A stretch of DNA of 64,000 nucleotides from Thermodesulfobacteriota bacterium (GTDB taxonomy: Bacteria > Desulfobacterota_D > UBA1144), in assembly GCA_029246845.1 (NCBI GenBank), contig JAQWMJ010000006.1, forward strand, positions 22,221 to 86,220, given 5' to 3'. Below are positions 1 through 64,000 of this stretch, piece by piece. How positions within the stretch are numbered: the stretch's first letter is position 1; each line of letters begins with the position of its first letter. The notes under the pieces are model-generated. The model made no database searches and had not been told where the DNA came from. It saw only the letters and a program-made list of their open reading frames with translations. A program made the translations under genes and the position numbers.

Positions 1-779
1 TCATCTGATATAGACATAATTTTTCCAAAAATTTCATCATAGGAATCATTCAACCCAATATAATTATTTAAGCTTTTTGACATCTTCATTTTACCGTCAA
101 GGCCTTCAAGTATCGGGAGAAACACGCCCACTTGTTCAGGGACATTAAAAGCTTTTTGAATTTGTCTACCAAGTAAGATATTAAATCTCTGATCTGTTCC
201 ACCTAGTTCTACATCGGAAGATAAGACAACTGAATCGTAGGCTTGAAGTATTGGATAAAGGAACTCTGTAACAGTTATAGCCTCCCCTGCTTTGTACCTT
301 TTTTTAAAATCATCTCTCTCGAGCAATCTTGCAACATTCTCTAATGAGGACAGGTTAATAAGATCTTTCAAATCAAACTTATTAAACCATTTAGAATTAT
401 AAAAAATTTGAACTTTTTCTTTCTCTAGGACCTTAAACATCTGGTCTTTATAGGTTGCCGCATTTACTTCAATCTCATCAGCGCTTAGGGGCTTCCTCGT
501 CTTGTCTCTTCCAGTTGGATCACCAATCATAGCTGTAAAGTCACCGATTAAAAAATTAATTTCATGGCCTAAGTCTTGGAATACCTTCAATTTCTTTAAC
601 AATAAAGAATGTCCTAGATGTAAATCGGAAGACGTAGGATCAAAGCCCGCCTTAATTTTAAGTGGCTCTTTTTTTTCAAACGATTTAGATAATTTTTCTA
701 AAAGTTCTGTTTCTGGAACTATGTCCACTACATTCTCAAGTATTATTTTAAGCTGCTTTTTTGGTTCAAGAAATTCCAT
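1..779 (-). CDS. tyrS: tyrosyl-tRNA synthetase, N-terminal part (C-terminus lies beyond the window start)
   Basis: Reverse-strand translation from the ATG at 779 reads MEFLEPKK...GFDPTSSDLHLGH (class I HIGH motif) ...KMSKS; the frame stays open to position 1. Confidence 0.85.
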   Translation of the reverse strand, partial: MEFLEPKKQLKIILENVVDIVPETELLEKLSKSFEKKEPLKIKAGFDPTSSDLHLGHSLLLKKLKVFQDLGHEINFLIGDFTAMIGDPTGRDKTRKPLSADEIEVNAATYKDQMFKVLEKEKVQIFYNSKWFNKFDLKDLINLSSLENVARLLERDDFKKRYKAGEAITVTEFLYPILQAYDSVVLSSDVELGGTDQRFNILLGRQIQKAFNVPEQVGVFLPILEGLDGKMKMSKSLNNYIGLNDSYDEIFGKIMSISD

Positions 780-811
780 TTTATTATATTATCTTATTTG
801 ATAAGATTTTA

Positions 812-2452
812 TCAAGCTTCTTTGAAACCATTAGTAATAGGATATCTTCTATCTCTTCCAAAGGCCTTTGATGTTATCTTTATTCCTGGTGGTCCCTGTT
901 TTCTCTTAAATTCACTATTATTAATCTTATTAATTATTCCAATAACTAATGATTTTTTAACTTTTAATAACATAGATATTTCACCAACTTCTTTTCCACC
1001 CTCAATATAGTATTCTAAGATTTTATCTAAAATCATATATGAAGGAAGTGAATCGGAATCCTTTTGATTCGCTTTTAACTCAGCAGATGGATCTCTTAAT
1101 ATTATCTTTTTTGGTATTACGTTAAAAATATTTTGGGAATTATAAAACTTTGCAAGATCATAGACTAATGTTTTAGGAATATCTTTCAAAATTGCTATTC
1201 CCCCAGCTGCATCACCATAGAGAGTTGAATATCCTATACTTATCTCGCTTTTATTTCCTGTAGACAGAAGTAAAGAGCCCATTTTGTTTGAGGTAGCCAT
1301 CAAGATATTGGCTCTAATTCTAGCTTGCAGGTTCTCCTCAGTTACATCGAAAGGTGTATTTCCATATATATTTTTACTTAACAATTCTAGATTCTTTTCA
1401 AAAATTTCTTGTATTGAAGATACTTTTAATCTAAAACTCATATTGGTAGAAAGCTGTTGTGCAAGTTTTAGACTGATTTCTGAATTAAATTTGGACGGCA
1501 TTGCAATACCCAGAACATTCTTGGGACCTAAAGATTTAACAGCTATCGCAGAAACTAAAGCAGAATCTATTCCGCCGGAGATTCCTATTACAACTTTTTT
1601 AAAACCATTTTTAATTACATAATCTTTTAATCCAATTGATAAAGCAGAAAATACACTAGATAAATTGTCTTTTTTATTTTTTCTTTTATGGATTGTTTTT
1701 TTATACTTAGTCTTATAATTTAGAGTTTGCACTTTAAACTCTTCATTGAATTCCCCGGCTTTTGAAATCATCTTTCCCTCAGAATCTAGAAAAAAGCTAT
1801 TGCCATCAAAAACCAGTTCGTCCTGGCCTCCAACCAAGTTGGAATATACTACTTCGATGTTGTTTTTTCTTGCAATATTACCCAGAAGCTTTAACCGGTT
1901 ATTTTGCTTTGTAATATTGAACGGTGATGCCGAAAGGTTAATCAATAAATCTGGTGAGTTTTTTTTTGATATATCTGGAGATATTTTAAAATCATCCCAA
2001 ATATCTTCACATATTGTTAAATATATACTCCTATTTTTAAGCTTGAACATAAGAGGCTCTATACCACTTTCAAAATATCTTTGCTCATCAAATACCCCAT
2101 AATTAGGCAAGCGAATTTTTTTGTATTCATATTTTAATTCACCATGAATGAAAACTCCGGCGACATTATACAATTTACCTTCTATAAGTTTTGGATAGCC
2201 CACTATATAGGAAATATTTTTATCTACTTTTTGAATTTTTTTGACTGCTAATTTAACCATTTTTAAGAAATTTTTACTTAATAGCAAATCTTCGGGTGGG
2301 TAGCCCACGAGTGCGAGCTCAGGAAAACAAAGTAGGTCAACTTTCTTGTTTTTTCCTAAATTTATAAATTTGATTATTTTCCTCAGATTATAATCAATAG
2401 CTCCTACATGCGAGTTCATTTGTGCAACTGCAACTTTAATATTTCTATTCAT
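812..2452 (-). CDS. nadE: glutamine-dependent NAD+ synthetase (nitrilase/CN-hydrolase domain plus NAD synthetase domain)
   Basis: 546 aa; N-terminal CN-hydrolase region (VAVAQMN...), C-terminal PP-loop GISGGIDSALVSAIAV; ATG at 2452. Confidence 0.88.
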   Translation of the reverse strand: MNRNIKVAVAQMNSHVGAIDYNLRKIIKFINLGKNKKVDLLCFPELALVGYPPEDLLLSKNFLKMVKLAVKKIQKVDKNISYIVGYPKLIEGKLYNVAGVFIHGELKYEYKKIRLPNYGVFDEQRYFESGIEPLMFKLKNRSIYLTICEDIWDDFKISPDISKKNSPDLLINLSASPFNITKQNNRLKLLGNIARKNNIEVVYSNLVGGQDELVFDGNSFFLDSEGKMISKAGEFNEEFKVQTLNYKTKYKKTIHKRKNKKDNLSSVFSALSIGLKDYVIKNGFKKVVIGISGGIDSALVSAIAVKSLGPKNVLGIAMPSKFNSEISLKLAQQLSTNMSFRLKVSSIQEIFEKNLELLSKNIYGNTPFDVTEENLQARIRANILMATSNKMGSLLLSTGNKSEISIGYSTLYGDAAGGIAILKDIPKTLVYDLAKFYNSQNIFNVIPKKIILRDPSAELKANQKDSDSLPSYMILDKILEYYIEGGKEVGEISMLLKVKKSLVIGIINKINNSEFKRKQGPPGIKITSKAFGRDRRYPITNGFKEA

Positions 2453-2476
2453 ATTATTAAATTATATAATGTATTA

Positions 2477-5296
2477 ATGGTTTTAAGAAATTTACTTATA
2501 GTATTTCTGCTTTTTTTTATACTTATAGATATATCTCGTGGTGCCCCAAAAAAAGAAAGCTTCACTATAAGAGATACGGCTCAATATATTCAAGAAAATT
2601 CATACTTCTACAAAAAAGATCAGTATAAGGATATTTTTATAGAGTCAATTAATACTATAAATTCATCTTCGGATACTGTTTTAGTTAAAATAAGATGGGG
2701 TGATAATCCTACATTTGAGATTCAAGGTACTAATTTTGCTGGTGAGCTTGTTACAGCTGAGTTCGACTTTAGAGCTAAGAATATCAAAGATGTAGGAGCA
2801 ATCCTAACAAAGTTGATAAGTTATCTTCAGGGTTTTGACTGGGAATACATAAATGCTAATGAAGACATTCAATACTTGGTTGCAAATGCAATGCTCAAAG
2901 ATGTAGATGAATACTCTTCAGTAATACATCCAAACTTGTTTGATGAATTCTTAATTGAAAGTAAGGGTAGCTTTGGAGGATTAGGAATTGTAATAGGTAT
3001 AAGAGATGAAAAATTAACAATCATATCTCCTATTGAAGGTACTCCTGCGGATAAAGCAGGTGTAAAAGCAAATGATAGGATTAGTAGGATAGAGAACTTT
3101 GAAACTGAAGGGTTTACTTTAGAACAAGCTATTAAACTATTAAGAGGGGAAAAGGGTAGCCCTATAACAATTTACATTGAAAGGGACAACGTGGCAGACT
3201 TAATTGAGTTCAAAATAGTTAGGGACATAATTAAAATTAAGAGCATCGAGTCAAAATCTGTGGATGAAAAAGTTGGCTATATAAAAATTAATACATTTCA
3301 ATCAAATACTTACAAGCAATTTATTTCTGCGCTAGATCAACTAAGAAATGATGGAGCTAGTTCTCTTATTTTAGATTTAAGAGGAAACCCAGGTGGCTTG
3401 TTTGATCAAGCTCTTAGAATATCAAATGTACTACTAAGAGAAAAGCTAATTGTATCGACCAAAAGTAAAAACAAGGAAATGAATATAAACTTCTTTACGA
3501 ATCCCGTTGAAACACCTAAGTTTGATGGGCCATTAATTGTTCTCACCGATAGAGGGAGTGCTAGTGCATCTGAAATTGTAACAGGTGCTGTTAAGAACAA
3601 CCAAAGAGGTATAATTATTGGTCAGCAAACTTTTGGCAAAGGTACTGTTCAAGAAGTATATAAGCAAGATGATGGTGCAGGTATCAAGCTGACTATTGCA
3701 GAGTACCTAAGTCCTATAAACTACAAGGTGCATTCAAATGGAATTAGTCCAAATATAAATTTTATACCAGTTAACTTGGAAGAGAACACCTTAATAACAG
3801 ACAAGGAAATAGAGAAGGAATTAACTTTAAATCCCGATGAACAAAAACTTAATATTATTTATTCGCCTAAAAAAATAGAGGAGAATGAAGATGATGAATT
3901 AATATCTTTTTCAAAATTTATTTTCAATTCAGGCCTCTTAAATAAAGTAGAACTAAGAGGAAATACTAAAAACTTTCTTTCAATTCTTGAAAAACATATA
4001 GAAAGTGAAGGCCAGAAAATTAGCAGTTCCCTTACAGAGAAACTAGAAAATTTCTCTTTAAAAAGTTTTGATGGGGGCCAGCAGAACGAAAAAGGGGCAT
4101 TGAGCATGGAAGTAAAAGATAAAATAGACTTCACAGCAGGGACAAATAAAGTAATCAAAGGGTCTATTGTAAATAACTCTAACTTAGAATTCTCTAACTT
4201 GATTATTAAATCTGAGTCTGACAATAAAACTTTTAATAATAAATATTTCTATATTGGTAAAATTAAAAATAATAAAAAAAGCGATTTTAAAATTCTCTTT
4301 AAAATACCTAGCTGGCTTAAAACAAGTGAGGATATTGTAAAACTCAGCTTGCTTCAATTAGATATGAGTAATGCTCTAAAACCAACTCTTTCTAAAGTAA
4401 GTAGGATTTCTTTAAAAACGAAAGTTACAAAAAAGGAATTTCTTTTCCCGAAATTCTCCTACACATTGATTCCAAATGAGTCAAATAATGATGCTAATTT
4501 TGATATAAATATATCAATAACAAGAACTCCTATAAGCTGCAATAAATGTTTTGTGAAAATTTTATCAAATGATAAACAATTAGTTATAAAGAATAAAAGA
4601 CATAAAGTATTAGCTGAAAAAAAAGAAAACTTTAATCTGATAAGTAATTTATCTATACCTTTAGATAAAATAAAAAATAATAAAATTAAGTTTGCAATTA
4701 GATTTCATGACGAAGATACGCATGCATTTTTTGACAAAAATATTAAGATTAATAAAACCGAGCTAATGTCGTTTAAAACAGTGAAAAATTATTATAGCAT
4801 CTTAAGATCTTCTACTAGCTATTCGGAGCCTAGCCAAACCGGGATTGTTGTAGGAAGAATTAATAAAGGGGAATCTGTTAAAAGCATAGGTGAGACTGAG
4901 AATTTCATTCTTGCATCAGCAAATGACGAAAAAATATTCTTTTGGCTAAATAAACAAGATGCTAAATTAATTGTAAACAATAATGAGAAAAAAAATACTT
5001 ATAGTTTTAAAAGGATTTATGAGCTTCCTCCAGAAATTTTAATAAGATCTACACAACAAGCTAAAAACGATAAAATTAATATCGAAGCTGAGATTATGGA
5101 TAATTCTATAATTAAGAATGTGAACTATTTCCTTAATGATGAAAAAATTAGATTTAGCTTAGAGGAAGAAAGAGTTGTAAGTGAGAAATTTAATATTGCT
5201 CTCAAGCCTGGAAGGAATAAATTATATATTGTTGCATCTGATAAAAAAGATATAAAAACCTATAAGGAGATTTACTTCACAAGAAATGAAAATTAG
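2477..5296 (+). CDS. C-terminal processing (tail-specific, S41) peptidase with PDZ domain and a ~450-aa low-complexity C-terminal extension
   Basis: Signal-peptide-like start MVLRNLLIVFLLFFIL at the ATG at 2477 (the track ORF starts at 2408, overlapping nadE); PDZ region GGLGIVIG...GTPADKAGVKANDRI; S41 motif LILDLRGNPGGL; the K/N-rich tail ends in an SH3b-like segment. Confidence 0.75.
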   Translation: MVLRNLLIVFLLFFILIDISRGAPKKESFTIRDTAQYIQENSYFYKKDQYKDIFIESINTINSSSDTVLVKIRWGDNPTFEIQGTNFAGELVTAEFDFRAKNIKDVGAILTKLISYLQGFDWEYINANEDIQYLVANAMLKDVDEYSSVIHPNLFDEFLIESKGSFGGLGIVIGIRDEKLTIISPIEGTPADKAGVKANDRISRIENFETEGFTLEQAIKLLRGEKGSPITIYIERDNVADLIEFKIVRDIIKIKSIESKSVDEKVGYIKINTFQSNTYKQFISALDQLRNDGASSLILDLRGNPGGLFDQALRISNVLLREKLIVSTKSKNKEMNINFFTNPVETPKFDGPLIVLTDRGSASASEIVTGAVKNNQRGIIIGQQTFGKGTVQEVYKQDDGAGIKLTIAEYLSPINYKVHSNGISPNINFIPVNLEENTLITDKEIEKELTLNPDEQKLNIIYSPKKIEENEDDELISFSKFIFNSGLLNKVELRGNTKNFLSILEKHIESEGQKISSSLTEKLENFSLKSFDGGQQNEKGALSMEVKDKIDFTAGTNKVIKGSIVNNSNLEFSNLIIKSESDNKTFNNKYFYIGKIKNNKKSDFKILFKIPSWLKTSEDIVKLSLLQLDMSNALKPTLSKVSRISLKTKVTKKEFLFPKFSYTLIPNESNNDANFDINISITRTPISCNKCFVKILSNDKQLVIKNKRHKVLAEKKENFNLISNLSIPLDKIKNNKIKFAIRFHDEDTHAFFDKNIKINKTELMSFKTVKNYYSILRSSTSYSEPSQTGIVVGRINKGESVKSIGETENFILASANDEKIFFWLNKQDAKLIVNNNEKKNTYSFKRIYELPPEILIRSTQQAKNDKINIEAEIMDNSIIKNVNYFLNDEKIRFSLEEERVVSEKFNIALKPGRNKLYIVASDKKDIKTYKEIYFTRNEN

Positions 5297-6206
5297 TTTT
5301 ATCTTAACTAAGATTATTAGCTCTATTCTCGTAATATTAATAGTAGTATCTGCGACTTTTCTATTGCTGAGGATTCTCCCTGGTGGACCATTTGATACGG
5401 AAAAAAAACTACCTCCTAGAGTTAAAAACAATATAGAGAAAAAATATAAATTAGATCAACCCCTTATTAAACAATACATATACTATATTAAATCGACGGC
5501 TAGTTTAGACTTAGGGCCTTCATACTTTTATCCAGGAAAGAATGTCAATGATATTATTAAAAAAAGTTTTCCTTACTCCTTAAAAATAGGCTTACTCGCA
5601 CTTATTTTTACAATTTTTATTTCAATCCTAGTTGCAAAATTTATATATAATAATAAAAAAAGTTTTCTTTCAAAAGTAATAATTAATTTTCTATATTTAT
5701 CCGTCGGGACACCTACATTTTTAATTGGTGCATTATTAATAATGATTTTTTCAGTACAGTTAAAAATCTTACCTGCAGCTTTACTTGAATCGCCCTTAAG
5801 CTATATTCTTCCAGTAATCACGCTCTCGATACCATCTATTGCATTCCTATCCAAATTAATGCTTGAATCAATGAATGACATTGAAAAAACTCTATACTTT
5901 AGAAATGCTAAGCTAAATAATATTAAATCTAATCTTATTCTCAAATACTATATAGTCAGAAATTCTTTGGTACCCTTTATAACTGCAATTGGTCCTATTT
6001 CCGCGTTTATGATTACGGGTTCTTTTGTAGTTGAAAGCATCTTCTCTATACCTGGAATGGGGAAAATGTTTATCTTGTCTATCATAAATCGTGACTACCC
6101 AATTGTTTGTGGCCTAACTATTGTTTATACAGTAGTCCTTGTAACTATCAATATGCTTATCGATCTTACTTACCCTATAATAGATAAAAGAATAAAGTAC
6201 CAATGA
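5286..6206 (+). CDS. ABC transporter permease, OppB/DppB/NikB family (no partner ABC genes nearby)
   Basis: 306 aa, six predicted TM segments, N-terminal LRILPGGPFDTE motif typical of OppB-type permeases, EAA-like loop; overlaps the ctp stop by 11 nt. Confidence 0.7.
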   Translation: MKISFILTKIISSILVILIVVSATFLLLRILPGGPFDTEKKLPPRVKNNIEKKYKLDQPLIKQYIYYIKSTASLDLGPSYFYPGKNVNDIIKKSFPYSLKIGLLALIFTIFISILVAKFIYNNKKSFLSKVIINFLYLSVGTPTFLIGALLIMIFSVQLKILPAALLESPLSYILPVITLSIPSIAFLSKLMLESMNDIEKTLYFRNAKLNNIKSNLILKYYIVRNSLVPFITAIGPISAFMITGSFVVESIFSIPGMGKMFILSIINRDYPIVCGLTIVYTVVLVTINMLIDLTYPIIDKRIKYQ

Positions 6207-6940
6207 ATATTAAAATGCACATAGAGTATATTGGAACAAATTATTGTGGCTGGCAAAAGCAGGCAAATAATAAGACAATTCAAGATGAAATTGAAAAAAA
6301 ACTTAAGAAGATATATAAAACAAAAATAACGTTGCTAGGTTCGGGGAGGACCGATAGTGGTGTTCATGGAATCAAACAAATAGCCAACTTCCATATAGAC
6401 AAAAAGATTAATATTAACTTAATAGCACTGAGGAATAAATTAAATAGACTTTTAGATCAAGATATAAGAATTAGGTCTTGCGAAAGTGTTGATGATAATT
6501 TTCACTCTCAACATAGTTGTAAAAAAAAGATTTATTTATATAAAATAAAAACTTTAGAGCCATGTAGTGTTTTTGAAGATAATAGAGTTCACTTTATAAA
6601 AAGAAATTTAAATCTAAAAAAATTAAGAAAAGGTGCAAGTTTTTTTATTGGTGAGCATGACTTTATTCATTTCTGTAAAACAGGTTTTTCTGGGAAAGAT
6701 ACAAAAAGAACCATATATTCACTTACAATTATAAAAAGAAAAAAGATTTTAGAAGTTAGAATTTCAGGAAATGGGTTTCTTAGGGGGATGGTCAGGCTGA
6801 TGATTGGAGCATTATTAAATTATGAAAAAGATAAAGTAAGTGATATCGATATAATGCATGCATTAACAAATAGAAGTAAATTAAAACTAAATTTATCGGT
6901 TCCTGCGTGTGGACTATATCTTTATGATGTAAAATATTAA
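6203..6940 (+). CDS. truA: tRNA pseudouridine(38-40) synthase
   Basis: GWQKQ and GSGRTDSGVHG (catalytic Asp motif); 245 aa. Confidence 0.85.
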   Translation: MNIKMHIEYIGTNYCGWQKQANNKTIQDEIEKKLKKIYKTKITLLGSGRTDSGVHGIKQIANFHIDKKININLIALRNKLNRLLDQDIRIRSCESVDDNFHSQHSCKKKIYLYKIKTLEPCSVFEDNRVHFIKRNLNLKKLRKGASFFIGEHDFIHFCKTGFSGKDTKRTIYSLTIIKRKKILEVRISGNGFLRGMVRLMIGALLNYEKDKVSDIDIMHALTNRSKLKLNLSVPACGLYLYDVKY

Positions 6941-6941
6941 A

Positions 6942-7691
6942 ATGATTATTAGCTCATACAATGAAAATAATAAAAAAATAAGAAAGACCTTTGAAACAAT
7001 TGATTCATACAATAGTTTTTTTCGAAAAGTTAATAAAAGAAATATTGTTGCTTCGGTTTCTCCATCAAAAATTGTTGCTATTGGTTTAAACTATCATGAT
7101 CATGCGATTGAGATGAAAAAGCAGCCGCCCAAAGAACCATTAATTTTTTTAAAAGCACCTTCTTCGGTAATAGGACCCTTTGAAAATATAATATATCCAG
7201 ATTATATGAGTTCAAAAGTCGATTATGAGGGTGAGCTAGGAATAGTTATAAAGAAAGAAGCAAAATGGGTAAACAAAAAGGATGCATATAAATATATTTT
7301 AGGTGCTATTTGCATAAATGATATAACAGCTAGAGACCTTCAAGCACAAGATGTTCAATTTTCTAGGGGGAAAAGCTTTGATACTTTTTGTCCTGTGGGT
7401 CCAATAATATCTGATGAAATTAATTATCAAGATGTTACAATCAAAACTATCCTAAATGGAAAGATTCAGCAAGAGTCGAATACTAGCCAGATGATTCATA
7501 AAATTGATTTTTTGATAAGCTATATTAGCAGGATTATGACATTAAACAAAGGGGATATAATATTAACTGGTACCCCAGGTGGTGTAGGACAAATTAAAGA
7601 AAATGACATAGTAAGGGTCGAAATAGAGGGACTAGAAAGTACTAATAATAATGTTCATTTAGGAACAAAAACAATTTCTAAGGAGGTATAA
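6942..7691 (+). CDS. fumarylacetoacetate hydrolase (FAH) family protein
   Basis: DYEGELGIVI...ILTGTPGGVG, the FAH-family metal-binding and C-terminal motifs; 249 aa. Confidence 0.75.
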   Translation: MIISSYNENNKKIRKTFETIDSYNSFFRKVNKRNIVASVSPSKIVAIGLNYHDHAIEMKKQPPKEPLIFLKAPSSVIGPFENIIYPDYMSSKVDYEGELGIVIKKEAKWVNKKDAYKYILGAICINDITARDLQAQDVQFSRGKSFDTFCPVGPIISDEINYQDVTIKTILNGKIQQESNTSQMIHKIDFLISYISRIMTLNKGDIILTGTPGGVGQIKENDIVRVEIEGLESTNNNVHLGTKTISKEV

Positions 7692-8762
7692 ATGAAAAAA
7701 ATATTAATTCTTCCCGGTGATGGAATAGGACAAGAAGTAACAAATGAGTGCTTAAAAATTATAAGCTACTTTCAGAAAGATCACGAGATTGAATACACCG
7801 AAGATTTGTTTGGTGGGGCATCTATTGATGCCCATGGAAAGCCCCTAACTAACAAGGTTTTGGAAAAAGCTATGGACGCAGATGCAGTACTACTGGGAGC
7901 TGTAGGCGGACCTAAGTGGGAACAACTTGATCATAACCTTAAGCCCGAAAAAGGACTTTTAACCCTTAGAAAAGAACTAGAAGCATTTGCCAATCTAAGA
8001 CCAGGAAAAGTTTTTCCTGCACTTATAGATGCCTCTAGTCTTAAAAAAAGTGTTGTAGATGGTACTGATATTTTTGTTGTTAGAGAACTTACAGGTGGAA
8101 TCTATTTCGGAGAACCAAGATATATAAAAGAGGTTGACGGTAAAAGGATAGGTGCTAACAACTTAATCTACAGTGAAGACGAAATAGCAAAAGTAGCTAG
8201 GGTAGCTTTTGATATTGCAAGAAAAAGAAAAAATAAAGTCACGTCATTAGACAAAGCAAATGTTTTAGAAGTTATGCAATTATGGAGGGATGTTGTTTCC
8301 GAAGTACATTCTAATGAATTCAAAGATGTTGAACTAGAACATTTATATATAGATAACGCCGCAATGCAAGTTATAAAAAGACCGTCAACCTTTGACGTGA
8401 TACTCGCAGGTAATCTGTTTGGAGATATTATAAGTGACGAAATAGCAGAACTTACTGGATCTCTTGGAATGCTTCCATCTGCAAGTATTGGAAATAAATA
8501 TGGAATATACGAACCAGTTCACGGAAGCGCTCCTGATATTGCTGGTCAAAATATTGCTAATCCTATTGCTGCAATTTTATCGTTAGGAATGCTTTTTAAA
8601 TATTCTCTACAAATGGCTGATATTCATGATTTAATAGAAAATGCTGTCTCTGAAGCTCTCAATGCGGGATTTAGAACAAAAGATATTGGCATTGAGGACA
8701 CCTTGACTTGTTCAGAAATGGGTGACGAAATTTTGAAAAATATAGATAAACTCAGTAAATGA
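7692..8762 (+). CDS. leuB: 3-isopropylmalate dehydrogenase (isocitrate/isopropylmalate DH family)
   Basis: MKKILILPGDGIGQEV N-terminus, NLFGDIISD signature, 356 aa. Confidence 0.72.
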   Translation: MKKILILPGDGIGQEVTNECLKIISYFQKDHEIEYTEDLFGGASIDAHGKPLTNKVLEKAMDADAVLLGAVGGPKWEQLDHNLKPEKGLLTLRKELEAFANLRPGKVFPALIDASSLKKSVVDGTDIFVVRELTGGIYFGEPRYIKEVDGKRIGANNLIYSEDEIAKVARVAFDIARKRKNKVTSLDKANVLEVMQLWRDVVSEVHSNEFKDVELEHLYIDNAAMQVIKRPSTFDVILAGNLFGDIISDEIAELTGSLGMLPSASIGNKYGIYEPVHGSAPDIAGQNIANPIAAILSLGMLFKYSLQMADIHDLIENAVSEALNAGFRTKDIGIEDTLTCSEMGDEILKNIDKLSK

Positions 8763-11700
8763 ATGAAATCCTCAAACCCATCAATAAATTTTCAATGAAC
8801 TTAGAAGACAAAAAAACTTTCAGCTTTTATGAATCTAATGATTTTCTAATATCTAAGATTATTAACCAGGTCGCCCTTGAAAGTGCGAAAGACATATTCT
8901 ATGTAACCAAAGATACAAAGAAATGTAAGCTTATTATTGAATACCTTGAAGAAGTTTGGAAAAAGAAAATATTCTACCTAGGAAGTGACGTATTAAATTC
9001 TCGGAATAATGATTTAAATGACCGTAATAGATCGTTAAACATATTATATTTTCTTGGAAATAATAATAACAAAATAAAATTTATAGAAAAAGAAAATCTT
9101 TACCACTCTTTTAGTGAAGGAATAAATAAGAATAAAATCACTATCAGTACGAAATCAGTTAAGGAGGATAGACAGAGACTAATAAACAGTCTTGAGAACT
9201 TTGGATATAAAAAAAATGAATTTACTGAGAAACTTGGAGATTACTCGGTACGAGGATCAATTATTGATATATTTACACCTTCCTTTGAAGCACCAATTAG
9301 AATTGAATTTCATAATGATAAAATAAGATCAATTAATACATTTAATATTGAAAGTGAAAGAAGGTTGAGTGAGAGCTTACAGGAAATAAATATTGTGTCC
9401 CTTAAAAAAGAGATTAGTACTGAGAATGCATTACTTATATTGGATCATATAAAAGATGGAATAGTCTTTACTGATTGCGCAATCAAGAATTCATCAGATG
9501 AAACTGATAGAATAAAAAAATTCACTAATCTAAATAAAATTATTGAAATAAACCCCATTAAACCCAGAGAATCCTCAGAATCATATAAATTTAAAGTTGA
9601 ATATCTTAATGGAAACCTAAACGAATCTATACCCAAATTGATTGAATTTATTAAAGAGTATGGTTCGAAAAATCAGATAACAATAATATCAGAAAAAAAT
9701 TCCATAGAAAACTTAAAGATCGACCTTGCAGAAGTAAAAAAGACTGAAATTTTGTACCGTAACGGTTTTTTAAGAAAATCATTTATCTCAAGAGATACCA
9801 ATGAAATCTTCATATCATTTAATGCTCAAAACATTTCAAAGAATCAGAGCCTAAGCTCACAAAAGTACGCAAAATCTTCATTTAAGCTTTCTGGTTTTAA
9901 TGACTTAAAAAAGGGGGACTTGGTTATACACAAAGAGTTTGGTCTATGTGCCTTTAACGGAATTAAAAACAAATTAATTGGCTCGATGCATGTTGACTTC
10001 ATTGAATGTGAGTTTAGCCATAAAGACTTGCTTCTAATACCAATAGATAGAATCTCATTAATTCAAAAGTATATAGGGTCTTTAAAAAATAAAAGCTTAG
10101 ATACCCTGCGTTCAAAAGCCTGGGGTGGAAAGGTAAAAAAAGCAAAAAGAGCCGCAGAAACAACTGCAAGAGAAATATTAAGTCTTTATGCTCAAAGGAA
10201 ATCAGCAAAAGGGTTTCAATTTAAAATCAATAATAATGAAATCTTGGATTTTGAAGATACATTTGAATTTGAAGAAACCGTAGATCAAAAAAGCGCGATA
10301 CTAGACACCTACAAGGATATGCAAGCTCCAATACCTATGGATAGGCTTATATGTGGTGATGTAGGTTTTGGAAAAACTGAAGTGGCTCTTAGGGCCTCTT
10401 TTTTATCCTCTATGAACTTAAAGCAGACTGCAGTTGTAGCACCAACTACTCTATTAGCCCACCAACATCTTAAGACCTTTAAAAATAGATTCCAAAAGTT
10501 TCCTATTAGGATTGAAGGCGTGACAAGATTTACAAATAAAAGTGACTTAAATAAAATAATTGAGGATTCTGTAAACGGAAAGATTGATATCTTAATTGGA
10601 ACTCACAAAATTTTCTCAAAGGAAATTGTATTAAAGAACCTTGGTTTAATAATAATTGATGAGGAGCATAAGTTTGGTGTCTCAGACAAAGAAAAAATTA
10701 AGCAATTAAAAAAAGGAGTGGATTCTTTAAGTATATCTGCCACTCCTATTCCTAGAACTCTGCAGTTATCGCTTAGCGGTTTAAGAGAAATAAGCTTACT
10801 AGCAACCCCTCCTAAGGAAAGATTGAGTATAGAAACCTATATAGAAGAATTCGACCTTTTGCTAATCAAAGAGTCGATAGATTTTGAGCTGAAAAGAAAT
10901 GGGAGAGTTTTCTTTATTCATAATGAAATCGCTAGTATTGAAAAAATTTATTTAAAGATTAAAAAAATCTGTCCGGGGATAAAAATAGAATTTATACATG
11001 GGAGAATGACCGGAGACAAAGTTGAGGGGATATTGAAACAATTTATAGATGGGGATATAAAAATACTTATCACTACTACCATAGTTGAAGCAGGCTTGGA
11101 TATCAGAGAAGCCAATACAATGATAATAAATAACGCACATAAATTTGGTCTTTCCGATTTATATCAACTAAGAGGGAGGATTGGAAGAGGTGACAAGAAA
11201 GGTAAAGCTTTCTTGCTAATACCAAACGAAGAAATCTCGGACAATGCCAAAAAAAGACTAGAGGCAATTAGAAAATTAACGAAGCTTGGTTCTGGATTTA
11301 ATATCGCAATGGAAGATCTCGAAATAAGAGGTGCGGGAAATCTGTTTGGGACACAGCAATCAGGAAATATTTTTGATGTAGGAATTGAGTTTTATTTAGA
11401 GCTTCTAGAAAAAGAAATAAATAAGGTAAAGAATAATAATATAGATGAAAATCAAGAAGCGGAAGTAATATATAATCAAAATGTTTACATACCCGAAAAT
11501 TATATTGAATCCGCTGAGAGAAGGCTCTTCTACTATAAAAAAATATCTTTAGTTACGACTAAAAGGGAATACCTGGATTTGATAGAGGAACTCTTAGATA
11601 AGTTTGGTTTAGTTCCATTAGAAGTTCAAAACCTAATCAATATCAGCTTAATAAAGATTAACTTACAGAGGATGGGTGTTCATAAAATTCTAATTAAAGA

Positions 11701-11884
11701 TAGCTCTATAGTTATATACTCGAAGAAATTTAAAAAGTTAAAAGAAATACAGATTGAAATCAGAAATTTGAATTCTGAACCAAAAGAAATAACTAAGTTC
11801 CTTGAAGAAAAATCAAACATAGAAGAAATTTTAAAAAGCGATTATGAAATTGTGAATGGTAAGTTTATAATAGATAACAAATAA
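8759..11884 (+). CDS. mfd: transcription-repair coupling factor
   Basis: 1041 aa; helicase motifs GFGKTEVALRA, DEEHKFGV, TTIVEAGLDI; a TRG-like motif precedes the C-terminal domain. Confidence 0.88.
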   Translation: MNEILKPINKFSMNLEDKKTFSFYESNDFLISKIINQVALESAKDIFYVTKDTKKCKLIIEYLEEVWKKKIFYLGSDVLNSRNNDLNDRNRSLNILYFLGNNNNKIKFIEKENLYHSFSEGINKNKITISTKSVKEDRQRLINSLENFGYKKNEFTEKLGDYSVRGSIIDIFTPSFEAPIRIEFHNDKIRSINTFNIESERRLSESLQEINIVSLKKEISTENALLILDHIKDGIVFTDCAIKNSSDETDRIKKFTNLNKIIEINPIKPRESSESYKFKVEYLNGNLNESIPKLIEFIKEYGSKNQITIISEKNSIENLKIDLAEVKKTEILYRNGFLRKSFISRDTNEIFISFNAQNISKNQSLSSQKYAKSSFKLSGFNDLKKGDLVIHKEFGLCAFNGIKNKLIGSMHVDFIECEFSHKDLLLIPIDRISLIQKYIGSLKNKSLDTLRSKAWGGKVKKAKRAAETTAREILSLYAQRKSAKGFQFKINNNEILDFEDTFEFEETVDQKSAILDTYKDMQAPIPMDRLICGDVGFGKTEVALRASFLSSMNLKQTAVVAPTTLLAHQHLKTFKNRFQKFPIRIEGVTRFTNKSDLNKIIEDSVNGKIDILIGTHKIFSKEIVLKNLGLIIIDEEHKFGVSDKEKIKQLKKGVDSLSISATPIPRTLQLSLSGLREISLLATPPKERLSIETYIEEFDLLLIKESIDFELKRNGRVFFIHNEIASIEKIYLKIKKICPGIKIEFIHGRMTGDKVEGILKQFIDGDIKILITTTIVEAGLDIREANTMIINNAHKFGLSDLYQLRGRIGRGDKKGKAFLLIPNEEISDNAKKRLEAIRKLTKLGSGFNIAMEDLEIRGAGNLFGTQQSGNIFDVGIEFYLELLEKEINKVKNNNIDENQEAEVIYNQNVYIPENYIESAERRLFYYKKISLVTTKREYLDLIEELLDKFGLVPLEVQNLINISLIKINLQRMGVHKILIKDSSIVIYSKKFKKLKEIQIEIRNLNSEPKEITKFLEEKSNIEEILKSDYEIVNGKFIIDNK

Positions 11885-11889
11885 ATATT

Positions 11890-12789
11890 ATGAAACTTAA
11901 ACATCTTTTTATATTTTTCTTTCTTTTATTGTCACCAATAAGCTCTAACGCTAGTGTAGACGAAGGTATTGTGGCGATTGTAAATAATGAGGTGATTTTC
12001 TTAAGTGATTTAAGAAATCATATTAAGGATAGCGGGGTCACTTCGGCAAACAAGGAAGTCCAAAGAAAGTACCTAAAAGAGCTTGCTGATCTTAAACTAT
12101 TAGAAATTCAAGCAAAAAGAATGGGGATATCTCTGACAGAAGAACAATTAGATAAAGTACAAGAAAACTTTATTAAAACAAATACAAAAGAAAAAGTTGA
12201 TAGCGAAATTGCCAGAACAGGTATTAATCTTTATAGAATTAGATTTGGTTGGAAAAGCCAATATCTACAAGAAAGTATCTCAGCAATTATATTAAGAAGT
12301 AAAATTGTAATTTCAGAAGAAGAAACCAGAAACTTTTATCTAAGCAATTATGGGGAACTAAAAGAACAGAACCTTGCTAATCTGCATATTATTTTTATAA
12401 AGAATAATCCAGAATCAAAAAATAAAGTTATTGAATTTGTTGAACTAATTAATAATGAAGAAAGCTTTAATGCGAACTTAGAAGAATTTACCAAAAATGG
12501 TTATTTTCTTCCTGAGTCTAGAAGCTTGGGATACATCAGTGTTGATGATTTGAATGATGAAATCTCAGAATCTATAGCAAAATCTAAACTAAAAGAACTT
12601 GTAGGCCCATTTGAAGATGGTAATAAAATCAAATACTTCTATGTAAATGAGAAAATAATCGGCGACTCTGAGTATTTTAATCTAAGAGATGAAATCAAAA
12701 AAACTATAGGGGATGAAAAACAATACGAAATTCTAGATGACTGGTTCCAAGATTTAAGAGACAATGCTTATATTTCCTTAAGGCTTTAA
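11890..12789 (+). CDS. SurA-like periplasmic chaperone / parvulin-type PPIase (degenerate)
   Basis: Signal peptide MKLKHLFIFFFLLLSPISSNA, SurA N-domain-like region, C-terminal parvulin-like segment; 299 aa. Confidence 0.55.
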   Translation: MKLKHLFIFFFLLLSPISSNASVDEGIVAIVNNEVIFLSDLRNHIKDSGVTSANKEVQRKYLKELADLKLLEIQAKRMGISLTEEQLDKVQENFIKTNTKEKVDSEIARTGINLYRIRFGWKSQYLQESISAIILRSKIVISEEETRNFYLSNYGELKEQNLANLHIIFIKNNPESKNKVIEFVELINNEESFNANLEEFTKNGYFLPESRSLGYISVDDLNDEISESIAKSKLKELVGPFEDGNKIKYFYVNEKIIGDSEYFNLRDEIKKTIGDEKQYEILDDWFQDLRDNAYISLRL

Positions 12790-12790
12790 G

Positions 12791-15700
12791 CTAGGCCTCC
12801 ATATAGTCCTCGATTGGGACGCAACTACAAACAAAATTCCTATCTCCAAAAGCATTATTCACTCTGCCAACTGGTGCAATATACCTAGAAACATTCATCT
12901 CAAGATGTTGAACGGGAAAAGCCTCAGAGATTGTATAGTCAAAATTATTGTTAATTATATCAAAAAAGGTATGAGGCGCACTCTTTAGCGGGGAGAGTTT
13001 GATATCGTCAATATTGGAATACTTAATTATTTCAGCATGAATGCTAATCAATGCGTTGCAAAACCTGTCTATCTCTACTTTTGACTCACTTTCTGTTGGC
13101 TCTATCATTAAAGTACCGGGTACGGGAAATGACATAGTTGGAGCATGAAAACCATAATCGATTAACCTCTTAGCTATATCCTCCTCAGTTATTCCATGAA
13201 TTTTCTTTAGGTCTCTTAGGTCAATAATGCATTCGTGTGCGACCCTATTGTTTCTGCCAGTATATAAAATAGGATAATAATTTTTAAGTTTGTCAGCAAT
13301 ATAGTTTGCATTAAGTATAGCAACTTGGGTTGCCTTCTTGATTCCGGCTGAGCCCATCATCATTATATACATTAATGAGATTGGCAAAATTGAAGCGCTA
13401 CCCCAAGGGGCAGAGGCAATAGAGCCAAAACCGTTTTTAGGACCTGCGCTCTTAACAACGATATGATTAGGCATAAAATTAGCCAAATGCTTCTTGACTG
13501 CTATTGGCCCAACACCAGGACCGCCGCCGCCATGAGGTATACAAAAAGTTTTATGAAGATTAATGTGGCAAAGATCTGGGCCAAAATTTCCAGGTTTGGA
13601 GATCCCTACAATTGCATTTAGATTAGCTCCATCCATGTATACTTGTCCACCAGCATCGTGAATCATCCTACATATTTTTCCGATGCTTTCCTCGAAAACT
13701 CCGTGAGTAGAAGGATAAGTGACCATTAGAGCAGCAATTTTATCGGGAAACTCTTGAATCTTATAAGACAAATCTTTTGTATCGACATTACCATGTTCAT
13801 CGCATTTAACTATTACAACTTTAAACCCTGCCAATATTGCGCTCGCAGGATTAGTTCCATGAGCAGAGCTAGGTATCAAGCATATGTCTCTTTTCTCATC
13901 ATTTGTTGCCTCTTGAAAGGCCTTTATTGTCATTAAGCCTGCTAACTCACCTTGAGCTCCAGCATTGGGTTGAAGCGAAACAGCGTCAAATCCTGTAATT
14001 CTTGAAAGAGTTTCCTGGAGTTTGCTTATTACAAATTCATAACCTTTAATCTGAGATTTAGGAACAAAAGGATGGATTGAATTTACTTTCTTCCACCCAA
14101 TGGGAATCATCTCAGAAGTAGAATTAAGCTTCATTGTACATGACCCAAGAGGAATCATTGACTTATTCAAAGCAATGTCTTTATCTTCTAGCTTCTTGAG
14201 ATATCTAAGTAAATCAGTCTCTGATTTATTAACATTAAACACTGGATGAGTTAAAAAGTCTTGACCTCTTAGTTGATCATTTTTAATGTTTTGAATTTCT
14301 AAAGAAATAGATTCGTCTACCAAAGTTAAGTCAATTTTTTTTATACTTCCAAAGCAACTGAGTATTAAAAGTAGGTCTTCTAAGTTTGTTGTCTCATCCA
14401 AAGATATTGTTAATTGCTCATTGGAAAAATACCTGAAATTAATTTTATTTTTTATTGATTTCTTTCTTATAGAAGAAATTTTGTCTCTAGGACATTTGAT
14501 ACTTATTGTATCAAAATAAGTCTTATTTCCATTAACAAATCCCATATCGAGCAAAGACTTGCTTAATATTCTTGCAAGTCGATGAACTCTTAACGCAATT
14601 TTTCTTAGTCCTACTGGGCCGTGGTAAATTGCATAAGCTGAAGCAACTATTGCTAGAAGTGATTGAGCGGTGCAAATGTTACTAGTGGCTTTCTCTCGCC
14701 TTATATGTTGTTCTCTTGTTTGCAATGCCATCCTATATGCTAAGTTGTCGTTCTTGTCTATAGATCTTCCGATTATTCTTCCTGGAAGCAAACGTTTAAA
14801 TTCCTCTCTACATGAAATAAAAGCAGCATGTGGTCCTCCAAATCCAATTGGAACACCAAATCTTTGAGAAGTACCAACTGCAATATCCGCTCCAAGCTCA
14901 CCCGGGGGCTTCAAAATTGTTAGAGACAAAATATCACATGCCAGGATTGATATAGAGTTTTGAGCTTTGGCTAGGGAAATTGTCAATTTATAATCTTGGA
15001 CACTTCCAAGAGTGTCAGGGTACTGAGCTATAAAACCAAAAAATAAATTACCATGCTCTTTAATTAATAAGTTTAAATCTCCAACCTTTATTTCAATTCC
15101 TAGGGGCTTAGCCCTTGTTTGTATTAAATCTATAGTTTGGGGGTGACAAAATTCTGAGACCAAAAAAAGAGTCCTATTATTTTTAGATTGCCTAAACGCA
15201 AGAATCATTGCTTCAACTGCAGCGGTCCCCTCATCCAAGAGGGAAGCATTGGCCACCTCTAGTCCCGTAAGATCCATTATCATTTGTTGATAGTTTATAA
15301 GCATTTCAAGTCTGCCCTGAGATACTTCAGGTTGATATGGGGTATAGGCAGTATACCAACCGGGATTTTCCAAAATATTCCTCAGAATAATTGTAGGCGT
15401 AATTGTGTCATGATATCCCATTCCAATATAGCTTTTAAATAAGTCATTTTGGCTAATCTTTGAATCTAGAAAACTTAAAGCCTCTTGTTCATCCATTGGA
15501 GCATCTAAATCAACCGGAACATCAAGTAAGATTTGATTAGGAACAGTTGTTTGGATGAGTTGCTCTAAGTCACCGTAGCCTAAGCTCGTCAACATAGAGT
15601 TTATTTCATTATCTGAAGGTCCAATATGGCGATCTATAAAAGAATCTTTTTTTCCGACCTCAGAATATGAAGAATTGATATTAATCTTACTGTCCATCAA
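12791..15700 (-). CDS. gcvP: glycine dehydrogenase (decarboxylating), single-chain P protein
   Basis: 969 aa; PLP-lysine region and both halves present in one ORF; heads a gcvT-gcvH-gcvP string. Confidence 0.88.
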   Translation of the reverse strand: MMDSKININSSYSEVGKKDSFIDRHIGPSDNEINSMLTSLGYGDLEQLIQTTVPNQILLDVPVDLDAPMDEQEALSFLDSKISQNDLFKSYIGMGYHDTITPTIILRNILENPGWYTAYTPYQPEVSQGRLEMLINYQQMIMDLTGLEVANASLLDEGTAAVEAMILAFRQSKNNRTLFLVSEFCHPQTIDLIQTRAKPLGIEIKVGDLNLLIKEHGNLFFGFIAQYPDTLGSVQDYKLTISLAKAQNSISILACDILSLTILKPPGELGADIAVGTSQRFGVPIGFGGPHAAFISCREEFKRLLPGRIIGRSIDKNDNLAYRMALQTREQHIRREKATSNICTAQSLLAIVASAYAIYHGPVGLRKIALRVHRLARILSKSLLDMGFVNGNKTYFDTISIKCPRDKISSIRKKSIKNKINFRYFSNEQLTISLDETTNLEDLLLILSCFGSIKKIDLTLVDESISLEIQNIKNDQLRGQDFLTHPVFNVNKSETDLLRYLKKLEDKDIALNKSMIPLGSCTMKLNSTSEMIPIGWKKVNSIHPFVPKSQIKGYEFVISKLQETLSRITGFDAVSLQPNAGAQGELAGLMTIKAFQEATNDEKRDICLIPSSAHGTNPASAILAGFKVVIVKCDEHGNVDTKDLSYKIQEFPDKIAALMVTYPSTHGVFEESIGKICRMIHDAGGQVYMDGANLNAIVGISKPGNFGPDLCHINLHKTFCIPHGGGGPGVGPIAVKKHLANFMPNHIVVKSAGPKNGFGSIASAPWGSASILPISLMYIMMMGSAGIKKATQVAILNANYIADKLKNYYPILYTGRNNRVAHECIIDLRDLKKIHGITEEDIAKRLIDYGFHAPTMSFPVPGTLMIEPTESESKVEIDRFCNALISIHAEIIKYSNIDDIKLSPLKSAPHTFFDIINNNFDYTISEAFPVQHLEMNVSRYIAPVGRVNNAFGDRNFVCSCVPIEDYMEA

Positions 15701-16073
15701 TTAAATTCTTGTACTCCTCAGAACTTAGCAATATTTCTATATCTGCAATGTTAGTTGGGCTAATTTTTATCATCCAACCTTCGCTATATGGGCTTGAATT
15801 TATTAACTCTGGTTCATTCTCAACGGAAGCATTAACCTCAGTTACTGTTCCTGCCACAGGCGTATAAAGGTCAGATACCGATTTAGTCGACTCTACTGCC
15901 CCAAAAACAGAAGACTTTTCTAAAACATCCCCTACTTTGGGAAGCTCAACAAAAACTATTTCACCTAAAGAATCTTGAGCATGATCGGTAATTCCTATTG
16001 AAACATGGTCGCCATCAAGTCGAATCCATTCATGATCATTGCTATATTTTAAATCTTTTATAATCTCAGACAT
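15687..16073 (-). CDS. gcvH: glycine cleavage system H protein
   Basis: 128 aa; lipoyl-lysine motif VESTKSVSDLYTPV. Confidence 0.88.
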   Translation of the reverse strand: MSEIIKDLKYSNDHEWIRLDGDHVSIGITDHAQDSLGEIVFVELPKVGDVLEKSSVFGAVESTKSVSDLYTPVAGTVTEVNASVENEPELINSSPYSEGWMIKISPTNIADIEILLSSEEYKNLIDGQ

Positions 16074-16087
16074 TATTAACTCCTAGG

Positions 16088-17197
16088 TTAGACAAATGGA
16101 TAACGAACCCTTTTGACTTTCTTTTTATCATTCCTTATTTTAACTTCAATATCTTCTATTTCCGAAAAATCTTTCTTAATAATTCCAAGTCCAATTCCTT
16201 CATTTAAAGAAGGCGAAAAAGTTCCACTAGTTACATAGCCAATTTCATCATTATTTGAAAAGATTTTATATCCAGCTCTAGGAATACCCATATCTGTCAT
16301 CTTAAAACCGATTAATGTAAAATCACTATTTTTAGAAAGGACTTCTAGGGAGACTTTGCCAATAAAATCTGCTTTGGAGAAATCTATAAATCTTTCCAGA
16401 TTAGCAACTATCGGATTCAATTTTTCACTGAGTTCATTTCCATGAAGCGGGAAACCCTTTTCTAACCGAAGAGTGTCTCTAGAACCTAGCCCGCAAGGTT
16501 CAATGTTTGCTATCTCAGCTATAATTTTTAAATATATTTCATTTAGAACTTCGTTAGGAACAAAAAGCTCGAATCCGTCTTCACCGGTATAGCCAGTTCT
16601 AGCTATTAAAAAATTATCTCCATTAGGACAGGAATGATTTAATTTTGATTTAAATTCAACATTTAATTCATTCACCCTTGAAATTGAATATTTTTTTATG
16701 CTTTGTATGTGAGAATTAGGGAAAAGTTTGGCGACTTCTTCCACTGCTCTTGGTCCTTGTATTGCTAGTTGACCATAAAAACTTGTTAGGTTCTTTATTG
16801 TAACCTCATAATCACCTGAGTTAGAATTTAGCCAATTAAAAACGTTTTCAACATTGCCGGCATTTACGCAAACAAAAAATCTAAGATCATTTAATTTGTA
16901 TATTATTACATCATCCACAACCCCGCCTTCATTGTTACAAAAAAATCCATAGCGAGCTTGTCCTTTTTTTAAATCTGAGATTTTATTTGTAAAAGTAAAA
17001 TTAACAAAATTTTCAGCATCGGCCCCTTCTATTTCTATCTCGCCCATGTGGCTGACATCAAAAATACCTACGCTACTTCTTACATGTCGGTGCTCCTGTT
17101 TTAAATCTTTGAACCAAACTGGCATATTCCATCCATTAAAATTAACAAACTTAGCATTCATTTTTTTATGAATTTCAAAAAGAGGGGTTACTTTCAT
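16088..17197 (-). CDS. gcvT: aminomethyltransferase (glycine cleavage T protein)
   Basis: 369 aa; GcvT fold motifs; first gene of the gcv operon; ATG at 17195-17197. Confidence 0.85.
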   Translation of the reverse strand: MKVTPLFEIHKKMNAKFVNFNGWNMPVWFKDLKQEHRHVRSSVGIFDVSHMGEIEIEGADAENFVNFTFTNKISDLKKGQARYGFFCNNEGGVVDDVIIYKLNDLRFFVCVNAGNVENVFNWLNSNSGDYEVTIKNLTSFYGQLAIQGPRAVEEVAKLFPNSHIQSIKKYSISRVNELNVEFKSKLNHSCPNGDNFLIARTGYTGEDGFELFVPNEVLNEIYLKIIAEIANIEPCGLGSRDTLRLEKGFPLHGNELSEKLNPIVANLERFIDFSKADFIGKVSLEVLSKNSDFTLIGFKMTDMGIPRAGYKIFSNNDEIGYVTSGTFSPSLNEGIGLGIIKKDFSEIEDIEVKIRNDKKKVKRVRYPFV

Positions 17198-17330
17198 ACT
17201 ACTATTTTACCTAATTATATTCATACTTTTAGGATTTAAAAATTTAAAATATAATTTGGAGATTATAAGCTAGTTTATTATACAAAATTAAAGGAATTTG
17301 ATATAAATCAGGGTTTTTGGACCGCAAATT

Positions 17331-17672
17331 CTAGACAACTTCTGCTATTAGTTTCTTAAATTGCTCAGGGCTATTCATAGCTAACTCAGAAAGCACTTTT
17401 CTGTCAAGATCAATATTCTTAGTTTTAAGCGAGTGTATAAATTTACTATAAGTTACTCCCTCTTCTCTTAAGGCAGCATTGATTCTAATAATCCACAATG
17501 CCCTGTTAGTTCTCTTTTTAACTCTTCTATCGCGATACGAAAAGGCCATAGCCCTTAATAAAGTTTCCTTGGCTCTTTTAAAGACATTCTTTCTTTGACC
17601 CCAAAAACCTTTTGTTTGTTTTAAAAGTCTTTTTTTTCTTTTTTTACTTGCTACGCTTGATTTTACTCTCAT
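17331..17672 (-). CDS. rplT: 50S ribosomal protein L20
   Basis: 113 aa, basic, RAKETLLRAMAFSYRDRR...; follows rpmI. Confidence 0.88.
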   Translation of the reverse strand: MRVKSSVASKKRKKRLLKQTKGFWGQRKNVFKRAKETLLRAMAFSYRDRRVKKRTNRALWIIRINAALREEGVTYSKFIHSLKTKNIDLDRKVLSELAMNSPEQFKKLIAEVV

Positions 17673-17688
17673 CTAAATCCCCTAAATT

Positions 17689-17889
17689 CTAAGCAAAGAT
17701 TACTTTTCTTAAATCTCTAGCTTTTCTACCTTCTACAGTTCCATCTTCTTTTAATCTTCTAATTCTTGATTGCGCCTTATGAACATTGCAATGATGCTTG
17801 CTACCTTTAATTCTTTTAAGCTTACCATTGGGCTTAAGTTTAAACCTTTTAGCCGCACTTCTATTGGACTTCATTTTTTGTACTGACAT
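17689..17889 (-). CDS. rpmI: 50S ribosomal protein L35
   Basis: 66 aa, ...SAAKRFK... motif; the start may instead be the internal Met (MKSNRSAAKRF) at about 17874. Confidence 0.8.
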   Translation of the reverse strand: MSVQKMKSNRSAAKRFKLKPNGKLKRIKGSKHHCNVHKAQSRIRRLKEDGTVEGRKARDLRKVIFA

Positions 17890-18409
17890 TTTCTTTTTTA
17901 ACCGCCTTTATTAACTTTTTTGGTAAAACCATTAAAGTTAGATTTTTTCCTTCAAATTTTGGTTCGTTATCTAATTCACCTGACTCTGAAACCGTTTCTA
18001 TTATTTTTGCTACTAATTCTTCTCCTATTTTTTTGTGGACAATCTCTCTTCCTTTGAACCACAATCTTATCTTAACTTTATTTCCATCGGCCAAGAATCC
18101 TTTTAGCCTATTTATTTTAACATTAAAATCGTTTTCTCCAATATTAGGTCTAAATTTTATTTCTTTTAAAACTTGCGCCTTTGGCTTCTTTTGACCGCTT
18201 TGCTGTTTTTTCTGATCATACAAGAACTTCCCATAGTCCATAATTTTACAAACTGGGGGTGCTGCGTCAGGGGAAATCTCAACTAAATCCGTAGAGCTTG
18301 CTTTTGCAGTAGCTAATGCTTCATCTATAGAAACAATCCCCACCTGAGCTCCGTCCAATCCTATGAGCCTAACTTCTTTGGCTCTAATAGAATTATTAAT
18401 TCTTTGCAA
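17861..18409 (-). CDS. infC: translation initiation factor IF-3 (non-ATG start)
   Basis: ...INNSIRAKEVRLIG... IF3 N-domain; the track start at 18409 is TTG, and ATT codons lie just inside; the C-terminus overlaps rpmI. Confidence 0.8.
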   Translation of the reverse strand: MQRINNSIRAKEVRLIGLDGAQVGIVSIDEALATAKASSTDLVEISPDAAPPVCKIMDYGKFLYDQKKQQSGQKKPKAQVLKEIKFRPNIGENDFNVKINRLKGFLADGNKVKIRLWFKGREIVHKKIGEELVAKIIETVSESGELDNEPKFEGKNLTLMVLPKKLIKAVKKENVSTKNEVQ

Positions 18410-18438
18410 AGGCTTTCTTGGACTATATTTTTTTCTTT

Positions 18439-20343
18439 TTATAGAAGAACCTCCATTTTCTCATTTTTCATAATATTTTCAAATTCAGATATTTTTAATT
18501 CTCCTAACTGCTCTCCACCATACTTTCTGACACTAACTGTGTTGTTCTCAACTTCCGATTTTCCTATTGTTAAAACATAGGGAATTTTATTTATTGATGC
18601 TTCTCTAATTTTCAAACCTAACTTTTCATTCCTTTTATCAATTTCAACCCTAATTTTTAATTTTCTAAATGTTTTATCAAGAAAATCAGAATAATCAAAT
18701 TGTTCATCTGAAACGGTGAGAATCTTAACTTGAACAGGTGCTAGCCAAAAAGGAAATGCACCAGCGTAGTGTTCAATCAGTATTCCAAAGAAACGCTCAA
18801 ATGATCCAAAGATTGCCCTGTGTATCATTACTGGCTGAAGTCTATCATTATTACGTGAAATATAATTAAGGTCAAATCTTTTTGGTAAGTTAAAGTCGAC
18901 TTGAACTGTTGAACATTGCCAAGAACGCCCTAAGACATCTTTTATTTTGAGGTCAATCTTGGGCCCATAAAAAGCGCCGCCTCCTTCATCAACAGCGAAA
19001 TTAAGAGATTTGCTTGCTAATGAATTTTTTAAAGCATTGGTTGCCTGTTCCCATTCATCATCAGAACCCACGTATTTACTAGGTTTTGTTGAAACAAAGA
19101 TTTCATAGTCTTTAAAACCAAATGCATTTAAAAACTTAGTAGTTAGATTAATAACTTTTTCAACTTCTTCTTCAATCTGCTCCAAGGTACAAAAAATATG
19201 TGCATCATCTTGAGTAAAGCCTCTAGCCCTAAAAAGACCGTGTAAAACACCTGATCTTTCATATCTATAGACTGTTCCAATTTCTGCAAACTTAACTGGC
19301 AAGTCTTTATAGCTTCTCAGTTCACTCTTGTATATCATGATATGAAAGGGGCAATTCATTGGTTTTGTTAGATATTTGCTAGAATCTATGTCCATCGGTG
19401 AAAACATATTTTCACTATAAAACTCTGTGTGGCCTGATGTCTCCCATAAATCTGCTTTTGCTATATGGGGTGTGAAAATCAAACTATATCCAGACTCTAC
19501 GTGTTCGTCTCTCCAAAAGTCTTCTATAATTCTTCTGATAGTGGCCCCGTTAGGATGCCAAAGAATTAGTCCTGGACCTATTTCATCTGTGATAGAAAAG
19601 AGGTTTAACTCTTTCCCTAACTTTCTGTGGTCTCGCTTTTTAGCCTCTTCTAATAAGGCTAAATATTTTTTTAAATCTTTTCTAGAAAAAAAAGCAGTTC
19701 CATAAATTCTTTGAAGAGATTCACGATTTTCATCTCCCCTCCAATAAGAACCTGCAACACTTAAAAGTTTAAAAGACTTTATATAAGAGGTGTTTGGAAC
19801 ATGTGGACCTCTGCAGAGGTCGAACCATATGTTTTGATAGTATAAAGAGATTTCTTCACCAGGAGGGAATCCTTCAATTATTTCTTCCTTGAATGACTCT
19901 CCCAGCTTATTAAACTCTTTTAAGGCTAGCTCCTTAGAAATTAATTTCTTTGACATCGGTAGTTCTTGATCAATTATTTCTTGCATCTTCTTCTCGAAAA
20001 GCAGAAGGTCTTCCTCTGTAAAGTTCCTTTCGGAAGAAAAATCATAATAAAATCCATTCTCAATAACTGGTCCAATTGTTACCTTAGTTTCAGGATAAAC
20101 TGCTTGAACCGCTTCGGCTAAAACATGAGCAGCAGTGTGCCGTATAAGTCCTAAGCCCAATTCAGTATCTTTAAAAACTGGAACTAGTTTGTCGTTCTCC
20201 TGAACAATATGAAATAAATCGGTCAGTTCGCCATTAATTGTGGCACCTATTAATGAGCTATCGTAATTAAGACCACAAAAAACCTCACCTATTGATTTAC
20301 CTATCTCAACGTCAAACTCTTCTTCTTTTATATATACCTTCAT
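18439..20343 (-). CDS. thrS: threonyl-tRNA synthetase
   Basis: 634 aa; TGS/second-site region plus class II core (FRARGFTQDDAHIF..., HRAIFGSFERF). Confidence 0.88.
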   Translation of the reverse strand: MKVYIKEEEFDVEIGKSIGEVFCGLNYDSSLIGATINGELTDLFHIVQENDKLVPVFKDTELGLGLIRHTAAHVLAEAVQAVYPETKVTIGPVIENGFYYDFSSERNFTEEDLLLFEKKMQEIIDQELPMSKKLISKELALKEFNKLGESFKEEIIEGFPPGEEISLYYQNIWFDLCRGPHVPNTSYIKSFKLLSVAGSYWRGDENRESLQRIYGTAFFSRKDLKKYLALLEEAKKRDHRKLGKELNLFSITDEIGPGLILWHPNGATIRRIIEDFWRDEHVESGYSLIFTPHIAKADLWETSGHTEFYSENMFSPMDIDSSKYLTKPMNCPFHIMIYKSELRSYKDLPVKFAEIGTVYRYERSGVLHGLFRARGFTQDDAHIFCTLEQIEEEVEKVINLTTKFLNAFGFKDYEIFVSTKPSKYVGSDDEWEQATNALKNSLASKSLNFAVDEGGGAFYGPKIDLKIKDVLGRSWQCSTVQVDFNLPKRFDLNYISRNNDRLQPVMIHRAIFGSFERFFGILIEHYAGAFPFWLAPVQVKILTVSDEQFDYSDFLDKTFRKLKIRVEIDKRNEKLGLKIREASINKIPYVLTIGKSEVENNTVSVRKYGGEQLGELKISEFENIMKNEKMEVLL

Positions 20344-20356
20344 AATTAATCTTAAA

Positions 20357-20428
20357 TGAGCACGAGTGGATTTGAACCACCGACCTCTTGCATGTCAAGC
20401 AAGCGCTCTCCCCCTGAGCTACGCGCTC
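20357..20428 (-). tRNA. tRNA-Val (anticodon GAC)
   Basis: Hand-folded cloverleaf: acceptor GAGCGCG/CGUGCUC, D-arm GCUC-AGGGGGA-GAGC, anticodon stem CUUGC/GCAAG with loop UUGACAU, T-arm GGUGG-UUCAAAU-CCACU; CCA is not encoded. Confidence 0.8.
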
Positions 20429-20478
20429 ATACTTCCTAAATGAAATATTGTATAGAGGACAAAAATATAAATCAAATT

Positions 20479-20506
20479 TTGTTCTTTGCTCTGATTAATT
20501 TATAAT
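20479..20506 (+). promoter_or_regulatory. candidate sigma70-type promoter for purC (TTGTTC-16 bp-TATAAT), the -10 ending 6 nt before the ATG, implying a leaderless or near-leaderless transcript
   Basis: TTGTTC at 20479-20484, TATAAT at 20501-20506, purC ATG at 20513, no Shine-Dalgarno between them. Confidence 0.3.
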
Positions 20507-20512
20507 TCTTAA

Positions 20513-21406
20513 ATGGATATAGAAAATAAAAATATTGTACTAGAAACTAACTTAAAAAATCAAAATCTTATCAATCGTGGTAAAGTCAGAGATTTATATG
20601 ATATGGGGGACTCACTGTTAATTGTATCAAGTGATAGAATATCTGCTTATGACTCAATTCTTCCAACTGGTATTTTAGGTAAAGGAGAAGTCCTTACAAA
20701 ACTATCGAAATTTTGGTTCTCTCTAACAGAAAATATAATTCCAAACCACTTTATAACTGACGACATTATCGAACAGTACCCTGGACTTAAAGAACATGAG
20801 TCAATACTTAAAGGTAGGTCTATGATAGTAAAAAAAGCTAAACCTTTAGCTGTTGAATGTATTGTTCGAGGTTACATTACTGGCTCTGGATGGTCAGAGT
20901 ATAAGAAGCAAGGAACTATTTGTGGGATTAAACTTAAAGAAGGATTAGTTGAATCAGAAAAGCTTGATACACCTATTTTTACTCCTTCTACAAAAGCTGA
21001 GCAGGGAGAGCATGATGAAAACATTGATTTTGAATCTTGCGTTGGAATAATAGGCCAGGAACTTGCAGAAAAAGTAAGAGATTTTTCTATAAAAATATAT
21101 TCCACTGCTCATGATTATGCTAAAGAAAAAGGAATCATTATTGCGGATACAAAATTCGAATTTGGTCTTGTAGGTGATGAACTTATATTAATTGACGAGG
21201 TACTGACACCAGACTCCTCTAGATTCTGGCCGAAAAATTTATATGGTGAGGGCCGAGGTCAACAAAGCTATGATAAGCAGTTTGTTAGGGACTACTTAAC
21301 TTCTGTGGGGTGGGATAAAAACCCACCAGCGCCTGAGCTTCCAAAGGATATTGCTTCGCTAACTTCTCAAAAATATATCGAAGCTATTGATCTGCTAACA
21401 GCTTAA
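20513..21406 (+). CDS. purC: phosphoribosylaminoimidazole-succinocarboxamide (SAICAR) synthase
   Basis: 297 aa; GKVRDLYD...LLIVSSDRISAYD motif. Confidence 0.88.
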   Translation: MDIENKNIVLETNLKNQNLINRGKVRDLYDMGDSLLIVSSDRISAYDSILPTGILGKGEVLTKLSKFWFSLTENIIPNHFITDDIIEQYPGLKEHESILKGRSMIVKKAKPLAVECIVRGYITGSGWSEYKKQGTICGIKLKEGLVESEKLDTPIFTPSTKAEQGEHDENIDFESCVGIIGQELAEKVRDFSIKIYSTAHDYAKEKGIIIADTKFEFGLVGDELILIDEVLTPDSSRFWPKNLYGEGRGQQSYDKQFVRDYLTSVGWDKNPPAPELPKDIASLTSQKYIEAIDLLTA

Positions 21407-22365
21407 TGGATCTATTTCTTTTTTTATTGACGGGTGCATCAATTGTGATGTTATATTTCGGTGCAGATTTTTTAATTTCAGGTGCTCTATCTACTGCTGC
21501 TAGATTAAAAATATCTGAAATGGTTGTCAGCATAACTCTTATAGCTTGGGCAACTTCTCTACCAGAATTATTTGTCTTGTCCAAGGCCATTAGTATTCCG
21601 AATGGATCTACTATTGCTTATGGGACGATTATTGGTAGTAACTTTTCAAATCTATGCTTAGTCTTAGGCCTTTCAATATTTATAAAATTTAAACTAAAGT
21701 TTTCTTTTAATTTTTTTGCATTTAAGAACTTTATACCAATAAGTATTTTTTCAACTCTAGTTTTTTGCTTATATGGATTAAATCATTTCGACGATTTGGT
21801 AATTAAAAAACTACTTTCTGTGCTGATGATTGTTGCAATAATTCTATATGTCTTAAGATCTAACAAAGAGACTAACAATTATTTAGAACAAGAAAGAAAG
21901 GTTTTTTCAAAAAAGAGAGCTTCCATATATGTATTCATAGGGGTATGTCTTTTGTTTGCGGGTTCTGAATTCCTTGTAATGGTTGGAATGAAGCTCCAGG
22001 ATTTGGGGTTTGCTCCTTCAATTATAGGTTCGATATACTTTGCTTTGGCTTCATCTTCTCCAGAAATATTCACTTCCTTATTGGCTATGGTTAAATATAA
22101 AAAACATGATGTCGTAATTGGTAACGTTTTAGGGAGCAATTTAGCAAATATATGCATCTTTGGAATTGTAGCCTTAATATTTGGTACTGAATCCATTAAT
22201 CTAGAATCCAAGGCTTTATATCTGTTAGCATCTACAGAGATAGCTATTTTTGGAATATTTATTATTTATTATTTGAAAAGTAACAAAGAAAAAATAATAC
22301 ATGTTCATTATATTGTTGGATTTTTATTATTTTCTGTTTACTATTTATTCTATAAATTCCTATGA
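21406..22365 (+). CDS. Ca2+/Na+ (CaCA family, YrbG-like) antiporter
   Basis: 319 aa, ~10 TM, two alpha-repeat motifs (GSSLPELF-like ...TSLPELFV, GNVLGSNLANI). Confidence 0.75.
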   Translation: MDLFLFLLTGASIVMLYFGADFLISGALSTAARLKISEMVVSITLIAWATSLPELFVLSKAISIPNGSTIAYGTIIGSNFSNLCLVLGLSIFIKFKLKFSFNFFAFKNFIPISIFSTLVFCLYGLNHFDDLVIKKLLSVLMIVAIILYVLRSNKETNNYLEQERKVFSKKRASIYVFIGVCLLFAGSEFLVMVGMKLQDLGFAPSIIGSIYFALASSSPEIFTSLLAMVKYKKHDVVIGNVLGSNLANICIFGIVALIFGTESINLESKALYLLASTEIAIFGIFIIYYLKSNKEKIIHVHYIVGFLLFSVYYLFYKFL

Positions 22366-23318
22366 GCCTTGTATTAGATTCTATAACTGAAGATAAGCTT
22401 ACTTTTGATAATGGAAATTGGTTTAAAATTTTAAACGGCACCAATCAATCTAATATCTTAGTAATTGAAAAACTACTGGATATTAAAATACATTCAAAAG
22501 GTAATGAATTAATTTTAAATGGTCCCTCTAAGGAGGTTACTTTAGGTAAAGAATTAATTCAGAATTTTTATAAAATAATCTCAAAGGGCTACTTTCCATC
22601 AGAAAATGATTTCAAGTCGGGCTTGAAGATTCTTAGTCAAAGAACTCATACTATTGAGGATATTTTCTTAGATACTATTTGTGTAACAACGGATCGTAAA
22701 ACTATAGCTCCCAAAAGTATTAATCAGAAATTATATATAGATTCAATAAAGAAAAATGATATTGTTTTTGGGATAGGCCCGGCAGGTACAGGAAAAACTT
22801 ACCTAGCAGTCGCCACTGCAGTTGCATCCTTAAATATGAAGAAGGTAAAAAAAATAATCCTCACAAGACCTGCAGTTGAAGCAGGAGAAAAACTTGGCTT
22901 TTTACCTGGAGATCTTAATGAAAAAGTTGACCCTTATCTTAAGCCACTATTTGATGCTCTCAACGATATGCTGGACTTTGATACAGTATCAAGATTGATT
23001 GATAAACAAACTATTGAGATAGCTCCTATTGCCTTCATGAGAGGAAGAACTTTAAATGATGCATTTATAATTTTAGACGAGGCTCAAAACACTACCTCCT
23101 CTCAAATGAAGATGTTTCTGACACGTATTGGATTCAACTCTAAATGTGTGGTTACCGGAGATGTAACGCAAATTGATCTTGATAAAGGTTCTAAATCTGG
23201 ACTAATTGAGGCTCAATCAATTTTGAAGGATATTGATGAAATAGAATTTTGCTCTTTTGACGAAAATGATGTGGTACGCCATAGGCTAGTAAAGAAAATT
23301 ATTGAAGCTTATAAGTAA
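22362..23318 (+). CDS. phoH: PhoH-like ATPase
   Basis: 318 aa; Walker A GPAGTGKTYLAVA; PhoH C-terminal region DEAQNT. Confidence 0.85.
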   Translation: MSLVLDSITEDKLTFDNGNWFKILNGTNQSNILVIEKLLDIKIHSKGNELILNGPSKEVTLGKELIQNFYKIISKGYFPSENDFKSGLKILSQRTHTIEDIFLDTICVTTDRKTIAPKSINQKLYIDSIKKNDIVFGIGPAGTGKTYLAVATAVASLNMKKVKKIILTRPAVEAGEKLGFLPGDLNEKVDPYLKPLFDALNDMLDFDTVSRLIDKQTIEIAPIAFMRGRTLNDAFIILDEAQNTTSSQMKMFLTRIGFNSKCVVTGDVTQIDLDKGSKSGLIEAQSILKDIDEIEFCSFDENDVVRHRLVKKIIEAYK

Positions 23319-24589
23319 ATAATTTCATCCCTTTCTGGTCCTATGGAAATCATCGTAACCTTAACCCCAAGAAAAGATTCAATAAATTTAATGAGGGATT
23401 TTAAACTTTTGGGAACTTTGTTTTTAGACAATTCATCCATAGACCAAGAAGGAAATTCTTTATAAATAGGCTTTACCTTAGCAAGATCTTCTAGTCTTAA
23501 TGGATATGAAGATAGTTTTTTATTTTCTAATTTATATCCAGTACAAACTCTAATCTTCTTAAAAATTGACAATATATCAACTTTTGTTAGAACTAATGAA
23601 TTTATACCGGAAACTGTAACAGCATATTTTAGAGCTACAAGGTCTAACCATCCACACCTTCTAGGTCTTCCCGTTGTTGCCCCATACTCTGTACCAAACT
23701 CTCTAAGGGTTAGGCCTTGGTCGTCAAACATCTCTGTTGGGAATGGGCCGTGTCCAACCCTAGTAGTATAGGCTTTAGATATGCCAGTTACATCTCCAAG
23801 CTTTGAGTATGAAACACCGGAACCAGCCGAAGCATTAGAAGAAATAGTTGAAGAGGAAGTAACATAGGGATATGTGCCAAAATCTAGATCAAGCATTACT
23901 CCTTGAGCACCTTCAAACAGGACTCTCTTATCTTTAGCTATACTTTCATTTAGAAATTTCCCCGTATCTGCAACAAACTCCTTAAGATATAGATAATTTT
24001 TATACAATTCTTCCACTATCAGCTTGTTGCTCAATCCTTTTTTATTAAATATTTTAGTAATAATCTTATTTTTTTCTTTTAATATATTATTAATTTTTTC
24101 ATTTAAAAGCTTCTTATCTTCCAAATCAATAACTCTGATTCCCTGCCTTGAGACTTTGTCTTCATAGGCTGGCCCGATTCCTCTACCTGTAGTTCCTATT
24201 GCATTATTACCCTTCATCAATTCTCTTTCTTGGTCAATTATTTTATGATAAGGTGCAATGATATGAGCTAAGGAGCTTAATTTTAAGTTTCTACCCGTAA
24301 CATTAAAGCCACTTCTTCTGAGTCCTTTTATTTCTTTCACAAGAGTAGCTAAATCAATAACAGTTCCGTTGCAGATTACAGAAACTTTTCCTTTTCTTAA
24401 TACTCCTGATGGAATATGGTGTAGTACAATTTTTTTATTTTTAATAATAATTGTGTGTCCAGCATTACTTCCACCCTGAAAACGAGAGATGATATCATAG
24501 TTCTCAGAAACTAGATCTACTATCCTACCCTTTCCTTCATCGCCCCATTGAGCCCCTACAAAAACTGAATTTTTTATTTTCTTAGTCAA
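23309..24589 (-). CDS. purA: adenylosuccinate synthetase (start reassigned to the TTG at 24587-24589; the track ORF extends to 24637)
   Basis: GAQWGDEGKGRIVD P-loop ~10 aa after the proposed TTG start; GHTI, GTTGRGIGPAYEDK, GATTGRPRRCGWLD motifs; the proposed start lies 1 nt after the hisZ stop. Confidence 0.85.
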   Translation of the reverse strand: MTKKIKNSVFVGAQWGDEGKGRIVDLVSENYDIISRFQGGSNAGHTIIIKNKKIVLHHIPSGVLRKGKVSVICNGTVIDLATLVKEIKGLRRSGFNVTGRNLKLSSLAHIIAPYHKIIDQERELMKGNNAIGTTGRGIGPAYEDKVSRQGIRVIDLEDKKLLNEKINNILKEKNKIITKIFNKKGLSNKLIVEELYKNYLYLKEFVADTGKFLNESIAKDKRVLFEGAQGVMLDLDFGTYPYVTSSSTISSNASAGSGVSYSKLGDVTGISKAYTTRVGHGPFPTEMFDDQGLTLREFGTEYGATTGRPRRCGWLDLVALKYAVTVSGINSLVLTKVDILSIFKKIRVCTGYKLENKKLSSYPLRLEDLAKVKPIYKEFPSWSMDELSKNKVPKSLKSLIKFIESFLGVKVTMISIGPERDEIIYL

Positions 24590-24590
24590 A

Positions 24591-25802
24591 TTAAAAATCC
24601 TCTTTTTGCAAATCAGAAAAACTTTTAAAAGAAGCAATCTTCTTATTCTTGCTGTCGTACAAAGTTAAACTTCTGTTTTTTGAAATCATAATCTTTAAAT
24701 CAAAATTGTCTTTGTAAGTATTCTTCTTGTTTGATAAAACCCCAACGAATCCTTGTGAAGTAAAAAAGTCTTTTATCTCTATAGATAGTGAAAAAGTATT
24801 AATATGGGTTGAGTCTATGACTACAATAGGTGAACCCAGCTGATTTGCATTTACCGTTTTAACTAATGGTAGAATATTAACACCTAGACCAACTGCGGGA
24901 AATGCATTTCCATACTTTCCTATCAGTTGATCATAGCGACCACCTGATAAAACAATCTCGGATATTTCAGGAACTGCAATATCAAAAGTCATACCAGAAT
25001 AATAATCAAAATTTTTGACATCAAGAAAGTCTACTCTTAAGTCTACCGATGGATAAGTGGCTGAAACTGTTTCCGCTATTAAGTTTATCCTCGTTACACT
25101 TTCTTTAACTTTTAAAGGTAAATCTTTTACGGATACAATCTTATTTTGAATTAATGGTTTTAAATATTTTCTTATGAAACTCTTTTGCTTACTGTTTAAC
25201 CTTTTATCTGAACTAAAATTTGCAATCGATTGATAATCTTTTTTGTGGAAAAGCAACTTGATATCTTCTTTTATAGGCTCTAAATTTTCAAAAATAAAAT
25301 TTAACAAAAGGGATGAATTCAAAGTTGCAACTTGATCAATAAAACCTAACTTCTTTAGAATTGAAACTCCTAAACAAATTATTTCTAAATCCGACTCTAA
25401 TGAGTTGGACCCAATAAGCTCACATCCTACTTGAAAAACCTCTCTTTTTGTTCCGGTTTCCTTATAATTATTTCTAACTACTCTTTCATTGTAAGTTAGC
25501 CTAAGAGGCATTTTTTCAGTTTTATAATTACTTGAAACATATCTTGCTATCTGTGGAGTGATATCAGACCTAAGGCCTAAGACATCTCCATTTAAGGGAT
25601 CAATGAATTTAATTGTCTTATTAATTGTTTCTTCTTTTAATCCAACATTTAAAGAATTAATGTTTTCAAAAATGGGGGTTATGATTTTCTTAAATCCCCA
25701 CAATTCAGATTCCTCTAATATAACTGAGGAAATAAAATCAATTTTTTTTACATCTTTAGTCGTATATTCTTTAATTCCTAATGGCAATGAAAAAATATTC
25801 AT
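24591..25802 (-). CDS. hisZ: ATP phosphoribosyltransferase regulatory subunit HisZ (HisRS paralog); a true HisRS is not fully excluded
   Basis: Class II HisRS-like core with GGRYD, but the motif-3 tail reads GLGVNILPL (no ...G.ERL), as expected for HisZ; 403 aa; lies immediately upstream of purA as in many proteobacteria. Confidence 0.6.
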   Translation of the reverse strand: MNIFSLPLGIKEYTTKDVKKIDFISSVILEESELWGFKKIITPIFENINSLNVGLKEETINKTIKFIDPLNGDVLGLRSDITPQIARYVSSNYKTEKMPLRLTYNERVVRNNYKETGTKREVFQVGCELIGSNSLESDLEIICLGVSILKKLGFIDQVATLNSSLLLNFIFENLEPIKEDIKLLFHKKDYQSIANFSSDKRLNSKQKSFIRKYLKPLIQNKIVSVKDLPLKVKESVTRINLIAETVSATYPSVDLRVDFLDVKNFDYYSGMTFDIAVPEISEIVLSGGRYDQLIGKYGNAFPAVGLGVNILPLVKTVNANQLGSPIVVIDSTHINTFSLSIEIKDFFTSQGFVGVLSNKKNTYKDNFDLKIMISKNRSLTLYDSKNKKIASFKSFSDLQKEDF

Positions 25803-27403
25803 TATCCAAAAATTACCTGATCTATGCTTTTAACTTCAGATAAGTTAGCAATATCCTCTAAAGTTTCTTCCGAAACAGGAGAGTCTACTGATATGAAAGC
25901 TAAAGCATGGTCTTCTTTCTCTGAATTTTCTTGCCTACTCAAATATAGCCTAGCTATGTTTATATTCTTTTCTCCGAGTGCAGCCCCAAGTAGGCCAACA
26001 ACACCAGGTTTATCATAATTTTGTATCATTAAAATATTCCCTTCTGGAATTAAATCTATAGAATGTTTATTTAATTTTGTAAACCTAGCTTCTTTCATCC
26101 CGAACAATGATCCTGAAATTGATAGCTTCTCAGTATCTGTTTTAATTATAACGGATACAAGGCTTGAAAACTCATCTTCTGTTGAAACTTTAACTTCTGT
26201 AAGCTTTATACCTCTTTCCTCAGCAATCAACGGAGCATTTACATAGGTAACCGGCGCACTCATTATGGGTGACAGGTAGCCCTTCAAGGCAGTAATTGTA
26301 AGAGGGGCGACATTGGTTTCTGCAACATTACCGCTATATTCTACAATTATCTCTTTAACTCCGGATTTACATGTCTGACCCATAAAATTTCCAAGTTTTT
26401 CACATAAGTTAAGATATGGACTAATTTCATTTAGAACTTCATTACTCATTGAAGGCATGTTTACAGCATTTGAAACAACTCCATCATTTGCAAATTCAAT
26501 AACTTGCTCTGCCATCGCAATGCCTACTTTCATTTGAGCTTCTTGTGTTGAAGCACCTAAATGTGGAGTAAGGACAACATTATCCTCTAATTTAAAAACA
26601 GGTGACCTGAAATCTGGTGGCTCAGGATTAAATACATCTAAAGCTAGTCCACCCACTTTCCCAGAGGATATTGCCTCTGAAATATCATCTTCACTAACAA
26701 TCCCGCCTCTCGCACAGTTGATAACAAATACACCATCTTTCATCATCTGGATTGATCCTTTTGAAATAAGATTCTTCGTAGTTGAAGTTAATGGCGTATG
26801 AACCGAGATAACATCGGACATCTTAAACACCTCGTCCATGTCAACCAATTCAACTGGCATGTTTAAGTTTGTACCTTTCAATATATAAGGATCGTGAGCA
26901 ATAACTTTCATCCTAAGGCCTATAGCTCTTTCAGCAACTAATCTTCCAATGTTTCCCATGCCGATTAATCCTAAAGTCTTACCAAACAACTCAGTACCCT
27001 GAAACTTAGAACGTTCCCACTTTAAAGATTTCATGGAACTATGAGCTTGAGGTGTCTTTCGGGCCAATGAGAACAATAGTGCAATTGTATGCTCAGCAGT
27101 TGTTATAGCATTTGCAGATGGAGTATTCATTACTATGATACCTTTCTTAGATGCAGCTTTTATATCAACATTATCAACCCCAATTCCCGCTCTACCAATT
27201 AATTTAAAACCTTCCCCTAGGAGATCTATAATTTCGGCATCTATACTCGTAGCACTCCTTATTATTACAGCCTCGTAATTATTAATTATTTTTTTTAGCT
27301 CTTCTCTGTCAATCTTCTTTCTAACATCTAAATCTATATTTTTATGACTCTCAAATAATGAAAGTCCTTCTTTTGACAAGCCGTCAGTTATTAATATCTT
27401 CAA
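25802..27403 (-). CDS. serA: D-3-phosphoglycerate dehydrogenase (with ASB and ACT domains)
   Basis: 533 aa; NAD-binding GLIGMGNIGRLVA; 2-hydroxyacid dehydrogenase catalytic region; C-terminal ACT-like region. Confidence 0.85.
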   Translation of the reverse strand: MKILITDGLSKEGLSLFESHKNIDLDVRKKIDREELKKIINNYEAVIIRSATSIDAEIIDLLGEGFKLIGRAGIGVDNVDIKAASKKGIIVMNTPSANAITTAEHTIALLFSLARKTPQAHSSMKSLKWERSKFQGTELFGKTLGLIGMGNIGRLVAERAIGLRMKVIAHDPYILKGTNLNMPVELVDMDEVFKMSDVISVHTPLTSTTKNLISKGSIQMMKDGVFVINCARGGIVSEDDISEAISSGKVGGLALDVFNPEPPDFRSPVFKLEDNVVLTPHLGASTQEAQMKVGIAMAEQVIEFANDGVVSNAVNMPSMSNEVLNEISPYLNLCEKLGNFMGQTCKSGVKEIIVEYSGNVAETNVAPLTITALKGYLSPIMSAPVTYVNAPLIAEERGIKLTEVKVSTEDEFSSLVSVIIKTDTEKLSISGSLFGMKEARFTKLNKHSIDLIPEGNILMIQNYDKPGVVGLLGAALGEKNINIARLYLSRQENSEKEDHALAFISVDSPVSEETLEDIANLSEVKSIDQVIFG

Positions 27404-27507
27404 TATATTCCTCCGAAGTTACAAAAGAAAAATATATTTTAGCATTCAAACAATGTCAATCAAAAGGATTAATTGTAAAAGGAAATAGCTGGGTATAAAA
27501 TTTAACA

Positions 27508-28236
27508 ATGGAGTCACAAGGGAAAATGACATTCCTGGAACATTTTGGGATTTTGCGTGCAAGCTTAATAAAAATACTTTTAGTGATGGTTATATTGTTT
27601 ATACCTGCATTTTATTATAGGGAGCTTTTAATGGAGCTTGCGTTGATACCAATCACTGATTCATTACCCATAAACTCAAAGATTATATTCACTAAACCGG
27701 CGGAGGGATTATCATCAAATGTGAGAATATCTTTTTTGACTAGTTTTATATTAACTTTTCCATTAATCATTTATGAGATATGGGCATTTATTAAACCAGC
27801 ACTATATAAAAATGAGAGAAAATCCTCGGCTATTGTAATAGTAATTGGAACCTTACTTTTTTTTATTGGAGCATTCCTTTGCTATAAATTTGTCGCACCT
27901 GTAACTTTTAATATTCTCATAAATGAATATTCATCTGATTCTATAACAGCCCTACCTAATGTTAGCGATACACTAGGATTTTTGTCCTCGATAATTCTTA
28001 GTTTTGGAATAATCTTCGAATATCCTTTAATAATTTATATTCTCTCCAAATTTGGTATGACTTCTAGTAAATTTTTGGCTTCAAAAAGGAAATATTCCAT
28101 TCTCATTTCAACTGTAATTTCAGCGGTACTAACTCCAACAACTGATGTATTTTCAATGCTTTTCATGCTTGTACCCTTGGTATTATTTTATGAGATAGGA
28201 ATATTAGTTTCCTATCTTACTTATAAAGAGCGTTGA
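27508..28236 (+). CDS. tatC: Sec-independent (Tat) protein translocase subunit TatC
   Basis: 242 aa, 6 TM; N-terminal ...FLEHFGILRASLIK (H..ELR motif); the true start may be the Met at 27526. Confidence 0.82.
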   Translation: MESQGKMTFLEHFGILRASLIKILLVMVILFIPAFYYRELLMELALIPITDSLPINSKIIFTKPAEGLSSNVRISFLTSFILTFPLIIYEIWAFIKPALYKNERKSSAIVIVIGTLLFFIGAFLCYKFVAPVTFNILINEYSSDSITALPNVSDTLGFLSSIILSFGIIFEYPLIIYILSKFGMTSSKFLASKRKYSILISTVISAVLTPTTDVFSMLFMLVPLVLFYEIGILVSYLTYKER

Positions 28237-28285
28237 TAAAAATCTTAATAATTGTAACCTTAACTAATTATTTTGGAGGTTTTAA

Positions 28286-29428
28286 ATGGATTTAGTTTCA
28301 TCAAAATATATCGAAGAATTTATACCTGGAGAAAAACTGTATCATGGAGCAATCCAAGTTACCCCATTTAGAAACAAAGAATACATAAAAAAATTTAGTA
28401 AGAATTATGCACTAGGAATAGACTCGAAGCTGGCGGGATCACTAGGCTACATAGATCCTAATATAGAAATTAAAAAACAGAACTTTGGAATTGAATCCCC
28501 ATCTATGGTCAGTCAAGGGTATCTATTTAATGTTGGCTTTGGATTAAGTGTTCATGATATATCGTTTAACGCTATTGCGAATCTTTCATATAAAAATTTA
28601 AGATATGGTGTTCCGGCATATGAAGGTGATATCTTATTTGCAACATCAGAAGTATTAGGAATTGAAGTTAAAAAAGATGGTGCTTCAAATGGTTCTGTCC
28701 AAGTTCGAACAACGATTACAAATCAAGATAACAAAGTTGTCCTTGAATACGTAAGGCAAGTCTTAGTAAGGGCAACTAAAGGAACAACTCTAGATGCACA
28801 GTCAAGCATACAAGATCAGCCTGAGAGGATTGGGCTAACGGAGTCAATGATGCCATTAAAGTTTCACAACTTACCTAATAAGTTCAACGGAAAAGAGGTT
28901 AAGTCTTTTGAAGATTTTAAAATAGATCAAGTTTATGAGGGAGATTTTGCGAAATCTATAAATCTAGTGGATTTTAGTTGGCTTCAAATTTCTACTCTCA
29001 ACGATGCAAGCGTGCATCATACTCCTAAATCAAACTTTATAGGATATGGGGGCGCTATTAAATCTACGGTAGAGGGTGAGATTAGCTCCCATCTTCCATA
29101 CGCATACTTTTTAGGAATGAATTCAGGCTCACATGATGCCCCAACTTATCCAAGCGACATAATTCAATCAATGTTTGATTCAACGAATGAAGACGATGAA
29201 AAAATTCTGGGTTCGTTTAAAGTAATAAATAAGGATGCAATTCAGAATAGAGAAGACTTTGGAATCCTGACAATCCAACTTTGCGGAGATAAAATTGTAA
29301 CTGAAGCAGGATTAAAAGCTTATAAGAAAACGGGGTTTAAAGGTGTAGCCAATATTATGGACAATAAGATAAGGGTTTTAACTATGGAAATGATTGTTGC
29401 AGTTCCAACAAGGATGGCAATTGTTTGA
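28286..29428 (+). CDS. two-domain hotdog-fold (MaoC dehydratase-like) protein
   Basis: 380 aa; two ~150-aa halves, each with a central-helix hotdog pattern (GYLFNVGFGLSVHD...VQVRTTITNQDNKVVLEY); GGAGG RBS; 4-nt overlap with the downstream acyl-CoA ligase. Confidence 0.4.
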   Translation: MDLVSSKYIEEFIPGEKLYHGAIQVTPFRNKEYIKKFSKNYALGIDSKLAGSLGYIDPNIEIKKQNFGIESPSMVSQGYLFNVGFGLSVHDISFNAIANLSYKNLRYGVPAYEGDILFATSEVLGIEVKKDGASNGSVQVRTTITNQDNKVVLEYVRQVLVRATKGTTLDAQSSIQDQPERIGLTESMMPLKFHNLPNKFNGKEVKSFEDFKIDQVYEGDFAKSINLVDFSWLQISTLNDASVHHTPKSNFIGYGGAIKSTVEGEISSHLPYAYFLGMNSGSHDAPTYPSDIIQSMFDSTNEDDEKILGSFKVINKDAIQNREDFGILTIQLCGDKIVTEAGLKAYKKTGFKGVANIMDNKIRVLTMEMIVAVPTRMAIV

Positions 29429-31122
29429 TGTCTAAAAAGAAATTTCCAATTAAAGATTTGAATTACCCTACTACATATAAATGGAAGAATAAATTTGATT
29501 ATGATTGGAATACGAAAAGTGACCAAAGAAACTGGACTCTTCCAAAAGTTCTTATAAATCAAGCCAATACGAATCCAAATAAAGATTTTTTACAATTTAG
29601 CTATGACAAGCCTCTTACATTTTCTGAAGTTAATATTCAGGCTAACAAAATTGCGAACTCTTTAAATACATTAGGGATAAATAAAACAGATAAAGTTTCT
29701 GTTTACATGCCTAATTCTCTTGAGATATGTCTAGCTTGGTTTGGAATTTTAAAAAATGGATCAGTTATGGTTCCAATTAACACCGCATATGTGATGGATT
29801 TCCTTCAATATATAATCGAAAGCTCGGACTCTAAAATCATAATAATCGCAGAAGAGTATCTTGAGCGCTTAGCCAACATAGAAGATAGGGTTCCAAATAT
29901 AGAGAAAGTGATTGTATGGACTAGAAGTGGCGAGAACAGCTTTAACAAATACGGTTATAGTAAAACCGAGTGTATATCTTGGAATGAATTTGTATCTAAT
30001 GGCTCTGATAAAGAGCCTAAAGTTGAAATAACTCATATGGATCATGCCAGGCTCATGTATACCTCTGGTACTACGGGGAAATCTAAAGGTGTTGTTAGAC
30101 CGTGCGCAGCAGATTATTCATCTGCGCAAAACTACTCTTCCATTATGGATCTTGTAGAAAGTGATACGGTTTTCACTTGTTTGCCTCTTTTTCATTCTAA
30201 TGCAATGGTAATGGGTGTGTATCCAGCAATGATCAGCGGCTGTAAAGTTGTAGTTGAGGAAAAATATTCTGCTAGTAAATTTTGGAAATGGATGAAAGAT
30301 TTTGGAATTACAAAATTTAATCTTGTTGGAGTAATGTCTTATTTTATGTGGAACGCCCCCATAGTTCCTGAAGAGAAAGACCATAATGTTGAATTAGTTT
30401 TAGGTAGCCCAGCGCCTCATGATATTATTGAAGAATTTATGGAAAGATTTAACATACTTTTTACCGAAGGATACGGTCTAACAGAAGTAGGGCAATGTAC
30501 TTTTACAAGGCCAAATGAACCTTTTAGGGTTGGTTCTTGTGGAAAAGAATCCCCAGGCTACGAAATAAAGATTGTTGACCCTGACACTGATGAAGAACTT
30601 GAAAGAGATACTCCTGGGGAGCTTGTTCTAAGACCTAGGATTCCAAATATTTGTTTACACTATTATTACAAAATGCCCGAAAAGACTGTTTCAGATTTTA
30701 GAAATCTATGGTTCCACACTGGAGACTTATGTAGGATGGACAAGGATGGTTACATCTTCTTTATGGATAGGGTTAAAGACTATATAAGAAGACGGGGTGA
30801 AAACATTAGCTCCTTTGAAGTAGAAAATCTAATATCTTCCCATCCAAGCATCGAAGAGTCTGCAGCTATAGCAGTTAAGCTAGACGAACAAGGGCGTCAC
30901 TCTGAAGATGAACTGATGATAGTTATCGTTTTAAAAGAACATATGCAGCTTGATCCCACCGAACTAATAGAATTTTTAAAGCCTATAATGCCAAAATTTA
31001 TGATTCCAAGATTTGTAAGATTCCGAGATTCTTTACCAAAGACGCCTACTAATAGGGTTCAAAAGGTTAAACTAAGAGAAGAAGGAATCACCAAAGATAC
31101 TTGGGATTCCCTCAAAAAATAA
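29428..31122 (+). CDS. AMP-dependent synthetase/ligase (acyl-CoA synthetase family)
   Basis: YTSGTTGKSKGV AMP-binding motif, GYGLTE, HTGD..., 565 aa; the track start at 29425 is TTG, so ATG 29428 is used here. Confidence 0.85.
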   Translation: MSKKKFPIKDLNYPTTYKWKNKFDYDWNTKSDQRNWTLPKVLINQANTNPNKDFLQFSYDKPLTFSEVNIQANKIANSLNTLGINKTDKVSVYMPNSLEICLAWFGILKNGSVMVPINTAYVMDFLQYIIESSDSKIIIIAEEYLERLANIEDRVPNIEKVIVWTRSGENSFNKYGYSKTECISWNEFVSNGSDKEPKVEITHMDHARLMYTSGTTGKSKGVVRPCAADYSSAQNYSSIMDLVESDTVFTCLPLFHSNAMVMGVYPAMISGCKVVVEEKYSASKFWKWMKDFGITKFNLVGVMSYFMWNAPIVPEEKDHNVELVLGSPAPHDIIEEFMERFNILFTEGYGLTEVGQCTFTRPNEPFRVGSCGKESPGYEIKIVDPDTDEELERDTPGELVLRPRIPNICLHYYYKMPEKTVSDFRNLWFHTGDLCRMDKDGYIFFMDRVKDYIRRRGENISSFEVENLISSHPSIEESAAIAVKLDEQGRHSEDELMIVIVLKEHMQLDPTELIEFLKPIMPKFMIPRFVRFRDSLPKTPTNRVQKVKLREEGITKDTWDSLKK

Positions 31123-31125
31123 ACT

Positions 31126-32487
31126 TTATTTATCCCAAGGATGCTTCTTCTCGGGTTTTTGACTATATGGATTCTCTTTATCTGGATGGAAATACTTAAA
31201 AGTATTAACATGTTGATCAGTATAAGAACCTGGAGGATAATATTTATCATAAAAATCCAAATCCATATTCTGAGCCTGGAAAACTAACCTCATATACATT
31301 GGGTCGACATAAGCTGGAAAAGATCCATAAGTGTCATGAATATAGTCAGCAACAGACTTAACAATCTCATTTGTTGTATCAGTAGGCCTTGGTGCTTTAA
31401 CTAAGTGTTTGTCTGGCTCTTCATATGGAAAAGGTTTCTTGGAGTCCCAAGCGGCCCATTTATGTTCATCCATTTTATCATATGCATCAGACATTGTTTT
31501 ATAATATGGAGGGCAGTAGCCTTCAAAAATTCCATCTTTACCAACAGGTCTAGTCGGACCAGACTTTGGTTGTTCAAACCTAAAACCTAATCCTTTAAAA
31601 AGTTCAGGATTTGATCCTAGCGTGAACCTAGGTATGAGACCAGTAAATGTCCAACCACCTAACCCAAGAGCTTGAAGAGCTAGAGACATGTTCTGGCAAA
31701 TAAATGCTTGTTCAACATTAAGACCAGTCAGTATTCTAACTTCAAGATCATATAATGACATTTTGACTTCTTCTTTTATTCTTCCAGAAGCAATCCATTT
31801 GTCTTGACCACATGAGCGATTATTTTTTTCATCCCAAATATTAAATGCATAAGTACTACTGCAATAAAGTGTCAATAAATTTAAATACTCCTCAGTTATA
31901 TCAGTAACAGGGATAAACGTTGTAGTACCAGCCTTGTTTGTATTCCATTGGTTAAAGTCAAAAAGACCAGGCATCTTGTCTGGCAAGTTGGCCCTACCGT
32001 CCTCAAGCTTAACAAGCCCTTCTCGATACAATTCTAACAACCTGTCAATTTTATCATTTACATTAAGTCTAAAAAAGACATCAAGTTCTTTATCTTTAGG
32101 TAACATGTTTTTAACATCTACATAATAAAGACCGGAGTCATTAGTGAAAAAAAGCTCTGTACCGTGGTTATTACATGCAGAAGGCCATGTTCTGCCTGTC
32201 CATTGACATAATAAATCAATTCCATTCTCAGGTGGTAAATCTGCAAGGCATAGTCCGGTTAAACCGGTACCTGCCCAAACCAACATAGCTTCTTGAAATT
32301 CAGTTAAAGGAACAGGGTCTATTTTTGACTTATACCCCAGAGAGCTATCTGAAGGGAGCTCCATTCCTAGACCAAACCTACGAGACCTTCTATTAAAAAT
32401 AGCTTCAAACAAAGGGTACTTTAAAGCAGCTTCGTAATTAACCTTTCCATTTCCCTTTCCATTTCCATTTTCATTTTTTTTTGTCAT
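31126..32487 (-). CDS. large (453-aa) nitroreductase-superfamily flavoprotein of unknown function; N-terminal NG/KG repeat and long C-terminal W/Y/P-rich extension
   Basis: Nitroreductase-fold motifs RRSRRFG (res 33-39), WPSACNNHGTELFF (PS..N...E, NfsB/SagB-like) and ALQALGLGGW; the size is about twice a standard nitroreductase; last gene of the rhodanese-sufU string. Confidence 0.5.
   Translation of the reverse strand: MTKKNENGNGKGNGKVNYEAALKYPLFEAIFNRRSRRFGLGMELPSDSSLGYKSKIDPVPLTEFQEAMLVWAGTGLTGLCLADLPPENGIDLLCQWTGRTWPSACNNHGTELFFTNDSGLYYVDVKNMLPKDKELDVFFRLNVNDKIDRLLELYREGLVKLEDGRANLPDKMPGLFDFNQWNTNKAGTTTFIPVTDITEEYLNLLTLYCSSTYAFNIWDEKNNRSCGQDKWIASGRIKEEVKMSLYDLEVRILTGLNVEQAFICQNMSLALQALGLGGWTFTGLIPRFTLGSNPELFKGLGFRFEQPKSGPTRPVGKDGIFEGYCPPYYKTMSDAYDKMDEHKWAAWDSKKPFPYEEPDKHLVKAPRPTDTTNEIVKSVADYIHDTYGSFPAYVDPMYMRLVFQAQNMDLDFYDKYYPPGSYTDQHVNTFKYFHPDKENPYSQKPEKKHPWDK
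32443..32482 (-). repeat. simple-sequence tract at the 5' end of the nitroreductase-like gene: A9 homopolymer (codons 2-5) followed by ~5 imperfect GGAAAT/GGAAAG hexamer repeats
   Basis: Plus strand 32443-32482 ctttccatttccctttccatttccattttcattttttttt; on the coding strand ATG ACA AAA AAA AAT GAA AAT GGA AAT GGA AAG GGA AAT GGA AAG. Confidence 0.7.
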
Positions 32488-32551
32488 AGTTTTACCTCAC
32501 TTTTGCAACTAAGTTTAGTATAAATTATATATATGAATTACAAAAAAGTAA

Positions 32552-32980
32552 TTAGGTTAGAGCTTGTTTTTTAATTTCTTCTTTCTCAAGTTCTTTTATA
32601 GCTAACTTTACAGTAGATATACCCAAAGTAGAGCATTTTGGCCTGGAAAGTGCTAGTTCCTCACCAATAATATCAGTAATAATCTCAGGTCCCATAGATA
32701 AAATCTCTTCTTTTGATTTCCCTATTACAACTTCGGAAATAATTGATGTTCCAGCTTGACTAACAATACAACCTTCACCTTCAAATTTAAAATCTGTAAT
32801 CACATTATCTTCAAACTGAAGACAAACAGTCACTATATCGCCACAACCTGGGTTTCCACCATTTTGTTTAATATCACAACGATGCTTACTTTTATCTTCA
32901 TCACTAAGAGAACCCGAGTTTCTCGGATTCTCATAATGATCTAAAATAAAGTCCATTAGTTCTTGTTTATCTTTTGTCAA
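32552..32980 (-). CDS. sufU: SufU/IscU-like (NifU N-terminal domain) sulfur-acceptor/Fe-S scaffold protein
   Basis: ILDHYENPRN, NPGCGD, GEGCIVSQAGTSI motifs with three conserved Cys; the track start is a TTG with a GAGAGG SD 7 nt upstream; an alternative ATG lies at 32956. Confidence 0.75.
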   Translation of the reverse strand: MTKDKQELMDFILDHYENPRNSGSLSDEDKSKHRCDIKQNGGNPGCGDIVTVCLQFEDNVITDFKFEGEGCIVSQAGTSIISEVVIGKSKEEILSMGPEIITDIIGEELALSRPKCSTLGISTVKLAIKELEKEEIKKQALT

Positions 32981-32991
32981 ACCAAACCTCT

Positions 32992-33834
32992 CTATTTCTC
33001 AATAGGCGCTTGAACAAGATTTCCCCATTCAGTCCAGGATCCATCATAGTTTTTAACACTATTGTATCCAAGGAGATAAGTAAGAACAAACCAAGTGTGA
33101 GAAGACCTCTCACCTATTCTGCAATAAGCAATAACATCGTCTTCTGGCTTTAAACCAGCACCGTTTTGATATATTTCAAGCAACTCGTCTGCAGATTTAA
33201 ATGTTCCATCTTCATTTGCTGCAGTTGCCCAAGGGACACTTTTAGCGTTAGGAATATGTCCACCTCTAAGTGCACCTTCTTGAGGATATGCTTCCATGTG
33301 AAGCATCTCACCGCTAAATTCTTTAGGTGATCGAACGTCAATCAAGGCCCCCAAAGAAGCGCTATGTTCTTTAACCTCTTCCCTAAATGCTCTAATGCCA
33401 AGATTAACATCAGCAACTTTATAATTTGTATTTTCTAAAGAAGGGACATCTTTGGAAAGCGGCTTCTTCTCTTCAATCCACTTTTGTCTTCCCCCGTTCA
33501 TTATAATACATTTCTCATGGCCATAAATTTTGAATGTCCAAAATGCGTAGCATGCCCACCAGTTGCTCTTATCTCCATAAAAAACAATCGTATCTTCGGG
33601 TGAAATTCCCTTTGAAGAAAGCAGTTTTTCAAAATTATCTTTGTCTATGTAGTCTCTTATAAGATTATCTTGAAGCTCTGTCTCCCAGTCTATTTTTATT
33701 GCTCCTTCAATATGACCTATGTCATATAAAAGAATATCTTCGTTAGATTCAAGTATCTTAATTCCTGGTTTATCCTTATTCTCTAAGACCCAGTCAGTTG
33801 AAACTAACAATTCCGGATTTTTATATTCTGCCAT
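32992..33834 (-). CDS. two-domain rhodanese (thiosulfate/3-mercaptopyruvate sulfurtransferase)
   Basis: 280 aa; tandem rhodanese domains; active-site loop [11 protein letters not shown]; GGAGG RBS 6 nt upstream of the ATG at 33834. Confidence 0.82.
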
Positions 33835-33913
33835 TTTACTCCTCCATCTGGCCTTATTAATAAAGCCAGAATTAAATTAAATTTTAAATTTATAACTAAC
33901 CAATACTACTTGT

Positions 33914-33951
33914 AGTTACAACAACATAAGTTTGAAAAGTTACAACAACAT
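33914..33951. repeat. perfect 14-bp direct repeat AGTTACAACAACAT x2 (10-bp spacer) in the rhodanese / small-ORF divergent intergenic region
   Basis: Copies at 33914-33927 and 33938-33951, about 80-117 bp upstream of the rhodanese ATG. Confidence 0.7.
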
Positions 33952-34031
33952 GTATCTACTTCACTAACAAGCGATACAAACAATGTTTTAACCATAACAA
34001 ACTCCTAAACTTTTTGTAACTCAAAGAGGAA

Positions 34032-34049
34032 AGATACCGAACGGTATCT
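34032..34049. promoter_or_regulatory. inverted repeat AGATACCG-AA-CGGTATCT (perfect 8-bp arms), candidate operator
   Basis: Located in the 346-bp intergenic region; the 2-nt spacer is too tight for an RNA hairpin loop, which favours a dimeric protein binding site. Confidence 0.4.
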
Positions 34050-34180
34050 TCACCCTATTTAGCAATTATTTAATGTCGCTGCAATTAGAGTTAAATGACG
34101 ACATATAGATTATAGCACTGAAATAAAATAAAAATCAATATTATATTTAAATAAGTAATTCATTAGGTTATTATTTTTAC

Positions 34181-34429
34181 ATGAGTGAAGTTGAAGAAAA
34201 AACAGTCGATCCTGAATCTAAGGATATTTCGGCGTCTAAAGAAGAGGCTGATGTTCAAGCGACTCCAGAAGAACTAGAGGAAGAAGTGCACGTAGTTCCA
34301 CCTTACCCTGAAAGAGTTCCTAACGCTGAGAAAGGTGCCGATCACGCACACGCTTATGTGATGTTAAAAATATTGTTTCTCTTGGTAGTTTTTTCTTTAG
34401 TAATAGCAAAATTCACCTCACCTTTTTAG
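34181..34429 (+). CDS. small acidic protein with C-terminal transmembrane anchor (hypothetical)
   Basis: 82 aa; E/D-rich N-terminus, C-terminal VMLKILFLLVVFSLVIAKF helix; overlaps the 3' end of uvrA (convergent) by 12 nt. Confidence 0.35.
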   Translation: MSEVEEKTVDPESKDISASKEEADVQATPEELEEEVHVVPPYPERVPNAEKGADHAHAYVMLKILFLLVVFSLVIAKFTSPF

Positions 34430-37174
34430 TTGACTAATATGCTTTTTTAAAAATTTTGCTGTTTCTGACTTTTTTGCAAAAGGAAAGTCTTTCTTCAAAC
34501 CTTGAAAAGAAAGATGTCCTCCTGCTGAGCCACCATCGGGTCCAAGATCAATTATGTAATCAGAACCATTAATCACTTCCATATTATGCTCAATAATTAC
34601 TATAGTACTCCCCGAATCTCTAAGCTGATAGATAACCCCAAGAAGTTTATCAATATCTTCATAATGAAGACCTATGGTAGGTTCGTCTAAAATATAAAAG
34701 GTTTTTCCGGTATTTTTTTTAATTAACTCCTTCGAAAGCTTAATTCTTTGAGCTTCACCACCTGACAGAGTGGTTGCATCTTGCCCTAGCTTTAAATAAC
34801 CAAGACCTACGGAATTAATTATATTAATTTTATTTTGTAAAATAGGAAATCCTATAAAGAAGTCGTTTGCCTCAGAAAAAGTCATATTTAAAACATCAGT
34901 AATATTTTTTCCTCTATAGAAGATACTAAGTGTTTCCAGATCAAATCTTTTACCCTCACATGAGTCACATAAAACATTAACATCAGGCAGAAAACTCATT
35001 TCAATTCTTATACTTCCAGCACCTGAACACTCCGAGCAACTTCCTTCCTTTACATTAAAACTAAATCTCCCTGGTGAAAATCCTTTAATTTTAGAATCTG
35101 GTAATGAAGCAAAAACCTCTCTAATGGTCCCAAAGATTCCAGTATAAGTAGCAGGGTTAGACCTTGATGTCCTTCCTATGGGCGACTGATTAATATTAAT
35201 AATTTTATCAAAATTATCCTCACCACTGACACTAGTAAGGAAATCAGGTTTAGTTTTATTTTTAGAATTAATTAGTGATGAAATCACTTCATATATCGTT
35301 TGAACAACCAGTGTACTTTTTCCAGAACCCGAAACTCCAGTGACACAAGTAATCTTACCAACAGGAATATCAACATCAATTGATTTTAAATTATTTAAGA
35401 CTGCACCTTTTATTGATAAATAATTTTTTATTTTGGATTTACTTTCAATGATTTTAACTTTCTTATTTCTAGAAAGGTACTGCCCTGTAAGTGAGGCTTT
35501 GTTCTTCGCTATAGACATTGGAGATCCATCAGCAACAACCAAGCCGCCATTAAATCCGGCACCTGGACCTATATCAATTATATAATCAGCACTTTTTATA
35601 GTTTCCTCATCATGTTCAACTACTACCAAAGTATTTCCTCTATCCTTTAATAATTTTAAAGTATTTAATAGCATTTTATTGTCTCTAGGATGCAATCCAA
35701 TCGTGGGTTCATCTAAAACATAAGTTATACCAGTAAGGTTAGCACCTAACTGAGAAGCAAGCCTTATTCTCTGGGCTTCACCACCCGAAAGAGTTGGCGC
35801 GGTTCTATCAAGGGTTAAATACCCGAGGCTCACGCTTAGAAGAAAGTCCAATCGAGAAATGATTTCATCTTTAATCTTAGCCCAAATTAATTTTGATGTA
35901 CCATTAAATTTAATTTTTTTGAAGAATTTATAACACTCTAAGATAGTTAGATTGCATACCTGTGAGATGTTTTTTTTATTTATAAAAACACTAAGTGCCT
36001 CCTCCCTCAATCTCAAGCCATTACAATTTAGACACTTTTCAATTTTTCTATACTTTGAAAGATTAGTTCTAATTTCTTCCGCACGTGAAGAACTAAACCA
36101 CTTTTCTAAGATTTGGACTACGCCCTCAAAAGTTTCATTGTCGCCATAAAAAATTAGTGATTGGGTATCTGGACCGAGGTCATCAAATGGGGTATTAGGA
36201 TTAATATCATTTTGATTTAAAAAACTATTTATAATTTTTTTATAAAAAGCTGAATCTTTAAATGGTGCTAAGGCTCCTTTTTTTATTGACTTTGAAGGAT
36301 CAGGAACTATTGATTTCAAATCAAACATTTCAAAGTACCCCAACCCTTCGCATTCTAAGCACTGGCCATAAGGGCTATTGTAAGAAAAAAACCTGGGGGA
36401 TATTTCCGGAAATGTAGCACTACAATTCGAACATGCCATATTTCGATTAAAGATTTTTTTTATTTTCTCTGACTCTATAACAACCAAGCCTTCACCGTAC
36501 TGAAGTGCTGTCTTAATTGATTCAAAAATTCTCAATGAGTTCCTTTTATTTACTTTGAGACTATCAATATAAACTTCTATAGTATGTTTTTTTTGTTTTT
36601 CCAAGGTAATTTTTTCATTTAATGAAAATAAGTCACCATCTATTCGAATCTTAGAAAATAATTTTGATGCATCAGAGATTTCTTTTTTAAACTCACCTTT
36701 TTTACCTAGCGCTATTGGATAATAAATTTCTATATTTTTGGTTGCAAAATCACGATTTACTATAGAAACGATAGAATCTAAAGAAGTTGCATCTATCAAA
36801 GATTCACATTCATAACATTTAACTTCTCCAACTCTTGCATATAGCAATCTTAGAAAATCATATATCTCTGTTATTGTTGCCACAGTAGATCTGGGATTTC
36901 TCATGAATGTTTTTTGGTCAACTGAAATTGTTGGTGACAATCCAGAAATGAAATCTAAGTCTGGTTTTTCAAACTTATCTATAAACTGTCTAGCATAATT
37001 TGAAAGTGATTCTAAATATTTTCTTTGGCCTTCTGCAAAAATTGTGTCAAAGGCTAAAGTGGATTTTCCAGATCCGCTCACACCTGTAAGCACTGTTATT
37101 GAACCACGTGGGATCTGTACATCTATATTTTTTAAATTATTCTGCCTAATACCTTTAATAGTTATATTCTTCAC
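34418..37174 (-). CDS. uvrA: excinuclease ABC subunit A
   Basis: 918 aa; two ABC modules (GVSGSGKST x2), zinc-finger Cys clusters. Confidence 0.9.
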   Translation of the reverse strand: MKNITIKGIRQNNLKNIDVQIPRGSITVLTGVSGSGKSTLAFDTIFAEGQRKYLESLSNYARQFIDKFEKPDLDFISGLSPTISVDQKTFMRNPRSTVATITEIYDFLRLLYARVGEVKCYECESLIDATSLDSIVSIVNRDFATKNIEIYYPIALGKKGEFKKEISDASKLFSKIRIDGDLFSLNEKITLEKQKKHTIEVYIDSLKVNKRNSLRIFESIKTALQYGEGLVVIESEKIKKIFNRNMACSNCSATFPEISPRFFSYNSPYGQCLECEGLGYFEMFDLKSIVPDPSKSIKKGALAPFKDSAFYKKIINSFLNQNDINPNTPFDDLGPDTQSLIFYGDNETFEGVVQILEKWFSSSRAEEIRTNLSKYRKIEKCLNCNGLRLREEALSVFINKKNISQVCNLTILECYKFFKKIKFNGTSKLIWAKIKDEIISRLDFLLSVSLGYLTLDRTAPTLSGGEAQRIRLASQLGANLTGITYVLDEPTIGLHPRDNKMLLNTLKLLKDRGNTLVVVEHDEETIKSADYIIDIGPGAGFNGGLVVADGSPMSIAKNKASLTGQYLSRNKKVKIIESKSKIKNYLSIKGAVLNNLKSIDVDIPVGKITCVTGVSGSGKSTLVVQTIYEVISSLINSKNKTKPDFLTSVSGEDNFDKIININQSPIGRTSRSNPATYTGIFGTIREVFASLPDSKIKGFSPGRFSFNVKEGSCSECSGAGSIRIEMSFLPDVNVLCDSCEGKRFDLETLSIFYRGKNITDVLNMTFSEANDFFIGFPILQNKINIINSVGLGYLKLGQDATTLSGGEAQRIKLSKELIKKNTGKTFYILDEPTIGLHYEDIDKLLGVIYQLRDSGSTIVIIEHNMEVINGSDYIIDLGPDGGSAGGHLSFQGLKKDFPFAKKSETAKFLKKHISQLKR

Positions 37175-37199
37175 TTGTATAGCTTAACCAAAAGTATCC

Positions 37200-37874
37200 T
37201 TATTTGTTTTCCGACGTTAGCCATTTAAAGAAATTTAATTCAATATCTTTATTCGAAAGCTCTGGGTGCCACTGTAATCCTAGAATTCTTTTACTTTTGC
37301 TTTCAAATGCCTCTATAATTTTATCTTTTGATTGTGCCACAACAATGAGTGATTTCCCTAAAGTGTCAATTGATTGATGGTGATAGCTATTTACCATGGC
37401 TGTTTTATTCTTAAAAGTCTTATAAAGAATCGAGTCTAAATTGATAAAAATCTTATGCATTATTCCATTGGAGTGGTTGATGGACTGTGGAACACAAGTT
37501 TTTATATCCTGGTGTAGGCTTCCACCTAAGGCAACATTAATTAATTGCATTCCTCCACATATACCTAAAATTTTCTTTTTTAACTTTATTGCACATTCAA
37601 GATATAAGATTTCACTTAGGGTTCTTCTCTTATCTAAGGGATTTATAAGTTTGGATTTTCTTTGACCATAAAAAGACGGGTCTATGTCTCTGCTCCCAGT
37701 AATAATCAAAGAATCTATACATGCTATAATTTTTATAATATTTTTTCTATCTGTTTCCATTGGAAGATAAAAGGGGACTCCACCAGATTCTATCACTTTT
37801 TTGGAATATGCAATTTCAGATTCATAAAATTTACCTTGCACATCGCATGTTATACCGACTATCTTTTTGGTCAT
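37200..37874 (-). CDS. class I glutamine amidotransferase-like protein (gamma-glutamyl hydrolase / peptidase C26 family)
   Basis: 224 aa; ILGICGGMQLINVALGGSL catalytic Cys region, downstream His. Confidence 0.75.
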   Translation of the reverse strand: MTKKIVGITCDVQGKFYESEIAYSKKVIESGGVPFYLPMETDRKNIIKIIACIDSLIITGSRDIDPSFYGQRKSKLINPLDKRRTLSEILYLECAIKLKKKILGICGGMQLINVALGGSLHQDIKTCVPQSINHSNGIMHKIFINLDSILYKTFKNKTAMVNSYHHQSIDTLGKSLIVVAQSKDKIIEAFESKSKRILGLQWHPELSNKDIELNFFKWLTSENK

Positions 37875-37950
37875 AAATACTATTATCTAGTATTTTTAAT
37901 AGTTTTAAAATTCTTTTATTTTTACTATTTTAATATAAGATTTAAAAATC

Positions 37951-39837
37951 ATGAATTTAAATGAATTTGATGTAATTGTTGTTGGAGGAGGTCATGCTGG
38001 CTGTGAAGCTGCATTATCTTCGGCTAGACTTAAAACTAAAACTCTTCTTCTTACCGCTAACCTTGACACAATAGGCATTATGTCTTGTAATCCATCAATA
38101 GGTGGAGTCGGAAAAGGTCATCTAGTTAGAGAAATAGATGCTCTTGGTGGTGAAATGGGCAAAGCTGCAGACTTCTCATCAATACAGTATAGAAGACTAA
38201 ATACTAAGAAAGGTCCTGCTGTTCAGGCAACAAGAGTTCAAGCAGATAGGAATCTATATAGGGTTCACATGAAGCAGGCCATTGAAAACCAAGCAAATTT
38301 ATTTGTTAAACAAAGACTTATACATTCTCTATTAGAGAAGAATGGTGAAATTATTGGGGTGCAAACTTCTTATGGAGAAATATATAGTTGCAAATGTTTA
38401 GTTATTACTCCAGGTACTTTTCCAAATGGATTAATTCATGTTGGAACCGAACAAACAAGTGCTGGGAGAGCTGGGGAAGCCCCAACAACTGAAATTTCCG
38501 ACTCATTTAAAGAACTTGGTTTAAACGTAGCGAGGCTTAAAACTGGGACACCTCCAAGATTAGACGGGAAAACAATTGATTGGTCGAGAACTATCGAACA
38601 GCCTGCGGACGAGAATCCTTTGCTTTTTTCTTTTGAAAATTTAGATGTAAGAAACCCACAACTTCCGTGCCACATAACATATACTAACGCCAAGACACAC
38701 AAGATAATAAAGGATAATCTTCATAGGTCACCAATGTATTCAGGCCAAATTGAGGGCGTAGGTCCGAGATATTGTCCTTCTATCGAGGACAAAATTGTTA
38801 AATTTGCTGACAGAGAAAGACATCAGGTTTTCTTAGAACCGGAAGGGTTAAACACTAAAGAAATATATCCAAATGGAATATCTACAAGTCTACCCATAGA
38901 TGTGCAGATAAAAATTATTAATAGTATAGAAGGCTTAGAGAGTACAGATATAATGAGACCAGGATATGCTGTAGAATATGACTATTGTGACCCTCGAGAT
39001 TTAAGAGCCTCCCTAGAATCCAAAAAAATTAAAAATTTATACATGGCAGGTCAAATAAACGGAACAACAGGCTATGAAGAAGCTGCCGCCCAAGGACTTA
39101 TTGCCGGAATCAATAGCTCCCTCAGAGTTCGTGGAACTGACCCTCTAATTCTGAAAAGATCAGAATCTTATATAGGAATTTTAATAGATGACTTGGTAAC
39201 ACTTGGCGTTGATGAACCTTATAGAATGTTTACCTCGAGAGCAGAACATAGGCTTTTGCTTAGAGATGACAATGCTGACTTTAGGTTAACTCCTATAGGT
39301 TATGAGATTGGATTAATAAAACAGAAAAGGTTTGACTTATTCAATGAAAAGAGGAATTCATTCAATGAGATAATGAAAGAACTGAATAACTCAAAGATTG
39401 TCCCTAACGAAAAGAATAATACTTTTCTTTCAAAGCTAGGGACTCCTTTATTGAAAAAACCTACCTCTTTTAAAGAAATACTCAGAAGGCCTGAAGTTTT
39501 TTATGATAGCTTGATTGAGCTGAATACAGGATTAAATAAAATTGATGACAAAATAGTTCAATCATTAATAGAAAATGAAATTAAATATGAAGGTTATATT
39601 GCTAGACAAAATGCTGGAATTGAGCAGATATCAAAACACCAGGGCATTAAAATTCCATCAAGTTTGAATATTAATGTTATACCGGGCCTATCGAATGAGC
39701 TAAAGTCAAAATTGAATAGAATTCAACCAGAAACTATCGGTCAAGCATCTAGAATCTCAGGGATTACTCCTGCGGCCATCAACATTCTTATGATATATAT
39801 TAAGAAAGACCAATCTATAAACGAAGTAAAAATCTAA
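37951..39837 (+). CDS. mnmG: tRNA uridine 5-carboxymethylaminomethyl modification enzyme
   Basis: 628 aa; FAD-binding VIVVGGGHAGCEAA, GidA family motifs throughout. Confidence 0.9.
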   Translation: MNLNEFDVIVVGGGHAGCEAALSSARLKTKTLLLTANLDTIGIMSCNPSIGGVGKGHLVREIDALGGEMGKAADFSSIQYRRLNTKKGPAVQATRVQADRNLYRVHMKQAIENQANLFVKQRLIHSLLEKNGEIIGVQTSYGEIYSCKCLVITPGTFPNGLIHVGTEQTSAGRAGEAPTTEISDSFKELGLNVARLKTGTPPRLDGKTIDWSRTIEQPADENPLLFSFENLDVRNPQLPCHITYTNAKTHKIIKDNLHRSPMYSGQIEGVGPRYCPSIEDKIVKFADRERHQVFLEPEGLNTKEIYPNGISTSLPIDVQIKIINSIEGLESTDIMRPGYAVEYDYCDPRDLRASLESKKIKNLYMAGQINGTTGYEEAAAQGLIAGINSSLRVRGTDPLILKRSESYIGILIDDLVTLGVDEPYRMFTSRAEHRLLLRDDNADFRLTPIGYEIGLIKQKRFDLFNEKRNSFNEIMKELNNSKIVPNEKNNTFLSKLGTPLLKKPTSFKEILRRPEVFYDSLIELNTGLNKIDDKIVQSLIENEIKYEGYIARQNAGIEQISKHQGIKIPSSLNINVIPGLSNELKSKLNRIQPETIGQASRISGITPAAINILMIYIKKDQSINEVKI

Positions 39838-39838
39838 G

Positions 39839-41923
39839 CTATTCTAATATTTTCATCACTTCAGACAAAGTTGAAACCGGCAAATTGCAGCTATAATCCT
39901 TACATATATATATTTCAAATTTATCAGAAATATCTGGCAGAAAACTATCACAATTATTTATAATCTTTTTATAATTATCTAAATCATTTGAAGTTGAAAC
40001 ATAATAAATTAATTTGTTGTAATGATTAAAATCTCTTAAATAATTTACTGTCTCATTGCTGTAGTCTAACTCCCTACCCGGATTAACAACAACGATTTGA
40101 AGACTATCACTTAAGAGAGTTAAATGGTTTGCTAAGAATTGAGCCAAGTTGATTGGGAACTTTTTAGCCATTTCACCCAATTGAAGCGATAGCTTGTTAG
40201 CCTTCTCTAATATAATAGGATTGTTACAGTACCCTCCAATTTTAATGAGTCCAAATAAAGCTACCGAATTTCCCGCCGGTATGGCCCCATCTAAAAGATT
40301 CTTTTGCCTGACAATTACATCTTTAGAACTTTCAGGAGTTGCATAAAATGAACCCTTATCATTATCCCAAAAAAGTTCGATCATTTTTTCACAAATATTT
40401 CGTCCTGTATCTAACATGGTTGGATCAAGAGTAGCTTCGTATAAATCAACACATGCTTTGGTTAAAAAAGCATAATCATCAATCATTCCATCAATAGAAG
40501 CATGATCACCTCTGAGACAATGAAAAAGAGTAAAGTCTTTTCTTATCATATTGTTCTTTATAAATTCATAACTATTTATAGCCGAGGACAAATAGTTATC
40601 CTGCCTAAAAACAACTGATGATTTTGATAGAGCTGAAATCATCATACTGTTCCAGTCAGTTAATATTTTATCATCTAGACTAGGCCTAACTCTTTTATCT
40701 CTTGCGCTTTTTAATTTATGCTTAATTCTGTTCGATTCTTCTTTTATTGACTGGTGATCAATTGAAAAAATGGACGAAAAAGTTTCAAGCTCATCTTTTA
40801 AGTAAATTATATTTTTTCCATTTCTGCTTTTAGAAACCTCCTCATTAAAATTTCCATCTTGTTCAATGCTATATAAATGTTCGAAAAAAGCAGATTCATC
40901 TTTCGTCAAAATGCTTCTAATTTCTTCAAGATCCCAAGTATAAAAAGCTCCCTCCTCTCCTTCACTATCTGCATCCTCTGCTGAAAAAAAGGCTCCTTCT
41001 TTAGACCTTAAAACTTCATTAACATATGTATAAATTTCTTCAGCGGTTTCTCTAAACAAATCCTTGGATGATAGGCTATAAGCTTCTGCAAAAGACTCAA
41101 GAATCATGGCCTGATCATAAAGCATCTTTTCAAAATGTGGCACTTGCCATTTAATATCAGTAGAATATCTATGAAAACCAAAGCCAACATGGTCGAATAT
41201 TCCACCTAAACGCATGCTAGTCAATGTTTGCTCAACCATTCTCATTGCATCTTTTTGATCAAATAATTTATAAAATTTTGACAAGAAAATCATATTTTGT
41301 GGACTTGGAAACTTGGGTGCCTCACCAAAACCCCCATGCTTTTCATCATAAAAGTCCTTTATGCTCTCAAATATTTCTTTTAAATCTTCTTTTTTAACAA
41401 AGCTGTCTGGAACATTAGGATTAGAAACTTCTTTTAGGGAATTATATATAGAATCACATGAAGTCAGCACATCTTTTCTTTTCTCATCCCAAACCTCTTT
41501 AACTTTAGGAAGAAATTCACACAATCCAACTGAGCCTTTAGTGGAGTTCTTGGGGAAATATGTTCCCGCAAAAAAGGGGATTTTATCGGGTGTCAAAATT
41601 ACTGTAAGAGGCCACCCTCCACGCTTTGTCATCATTTGACATACAGACATATAAATACTATCCAAATCTGGTCTTTGTTCCCTATCTACTTTAATTGAAA
41701 TAAAGTTCTTATTTAGGATTAGAGCAACTTCTTCATCCTCAAAAGACTCTTTTTCCATCACGTGGCACCAATGGCAAGTTGAATATCCAATAGACAAAAA
41801 AACTGGCAAATCTTTTTCTTTGGCAAGTCTAAAAGCTTCTTCACCCCAAGGGAGCCAGTTAACTGGGTTAGATGAATGTTGAAGTAAATATGGGCTATTT
41901 TCATTACTTAGTTTATTTTTCAT
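39839..41923 (-). CDS. thioredoxin-domain protein of the DUF255/YyaL family (thioredoxin fold plus six-hairpin glycosidase-like domain)
   Basis: 694 aa; N-terminal WLPWGEEAF...[15 protein letters not shown] (CxxC) characteristic of DUF255; 11-nt overlap with the upstream UDG-like gene. Confidence 0.75.
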
Positions 41924-42494
41924 CTAAAACCTCTTTGTTCACCTTTTTAATATCTTCCCAAACCAATCTTTTCTTAGACTGATCATTAACAATTGAATTT
42001 AAATCTAATGTACAAATTAATTTTGAGTTAAATAAATCAAAAAAATTATTTCTCAGACTAAGAATAGAGTTATTGGAGTTCAAAGCAAGTTGAGAAATTG
42101 TTTCACCAAAACATACAATAATTATTGGGCTACAAAGTTTTATTTTCTCAATTATTAATTTATTAAGAAGTTTAACTCCATCAATTTGATTATCAGTGAA
42201 ATCAAAGTTAGATGTATCTAAAGTTGCAAACTGTTGGTGCGTGATATTCATTCCTTTTTTAATTATGTTCCCAAATAAAACCCCTTCTTCTGAATCTTTG
42301 GAGCTTAAGTGGTCACCAACAAAAAGTACCTTTACCGGAACCACTGAACTCTTGGGATTCATATTGTTCTTTAATTTAGAAAGAGTGGCCTTTTGTTCGT
42401 TAGTAACCAGTAACCCTTTAAGCCCTAAAGATTTTAGCATTCTAGTTCGTCTTTCAATCTTAACTTTATCTAAATTTTTAACTTGAAGATTCAT
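41913..42494 (-). CDS. uracil-DNA glycosylase superfamily (family 4/5-like) protein with degenerate catalytic motif
   Basis: 193 aa; [21 protein letters not shown] aligns to UDG family 4 motif A (llVGEAPGxxEDxxGxPFvG), but GEAPG is replaced by GDHLS; no HPS motif B at the C-terminus. Confidence 0.45.
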
Positions 42495-42542
42495 GTTATA
42501 TATATAAAACTAAACTATAAATTATTTTTGGCAAAAAAAGAT

Positions 42543-44981
42543 ATGGAATATAATTTTTTAGATATCGAGAATAAATGGCAAAAAAACTGGGAAGATAGCT
42601 CTATTTTCTGTCCCGATAAAAATAGCAAAAAACCAAAATATTATATTTTAGAGATGTTTCCTTATCCATCAGGCAAGATTCATATGGGACATGTAAGAAA
42701 TTATGCAATCGGGGATGTTTCAGCAAGATTTAAAAGATCTCAAGGGTTCAATGTTCTTCATCCAATGGGTTGGGATGCTTTCGGCATGCCTGCAGAAAAT
42801 GCAGCTATAAAGAACAATGTGCATCCTAAAGAATGGACTTATGAAAATATTGAGGCCATGAAAGTCCAGCTTAAGCAAATGGGTCTTTCGTATGACTGGA
42901 GCAGAGAAATAAGAACATGTGATAAAGAATATTTCGTCCATGAACAAAAATTTTTCTTGGAGCTCTATAATGCAGGATTGGCATACAAAAAAGAGTCCTT
43001 TGTAAACTGGGACCCTGTTGATCAAACAGTCCTCGCAAACGAACAAGTTGTAGATGGAAAAGGATGGAGGTCTGGGGCACTTGTAGAACAAAAGAAATTA
43101 TCTCAATGGTTCTTAAAAATAACCGATTTTGCAGAAGATCTTTTAAAGGGGCTAGGAGATTTAAGTTTATGGCCGAAAAAAGTCTTATCGATGCAAGAAA
43201 ACTGGATAGGTAAATCCATTGGGGCTACTATTAAGTTTAAAATTATTGGTTCAAGTGAATTAATAGAAGTTTTTACCACAAGGCCTGACACCATATATGG
43301 TGCTTCTTTCATAGGTTTATCGGCAGACCATATTATTAGCATTAAACTTGCAAAAAATAATAAGAAAATCTCTGATTTCATTAAAATTTGCAAACAAGCT
43401 GGAACAACGAATGTGGATTTAGAAAAAGCAGAAAAGATAGGAATCAATACTAACATCTTAGTTGAACATCCGTTTACAAAAGAACAAATACCCGTATATA
43501 TTGCAAACTTTATTCTAATAAACTATGGGACTGGAGCAATATTTGGCTGTCCAGCACATGACCAGAGAGATTTTGATTTTGCTAAAAAATATAATCTTAG
43601 AATAAAACAAGTAGTTAGCCCAAACAATAAAGAACAAGAGCTTGTAGAGGCATTTGTTGATAAAGGAACAATGATTAACTCAGAATTCTTGGATGGGTTA
43701 ACCATCGAAGATGCAAAATTGAGAGTCATAAAAAAACTTAAAGATAAAAATCTTGCAGAATCATCTATAAAATATAAATTAAGAGACTGGGGAGTGTCAC
43801 GACAAAGATACTGGGGAACGCCGATTCCAATATACTATTCAAACGATGGTGATCCTATTCCCGTAGAAGATAATGAGCTACCTGTGGAGCTTCCAAAAAA
43901 AATAGATTTTAATAAAAATGGAAATCCTTTAGATTCACATCCAACCTGGAAGCATGTAAAAAGTAAAGATGGAAAAATAATTGGAACAAGGGAGACGGAT
44001 ACTTTTGATACATTTTTCGAATCATCTTGGTATTTTGCTAGATTTTGCTCACCTCAATCAGAAAAGATGTTTGATAAACAATACAAAGACTGGATGCCTG
44101 TAGATCTTTATATAGGCGGTGTTGAGCATGCAATACTTCATCTATTGTACTCTAGGTTCTTCACGCATGCCCTAAAGAGACTAGGAAAAAGTCATATCAC
44201 AGAACCTTTTAAGAAACTTGTAACACAAGGAATGGTCCTAAAAGATGGGGCAAAAATGTCTAAGTCTCTAGGCAACACAGTCGATCCTCAAGAGATAATA
44301 AGAAAATACGGTGCAGATTCTGTCAGAGTTTTTATTTTGTTTTCAGCTCCAGTTGAAAAAGACTTAGAGTGGAACGATAAAGGTATTGAAGGTGCCAGTA
44401 GATTTATAAAAAGAATGTGGAAAATAATATATGAGAATATTGAATCAATAAATTCTTCTTTTAATAAAGATATCAATACAGTTAAAGATGACGAAAAAGC
44501 TTTTTTAATTAAAATTCATAAAACAACAGAAAAAATAACTAGGGATATTGAAAACCTTCAATTTAATACCTGTATAGCTGCACTAATGGAGCTCTTAAAT
44601 TTTGCTTATAAGTTTAAAGAAAAAAATAATAATGAAAAGCTTTTTGGTTTTTTTATTTACCAGTTCTTGCAGCTAGCTAATCCATTTATTCCGCATGTGA
44701 CAAATGAGCTTTGGGAATTAGCAAAATTTAATAAGAAAAATATTAACTTAATATGGCCAGAGTATGATCAATCAATAATTGAAAAAGATGAGGTTATTAT
44801 TGCTGTACAGATTAATGGAAAAACTCGTGGGTCAACGCCCCTATTGTTTGAAGACGAAAGTGATGAAGATATATCTCTGAGAGTTTCTAAGTCCAAGGAT
44901 TTTGCAAAATTTTTAGAAGGAAAAGAAATCATAAAGAAAATCTATGTAAAAAATAGGTTGATTAATATAATAATTAAATAG
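42543..44981 (+). CDS. leuS: leucyl-tRNA synthetase
   Basis: Starts [16 protein letters not shown] at the ATG at 42543 (the track ORF begins upstream at 42483); HMGHVRNY (HIGH) and KMSKS motifs. Confidence 0.88.
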
Positions 44982-46137
44982 TTATTTTTTTAATTCTTTC
45001 CACTGCTTCTTCTAATCTTTTATCATTTAAAGTAACGGATGCTCTAGTATAACCTTCGCCATACTCACCAAAACCTGTTCCAGGCGTCATAACTATTCCA
45101 GCGTCCTCTAAAAGACTATTGGCAAAATCTTTTGATAAGATGCCATTTGGGTTTTTAAACCAAACATAAAAAGTTCCCATAGGTTTATAAACCTCAATTC
45201 CTATTGATTCGAGGCCAGAAGATAAAAGTTCAGATCTTTTTTTATAAATATCTATTCTATCTTGAAGCTCGTCCTGGTAGTTTCTAAGGGCCTCAATACC
45301 CGCTTCTTGAACTGCTTGAAAGGCTCCTGAATCAATATTTGTTTTAATCTTTCCGATTGCAGCTACCGCGCTTTCGTTTCCAGCTACGTGTCCCAATCTC
45401 CAGCCTGTCATGCTAAAGGTCTTAGATAGGCTATGAAACTCAATTCCAACATCTAGGGCTCCGTCATATTCCAAGAAACTCTTCGGCTTTTCCTGAAAAT
45501 AGACCTCCGTATAAGCTGCGTCATGGCAAATTAAAATATTATTTTTAAAAGCAAAATCAATAGCTTTTTTAAAAAACTCATCATTTGCAAAAGCAGATGT
45601 TGGGTTGTTTGGATAATTAAGAAACATGATTTTTGTTTTTTTCAAAATATCCTCTGGAATTATATCTAAGTCAGGCATGAAGCCATTAGACTCGAGCAGG
45701 GGCATAACATACGGTGTCCCACCCGCAAATTCTGTAGCCACACTGTAAACAGGGTATCCAGGGTCCGGAACAAGAGCTATATCTCCTGGGTTAATAAAAG
45801 CCAAAGGAGCGTGTGCCACCCCCTCCTTGGATCCTATTAAGGCAATTACATTTTTATTTCCTTTAATCTCAACATTAAAACGTCTTTTGTACCAAGTTGC
45901 GACTTCGTCTCTGAAAGACATCATTCCTGCATATGAAGGATATCTGTGGTTCTCAGGATTTAACGACGAACTATGAAGGGCATCTATTATTCTTTTTGGT
46001 GTTGGTATGTCGGGATCTCCAACCCCAAGATCTATAACATCTATACCTTTATCTATTAAGGCATCCTTTTTAGCGTCAATTTCAGCAAACAAGTAAGGCG
46101 GAAGGTTTTTAATTCTATCTGACCAATCTATTTTCAT
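44974..46137 (-). CDS. class I/II PLP-dependent aminotransferase (LL-diaminopimelate aminotransferase-like)
   Basis: 387 aa; [15 protein letters not shown]-lysine region; N-terminal [11 protein letters not shown]. Confidence 0.65.
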
Positions 46138-46177
46138 AATAGGCTTAACTCTAACGTAAAAAAAAAATTACTTCAAA

Positions 46178-47233
46178 TTAGTTTTTATCTAGCTTAAAAA
46201 GAATAAATTTAAACTTTTCACCAAAGTCGATGGGAGAGATTAATTTTTTAAAATCTCTCAAATACAGGTTGTTATCTTCTGCGTTTTCAGTTGGTATAAA
46301 ATCTAAAATATTATTTGAGAGCAAAAAATTCAATTGGGAGTAAAATCCTATCTCTTTAAACCCATATTTTTTGGCAATAAGACTTAAGAGCTTAAAATTC
46401 ACATCATAAGTTATATCTTGATTCGCTATATTGTTATAAAAATCTCTTGAGACATCATGCTTATAGAAGCATCTACAAGTCCCATGGGGGTCAGATGAAG
46501 AATGAAAAAAATCAGACCTTTCTCCATAGTCATTGACTAAAATATTAAGATTTATAAACTTTTTACTGAGCTCATCAAAGTATTTCTCATACTCTATTAT
46601 AGGAAGTTCAAAATAAAAATTGTCTACTATTTGTAGGTCATACTGTTCCATTTTCGTGACAAGAGAATCTCCTGCCCTAACTAAGACCTCTGAAATTTTG
46701 TTATTTTCTTTTTTAATATTAACAAGAAATAAAACATTCTCTTTCATTACACATCTTTCAAAAGTTAGGGCATCAAAAAATTCATTACAAAACAAGAACG
46801 ACTCATTGGCTTTTTTTTCTATATTTGCAATTGTTGTAAAAATGCTTAGCTTTTTTTTATGAACATCAAGTAGATCTGCAATTTTATTGTGAATATTAAC
46901 GTTTTGTTCAATTAATATAATTTCTAATTTTTCATATATCTTAGGTGCAGAATTTTTTATGTAATCTGCCACTGAGCACATCAAACTTCCATCATTAGGT
47001 CCCAGTTCTATTAAAGAAATTTTATCCGACTTATGATTATGAATAACTTTTGTAAGGAAAAAATTAGCTATTGTTTCTCCATAAGTTTTTGATAAAATCG
47101 GTGAAGTTAAAAAATCACCCTTTTTACCAACATGTGAGTCTTTCTTGTAGTAGCCTTTTGGACCATATAATGCATAAGTTATAAACTCTGAGAAAGGAAC
47201 TTCCTTTTTGTTCTTAAATAAATCCTCTAGCAC
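46178..47233 (-). CDS. SAM-dependent methyltransferase, DUF185 / MidA (NDUFAF7-like) family
   Basis: 351 aa; IELGPNDGSLM glycine-rich SAM motif; family-typical length. Confidence 0.6.
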   Translation of the reverse strand: MLEDLFKNKKEVPFSEFITYALYGPKGYYKKDSHVGKKGDFLTSPILSKTYGETIANFFLTKVIHNHKSDKISLIELGPNDGSLMCSVADYIKNSAPKIYEKLEIILIEQNVNIHNKIADLLDVHKKKLSIFTTIANIEKKANESFLFCNEFFDALTFERCVMKENVLFLVNIKKENNKISEVLVRAGDSLVTKMEQYDLQIVDNFYFELPIIEYEKYFDELSKKFINLNILVNDYGERSDFFHSSSDPHGTCRCFYKHDVSRDFYNNIANQDITYDVNFKLLSLIAKKYGFKEIGFYSQLNFLLSNNILDFIPTENAEDNNLYLRDFKKLISPIDFGEKFKFILFKLDKN

Positions 47234-47295
47234 AAAATAAGAATAACAAATTTACTTAAAATTGTTTACATGTTAGGTATGGGTTAAAATAGAAT

Positions 47296-47856
47296 ATGGT
47301 TAAAAAAATGCGTATATCTAAGGTTTATACAAAATTTGGCGACAAAGGCAACACAATGCTAGTCAGTGGTGAAGTTATTTCGAAAAGCTCGGATAGGGTT
47401 GAATCATATGGCGAAGTAGATGAGTTAAACTCTGCATTAGGTGTTGCTTGTTCGGGCAATATGTTAGAAGAAATTAAAGAAATTATTAATTTGGTTCAAA
47501 ATGACTTATTTATAGTAGGGGCAGATCTGGCTTCCACTAAATCAACAAAAGTTCCTAGAATAGGAAAGATTAAAATAAATAAGTTGGAAAAAACAATTGA
47601 TCATTACAATAAGAAAGTTGGCCCTCTTAAAGAATTTATTTTGCCTTCTGGGTCTTCGGTAGGAAGCTATCTGCATCTAGCAAGAACTATATGTAGAAGA
47701 GCTGAAAGACGTATTGTTTTATTAGGCAAAACAGAATGGGTAAACCCAAATGTTTTAATCTATATTAATAGACTTTCTGACTTGCTATTCGTTTTAGCCA
47801 GACACCAAAATAAAGAAAGCGACGAAGGTGAGGTTTTTGTTAACTTTAAAAAATGA
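47296..47856 (+). CDS. ATP:cob(I)alamin adenosyltransferase, PduO type
   Basis: 186 aa; N-terminal SKVYTKFGDKGNT signature. Confidence 0.8.
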   Translation: MVKKMRISKVYTKFGDKGNTMLVSGEVISKSSDRVESYGEVDELNSALGVACSGNMLEEIKEIINLVQNDLFIVGADLASTKSTKVPRIGKIKINKLEKTIDHYNKKVGPLKEFILPSGSSVGSYLHLARTICRRAERRIVLLGKTEWVNPNVLIYINRLSDLLFVLARHQNKESDEGEVFVNFKK

Positions 47857-50393
47857 CAAATTCTACTTTTGCCGAGAAATTTCAAAATATTTATAAAGAA
47901 ATAAAAAATTTTCATTTGTTAAAGAAAAATTCCGGAATTCAAATTGCCAACAAATACTCAAATCAGATAGACAAACTCATTTCTTCTGAAGTAAGCTTAA
48001 GTTATAAAAATAAGGGAATAGCACTTTTAGCTCTTGGAGGATATGGTCGAAGAGAGCTTTGTATTCAGTCAGATATAGACATATTAATCCTTTACGAAAA
48101 AACCAGAAAAAGCGAAGCAGAAGATATAGCCGAGAAAATACTTTACAAGCTCTGGGATACGGGTTTAGAAGTAGGGAATTCTTTGAGAACAGTTGATGAC
48201 TGTCTTGAGCTCGCAAGCTCCCAAAACTCAACCGTTTTAAGCTCTTTATTAGACTTAAGAGCCATTGCTGGAGATTCACTCATACAAAAAAAACTACAAA
48301 ACGATATAAACAAAAAGCTTTTACCAAATATTTCGCAAAACTTTATAAACGAAAAAATCATTGAAAGAAAGAAAAGGCATATAAAATATGGTTCTGCAAC
48401 ATACTTGACTGAACCAAACATAAAGGAGGGTGCAGGATGCCTTAGAGACATTCATTCAATTTTTTGGATTCTTAAAGCATTTCATTCACAAATTGAAATT
48501 AATAAATTTTTAGGAGCGGGGTTTTTAAATAAAAATGAACTAAAAATTATAAATGAATCCTTGAATTTTCTTCTAACAATAAGGAACCACTTACATATAA
48601 ATAAAAAACATGATATCGACATTATTGATTTTGATTCTCAAATTAAAGCAGCTGATTTTTTTAATATAGAAGATGAAAACTTTTTAACAAAACAAACCCT
48701 TTTTATGAAGAAGTTGTATGGGACTATAAATAAACTTGGGGAGCTGACAGACAAGATAATTCAGAAGACTATAAGTAAAAAAATATTCACCTCCAAGAGA
48801 ATACAGAACCTAGATGATTTTTTTATTATTCACAGAGGAATGCTCAGAGCTATAAACCCTGGAGAATTGTTTCGCAATCCACGAAATATTTTAAAAGTAT
48901 TTGAGTACTCTGTAATTCACGATTGCGATATTTCTGATGATCTGTTAAGGGAAATAAGAAAAGTTAGGACGTTTCGATTCTCAGCCAGCGAAGAAAAAGT
49001 AATAAGCAAACACTTTATTGAAATACTTAAGAAAGGAAGAAATATCTTTAAGATTCTTTCTAGTCTTAACAAAAACAATATTTTATCTTTTTTAATTCAT
49101 CAATTTGAAGTCATAAAAAACCTACCTCTGGCCGATCCATCTCATATTTACACAGTTGATGTTCACTCTATATTGCTGATTGACGAATATGAAAAACTTA
49201 TCAATGGTGAGTATAAAAAGGAATTTCCTTTTGAATCAAATATTGCTTCTAAATTAAAAAAGAAAGAAGCTTTTTACTTAACTTGTCTGTTGCACGACAT
49301 AGGAAAAGGCTATGGAAACAATCATGCCGAAAGAGGAAGTAAAATTACAAAAGATATTTGTCAGAATTTGTTTTGTGATGATGAGTTAACTCATACGGTT
49401 GAATTCTTAGTTAAAGAACACTTAATAATGTCTAGCTATTCACAAAAGAGGGATTTGGATGATAGCCAATTAATTGAAGAGTTTAAAAATAGAGTCCAGT
49501 CAAAAGAAAATCTTCAGTATTTGTTTATACTTACTTTCTGTGACCTAAGAAGCGTTGCGCCCGATGTTTGGTCAAATTGGAAAGGGAACTTGCTTTCACT
49601 CCTTTTTAAAAAAGCTAATGAACTATTTATTAATTCCAAATCGAAACAAAAAACTCTAATGGTAAAAATAACTAAAAAAGACCAAATATTTAAAAGTATA
49701 GATGAGGCAAAATTTAAAGAAATTGCTGGTCGTCATTTCTCCACTTATTTTAATACTTACACACTAGAAGAATTAAAATACCAGATAGAAATTCTGATGA
49801 ATCAAACTAAAGATATCTCTCTTAAAGTCAAATACAGCCAAAAAAATAATGTTGACCAAGTAACAATATGGTCGAAGAAACAGACTGTAGGTTTTGCAGA
49901 GATTTGCGGAAAACTTTCCTCTGCAAGCATCAATATTTATTCTGGAAGAACAACTGTACTTAAGAAAAACCTTGCGCTCTATACATTCGAGGTTAATAGA
50001 TTTGGAAAATCAACTTTTAGTGATAGGGGCATATGGGGTTCGATTCAAAGTGAGCTTGAGCAAAAAGAAGTTGTTATCGAAGAAAGCAAAATTGGAAAAA
50101 ATATATCATCAATACTAAATCGTGTTAAAATTGAAACAAAGATAAAAGTTGACAATAACTCTTCTAATAACTATACGATAATAGAACTTTCATCAGCAGA
50201 TAAACCAGGCCTACTATATGAAATTTCCAAAAATTTAAAAAATTTGGGGCTGTCGCTGGGGTTGGTTAAAATTTCTACTAGAAGAGGTTCTGTTGATGAT
50301 TCTTTTTATGTAAAGAAAATAAGTGGGGGGAAGCTTGTCGAAGAAAATGACATCGAACTTATAAAGAGGAGCTTGAAAAATATATTAATATGA
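47853..50393 (+). CDS. glnD: [protein-PII] uridylyltransferase/uridylyl-removing enzyme
   Basis: 846 aa; nucleotidyltransferase GGYGRRELCIQSDIDI, HD domain (LLHDIGKG), two C-terminal ACT-like segments; ATGA overlap with the upstream gene. Confidence 0.82.
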   Translation: MTNSTFAEKFQNIYKEIKNFHLLKKNSGIQIANKYSNQIDKLISSEVSLSYKNKGIALLALGGYGRRELCIQSDIDILILYEKTRKSEAEDIAEKILYKLWDTGLEVGNSLRTVDDCLELASSQNSTVLSSLLDLRAIAGDSLIQKKLQNDINKKLLPNISQNFINEKIIERKKRHIKYGSATYLTEPNIKEGAGCLRDIHSIFWILKAFHSQIEINKFLGAGFLNKNELKIINESLNFLLTIRNHLHINKKHDIDIIDFDSQIKAADFFNIEDENFLTKQTLFMKKLYGTINKLGELTDKIIQKTISKKIFTSKRIQNLDDFFIIHRGMLRAINPGELFRNPRNILKVFEYSVIHDCDISDDLLREIRKVRTFRFSASEEKVISKHFIEILKKGRNIFKILSSLNKNNILSFLIHQFEVIKNLPLADPSHIYTVDVHSILLIDEYEKLINGEYKKEFPFESNIASKLKKKEAFYLTCLLHDIGKGYGNNHAERGSKITKDICQNLFCDDELTHTVEFLVKEHLIMSSYSQKRDLDDSQLIEEFKNRVQSKENLQYLFILTFCDLRSVAPDVWSNWKGNLLSLLFKKANELFINSKSKQKTLMVKITKKDQIFKSIDEAKFKEIAGRHFSTYFNTYTLEELKYQIEILMNQTKDISLKVKYSQKNNVDQVTIWSKKQTVGFAEICGKLSSASINIYSGRTTVLKKNLALYTFEVNRFGKSTFSDRGIWGSIQSELEQKEVVIEESKIGKNISSILNRVKIETKIKVDNNSSNNYTIIELSSADKPGLLYEISKNLKNLGLSLGLVKISTRRGSVDDSFYVKKISGGKLVEENDIELIKRSLKNILI

Positions 50394-51997
50394 ACAAAAA
50401 ATATATATCGGAAATAAAAACCGATTTTTTGATTATAGGTTCAGGATTGTCGGGGCTTTATTCTGCAATCTATGCATCTAAATTTGGCAAAGTAACTTTA
50501 ATAACAAAATCCTCAATTCAGGAAAGTAATTCTTATTGGGCTCAAGGTGGAATTGCGGCAGCTATAAATAATGACGATTCAATTGAAATACACAAGAAAG
50601 ATACCCTTTCTGTAGGTTGTGGGCTTAACAACGAAGGAGCTGTGAACACTATGGTTTCAGAGGGAACAGAGCGCGTACAAGGATTAATAGATCAGGGGAT
50701 GAATTTTGATAGAGCAAAATCAGGTTTTGATTTTGGAATTGAGGGTGGCCATAGCAGAAGAAGGATTCTACATGCATTGGGAAATGAAACGGGAAAAGCT
50801 GTAGTTGATTTTTTATGTAAAGAAGTTGAAAAAAATAATAAAATTACAATTTATGAAAACTCTTTTGTAATTGATCTGTTCTCTGACTCTAAATCATGCT
50901 TTGGTTGTTTAGTCTTTTCTGATAAAGAAAAAAATAAAATTAGTATCCACTCAAAGGCTACAATTCTTGCTACAGGTGGGGGGTGTGGGCTATATTCCCA
51001 ATCATCGAATCCATCCAGCACATCAGGTGACGGAATAGCGCTTGGACTTAACGCAGGTGCTGTGGTTAAAGATATGGAATTCATACAATTCCATCCAACG
51101 GTCTTTTCTAAAGAAGGTGCTCAGAATTTTCTTATCTCAGAAGCAATAAGAGGTGAAGGTGGTCAGCTTATTAACCATTCAAGAAGCAGATTTATGGAAA
51201 ACTATTCGAAACAACTAGAGCTTGCTCCAAGAGACATAGTAGCAAGAGCAATATTTAATGAGATGAGAACTAATGGTGAAAAAAATGTTTTTCTATCATT
51301 GAAGCATTTAAAACCCAGTCTAATAAAAAACAGATTTAAAAATACTTTTGAGCTCTGCCTGCGAGAAGGTCTAGATATTACAAAAGATGATATTCCGGTA
51401 TCCCCTGCTGCGCACTATATGATTGGGGGTATCAAAACAAATATTTCCTCACAAACCAACATCAAGAATCTGTATGCTTGCGGAGAAGTTGCTTGCGTCG
51501 GTGCTCATGGTGCAAACAGGCTAGCGAGCAACTCTCTTTTAGAGTGTTTAGTTTTTGCAAAAAGAGCTATAGATTCGGCTGTAAAATTATCAAAAAAAGA
51601 AATGAAAATTCCTAAAGATTTAATAGAAAGGGCTAAAAAATGCTCTCTAATATCATCGGATAAGAAAGTTGAGTCATATTTAAACTATAGGATACTGCTT
51701 TCACAAACTATAAATAATTATGTTGGAATTTTAAGAAATAAAAAAGATTTACTACTTGCTCTTAACGAAATTTCATCTATTAAAAGAACAAATTTAGATG
51801 AATTTGACCTTATAGACAAAAGGCTTATGAACCTAAAAAGTTTAACTTACCTAATTACAAAGTCTGCTCTATTAAGAGAAGAGTCACGAGGTGCCCACAT
51901 CCGAGAAGATTTTTCAAGTGAATCATCGAAGTGGCAAAAGCATATAAATTGGAAGCTAAACAATGGAACCTTGCGGTTTTCATACTCAAAGCAATGA
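50390..51997 (+). CDS. nadB: L-aspartate oxidase
   Basis: 535 aa; FAD GSGLSGL, succinate DH/fumarate reductase flavoprotein fold motifs; ATGA overlap with glnD. Confidence 0.85.
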   Translation: MNKKYISEIKTDFLIIGSGLSGLYSAIYASKFGKVTLITKSSIQESNSYWAQGGIAAAINNDDSIEIHKKDTLSVGCGLNNEGAVNTMVSEGTERVQGLIDQGMNFDRAKSGFDFGIEGGHSRRRILHALGNETGKAVVDFLCKEVEKNNKITIYENSFVIDLFSDSKSCFGCLVFSDKEKNKISIHSKATILATGGGCGLYSQSSNPSSTSGDGIALGLNAGAVVKDMEFIQFHPTVFSKEGAQNFLISEAIRGEGGQLINHSRSRFMENYSKQLELAPRDIVARAIFNEMRTNGEKNVFLSLKHLKPSLIKNRFKNTFELCLREGLDITKDDIPVSPAAHYMIGGIKTNISSQTNIKNLYACGEVACVGAHGANRLASNSLLECLVFAKRAIDSAVKLSKKEMKIPKDLIERAKKCSLISSDKKVESYLNYRILLSQTINNYVGILRNKKDLLLALNEISSIKRTNLDEFDLIDKRLMNLKSLTYLITKSALLREESRGAHIREDFSSESSKWQKHINWKLNNGTLRFSYSKQ

Positions 51998-52121
51998 TTT
52001 ATGTTGATTCACATTGTATTAAATAAAAAAAATGCTATAATTTTTTGCGGTGCGTTGCAGTTCGGTATTTACTGAAAGTACTCCATAAATTAAGTATATT
52101 TTAACTAAAAGGTGAAGTTTA

Positions 52122-53981
52122 ATGGCTGTTGAAAAACAATTAGAAGAACTAGAAATGGTTACGGTAAAATTTGCTGGTGACTCTGGGGACGGAATTCAAA
52201 TTACTGGTGATCAATTCGGTAATACGACCGCTATAGCCGGTAACGATTTTTCTACATTTCCCGATTTTCCATCTGAAATTCGTGCGCCTCTTGGAACAAC
52301 TTATGGAGTTTCTTCTTATCAAATACAATTTGCAGCCAAAGATATTTACACGCCAGGTGACACACCAGATGTTCTTGTTTGCTTTAACCCGGCTGCATTA
52401 AAAGTAAATATGAGCACCGTTAACAAGGGTGGAATAATCGTCGTTAATGAAGACGAGTTTATTCCTAAGAATCTGAAAAAAGCAGGTTTTGAATCTGATC
52501 CACTTGATCCAGAGGACACTTCTCTTCAAGACTTTAGAGTTCACAAGATTCCTATAACAACACTTACCTTAAAAGCTTTGGAAGACATGGAAGACATGGG
52601 TCACGCAGATAAGCTAAGATGCAAAAACTTTTTAGCATTAGGGGTTGTTTCTTGGCTATTCCAAAGACCTTTAGAGCCAATTGAAAATTTCTTAACAAAA
52701 AAATTTGGCAAAAAGCCTTTAATTTTAGAAGCTAATACAAAAGTTCTTCATGCAGGATACAACATGTGCGATACAATGGAGATTTTTCCGATAATGTACA
52801 AAATACCTGCAGCTAAGCTTGAACCAGGAACTTATCGAAATATTAATGGAGCATTAGCGACCTCTTACGGTCTACTTGCTGCCGCAGAAAAAATAGAACT
52901 TCCAATTGTTTATGCGGGATATCCAATTACACCAGCAAGTGAAATTCTTCATACTCTTGCAGCATTAAAACAATTTGATGTTGCCGCCATACAGACCGAG
53001 GATGAAATAGCCGCTGTAACTATGGCCCTTGGAGCCGCCTATGGTGGTTCACTTGGAATAACTGGAAGCTCAGGCCCCGGACTAGCACTTAAAATCGAAG
53101 CGATCAACTTGGCAGTAATGACAGAATTGCCATTAATAATTTTTAATTTTATGAGATCAGGAATTTCAACAGGAATGCCTACAAAAACCGAACAGGGTGA
53201 TTTGGCTATGGCTCTTTTTGGTAGACCTTCTGATTCTCACCTAATTGTTCTGGCTCCAGAGTCAGCATCTGATTGTTTTTGGATTTCAATTGAAGCAGTA
53301 AGGCTGGCAACAAAATATATGACGCCTGTAATAGTTTTATCTGAAGGATTCTTAGTAAATGCTTCTGAGCCATGGAAACTTCCTGATTTAAGCAAAATAC
53401 CTGAAATGGAACCGCCTTTTAGAACTGATCCTGAAAACTACCTTCCCTACATAAGAAACAAAGAAACTTTAGCTAGGGACTGGGTAAGGATAGGCACAAA
53501 AGGCTTAGAACATACAATTGGTGGCTTAGAGAAGATTAATGAAACCGGTGCAATTTCACAAGATCCAGAAAACCATGATTTGATGACAAGGTTAAGAGCA
53601 GAAAAAGTACAAAAAGTGCAAAATGATATTCCAGATGTTGAAGTTCTGGGAGATAAAGATGCAGACCTTGTTCTTTTAGGATGGGGTAGCGCGATAGGAA
53701 GCATGAGAGCTTCTGCTGAAGTAATTGCAAAAAGCGGCAAAAAAGTTGCAATAGTTAATTTAAGGTATATAAATCCTTTTCCTAAAAACTTAGAGGCAGT
53801 TTTAAAAAGCTTCAAAAAAGTTGCAGTCGTAGAGTTAAACTTAGGACAGTTGAATATGATAATCAGATCAAAATTTATGATTGATACTTCTTTTTTAGGA
53901 AGAGTAACGGGCCAACCAATTTCGGTTGTTGAAATGGTGGAATTTATAAATAATGAGTTAAACTTATTAAAAGAGCATTAA
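52122..53981 (+). CDS. korA: 2-oxoglutarate (2-oxoacid):ferredoxin oxidoreductase alpha subunit
   Basis: 619 aa; VKFAGDSGDGIQITG...GNDFSTFPDFPSEIRAP N-terminal signature; AGGTGA RBS. Confidence 0.82.
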   Translation: MAVEKQLEELEMVTVKFAGDSGDGIQITGDQFGNTTAIAGNDFSTFPDFPSEIRAPLGTTYGVSSYQIQFAAKDIYTPGDTPDVLVCFNPAALKVNMSTVNKGGIIVVNEDEFIPKNLKKAGFESDPLDPEDTSLQDFRVHKIPITTLTLKALEDMEDMGHADKLRCKNFLALGVVSWLFQRPLEPIENFLTKKFGKKPLILEANTKVLHAGYNMCDTMEIFPIMYKIPAAKLEPGTYRNINGALATSYGLLAAAEKIELPIVYAGYPITPASEILHTLAALKQFDVAAIQTEDEIAAVTMALGAAYGGSLGITGSSGPGLALKIEAINLAVMTELPLIIFNFMRSGISTGMPTKTEQGDLAMALFGRPSDSHLIVLAPESASDCFWISIEAVRLATKYMTPVIVLSEGFLVNASEPWKLPDLSKIPEMEPPFRTDPENYLPYIRNKETLARDWVRIGTKGLEHTIGGLEKINETGAISQDPENHDLMTRLRAEKVQKVQNDIPDVEVLGDKDADLVLLGWGSAIGSMRASAEVIAKSGKKVAIVNLRYINPFPKNLEAVLKSFKKVAVVELNLGQLNMIIRSKFMIDTSFLGRVTGQPISVVEMVEFINNELNLLKEH

Positions 53982-54001
53982 TTAATATTTAGGGAGTTTT
54001 T

Positions 54002-55015
54002 ATGAGTACTACTACAGAGGCAGTTAAATACAAAGCTAACGATTTTAAATCATCGGCTGAACCTAGGTGGTGTCCTGGTTGCGAAGATTATGCAATTTTA
54101 AAGGCTGTTCAAACAGCTATGGCACAAATAGGTAGACCTAAAAACGAACATGCAGTAGTATCTGGCATTGGTTGCTCGTCCAGATTTCCTTACTATATGG
54201 GCACATACGGATTTCATACAATACATGGAAGACCTCTTCCTATTGCAACAGGGCTAAAGATTTCTAATCCAGAATTAGCTGTTTGGGTTGTTACTGGAGA
54301 CGGTGACGGAATTTCTATTGGTGGAAATCATTTGATGCATGCATTAAGAAGAAATACTGATATGAATATTCTTCTGTTTGATAACAGGATATATGGCCTA
54401 ACAAAAGGTCAATACTCTCCTACTAGTGAAAAAGGTAAAATTAACAAAACAGCCCCATACGGAACAATCGAAGAACCTGCAGATCCTGCATCTTTAGCTG
54501 TTGAGTGCGGAGCATCTTTTGTTGCACAAATTTCTGCAACTTATGTAAAAGAACTTGTAGCCGTTTTAGTCGAAGCTTATAATCATAAAGGAACATCTTT
54601 TGTTCATATATATCAGAATTGCTACATATACAACAATGGAGCCTTTGATGGATTTACCGAAAGAAGCATTAGAGATGATAATAATATCAAAGTAGAACAT
54701 GGCAAACCTTTAATCTTCGGTGAAAAAAGCAATAAAGGTCTCGTTATGGGCTATGGTAAATTTGATATTGTCGAATTTGAACCAGAGAATGTACCAGACA
54801 ATGTAGTAATATACGATGAAACTGATTCAATATTAGTAAGAATGATTGTTGATATGAAGTTTCCTGAATTTCCCGTTCCGATGGGAGTGATAAAAAGGGT
54901 TAAACAGCCAACTTTTGATGACCGTATACATGAACAAATTGAATCCGCTAAGACAAAATTTAAACCTGATTTAAGTAGGCTTATTTCGTCTGGGGATACT
55001 TGGGAAGTTAAATAG
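54002..55015 (+). CDS. korB: 2-oxoglutarate (2-oxoacid):ferredoxin oxidoreductase beta subunit (TPP-binding)
   Basis: 337 aa; CPGCEDY and TGDGDGISIGGNH TPP motif. Confidence 0.82.
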   Translation: MSTTTEAVKYKANDFKSSAEPRWCPGCEDYAILKAVQTAMAQIGRPKNEHAVVSGIGCSSRFPYYMGTYGFHTIHGRPLPIATGLKISNPELAVWVVTGDGDGISIGGNHLMHALRRNTDMNILLFDNRIYGLTKGQYSPTSEKGKINKTAPYGTIEEPADPASLAVECGASFVAQISATYVKELVAVLVEAYNHKGTSFVHIYQNCYIYNNGAFDGFTERSIRDDNNIKVEHGKPLIFGEKSNKGLVMGYGKFDIVEFEPENVPDNVVIYDETDSILVRMIVDMKFPEFPVPMGVIKRVKQPTFDDRIHEQIESAKTKFKPDLSRLISSGDTWEVK

Positions 55016-55021
55016 ACTTAT

Positions 55022-55864
55022 ATGAACAGTGCTTTAAAGAAAAGTATTAGCACAATTCTAAATTCTTCTTTAAAAGAAGATAAAGTATTTACCGACATAA
55101 CCACACAAACCTTAATTGAAGATTCAAATTTGACTTGTGAGCTTATATTTAAAGAAAGTGGAATTTTGTGTGGTACAAAAATAGTTACCTATTTGATTAA
55201 AAAATTTAACGACAAAATAAACATTGTGTGGAAATTCAAAGAAGGGTCCTTTATTAAAAAAAATACTAGAATTGCTTCAATAGATGGACCAGGAAACAAG
55301 GTTCTTGCAATTGAAAGGGTTCTTCTAAATTTCTTGCAAAAGACATCAGGTATAGCAACTATAACTTATAATTTCTGTAAACTTATAAAAAACAAAAATA
55401 TTAATCTTTTAGATACAAGAAAGACCACCCCGGGGTGGAGATTAATAGAAAAATACTGTGTTAAGGTTGGGGGTGGACAAAATCATAGGATGGACTTGTC
55501 TGAACTTATATTAATTAAAGATAATCATATAAAGGCTCTTGGTGGAGTAGAGCATACTCTTGCAAAACTATTCAAAAAGAAAAACCGGATTCCTGTTGAG
55601 ATTGAAGTTAAATCTCTTTCTGAACTCGATAGTGCATTGAAATTTAAAATTAAAAGAGTTATGTTGGACAACTTTAGCGTGCCCAACATAAGAAAAGGGA
55701 TCAAAAGAATAAGGGAATTCCCTGGCATAGAGATAGAAATATCAGGTGGAATTAATATGTCTAAAATAAAAAAAATCTCCTCTTTAGATGTTGACTATAT
55801 TTCTGTAGGAACAATTACGCACTCATCGCCATCCATAGATATTTCTATGAATGTGTTAAAATAA
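55022..55864 (+). CDS. nadC: nicotinate-nucleotide pyrophosphorylase (quinolinate phosphoribosyltransferase)
   Basis: 280 aa; TRKTTPGWR..., IMLDNF motifs. Confidence 0.85.
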   Translation: MNSALKKSISTILNSSLKEDKVFTDITTQTLIEDSNLTCELIFKESGILCGTKIVTYLIKKFNDKINIVWKFKEGSFIKKNTRIASIDGPGNKVLAIERVLLNFLQKTSGIATITYNFCKLIKNKNINLLDTRKTTPGWRLIEKYCVKVGGGQNHRMDLSELILIKDNHIKALGGVEHTLAKLFKKKNRIPVEIEVKSLSELDSALKFKIKRVMLDNFSVPNIRKGIKRIREFPGIEIEISGGINMSKIKKISSLDVDYISVGTITHSSPSIDISMNVLK

Positions 55865-55867
55865 ACC

Positions 55868-56803
55868 ATGAACCTAAATATTTTGAAGCAAATATCTGAT
55901 CTTAAAAAAAAGAAAAATGCTGTAATTCTTGCACACAACTATCAAATACCCGAAGTTCAAGATATAGCGGATTTCATAGGAGACTCTTTAGGTCTTGCAA
56001 AAAAAGCATTAGAAGTTGAAGCAGAAATGATAATTTTTTGTGGCGTCCATTTTATGGCAGAAACTGCATCAATACTTTGTCCTAATAAGAAAATTTTATT
56101 ACCAGACCTAGAAGCAGGGTGTTCTTTAGCTGACTCTATAAACTTACAACAACTTCAGGATTGGAAAAAAAAGAATCCTGAAGCTGTAGTTGTCTCTTAT
56201 GTTAATACAAGTGCGGAAATAAAAGCAGAGAGTGACTACTGTTTTACTTCTTCAAATGCTGTAAAAATTGTTGAGTCAATCGATAAAGATAAAAAAATAC
56301 TTTTTCTGCCAGATATGTTTTTAGGTGCATATGTCCAAAGGAAAACAAAAAGAAAAATCGATATTTGGCCCGGCGAATGTCATGTTCATGCCGCTATGAC
56401 TTATGAAGAAATAAAAAACCTTAGAGAAGAGTATGTTGAAACTGAGGTTTTAATTCATCCTGAGTGTGCCTGTGGTTCAGAAGCTATGTATTATTCAGAA
56501 AAAAATAATGATAAAAATGTTCACTTTTTATCAACAGAGGCAATGATTAATAAAGCCAAAAGTTCGAGCGCTAAAAATATAATAGTGGCTACAGAAACTG
56601 GAGTTATTCACAAACTACAAAAAACATCCCCTGAAAAAAACTTCATACCAATAAACAGAACAGCAACTTGCAAATATATGAAAATGATTACTGTTGAAAA
56701 AGTTCTTGGAGCATTAAAATCTGAGGGACCAGAGGTAAAAGTAGCGAGCGAAATAGCAATTAAAGCTAAAACTGCAATTGATAGGATGGTGGGTATTGGA
56801 TAA
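55868..56803 (+). CDS. nadA: quinolinate synthase
   Basis: 311 aa; three Cys (CHVH..., ECACG...) and NadA family motifs. Confidence 0.85.
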   Translation: MNLNILKQISDLKKKKNAVILAHNYQIPEVQDIADFIGDSLGLAKKALEVEAEMIIFCGVHFMAETASILCPNKKILLPDLEAGCSLADSINLQQLQDWKKKNPEAVVVSYVNTSAEIKAESDYCFTSSNAVKIVESIDKDKKILFLPDMFLGAYVQRKTKRKIDIWPGECHVHAAMTYEEIKNLREEYVETEVLIHPECACGSEAMYYSEKNNDKNVHFLSTEAMINKAKSSSAKNIIVATETGVIHKLQKTSPEKNFIPINRTATCKYMKMITVEKVLGALKSEGPEVKVASEIAIKAKTAIDRMVGIG

Positions 56804-56875
56804 TGGCCGTGGGAAGATTCGAACTTCCGACATACGCCTTATGAGAGCGTCGCTCTACCCCTGAGCTACACGGCC
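56804..56875 (-). tRNA. tRNA with CAT anticodon (elongator tRNA-Met, or tRNA-Ile2 if lysidinylated); abuts the nadA stop codon
   Basis: Hand fold: acceptor GGCCGUG/CACGGCC (G1-C72 paired, so not an initiator), D-arm GCUC-AGGGGUA-GAGC, anticodon loop CUCAUAA, T-arm GGAAG-UUCGAAU-CUUCC. Confidence 0.78.
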
Positions 56876-56938
56876 GATGGATTTTGAGTTTATCATGTCC
56901 AAAGAGAGTTTCAAGGAAAGCTGGCTTAAAAAAAAATT

Positions 56939-57673
56939 ATGAATAAGAGTCTAGAAATCAAATATACAAACAGAAGAAGAGCTGTCCTCCTTGTACTTTC
57001 AGCTATTTTCATATCATCAATGACAATGCTTAATCTTCTAGGAACATCACGATTCCTAGATTTAAGCTTTAATCTTTTGGGTTTACAAATCCCCGTGGTT
57101 TTAGCTGTTGGAGTTTTGCCCTATCCCATAACTTTTTTATGTACAGACCTAATATCCGAAATTTATGGTGAAGAGATGGCTTCTGAGCTTGTATGGACAG
57201 GGTTAATTGTAAACATTTGGCTTGCAATAATACTTTGGATAGGTGGGCTGATACCTGCCTTTACAACGAACAATCTCAGTGTGGACGCCGATAATGCATT
57301 CATGATTATAAGGTCCTTGTCCCTGAGCACTATAACGGCCTCGATGATTGCTTATTTTCTAGCACAATATTCTGATGTAAAAATATTTCATTTTTTAAAA
57401 AAACTCACAAAAGGCAAGCATTTATGGCTAAGAAACAATGGGTCTACTATGATTAGCTCTTTAATAGACACTATCTGTGTTATCTCAATCACACATTATT
57501 TATCAAGATCAATACCGCTTCCTGAATCAGAGTCAGAATTAGAAGGATTGTTCTTGCTTGTATCATATGCATATATTTTTAAATTTATAATTGCTCTTCT
57601 TGATACGCCTTTATTGTATATTGGCGTAAAACATTTAAAAAAATACCTTGGGATCAATGATCGAGATTTCTAA
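56939..57673 (+). CDS. yhhQ: queuosine-precursor transporter, YhhQ/DUF165 (VUT) family
   Basis: 244 aa membrane protein; LPYPITFLCTDLISEIYG signature of DUF165. Confidence 0.75.
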   Translation: MNKSLEIKYTNRRRAVLLVLSAIFISSMTMLNLLGTSRFLDLSFNLLGLQIPVVLAVGVLPYPITFLCTDLISEIYGEEMASELVWTGLIVNIWLAIILWIGGLIPAFTTNNLSVDADNAFMIIRSLSLSTITASMIAYFLAQYSDVKIFHFLKKLTKGKHLWLRNNGSTMISSLIDTICVISITHYLSRSIPLPESESELEGLFLLVSYAYIFKFIIALLDTPLLYIGVKHLKKYLGINDRDF

Positions 57674-57702
57674 CTTGATAGAACTGTTGTTATAATAACT
57701 TT

Positions 57703-59061
57703 ATGGCAATGAATGTTAAAAAGCTACCGCAAAACAATGAAGCAGAACAAGCGGTGCTTGGTTCTATTTTAATAGACCAAGAAGCTATGAATTTAGCACT
57801 TGAAGAAATTGGTGAAAACGATTTTTATGACGAAAACCATAAAAAAATATTCTCTGCTATGGTTGACTTAGACAAGGAAAGTAAGCCAATTGATATATTA
57901 ACACTATATGACAAGTTGAAGTCAAAAAAATCTTTATTAAAAGAAGTTGGTGGTAGTTCATATCTTAGCCAATTAATAGAAATTGTTCCTAGCTCGTCAA
58001 ATGTAGTTTTCTATGCAAAATCCGTAAGAGAGAAGTCAATATTAAGGAGCATGATTAAGACAGCATCTGAGATTATAGATGAAGGGCAAACAGACCAAGT
58101 TGAAGTTGATGAGTTTGTTGATCAGGCCGAGAAGAAATTGTTTGAAATTAGTCAAAACAAAAAGAGGTCTGGCTTTGTTTCAACTGCTGAACTTGCAACA
58201 GAAACTATAAAAATAATTGAAACTTTAACAACAAGAAAAATGGCTATTACTGGGATTGCCAGTGGCTTTAAAAAGTTGGACAAAATGACTGCTGGTTTCC
58301 AAAATTCTGATTTAATCATAATTGCAGCAAGGCCCGGTATGGGTAAAACCTCCTTTAGTTTAAATATTGTTATGCATGCAGGCTTAGTTCATGGACTTAA
58401 GGTAGGTTTTTTCTCTCTAGAGATGGCGAAAGAACAGCTAATGATGAGAATGCTTTCTGCAAAATCTAAGCTAAATTTTGGCAAAATTAGAACAGGGTTT
58501 CTATCAGATTCCGAGTTTCAAAAAACTGTTGCTGCTGCAGAATCTTTACAAAGAGCGAATATATTTATAGATGATACACCTGCTCTTACCTCTCTGGACC
58601 TAAGGTCCAGAACAAGGCGTCTAAAGAGCGACAAAGGTATAGATATTTTAGTTGTTGATTATCTTCAATTAATGCGGGGCTCTTCCAGAACAGATAATCG
58701 CGAAAGAGAAATTGCTGAGATTTCTTTGTCTCTTAAAGCCCTTGCTAAGGAACTACAAATCCCTATTATTGCCATTTCTCAGCTTAGCAGACAAACTGAA
58801 GCCAGGACAGATAAGAAACCACAGCTTTCAGATCTAAGAGAAAGTGGTGCGCTAGAACAAGATGCTGATATGGTAATTTTTCTTCATCGTGCCGACGCCT
58901 ATAAAAGAATCGCTGACGAAAGAGACGGTTTAGCCGAGGTTATTATTGGTAAACAACGTAACGGTCCGACTGGAACAGTTTCTTTGGCCTTCCTAGATAC
59001 ACAAGGAGTTCCTAGCTTTGAGAATCTTGCGGATGAATACACAGAGGAACCTAGGGACTAG
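57703..59061 (+). CDS. dnaB: replicative DNA helicase
   Basis: 452 aa; Walker A ARPGMGKTSF, IISQLSR, arginine finger region; no intein. Confidence 0.9.
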   Translation: MAMNVKKLPQNNEAEQAVLGSILIDQEAMNLALEEIGENDFYDENHKKIFSAMVDLDKESKPIDILTLYDKLKSKKSLLKEVGGSSYLSQLIEIVPSSSNVVFYAKSVREKSILRSMIKTASEIIDEGQTDQVEVDEFVDQAEKKLFEISQNKKRSGFVSTAELATETIKIIETLTTRKMAITGIASGFKKLDKMTAGFQNSDLIIIAARPGMGKTSFSLNIVMHAGLVHGLKVGFFSLEMAKEQLMMRMLSAKSKLNFGKIRTGFLSDSEFQKTVAAAESLQRANIFIDDTPALTSLDLRSRTRRLKSDKGIDILVVDYLQLMRGSSRTDNREREIAEISLSLKALAKELQIPIIAISQLSRQTEARTDKKPQLSDLRESGALEQDADMVIFLHRADAYKRIADERDGLAEVIIGKQRNGPTGTVSLAFLDTQGVPSFENLADEYTEEPRD

Positions 59062-59063
59062 AT

Positions 59064-59822
59064 CTAAAGTGATATAGATACAGGGCAATGGTCAGAGCCA
59101 AACACATCGTTGTGAATTTGAGCATCCTTAATCTTGTCAATTTGTGAAACCCAAAAATAATCAATTCTCCAACCCGCATTGTTTTGCCTAGCATTCCTCA
59201 TATATGTCCACCATGAATATTTGACCTCATCTGGATAAAAATATCTAAAAGTGTCAACAAATCCTTTTTTTTGAAATTTATCCAACCAATCTCTTTCTAT
59301 CCGAAGGAAGCCAGAAGTATTTTCGTTAGGCTTAGGGTGCCTTAGGTCAATCTCGTTGTGTGCAATATTATAGTCTCCACATATTATGATATTTTTCTTC
59401 TTTCTTTTTAACTTTAAAAACATGTCGTAGGCTGCGTCATGAAACCTAAACTTATAATCAAGCCTAATATCATTCATTTGACCATTAGGAAAATAAAAAT
59501 TAAGCAAAATAAACTTGTCATATTCGGCTATTAGGGTTCTTCCTTCATCATCCAAGTCCTGATCAGAATCAAGGGTTGTTGAAACATTACGAGGCTCCTC
59601 CTTGGTGTATATGGCAACACCTGAGTATCCCTTTTTGTATTTAGGAGAATCAAAAATAGATAAATATCCAGGTATTTTAAGCAAATCGTCTCCTAATTGC
59701 TCAACGTGTGCCTTAGTTTCTTGAAGACATAATATGTCTGGAGAATAATCTGAAATGAAATTTAAGAATCCCTTCTTCTTTACAGCTCTAATTCCGTTTA
59801 CATTCCAAGAAAATATATTCAT
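59064..59822 (-). CDS. xth: exodeoxyribonuclease III (AP endonuclease family 1)
   Basis: 252 aa; MNIFSWNVNGIRA...LCLQETK, C-terminal SDHCPV. Confidence 0.88.
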   Translation of the reverse strand: MNIFSWNVNGIRAVKKKGFLNFISDYSPDILCLQETKAHVEQLGDDLLKIPGYLSIFDSPKYKKGYSGVAIYTKEEPRNVSTTLDSDQDLDDEGRTLIAEYDKFILLNFYFPNGQMNDIRLDYKFRFHDAAYDMFLKLKRKKKNIIICGDYNIAHNEIDLRHPKPNENTSGFLRIERDWLDKFQKKGFVDTFRYFYPDEVKYSWWTYMRNARQNNAGWRIDYFWVSQIDKIKDAQIHNDVFGSDHCPVSISL

Positions 59823-59870
59823 AAAATTAGTTTATAATAATTCTTCCCATCATGTTAGTGGAAATTATAT

Positions 59871-60494
59871 ATGAAATTTATTATTGTACCTTTTAAAAAC
59901 TTTAAATCAGCTAAAACACGCATGAGAAAAGACTTGTCCGGTCAGGAAACTGAAAAAATTGTTGAAAAAATGCTCATTCATGTTTTACAAGAAGTTTCAA
60001 AGTCACAAATGTCAGACGAAAACTTTATCATTACAAATGACAAAAAAGCTATAAGCATTGCAGCTAAAATTGGAATCAAAATAATTGAGGAAGAAAAGCA
60101 GCTTAGTGAAAGTGTTTCAATTGATTTTGCGTCAAAAATTCTAAAAGAAAAAGGTGCGACGAGCGTCTTAAGAATTCCGGGTGATTTGCCACTTTTAAGC
60201 TTCAAAGATATTGATTATATTTTTAAGAAAGCCATGGAACACAACTCCTGTATAGTAGTCCCCTCCAAAAGTGGTAGTGGCACCAACGCAATGCTTAGAA
60301 CACCACCGGATATTATTCAATCATTTTTTGGAGAAAACAGTTTGCAAAAACATATTAAAGAGTTTGAAGATAAAAAAGTCCAATATAAGATTTTAGAAAA
60401 TGAAAATATTGGACTTGATATAGACTGTCTGAATGACCTTAAACACTTTCGCGAAAGTCACTCCAACAATAGTAAACATAGTCCTATTGGCTGA
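59871..60494 (+). CDS. cofC: 2-phospho-L-lactate (phosphoenolpyruvate) guanylyltransferase, F420 biosynthesis
   Basis: 207 aa; MKFIIVPFK..AK.R, ...VVPSKSGSGTNAML..., FGENSLQKH, matching CofC family motifs; lacks the MobA GG motif. Confidence 0.6.
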   Translation: MKFIIVPFKNFKSAKTRMRKDLSGQETEKIVEKMLIHVLQEVSKSQMSDENFIITNDKKAISIAAKIGIKIIEEEKQLSESVSIDFASKILKEKGATSVLRIPGDLPLLSFKDIDYIFKKAMEHNSCIVVPSKSGSGTNAMLRTPPDIIQSFFGENSLQKHIKEFEDKKVQYKILENENIGLDIDCLNDLKHFRESHSNNSKHSPIG

Positions 60495-60792
60495 TTACTG
60501 CTAAAATGTCTCTTTCTTCGAGGACCATAAGGTCTTTGTTCTCAATATTAACCTCTGCTCCACCAAACTTACTAAAAAGAACTTTGTCGCCTTTTTTAAC
60601 TGTTAGCGGAGTAACATTTCCTTTCTGATCAGCTCTTCCAGACCCAACAGCAACAACTGTTGCCTCAAGTGGCTTTTCTTGAGAACTATCAGGAATGATA
60701 ATACCGCCCTGTGTTGTACTTTCAGCCTCGTTTCTTTCAACTAAAACAAACGCTCCCAAAGGTCTTACAGTTTTTTTCTTAGATTTACCCAT
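60484..60792 (-). CDS. groES: co-chaperonin GroES (10 kDa) with an 8-aa basic N-terminal extension; no groEL adjacent
   Basis: 102 aa; VRPLGAFVLVER...GGIIIPDSS...VVAVGSGR...GDKVLFSKFGG...DILAVI matches GroES throughout. Confidence 0.8.
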   Translation of the reverse strand: MGKSKKKTVRPLGAFVLVERNEAESTTQGGIIIPDSSQEKPLEATVVAVGSGRADQKGNVTPLTVKKGDKVLFSKFGGAEVNIENKDLMVLEERDILAVISQ

Positions 60793-60857
60793 TATAAACT
60801 CCCCTTAAACTTTAACTTACTTATAAAGTAATCATGTTTATTGAACATTCAAGTCAA

Positions 60858-61511
60858 TTAAATAAATTTAATTGAAAATTCATGTTTATGCTTCTTGTTC
60901 ATATTTATTATCAATGGAGTAATAGCCTCTATCATTGAAGAAATTTCGAGTGGTCCAGCATCTATAGCTTTAAGACTTGGCATTTCTTCAGTTAACTTTG
61001 AAACTATTGCTTTGGCTTCATCATCATTACCACAAATAACAACATCATAGTCTAGGGGTTTTTGAAAATTAGCCAAACCTTTTGCAGGAATATTGTGATA
61101 AGCACTTACGACTCTTACTGAATCTGGTAACACGTTTTGAATATCAATAGCTGCGGATCCAGAATCTGGTGGATCATAAGAAACAACTTTTCCAAACTTC
61201 ATAGGGACAACTGGCGAGATCACAATTTGATTTGTGAAAGAGCTGGAAATACCTTCCAAGGTTGATTTTGTGTATTCAGGAGGCAAACATACAACGACTA
61301 CTTCGCTTGCTTTTGCAGCCTCTCCGTTTTCCATACCGAGTATACTTTTATCAACACCTTGCTCTTTTGCTTTCTCATTTATCTCCGCTGCAGCAGTGTC
61401 TGCTTTTTCTTGGGTTCTAGAACCTATTAAAACTTCGTGGCCTGCTTTGGCCCACCTTATTACAAGACCTTCAGCAAAAGACCCTGTTCCACCTAATAAA
61501 CTGATTTTCAT
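60858..61511 (-). CDS. fno: NADPH-dependent F420 reductase (F420H2:NADP+ oxidoreductase)
   Basis: 217 aa; MKISLLGGTGSFAEGL, GHEVLIGSR, VISPVVP, VVICGNDDEAK, IDAGPL, ITPLIINM, SIKFI, all Fno/NpdG family motifs; AAAGGAGA RBS. Confidence 0.75.
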   Translation of the reverse strand: MKISLLGGTGSFAEGLVIRWAKAGHEVLIGSRTQEKADTAAAEINEKAKEQGVDKSILGMENGEAAKASEVVVVCLPPEYTKSTLEGISSSFTNQIVISPVVPMKFGKVVSYDPPDSGSAAIDIQNVLPDSVRVVSAYHNIPAKGLANFQKPLDYDVVICGNDDEAKAIVSKLTEEMPSLKAIDAGPLEISSMIEAITPLIINMNKKHKHEFSIKFI

Positions 61512-61546
61512 TTAATTCTCCTTTAATCAAATTATGATTGGAAATA

Positions 61547-61807
61547 TTATAACAGTTTTTTTAAAACTAGGTTAAGTTTGTTAGAAGAGCAGTCTAGCTC
61601 TAGGGTTTTAACCTTTGATTTAAGGCCACCAACAATAGTTATTTTAGACTTTGGTATTCCTATGAATTCCGAAAGTATCTTAATCAATTCGAGGTTGGAC
61701 TCACCCTTATGTGGAATTGCTGCTACTTTTACTGATAAAACACCTAGTTCAAAACTCAAAACCTCTGACTTTTTTGACCTTGGTTTAACTGATACTAAAA
61801 TTCTCAA
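61547..61807 (-). CDS. DUF167 (YggU / UPF0235) family protein
   Basis: 86 aa; conserved position after yggT in the yggS-proC-yggT-yggU cluster. Confidence 0.7.
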   Translation of the reverse strand: MRILVSVKPRSKKSEVLSFELGVLSVKVAAIPHKGESNLELIKILSEFIGIPKSKITIVGGLKSKVKTLELDCSSNKLNLVLKKLL

Positions 61808-61809
61808 AT

Positions 61810-62100
61810 TTAGAAGGTATAGGCAAGCTGAACCAACGATTTAACCAAAAAGCTTTTTAAAAATTCTACTGCTAATAAAACAACAATAGGTGAAATATCT
61901 ATTCCACCGAGATTTGGCATAGCATTTCGTACTATTGACAAAACCGGCTCCGTTATTCTATATAGAAATTGAAACAAAGTATTGTAAGGATCAGGGTTAA
62001 ACCATGAAATTAATGCTCGAATAATTATTAGCCATACAAAAAGAGAAAGAATTAAGTTTAAAACGTTGGCAATAGCTAAAATTAAATTTGTAATAATCAT
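61810..62100 (-). CDS. yggT: YggT family membrane protein
   Basis: 96 aa, 2 TM; cluster context. Confidence 0.7.
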   Translation of the reverse strand: MIITNLILAIANVLNLILSLFVWLIIIRALISWFNPDPYNTLFQFLYRITEPVLSIVRNAMPNLGGIDISPIVVLLAVEFLKSFLVKSLVQLAYTF

Positions 62101-62101
62101 A

Positions 62102-62917
62102 TCAATTTTTATTCATAATTAGCTTATCACTAATTTTTGCCGATTTCTTAGATGCAGAATCTAGACATTGAACAATGATATTGGTAAATCTTTTATTTTT
62201 CAATAACTTAATACCAGCTTCAGTGGTCCCGCCTGGGGAAGAAACCAACTTAACAAATTTCTGTGGGGACACTTTGGTTGTATTCAAATATGTCACTGCA
62301 CCAAGAATGGTTTCAAAAATTATCTCTCTTACCATCACTTCACCTAAATTTTTAGATTTACCGTAAGCGAGTTGGGCTGCAATGTATTCTGCTAAAAATG
62401 CAGGCCCAGAACCGCTTATAGCCGTGATATAGTCAAAATCTTTTTCTGCTTTTAGCTCAAATGCTTTTCCGGTTGTCTCTATTAAACTTAAAAAAGCTTT
62501 GCGATCCTTATTGGTGCAATGCCTGTTAGCCTTGAAACCAATAACGCCCCTTAATATAAGGCAGGATAAATTCGGCATTGTTCTTATAACTTTTTTCTTT
62601 GGTCCTATTAGTTTTTGAATAAAAGATGTTTTTACACCAGCTGCTATTGAAACAAGAATCTTTCTGGAATTTAACTTCTTCTTTGTTTCTTTTAATACTT
62701 CTGAAATCGCATCAGGTTTAACGCAAAGAAAAATAATTTCAGAATTTTCTACAACACTAATATTTTCAGTTGTTGTTCTAACGTTTTTAAGAGCCCTTAG
62801 CGGTTTTAATCTTTTAGTGTCTACATCAGAACAAATAACCTTGTGTATGCCCTGAGCTAAAAAGCCCCTAATCAAAGATGTTGCCATATTGCCTGTACCT
62901 ATTATTCCAATATTCAT
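62102..62917 (-). CDS. proC: pyrroline-5-carboxylate reductase
   Basis: 271 aa; MNIGIIGTGNMA Rossmann, ProC C-terminal dimerization motifs (SPGGTTEAGI). Confidence 0.85.
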   Translation of the reverse strand: MNIGIIGTGNMATSLIRGFLAQGIHKVICSDVDTKRLKPLRALKNVRTTTENISVVENSEIIFLCVKPDAISEVLKETKKKLNSRKILVSIAAGVKTSFIQKLIGPKKKVIRTMPNLSCLILRGVIGFKANRHCTNKDRKAFLSLIETTGKAFELKAEKDFDYITAISGSGPAFLAEYIAAQLAYGKSKNLGEVMVREIIFETILGAVTYLNTTKVSPQKFVKLVSSPGGTTEAGIKLLKNKRFTNIIVQCLDSASKKSAKISDKLIMNKN

Positions 62918-63594
62918 TTAATGCGTTCTCCAAAAATCTTTGTTCCTACCCTAATTATAGTCGAACCTTCTTCTAAGGCTACCCTATAATCATTGCTCAT
63001 ACCCATTGATAGCTCGAGGCTGGCTCCTAAATTCTTTTCAATATCTAATGACAAATTCTTCATTTTTCTGTAATCCATCCTGCTATATTCTGGGTCTTGT
63101 GAATATTCAGTAATTGTCATAAGTCCTTTTATCTTTAGCCTTTCCAGGATAGAAATACTCGAAGATAATTCTTGAACCTCCTCAATCCTTGCTCCACCTT
63201 TGTTTGGGTCTTCTGAAACATTAACTTGCAAAAGGATGTCTTGAAAAAGGTCTTTTTTTAAACAGAAGTCGTTAATCATTAAAGCCTTTTTAAAGGTGTC
63301 TACTGTATGAACCAAAGTGGCCTTGCCAGCGAAATATTTTATTTTATTTTGTTGGATTTGCCCTATATAGTGCCACCTTATATCTTCTTTGTTTACCATA
63401 GTTGCATTAATTTTATCACGCAACTCTTGTGCATAGTTTTCGCCAAAATCTCTTTGCCCAAGAGAATAAAGATCAAGGATATCTTCAAGCGGTTTTGTTT
63501 TAGACACCGCAACAAGGAGGGTTTTTTGGTTAAGCCTCTTTAGGTGATCATTTAGTTCCTTAACAAAATTTTGATAATTAAGCTGTGTACTCAT
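62914..63594 (-). CDS. yggS: PLP-binding protein YggS (PLP homeostasis, alanine racemase N-domain fold)
   Basis: 226 aa; LLVAVSKTKP PLP-lysine motif. Confidence 0.82.
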   Translation of the reverse strand: MSTQLNYQNFVKELNDHLKRLNQKTLLVAVSKTKPLEDILDLYSLGQRDFGENYAQELRDKINATMVNKEDIRWHYIGQIQQNKIKYFAGKATLVHTVDTFKKALMINDFCLKKDLFQDILLQVNVSEDPNKGGARIEEVQELSSSISILERLKIKGLMTITEYSQDPEYSRMDYRKMKNLSLDIEKNLGASLELSMGMSNDYRVALEEGSTIIRVGTKIFGERIK

Positions 63595-63630
63595 AATAAT
63601 TAAAGATTATTATAATATATAATCAAACAA

Positions 63631-64000
63631 ATGGGACTTACAACACAGGCAGCTTTAAAATTTGGTGAATTGGCTCTAAAAAAAGCAAATATAGTAAATT
63701 ATAAAAATGAAGCTCGAGAAATACTTGAAAATCTCTTAAAAAAAACACCGGAGGAACTTTTTTTAATAAAAGAGAAGAATATAAGCGAAGCAAACAACGT
63801 GGCTTTCATAAAAAGAATTAAAAAGCGAACTAATGGAGTACCTCTGCAATATATAACAAAGGTGGGCCACTTTTACTCCAGAGCTTTTTATGTCTCAAAA
63901 GGAGTGTTAATACCAAGACAGGAAACTGAAATACTTGTGGAAACTGTATTAAAGACTTTTGAGGCAAGAAGTAATGTTTCATGCTTAGATATGTGCTCCG
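63631..64000 (+). CDS. prmC: release factor glutamine methyltransferase (HemK/PrmC), N-terminal part; continues beyond the window
   Basis: Start MGLTTQAALKFG...; N-terminal HemK helical domain followed by the start of the MTase domain (...CLDMCS[G]); no stop before 64000. Confidence 0.6.
   Translation, partial: MGLTTQAALKFGELALKKANIVNYKNEAREILENLLKKTPEELFLIKEKNISEANNVAFIKRIKKRTNGVPLQYITKVGHFYSRAFYVSKGVLIPRQETEILVETVLKTFEARSNVSCLDMCS

Follow-up and report, generated by a model that had tools for sequence, protein, structure and literature searches.

Gene layout and host of the locus

The locus lies in a 64-kb stretch of DNA, referred to as a whole as the window, and comprises three intact open reading frames, cofC, groES and fno (Table 1), at coordinates that agree with a preliminary description of the same DNA. 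cofC and groES run towards each other and share 11 nt at their 3' ends, the cofC 3' end lying downstream of groES. fno and groES are co-directional and separated by 65 nt. Directly upstream of this pair, and in the same direction, lies a yggS-proC-yggT-yggU block, with gaps of at most 35 nt or overlaps. The block before fno is a landmark conserved across Dadabacteria, found in CP046180.1 and in all marine relatives.

Table 1. Features of the locus, in positions of the window
Feature	Position	Strand	Length	Remarks
cofC (fbiD)	59871..60494	+	207 aa	Predicted guanylyltransferase that would activate the F420 linker, a lactyl, enolpyruvyl or glyceryl phosphate
groES co-chaperonin	60484..60792	-	102 aa	No groEL alongside
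fno (npdG)	60858..61511	-	217 aa	Predicted F420:NADP(H) oxidoreductase
yggS-proC-yggT-yggU block	61547..63594	-		DUF167, YGGT, ProC (TIGR00112) and YggS (TIGR00044) matches
Sigma-70-like promoter match, weak	61546..61575	-		TTAACC-18-TATAAT, including TG; shortly before the start of fno; no more than suggestive

Judged by strand and spacing only, groES is probably co-transcribed with fno and the upstream block. The promoter match upstream of fno is not functional evidence, because the promoter-like sites in the region showed no excess over shuffled sequence (10 sites against an expectation of 11.7). The terminator scan, as a whole not above the shuffled background either, gave no terminator-like site between fno and groES.

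An AT-rich and tightly packed genome had been proposed, and the window indeed has 33.1% GC and is about 96% coding. Its proteins are the NCBI entries MDG2005774-794 of a "Thermodesulfobacteriota bacterium" MAG; NCBI puts the Dadabacteria in that phylum. Relatives of the window Fno carry the names Ca. Dadabacteria or Ca. Mycalebacterium, and among GTDB genomes NAT510, TMED58 and UBA1144 lie nearest. The order hisG-(EPSP-synthase-family gene)-prmC-yggS-proC-yggT-yggU-fno is common to the window and Ca. Mycalebacterium zealandia CP046180.1. Pelagic Dadabacteria have been described as having low-GC genomes of about 1.2 Mb that are >96% coding (PMC8115339), and the GC content and coding density of the window match that description. 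By its nearest relatives, synteny, size, GC content and coding density, the organism is judged to be a streamlined pelagic marine member of Candidatus Dadabacteria. It also appears to be diderm, in line with the earlier suggestion of a Gram-negative cell, since the window holds a SurA-like gene and a TonB-dependent receptor lies beside the cof operon of relatives.

Family assignment of CofC and Fno

Curated thresholds, comparison with solved structures and checks of single residues all supported the assignment of cofC and fno to F420 metabolism. The motifs on which the preliminary description had relied are all visible in the translations (VPFK..AKTR, GSGTNAML and FGENS..KH in CofC; LLGGTG, GHEVLIGSR, SPVVP, ICGNDDEAK, DAGPL, TPLIINM and IKF in Fno), an agreement far beyond chance.

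CofC scores 129.6 bits with NCBIfam TIGR03552 (curated equivalog cut-off 105), residues 4-198 matching positions 2-192 of the 196 in the profile, and 84.1 bits against 22 with Pfam PF01983 (E=1e-23). This MobA-like PF01983/TIGR03552 family is common to the window protein, M. tuberculosis (Mtb) FbiD (6BWG/6BWH), M. mazei CofC (2I5E) and the 3-phospho-D-glycerate guanylyltransferase 7P97. The last is the best match among solved structures in the PDB, but only marginally (1e-10, against 1e-9 for 2I5E and 6e-8 for 6BWG). Alignment to 6BWG, 7P97 and 2I5E shows that the three-aspartate motif of these enzymes is kept as D105 (GDLP), D183 and D185 (LDID), corresponding to Mtb FbiD D116, D188 and D190. 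The carboxylate-binding positions are kept as well, T138, G154 and S157 aligning with T148, G163 and S166 of 6BWG. In Mtb FbiD, the three aspartates bind two Mg2+ and the substrate phosphate, and T148, G163 and S166 bind the carboxylate (PMC6450877). All six residues are invariant across a clade alignment of 10 members. The dN/dS of cofC is 0.13-0.27, indicating purifying selection across the marine clade, the nearest relatives of the window included.

Fno scores 240.9 bits with TIGR01915 against a curated equivalog cut-off of 149.8 (E=1e-71), and residues 1-211 match positions 1-215 of the 220 in the profile. It aligns end to end with Archaeoglobus fulgidus Fno 1JAX/1JAY (residues 1-216 against 1-211, E=1.5e-45, 44% identity over 209 aa) and also matches Thermobifida fusca 5N2I (E=7.9e-34, 38% identity). 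It shares equal length, TIGR01915 and the GGTG dinucleotide-binding motif with these two enzymes; it differs from them in its origin, a candidate class of bacteria, and in the very AT-rich genome that encodes it. Residues T9, S31, R32, K36 and H139 align to A. fulgidus T9, S31, R32, K36 and H133, which we take to be positions lining the cofactor sites (1JAY), and I141 aligns to I135. When five dadabacterial relatives were aligned, the I135 equivalent was I or L and the other cofactor-site positions were unchanged; a cofactor-site role has been described for I135 (PMC5614548). The dN/dS of fno (0.02-0.11) is close to that of dnaB, and both cofC and fno lie within the range of neighbouring housekeeping genes.

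The two proteins might instead belong to other families, the 207-aa protein being a MobA-like enzyme with another substrate and the 217-aa protein a non-F420 NADPH oxidoreductase of STEAP/ProC-like type. Such a reading could draw on the identity of CofC to characterised CofC/FbiD proteins, which is only about 25-30%, on its weak matches to MobA, MocA and KdsB models, and on PF03807, a family that also covers ProC-type enzymes and is matched by the proC of the window itself. However, both proteins exceed curated equivalog cut-offs, whereas the alternative models all score far short of theirs. The conservation of all six substrate- and metal-binding residues of FbiD, the alignment of Fno from end to end to two known Fno structures and the retention of the I135 equivalent also speak against it. 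Fno and the window proC share just 22% identity over 87 aa, and sister genomes carry a matching cofD-cofE-cofG-cofH operon (see below). Misassignment is thus highly improbable.

The groES gene and its history

In contrast to its surroundings, the GroES protein does not depart from that of a canonical groES-groEL operon. It is a normal Cpn10 (PF00166, 113.4 bits, E=5e-33; NF001531, 108.9 bits against a cut-off of 96) in which the mobile-loop motif is conserved (GGIIIP, aligning with GGIVL of E. coli), and it has a Lys-rich N-terminal extension. A dN/dS of 0-0.26 indicates purifying selection. No groEL follows the gene, whose downstream neighbour is the convergent cofC. No groEL was found in the 64-kb window or, for every marine relative, at a distance of up to 10 kb from groES; nor did the marine dadabacterial loci searched, about 0.6 Mb in total (redundant), give a GroEL match.

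The gene order of relatives suggests how this arrangement arose. In the non-marine Dadabacteria, cofC is convergent with a complete groES-groEL pair (L010, L029, L050, L055, L071, L074 (CSP1-2)), and fno lies several kb from groES or elsewhere. In the marine clade, cofC is convergent with groES-fno at 11 loci, the layout being kept in all 11 examined. An ancestral groES-groEL operon would have lain tail to tail with cofC, and groEL would have gone from the site in the marine clade; deletions there would have brought fno beside groES and produced the compact block of cofC and groES-fno. Going by this comparison, the lone groES is a leftover of a groES-groEL operon and has no special tie to F420. 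The preliminary description had spoken of an orphan groES wedged between F420 genes. The gene is an orphan at this locus in that groEL is missing, but rather than having been wedged in it would be the remnant of the pair that stands beside cofC in non-marine relatives.

A functional placement was also considered, in which groES would have been recruited into a transcription unit with fno, giving joint control of chaperonin and F420 redox functions, for instance in response to oxidative or light stress. The shared direction and short spacing of fno and groES, preserved at every marine locus examined, and the lack of a terminator-like site between them would fit such recruitment. Ancestry, however, explains the position fully, as groES together with groEL already adjoins cofC in the non-marine relatives. 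Moreover, nearly every gene abuts the next in a genome so densely coding, and adjacency for that reason carries little information. Recruitment of groES is therefore considered unlikely, and its origin as an operon leftover is preferred.

The remaining F420 pathway and its meaning

cofC is the only F420 biosynthesis gene of the window; cofD, cofE, cofG and cofH are all missing from its 64 kb. The preliminary description had expected these genes elsewhere in the genome. A cofD-cofE-cofG-cofH operon was found in L213-L218 and L221, which represent two marine subclades. Its products score 228.2 bits for CofE (cut-off 180.65), 431.3 for CofG (213.35) and 476.6 for CofH (374.1). The marine CofD reaches 222.8 bits, below the TIGR01819 cut-off of 257.45 (E=5e-66), and is divergent, with 37-41% identity to the CofD genes compared and a motif reading NTSDD..YDV. 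For the marine CofG and CofH, the nearest sequences are those of non-marine Dadabacteria (L159 and L175, 53-68% identity).

The search for cofD had also employed a DNA probe with an AT bias, designed on the CofD motif of bacteria (N-x-G-D-D-x4-G-x2-I-x-P-D-x-D-x3-Y) and run on a metagenome collection. The probe was specific, in that 120 of 120 among the matches listed were real CofD genes, and the marine dadabacterial gene was not among them. Two sets of contigs were rejected as candidates. Low-GC "Group A" contigs (L139, L100 and others) encode a LeuRS of 929 aa only 41-50% identical to that of the window, and the contigs of a marine "Group B" (L166, L167, L211) belong to a different lineage, their Fno being 38.6-39.5% identical to that of the window. 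Several other low-GC CofD representatives are Asgard archaeal or from Thermoproteota, an assignment that does not extend to Group A itself. Tetranucleotide correlation gave no discrimination among the low-GC CofD contigs, as GC content dominated it.

The operon could be connected with a relative of the window through contig size. A longest contig of 434,262 bp is common to five proteins of the L007 fno locus, to the CofD and CofG of L213 and to a CofE variant (same 90% cluster). From this identical size we infer that the operon and an L007-type fno-groES-cofC locus share one contig. The L007 lineage is, in L219, collinear with the window over >20 kb. The divergence between the two operon-bearing subclades is about that between the window and L007; over that distance both the operon and its gene neighbourhood have been conserved. 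Among the listed members of the window's own subclade, none matches a cof-operon contig by size. An apparent distance of about 25 kb between cofDEGH and cofC on one TARA scaffold was refuted on checking, and direct adjacency was not found. By analogy with the two marine sister subclades, we infer that the genome of the window carries cofD-cofE-cofG-cofH elsewhere on its chromosome; the earlier expectation holds for the sister subclades and would extend to this genome. The preliminary description had set against itself a genome lacking cofD, cofE and FO synthase, with both proteins in non-F420 families; the operon holds these genes in sister genomes, and CofC and Fno both fall in F420 families.

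Compared with the F420 gene sets of non-marine Dadabacteria (for example CSP1-2 and HR37; PMC8498797), cofC is orthologous (41-46% identity, L022-L092) and fno follows the yggS-proC-yggT-yggU block in both. The marine clade differs in the loss of groEL beside cofC, in the adjacency of fno, in the joining of cofE to cofD-cofG-cofH in one operon and in its divergent CofD.

In the proposed pathway, CofC would condense GTP with a three-carbon phospho-acid (2-phospholactate, PEP or 3-phosphoglycerate), CofG and CofH would make the deazaflavin FO, CofD would transfer the activated group to FO and CofE would add glutamates. Fno would exchange hydride between NADPH and F420, most likely holding F420 reduced. 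The direction from NADPH to F420 has been inferred for other bacteria (PMC8498797) and is assumed here for the window organism. In the small part of the genome examined, Fno was the only F420-dependent enzyme encountered. A 453-aa ORF considered as a possible FbiE-like reductase gave an unusable structure prediction (mean pLDDT 32).

Since the operon was seen only in sister subclades, the species of the window might have lost cofD, cofE, cofG and cofH, with cofC and fno kept for another use, or with FO or F420 scavenged from seawater and acted on by Fno. Biosynthetic genes are often lost from streamlined genomes, which favours such a relic. An external supply is also conceivable, as cyanobacteria and unicellular algae independently make FO for DNA photolyases (PMC8498797). 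Yet cofC is under purifying selection even among the nearest relatives of the window, and alone it has no known use, because purified CofC/FbiD is inactive in vitro without CofD/FbiA (PMC6450877, PMC8498797). The conservation of the operon across a split as deep as that between the window and L007 also argues against its loss, and a relic pathway appears improbable.

Taken together, the window very probably comes from a streamlined pelagic dadabacterium with working F420 genes cofC and fno, cofDEGH elsewhere in the genome and a leftover groES. A more far-reaching idea, speculative and rather unlikely, is that the abundant pelagic Dadabacteria hold a full six-gene F420 system in about 1.1 Mb whose unusually divergent CofC and CofD and single-domain CofE, without an FbiB-type reductase domain, would make a non-canonical F420 (3PG-type or with another linker) serving an unrecognised, near-essential F420-dependent enzyme in these oligotrophic surface-ocean heterotrophs.

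Discussion of F420 usually centres on methanogens, actinobacteria and soil bacteria. The presence of the cofactor genes here is less surprising than the preliminary description had supposed. All three proteins (CofC, GroES, Fno) already bear these names at NCBI, and Dadabacteria already appear as predicted producers of F420 in a 2021 review (Grinter & Greening, PMC8498797); for these reasons the finding is largely expected, its novelty is low and its practical value modest. What is added is the link to cofDEGH in the marine clade and the history of the lone groES. Modestly new, too, is a genome of about 1.1 Mb that appears to keep the whole six-gene F420 system. About 0.5% of one of the smallest free-living genomes, that of a cosmopolitan ocean heterotroph, appears to be spent on making and recycling F420, which suggests that the cofactor does something important in pelagic Dadabacteria and adds these bacteria to the likely deazaflavin producers in seawater.

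Identity and integrity of the cofC, groES and fno genes

An ORF check of the window recovered cofC, groES and fno exactly at the coordinates of the preliminary description. The 3' ends of the convergent cofC and groES genes overlap by 11 nt, and fno is separated by 65 nt from groES, which runs in the same direction. Upstream of fno, the same strand carries yggU (DUF167), yggT, proC and yggS with gaps of at most 35 nt or overlaps. The window has a GC content of 33.1% and is ~96% coding.

Coordinates and strands of the window features discussed in the text
Feature	Position	Strand	Description
cofC	59871-60494	+	207 aa ORF
groES	60484-60792	-	102 aa ORF
fno	60858-61511	-	217 aa ORF
yggU	61547-61807	-	DUF167, TTG start
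ORF facing yggU	61578-61844	+	opposite strand to yggU
Conserved ORF	31126-32487	-	453 aa, between a NifU-like gene and an acyl-CoA ligase gene

The yggU product scores 65.7 bits with Pfam. Three publicly deposited assemblies of this strain (L001, L002, L004) instead have a family-less ORF of 88-101 aa called on the opposite strand, probably a gene-calling error; the gene is called correctly in the related loci L007 and L008, where the start is ATG. Past the window's right-hand end, dnaA and dnaN (L003:2288-4960, L007:2275-5000) follow at ~4-8 kb, preceded by prmC, an EPSP-synthase-family gene and hisG. Thus, the fno-groES-cofC block lies at most ~10 kb from these two genes, the usual markers of the replication-origin region.

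The family calls made for Fno and CofC were borne out by the curated NCBIfam models, with 240.9 bits against TIGR01915 (cut-off 149.8) and 129.6 bits against TIGR03552 (cut-off 105), respectively, and the rival models (MobA, MocA, KdsB; ProC, prephenate dehydrogenase) all score far under their own cut-offs. Over its full length, Fno aligns with the enzymes from Archaeoglobus fulgidus (1JAX/1JAY; E=1.5e-45, 44% identity) and Thermobifida fusca (5N2I; E=8e-34, 38% identity). All six residues T9, S31, R32, K36, H133 and I135 of the A. fulgidus enzyme have conserved counterparts in the window Fno, the first five having functional roles described in the 1JAY work. Among the dadabacterial Fno relatives aligned, the sole varying position of the six is the equivalent of I135, which is I or L. 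Residue I135 matters kinetically in Fno (PMC5614548).

Within its own family, CofC is divergent in sequence, with the solved structures 7P97 (1e-10), 2I5E (1e-9) and 6BWG (6e-8) as best matches. In Mycobacterium tuberculosis FbiD, the residues D116, D188, D190, T148, G163 and S166 hold PEP and two Mg2+ (PMC6450877); they correspond to D105, D183, D185, T138, G154 and S157 of the window CofC, which are invariant in all 10 clade members aligned. For GroES, the sequence is that of an ordinary Cpn10: the GGIIIP mobile loop is conserved, and the N-terminus carries a short extension rich in Lys.

Selection was assessed among marine relatives, limited to pairs with unsaturated dS. The dN/dS was 0.02-0.11 for fno compared with 0.02-0.03 for dnaB, 0.13-0.27 for cofC compared with 0.09-0.23 for proC and 0.11-0.20 for yggS, and 0-0.26 for groES. 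None of the three genes fno, cofC and groES shows decay.

Placement among the Dadabacteria and the lone groES

The window proteins correspond to NCBI entries MDG2005774-MDG2005794, from a 103,272-bp contig of a MAG labelled 'Thermodesulfobacteriota bacterium'; Ca. Dadabacteria is a class within Thermodesulfobacteriota in the NCBI taxonomy. The nearest Fno relatives are marine or TARA proteins (79-93% identity), and those at 57-63% carry the names Ca. Dadabacteria, Ca. Mycalebacterium or Thermodesulfobacteriota. A scan of the CofC alignment over GTDB species genomes gave matches in 271 species, headed by the marine MAGs NAT510 (90%), SI054_bin67 (82%) and TMED58 (65%) and Ca. Dadabacteria UBA1144 (55-68%), followed by soil and aquifer Dadabacteria including CSP1-2 (41-46%) and then by Acidobacteria-labelled genomes (36-41%). 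The complete Ca. Mycalebacterium zealandia genome (CP046180.1) has the order hisG-(EPSP-synthase-family gene)-prmC-yggS-proC-yggT-yggU-fno in common with the window. In both GC content and coding density, the window fits the pelagic Dadabacteria of Graham and Tully, with genomes of ~1.22 Mb, >96% coding and lowered GC (PMC8115339).

In six non-marine loci (L010, L029, L050, L055, L071 and L074, the last being CSP1-2), cofC is convergent with a full groES-groEL operon, and likewise in four further, partial ones. L071 has fno ~7 kb past groES, and L050 and L055 keep the landmarks MOFRL and dnaB upstream of cofC, joined in L050 by prmC, hisG and the EPSP-synthase-family gene; the window carries these landmark genes too, more tightly packed. 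All 11 marine low-GC loci have cofC convergent with groES-fno, and none has groEL within 10 kb of groES. Neither was groEL found in the window or in ~0.6 Mb of (redundant) marine dadabacterial DNA, a small fraction of the 1.0-1.2 Mb genome. The simplest reading of these gene orders is that groEL would have been deleted from the cofC-groES site in a marine ancestor, or relocated, and that later deletions would have placed fno beside groES. Since GroES has kept the loop that binds GroEL and is subject to purifying selection, groEL would be expected elsewhere in the genome.

Search for cofD, cofE, cofG and cofH

None of cofD, cofE, cofG and cofH is found in the 64-kb window. A distant CofC match led to a cofE-cofD-cofC cluster (L012), which together with solved CofD structures gave a conserved CofD motif. 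Back-translated with AT bias and searched in a metagenome collection, this motif returned at least 120 CofD genes, all real. Among the matches listed, three loci (L159, L175 and L122) have the smc-ppiD landmark known from the flank of cofC in CSP1-2; L159 and L175 have a HemQ-like gene ~59% identical to that of Mycalebacterium and adjacent cofD-cofG-cofH. Their CofDs retrieved proteins named 'Ca. Dadabacteria' and 'bacterium HR37', and therefore non-marine Dadabacteria have cofD, cofG and cofH.

Non-marine cofD lies directly beside ppiD in L122, L159 and L175, followed by cofG and cofH in the latter two, and smc adjoins ppiD in L122. In CSP1-2-type genomes (L074, L071, L010) cofC lies a few genes from the smc-ppiD pair. 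These scattered genes may be the remnant of a single ancestral F420 cluster.

A profile of the non-marine dadabacterial CofDs was applied to 50%-identity representatives, and a filter for AT-rich amino-acid composition then yielded the entry P0369. Its cluster includes P0443, a TARA/JGI protein named 'LPPG:FO 2-phospho-L-lactate transferase' with a longest contig of 434,262 bp. In its genomic context, the marine loci L213-L218, the order is TonB-dependent receptor, cofD (309 aa), cofE (248 aa), cofG (420 aa), cofH (395 aa) and cysE-asd-gap-pgk. CofE (228 bits, cut-off 181), CofG (431, cut-off 213) and CofH (477, cut-off 374) exceed their thresholds; CofD scores 223 bits, under the TIGR01819 cut-off of 257, with the YvcK-like alternative far lower at 47. 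The marine CofD (L213:10001-10930, L221:7082-8008) is unusually divergent, having NTSDD..YDV where the bacterial CofDs compared have NTGDD..(F/Y)GL. Between the two marine subclades its identity is just 54%, against 83% for CofH.

Exact-sequence look-up in the marine relative L007, whose Fno is 79% identical to that of the window, gave a longest contig of 434,262 bp for Fno, GroES, CofC, DnaB and KorA. The same figure was obtained for CofD and CofG of L213 and for a near-identical CofE variant in the same 90% cluster; agreement of eight proteins is very unlikely unless the contig is one and the same. A position of the operon ~25 kb from cofC was refuted, as the DNA upstream of korA in the L007 lineage is nadB-glnD-cobO-methyltransferase-aminotransferase-leuS-udg, as in the window. 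By this matching order, the two are collinear over >20 kb.

The marine CofG and CofH are 53-57% and 67-68% identical to their non-marine dadabacterial counterparts and at most 46% to all others compared, which argues for vertical inheritance within the phylum. L221 (178-kb contig) represents another marine subclade with the same operon and neighbourhood. Its per-protein identity to L213 (42-84%) is in the same range as that between the window and L007 (38-83%), and therefore the operon has been kept over an equally deep divergence. The prediction that these genes lie elsewhere in the genome thus holds for two marine sister subclades; for the window's own genome we infer their presence from this conservation, and among the contigs listed for its subclade none has the size of a cof-operon contig.

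Two other groups of low-GC loci were rejected as belonging to different organisms. A marine lineage of 33-34% GC (L166:1071-5937, L167, L211:4173-8053) has a complete fno-cofE-cofD-cofC cluster beside a luciferase-like gene whose score against the F420-dependent TIGR03619 family falls slightly short of the cut-off (164 bits, cut-off 167). The Fno of this lineage is only ~39% identical to that of the window, and the lineage is therefore not dadabacterial; the L166 and L167 accessions resemble the TARA assembly style. The very low-GC metagenome contigs L139, L100, L106, L195 and L202 carry CofD beside a CofE-like protein of ~470 aa, about twice the single-domain length. Their 929-aa LeuRS is only 41-50% identical to that of the window, excluding the same organism, and the host is probably an archaeon. 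Several low-GC CofD representatives carry the source names Lokiarchaeota, Promethearchaeota or Heimdallarchaeota. Though not tied to these contigs, such names would fit a statement in the F420 review that the FbiB homolog of Lokiarchaeota has two domains (PMC8498797).

Proposed F420 pathway and its context

Following the steps reviewed in PMC8498797, CofG and CofH would form FO, CofC would use GTP to activate a phospho-acid, CofD would join the activated group to FO, CofE would add the gamma-glutamates, and Fno would equilibrate F420 with NADP(H). In the marine clade, CofE has a single domain and lacks the reductase domain of FbiB. With PEP as the CofC substrate, the pathway would require an FbiE-like reductase as a separate protein; with 2-PL or 3-PG it would not.

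The conserved 453-aa ORF of the window, found in the same context on the marine contigs L229-L231, has no sequence match in Pfam, NCBIfam or PDB. Its N-terminus, FNRRSRRFG, resembles starts of the nitroreductase superfamily, a class including the dehydro-F420 reductases FbiB-C and FbiE; an AlphaFold single-sequence model was unusable (mean pLDDT 32). In a relative of 40% GC (L009:6997-12096), cofC is flanked by an aldehyde dehydrogenase and a 952-aa FAD-linked oxidase with Fe-S and CCG domains, glycolate/D-lactate dehydrogenase-like. These enzymes could have to do with supplying lactate or lactaldehyde to a 2-phospholactate route, or their position may be coincidence. Besides Fno, no F420-dependent enzymes were seen in the window or the marine loci, where the explicit search covered luciferase-like genes with two query sequences.

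The products of cofC, groES and fno were already named by the NCBI annotation pipeline, and Grinter and Greening (2021) list Dadabacteria among the candidate phyla with F420 biosynthesis genes in their genomes (PMC8498797). The main text on marine Dadabacteria (PMC8115339) does not contain the words cofactor, flavin, photolyase or chaperonin, and a literature search found no paper connecting the marine clade with F420. The marine Dadabacteria are therefore a sound addition to the predicted F420 producers, and the presence of F420 genes in this clade is of moderate ecological interest.
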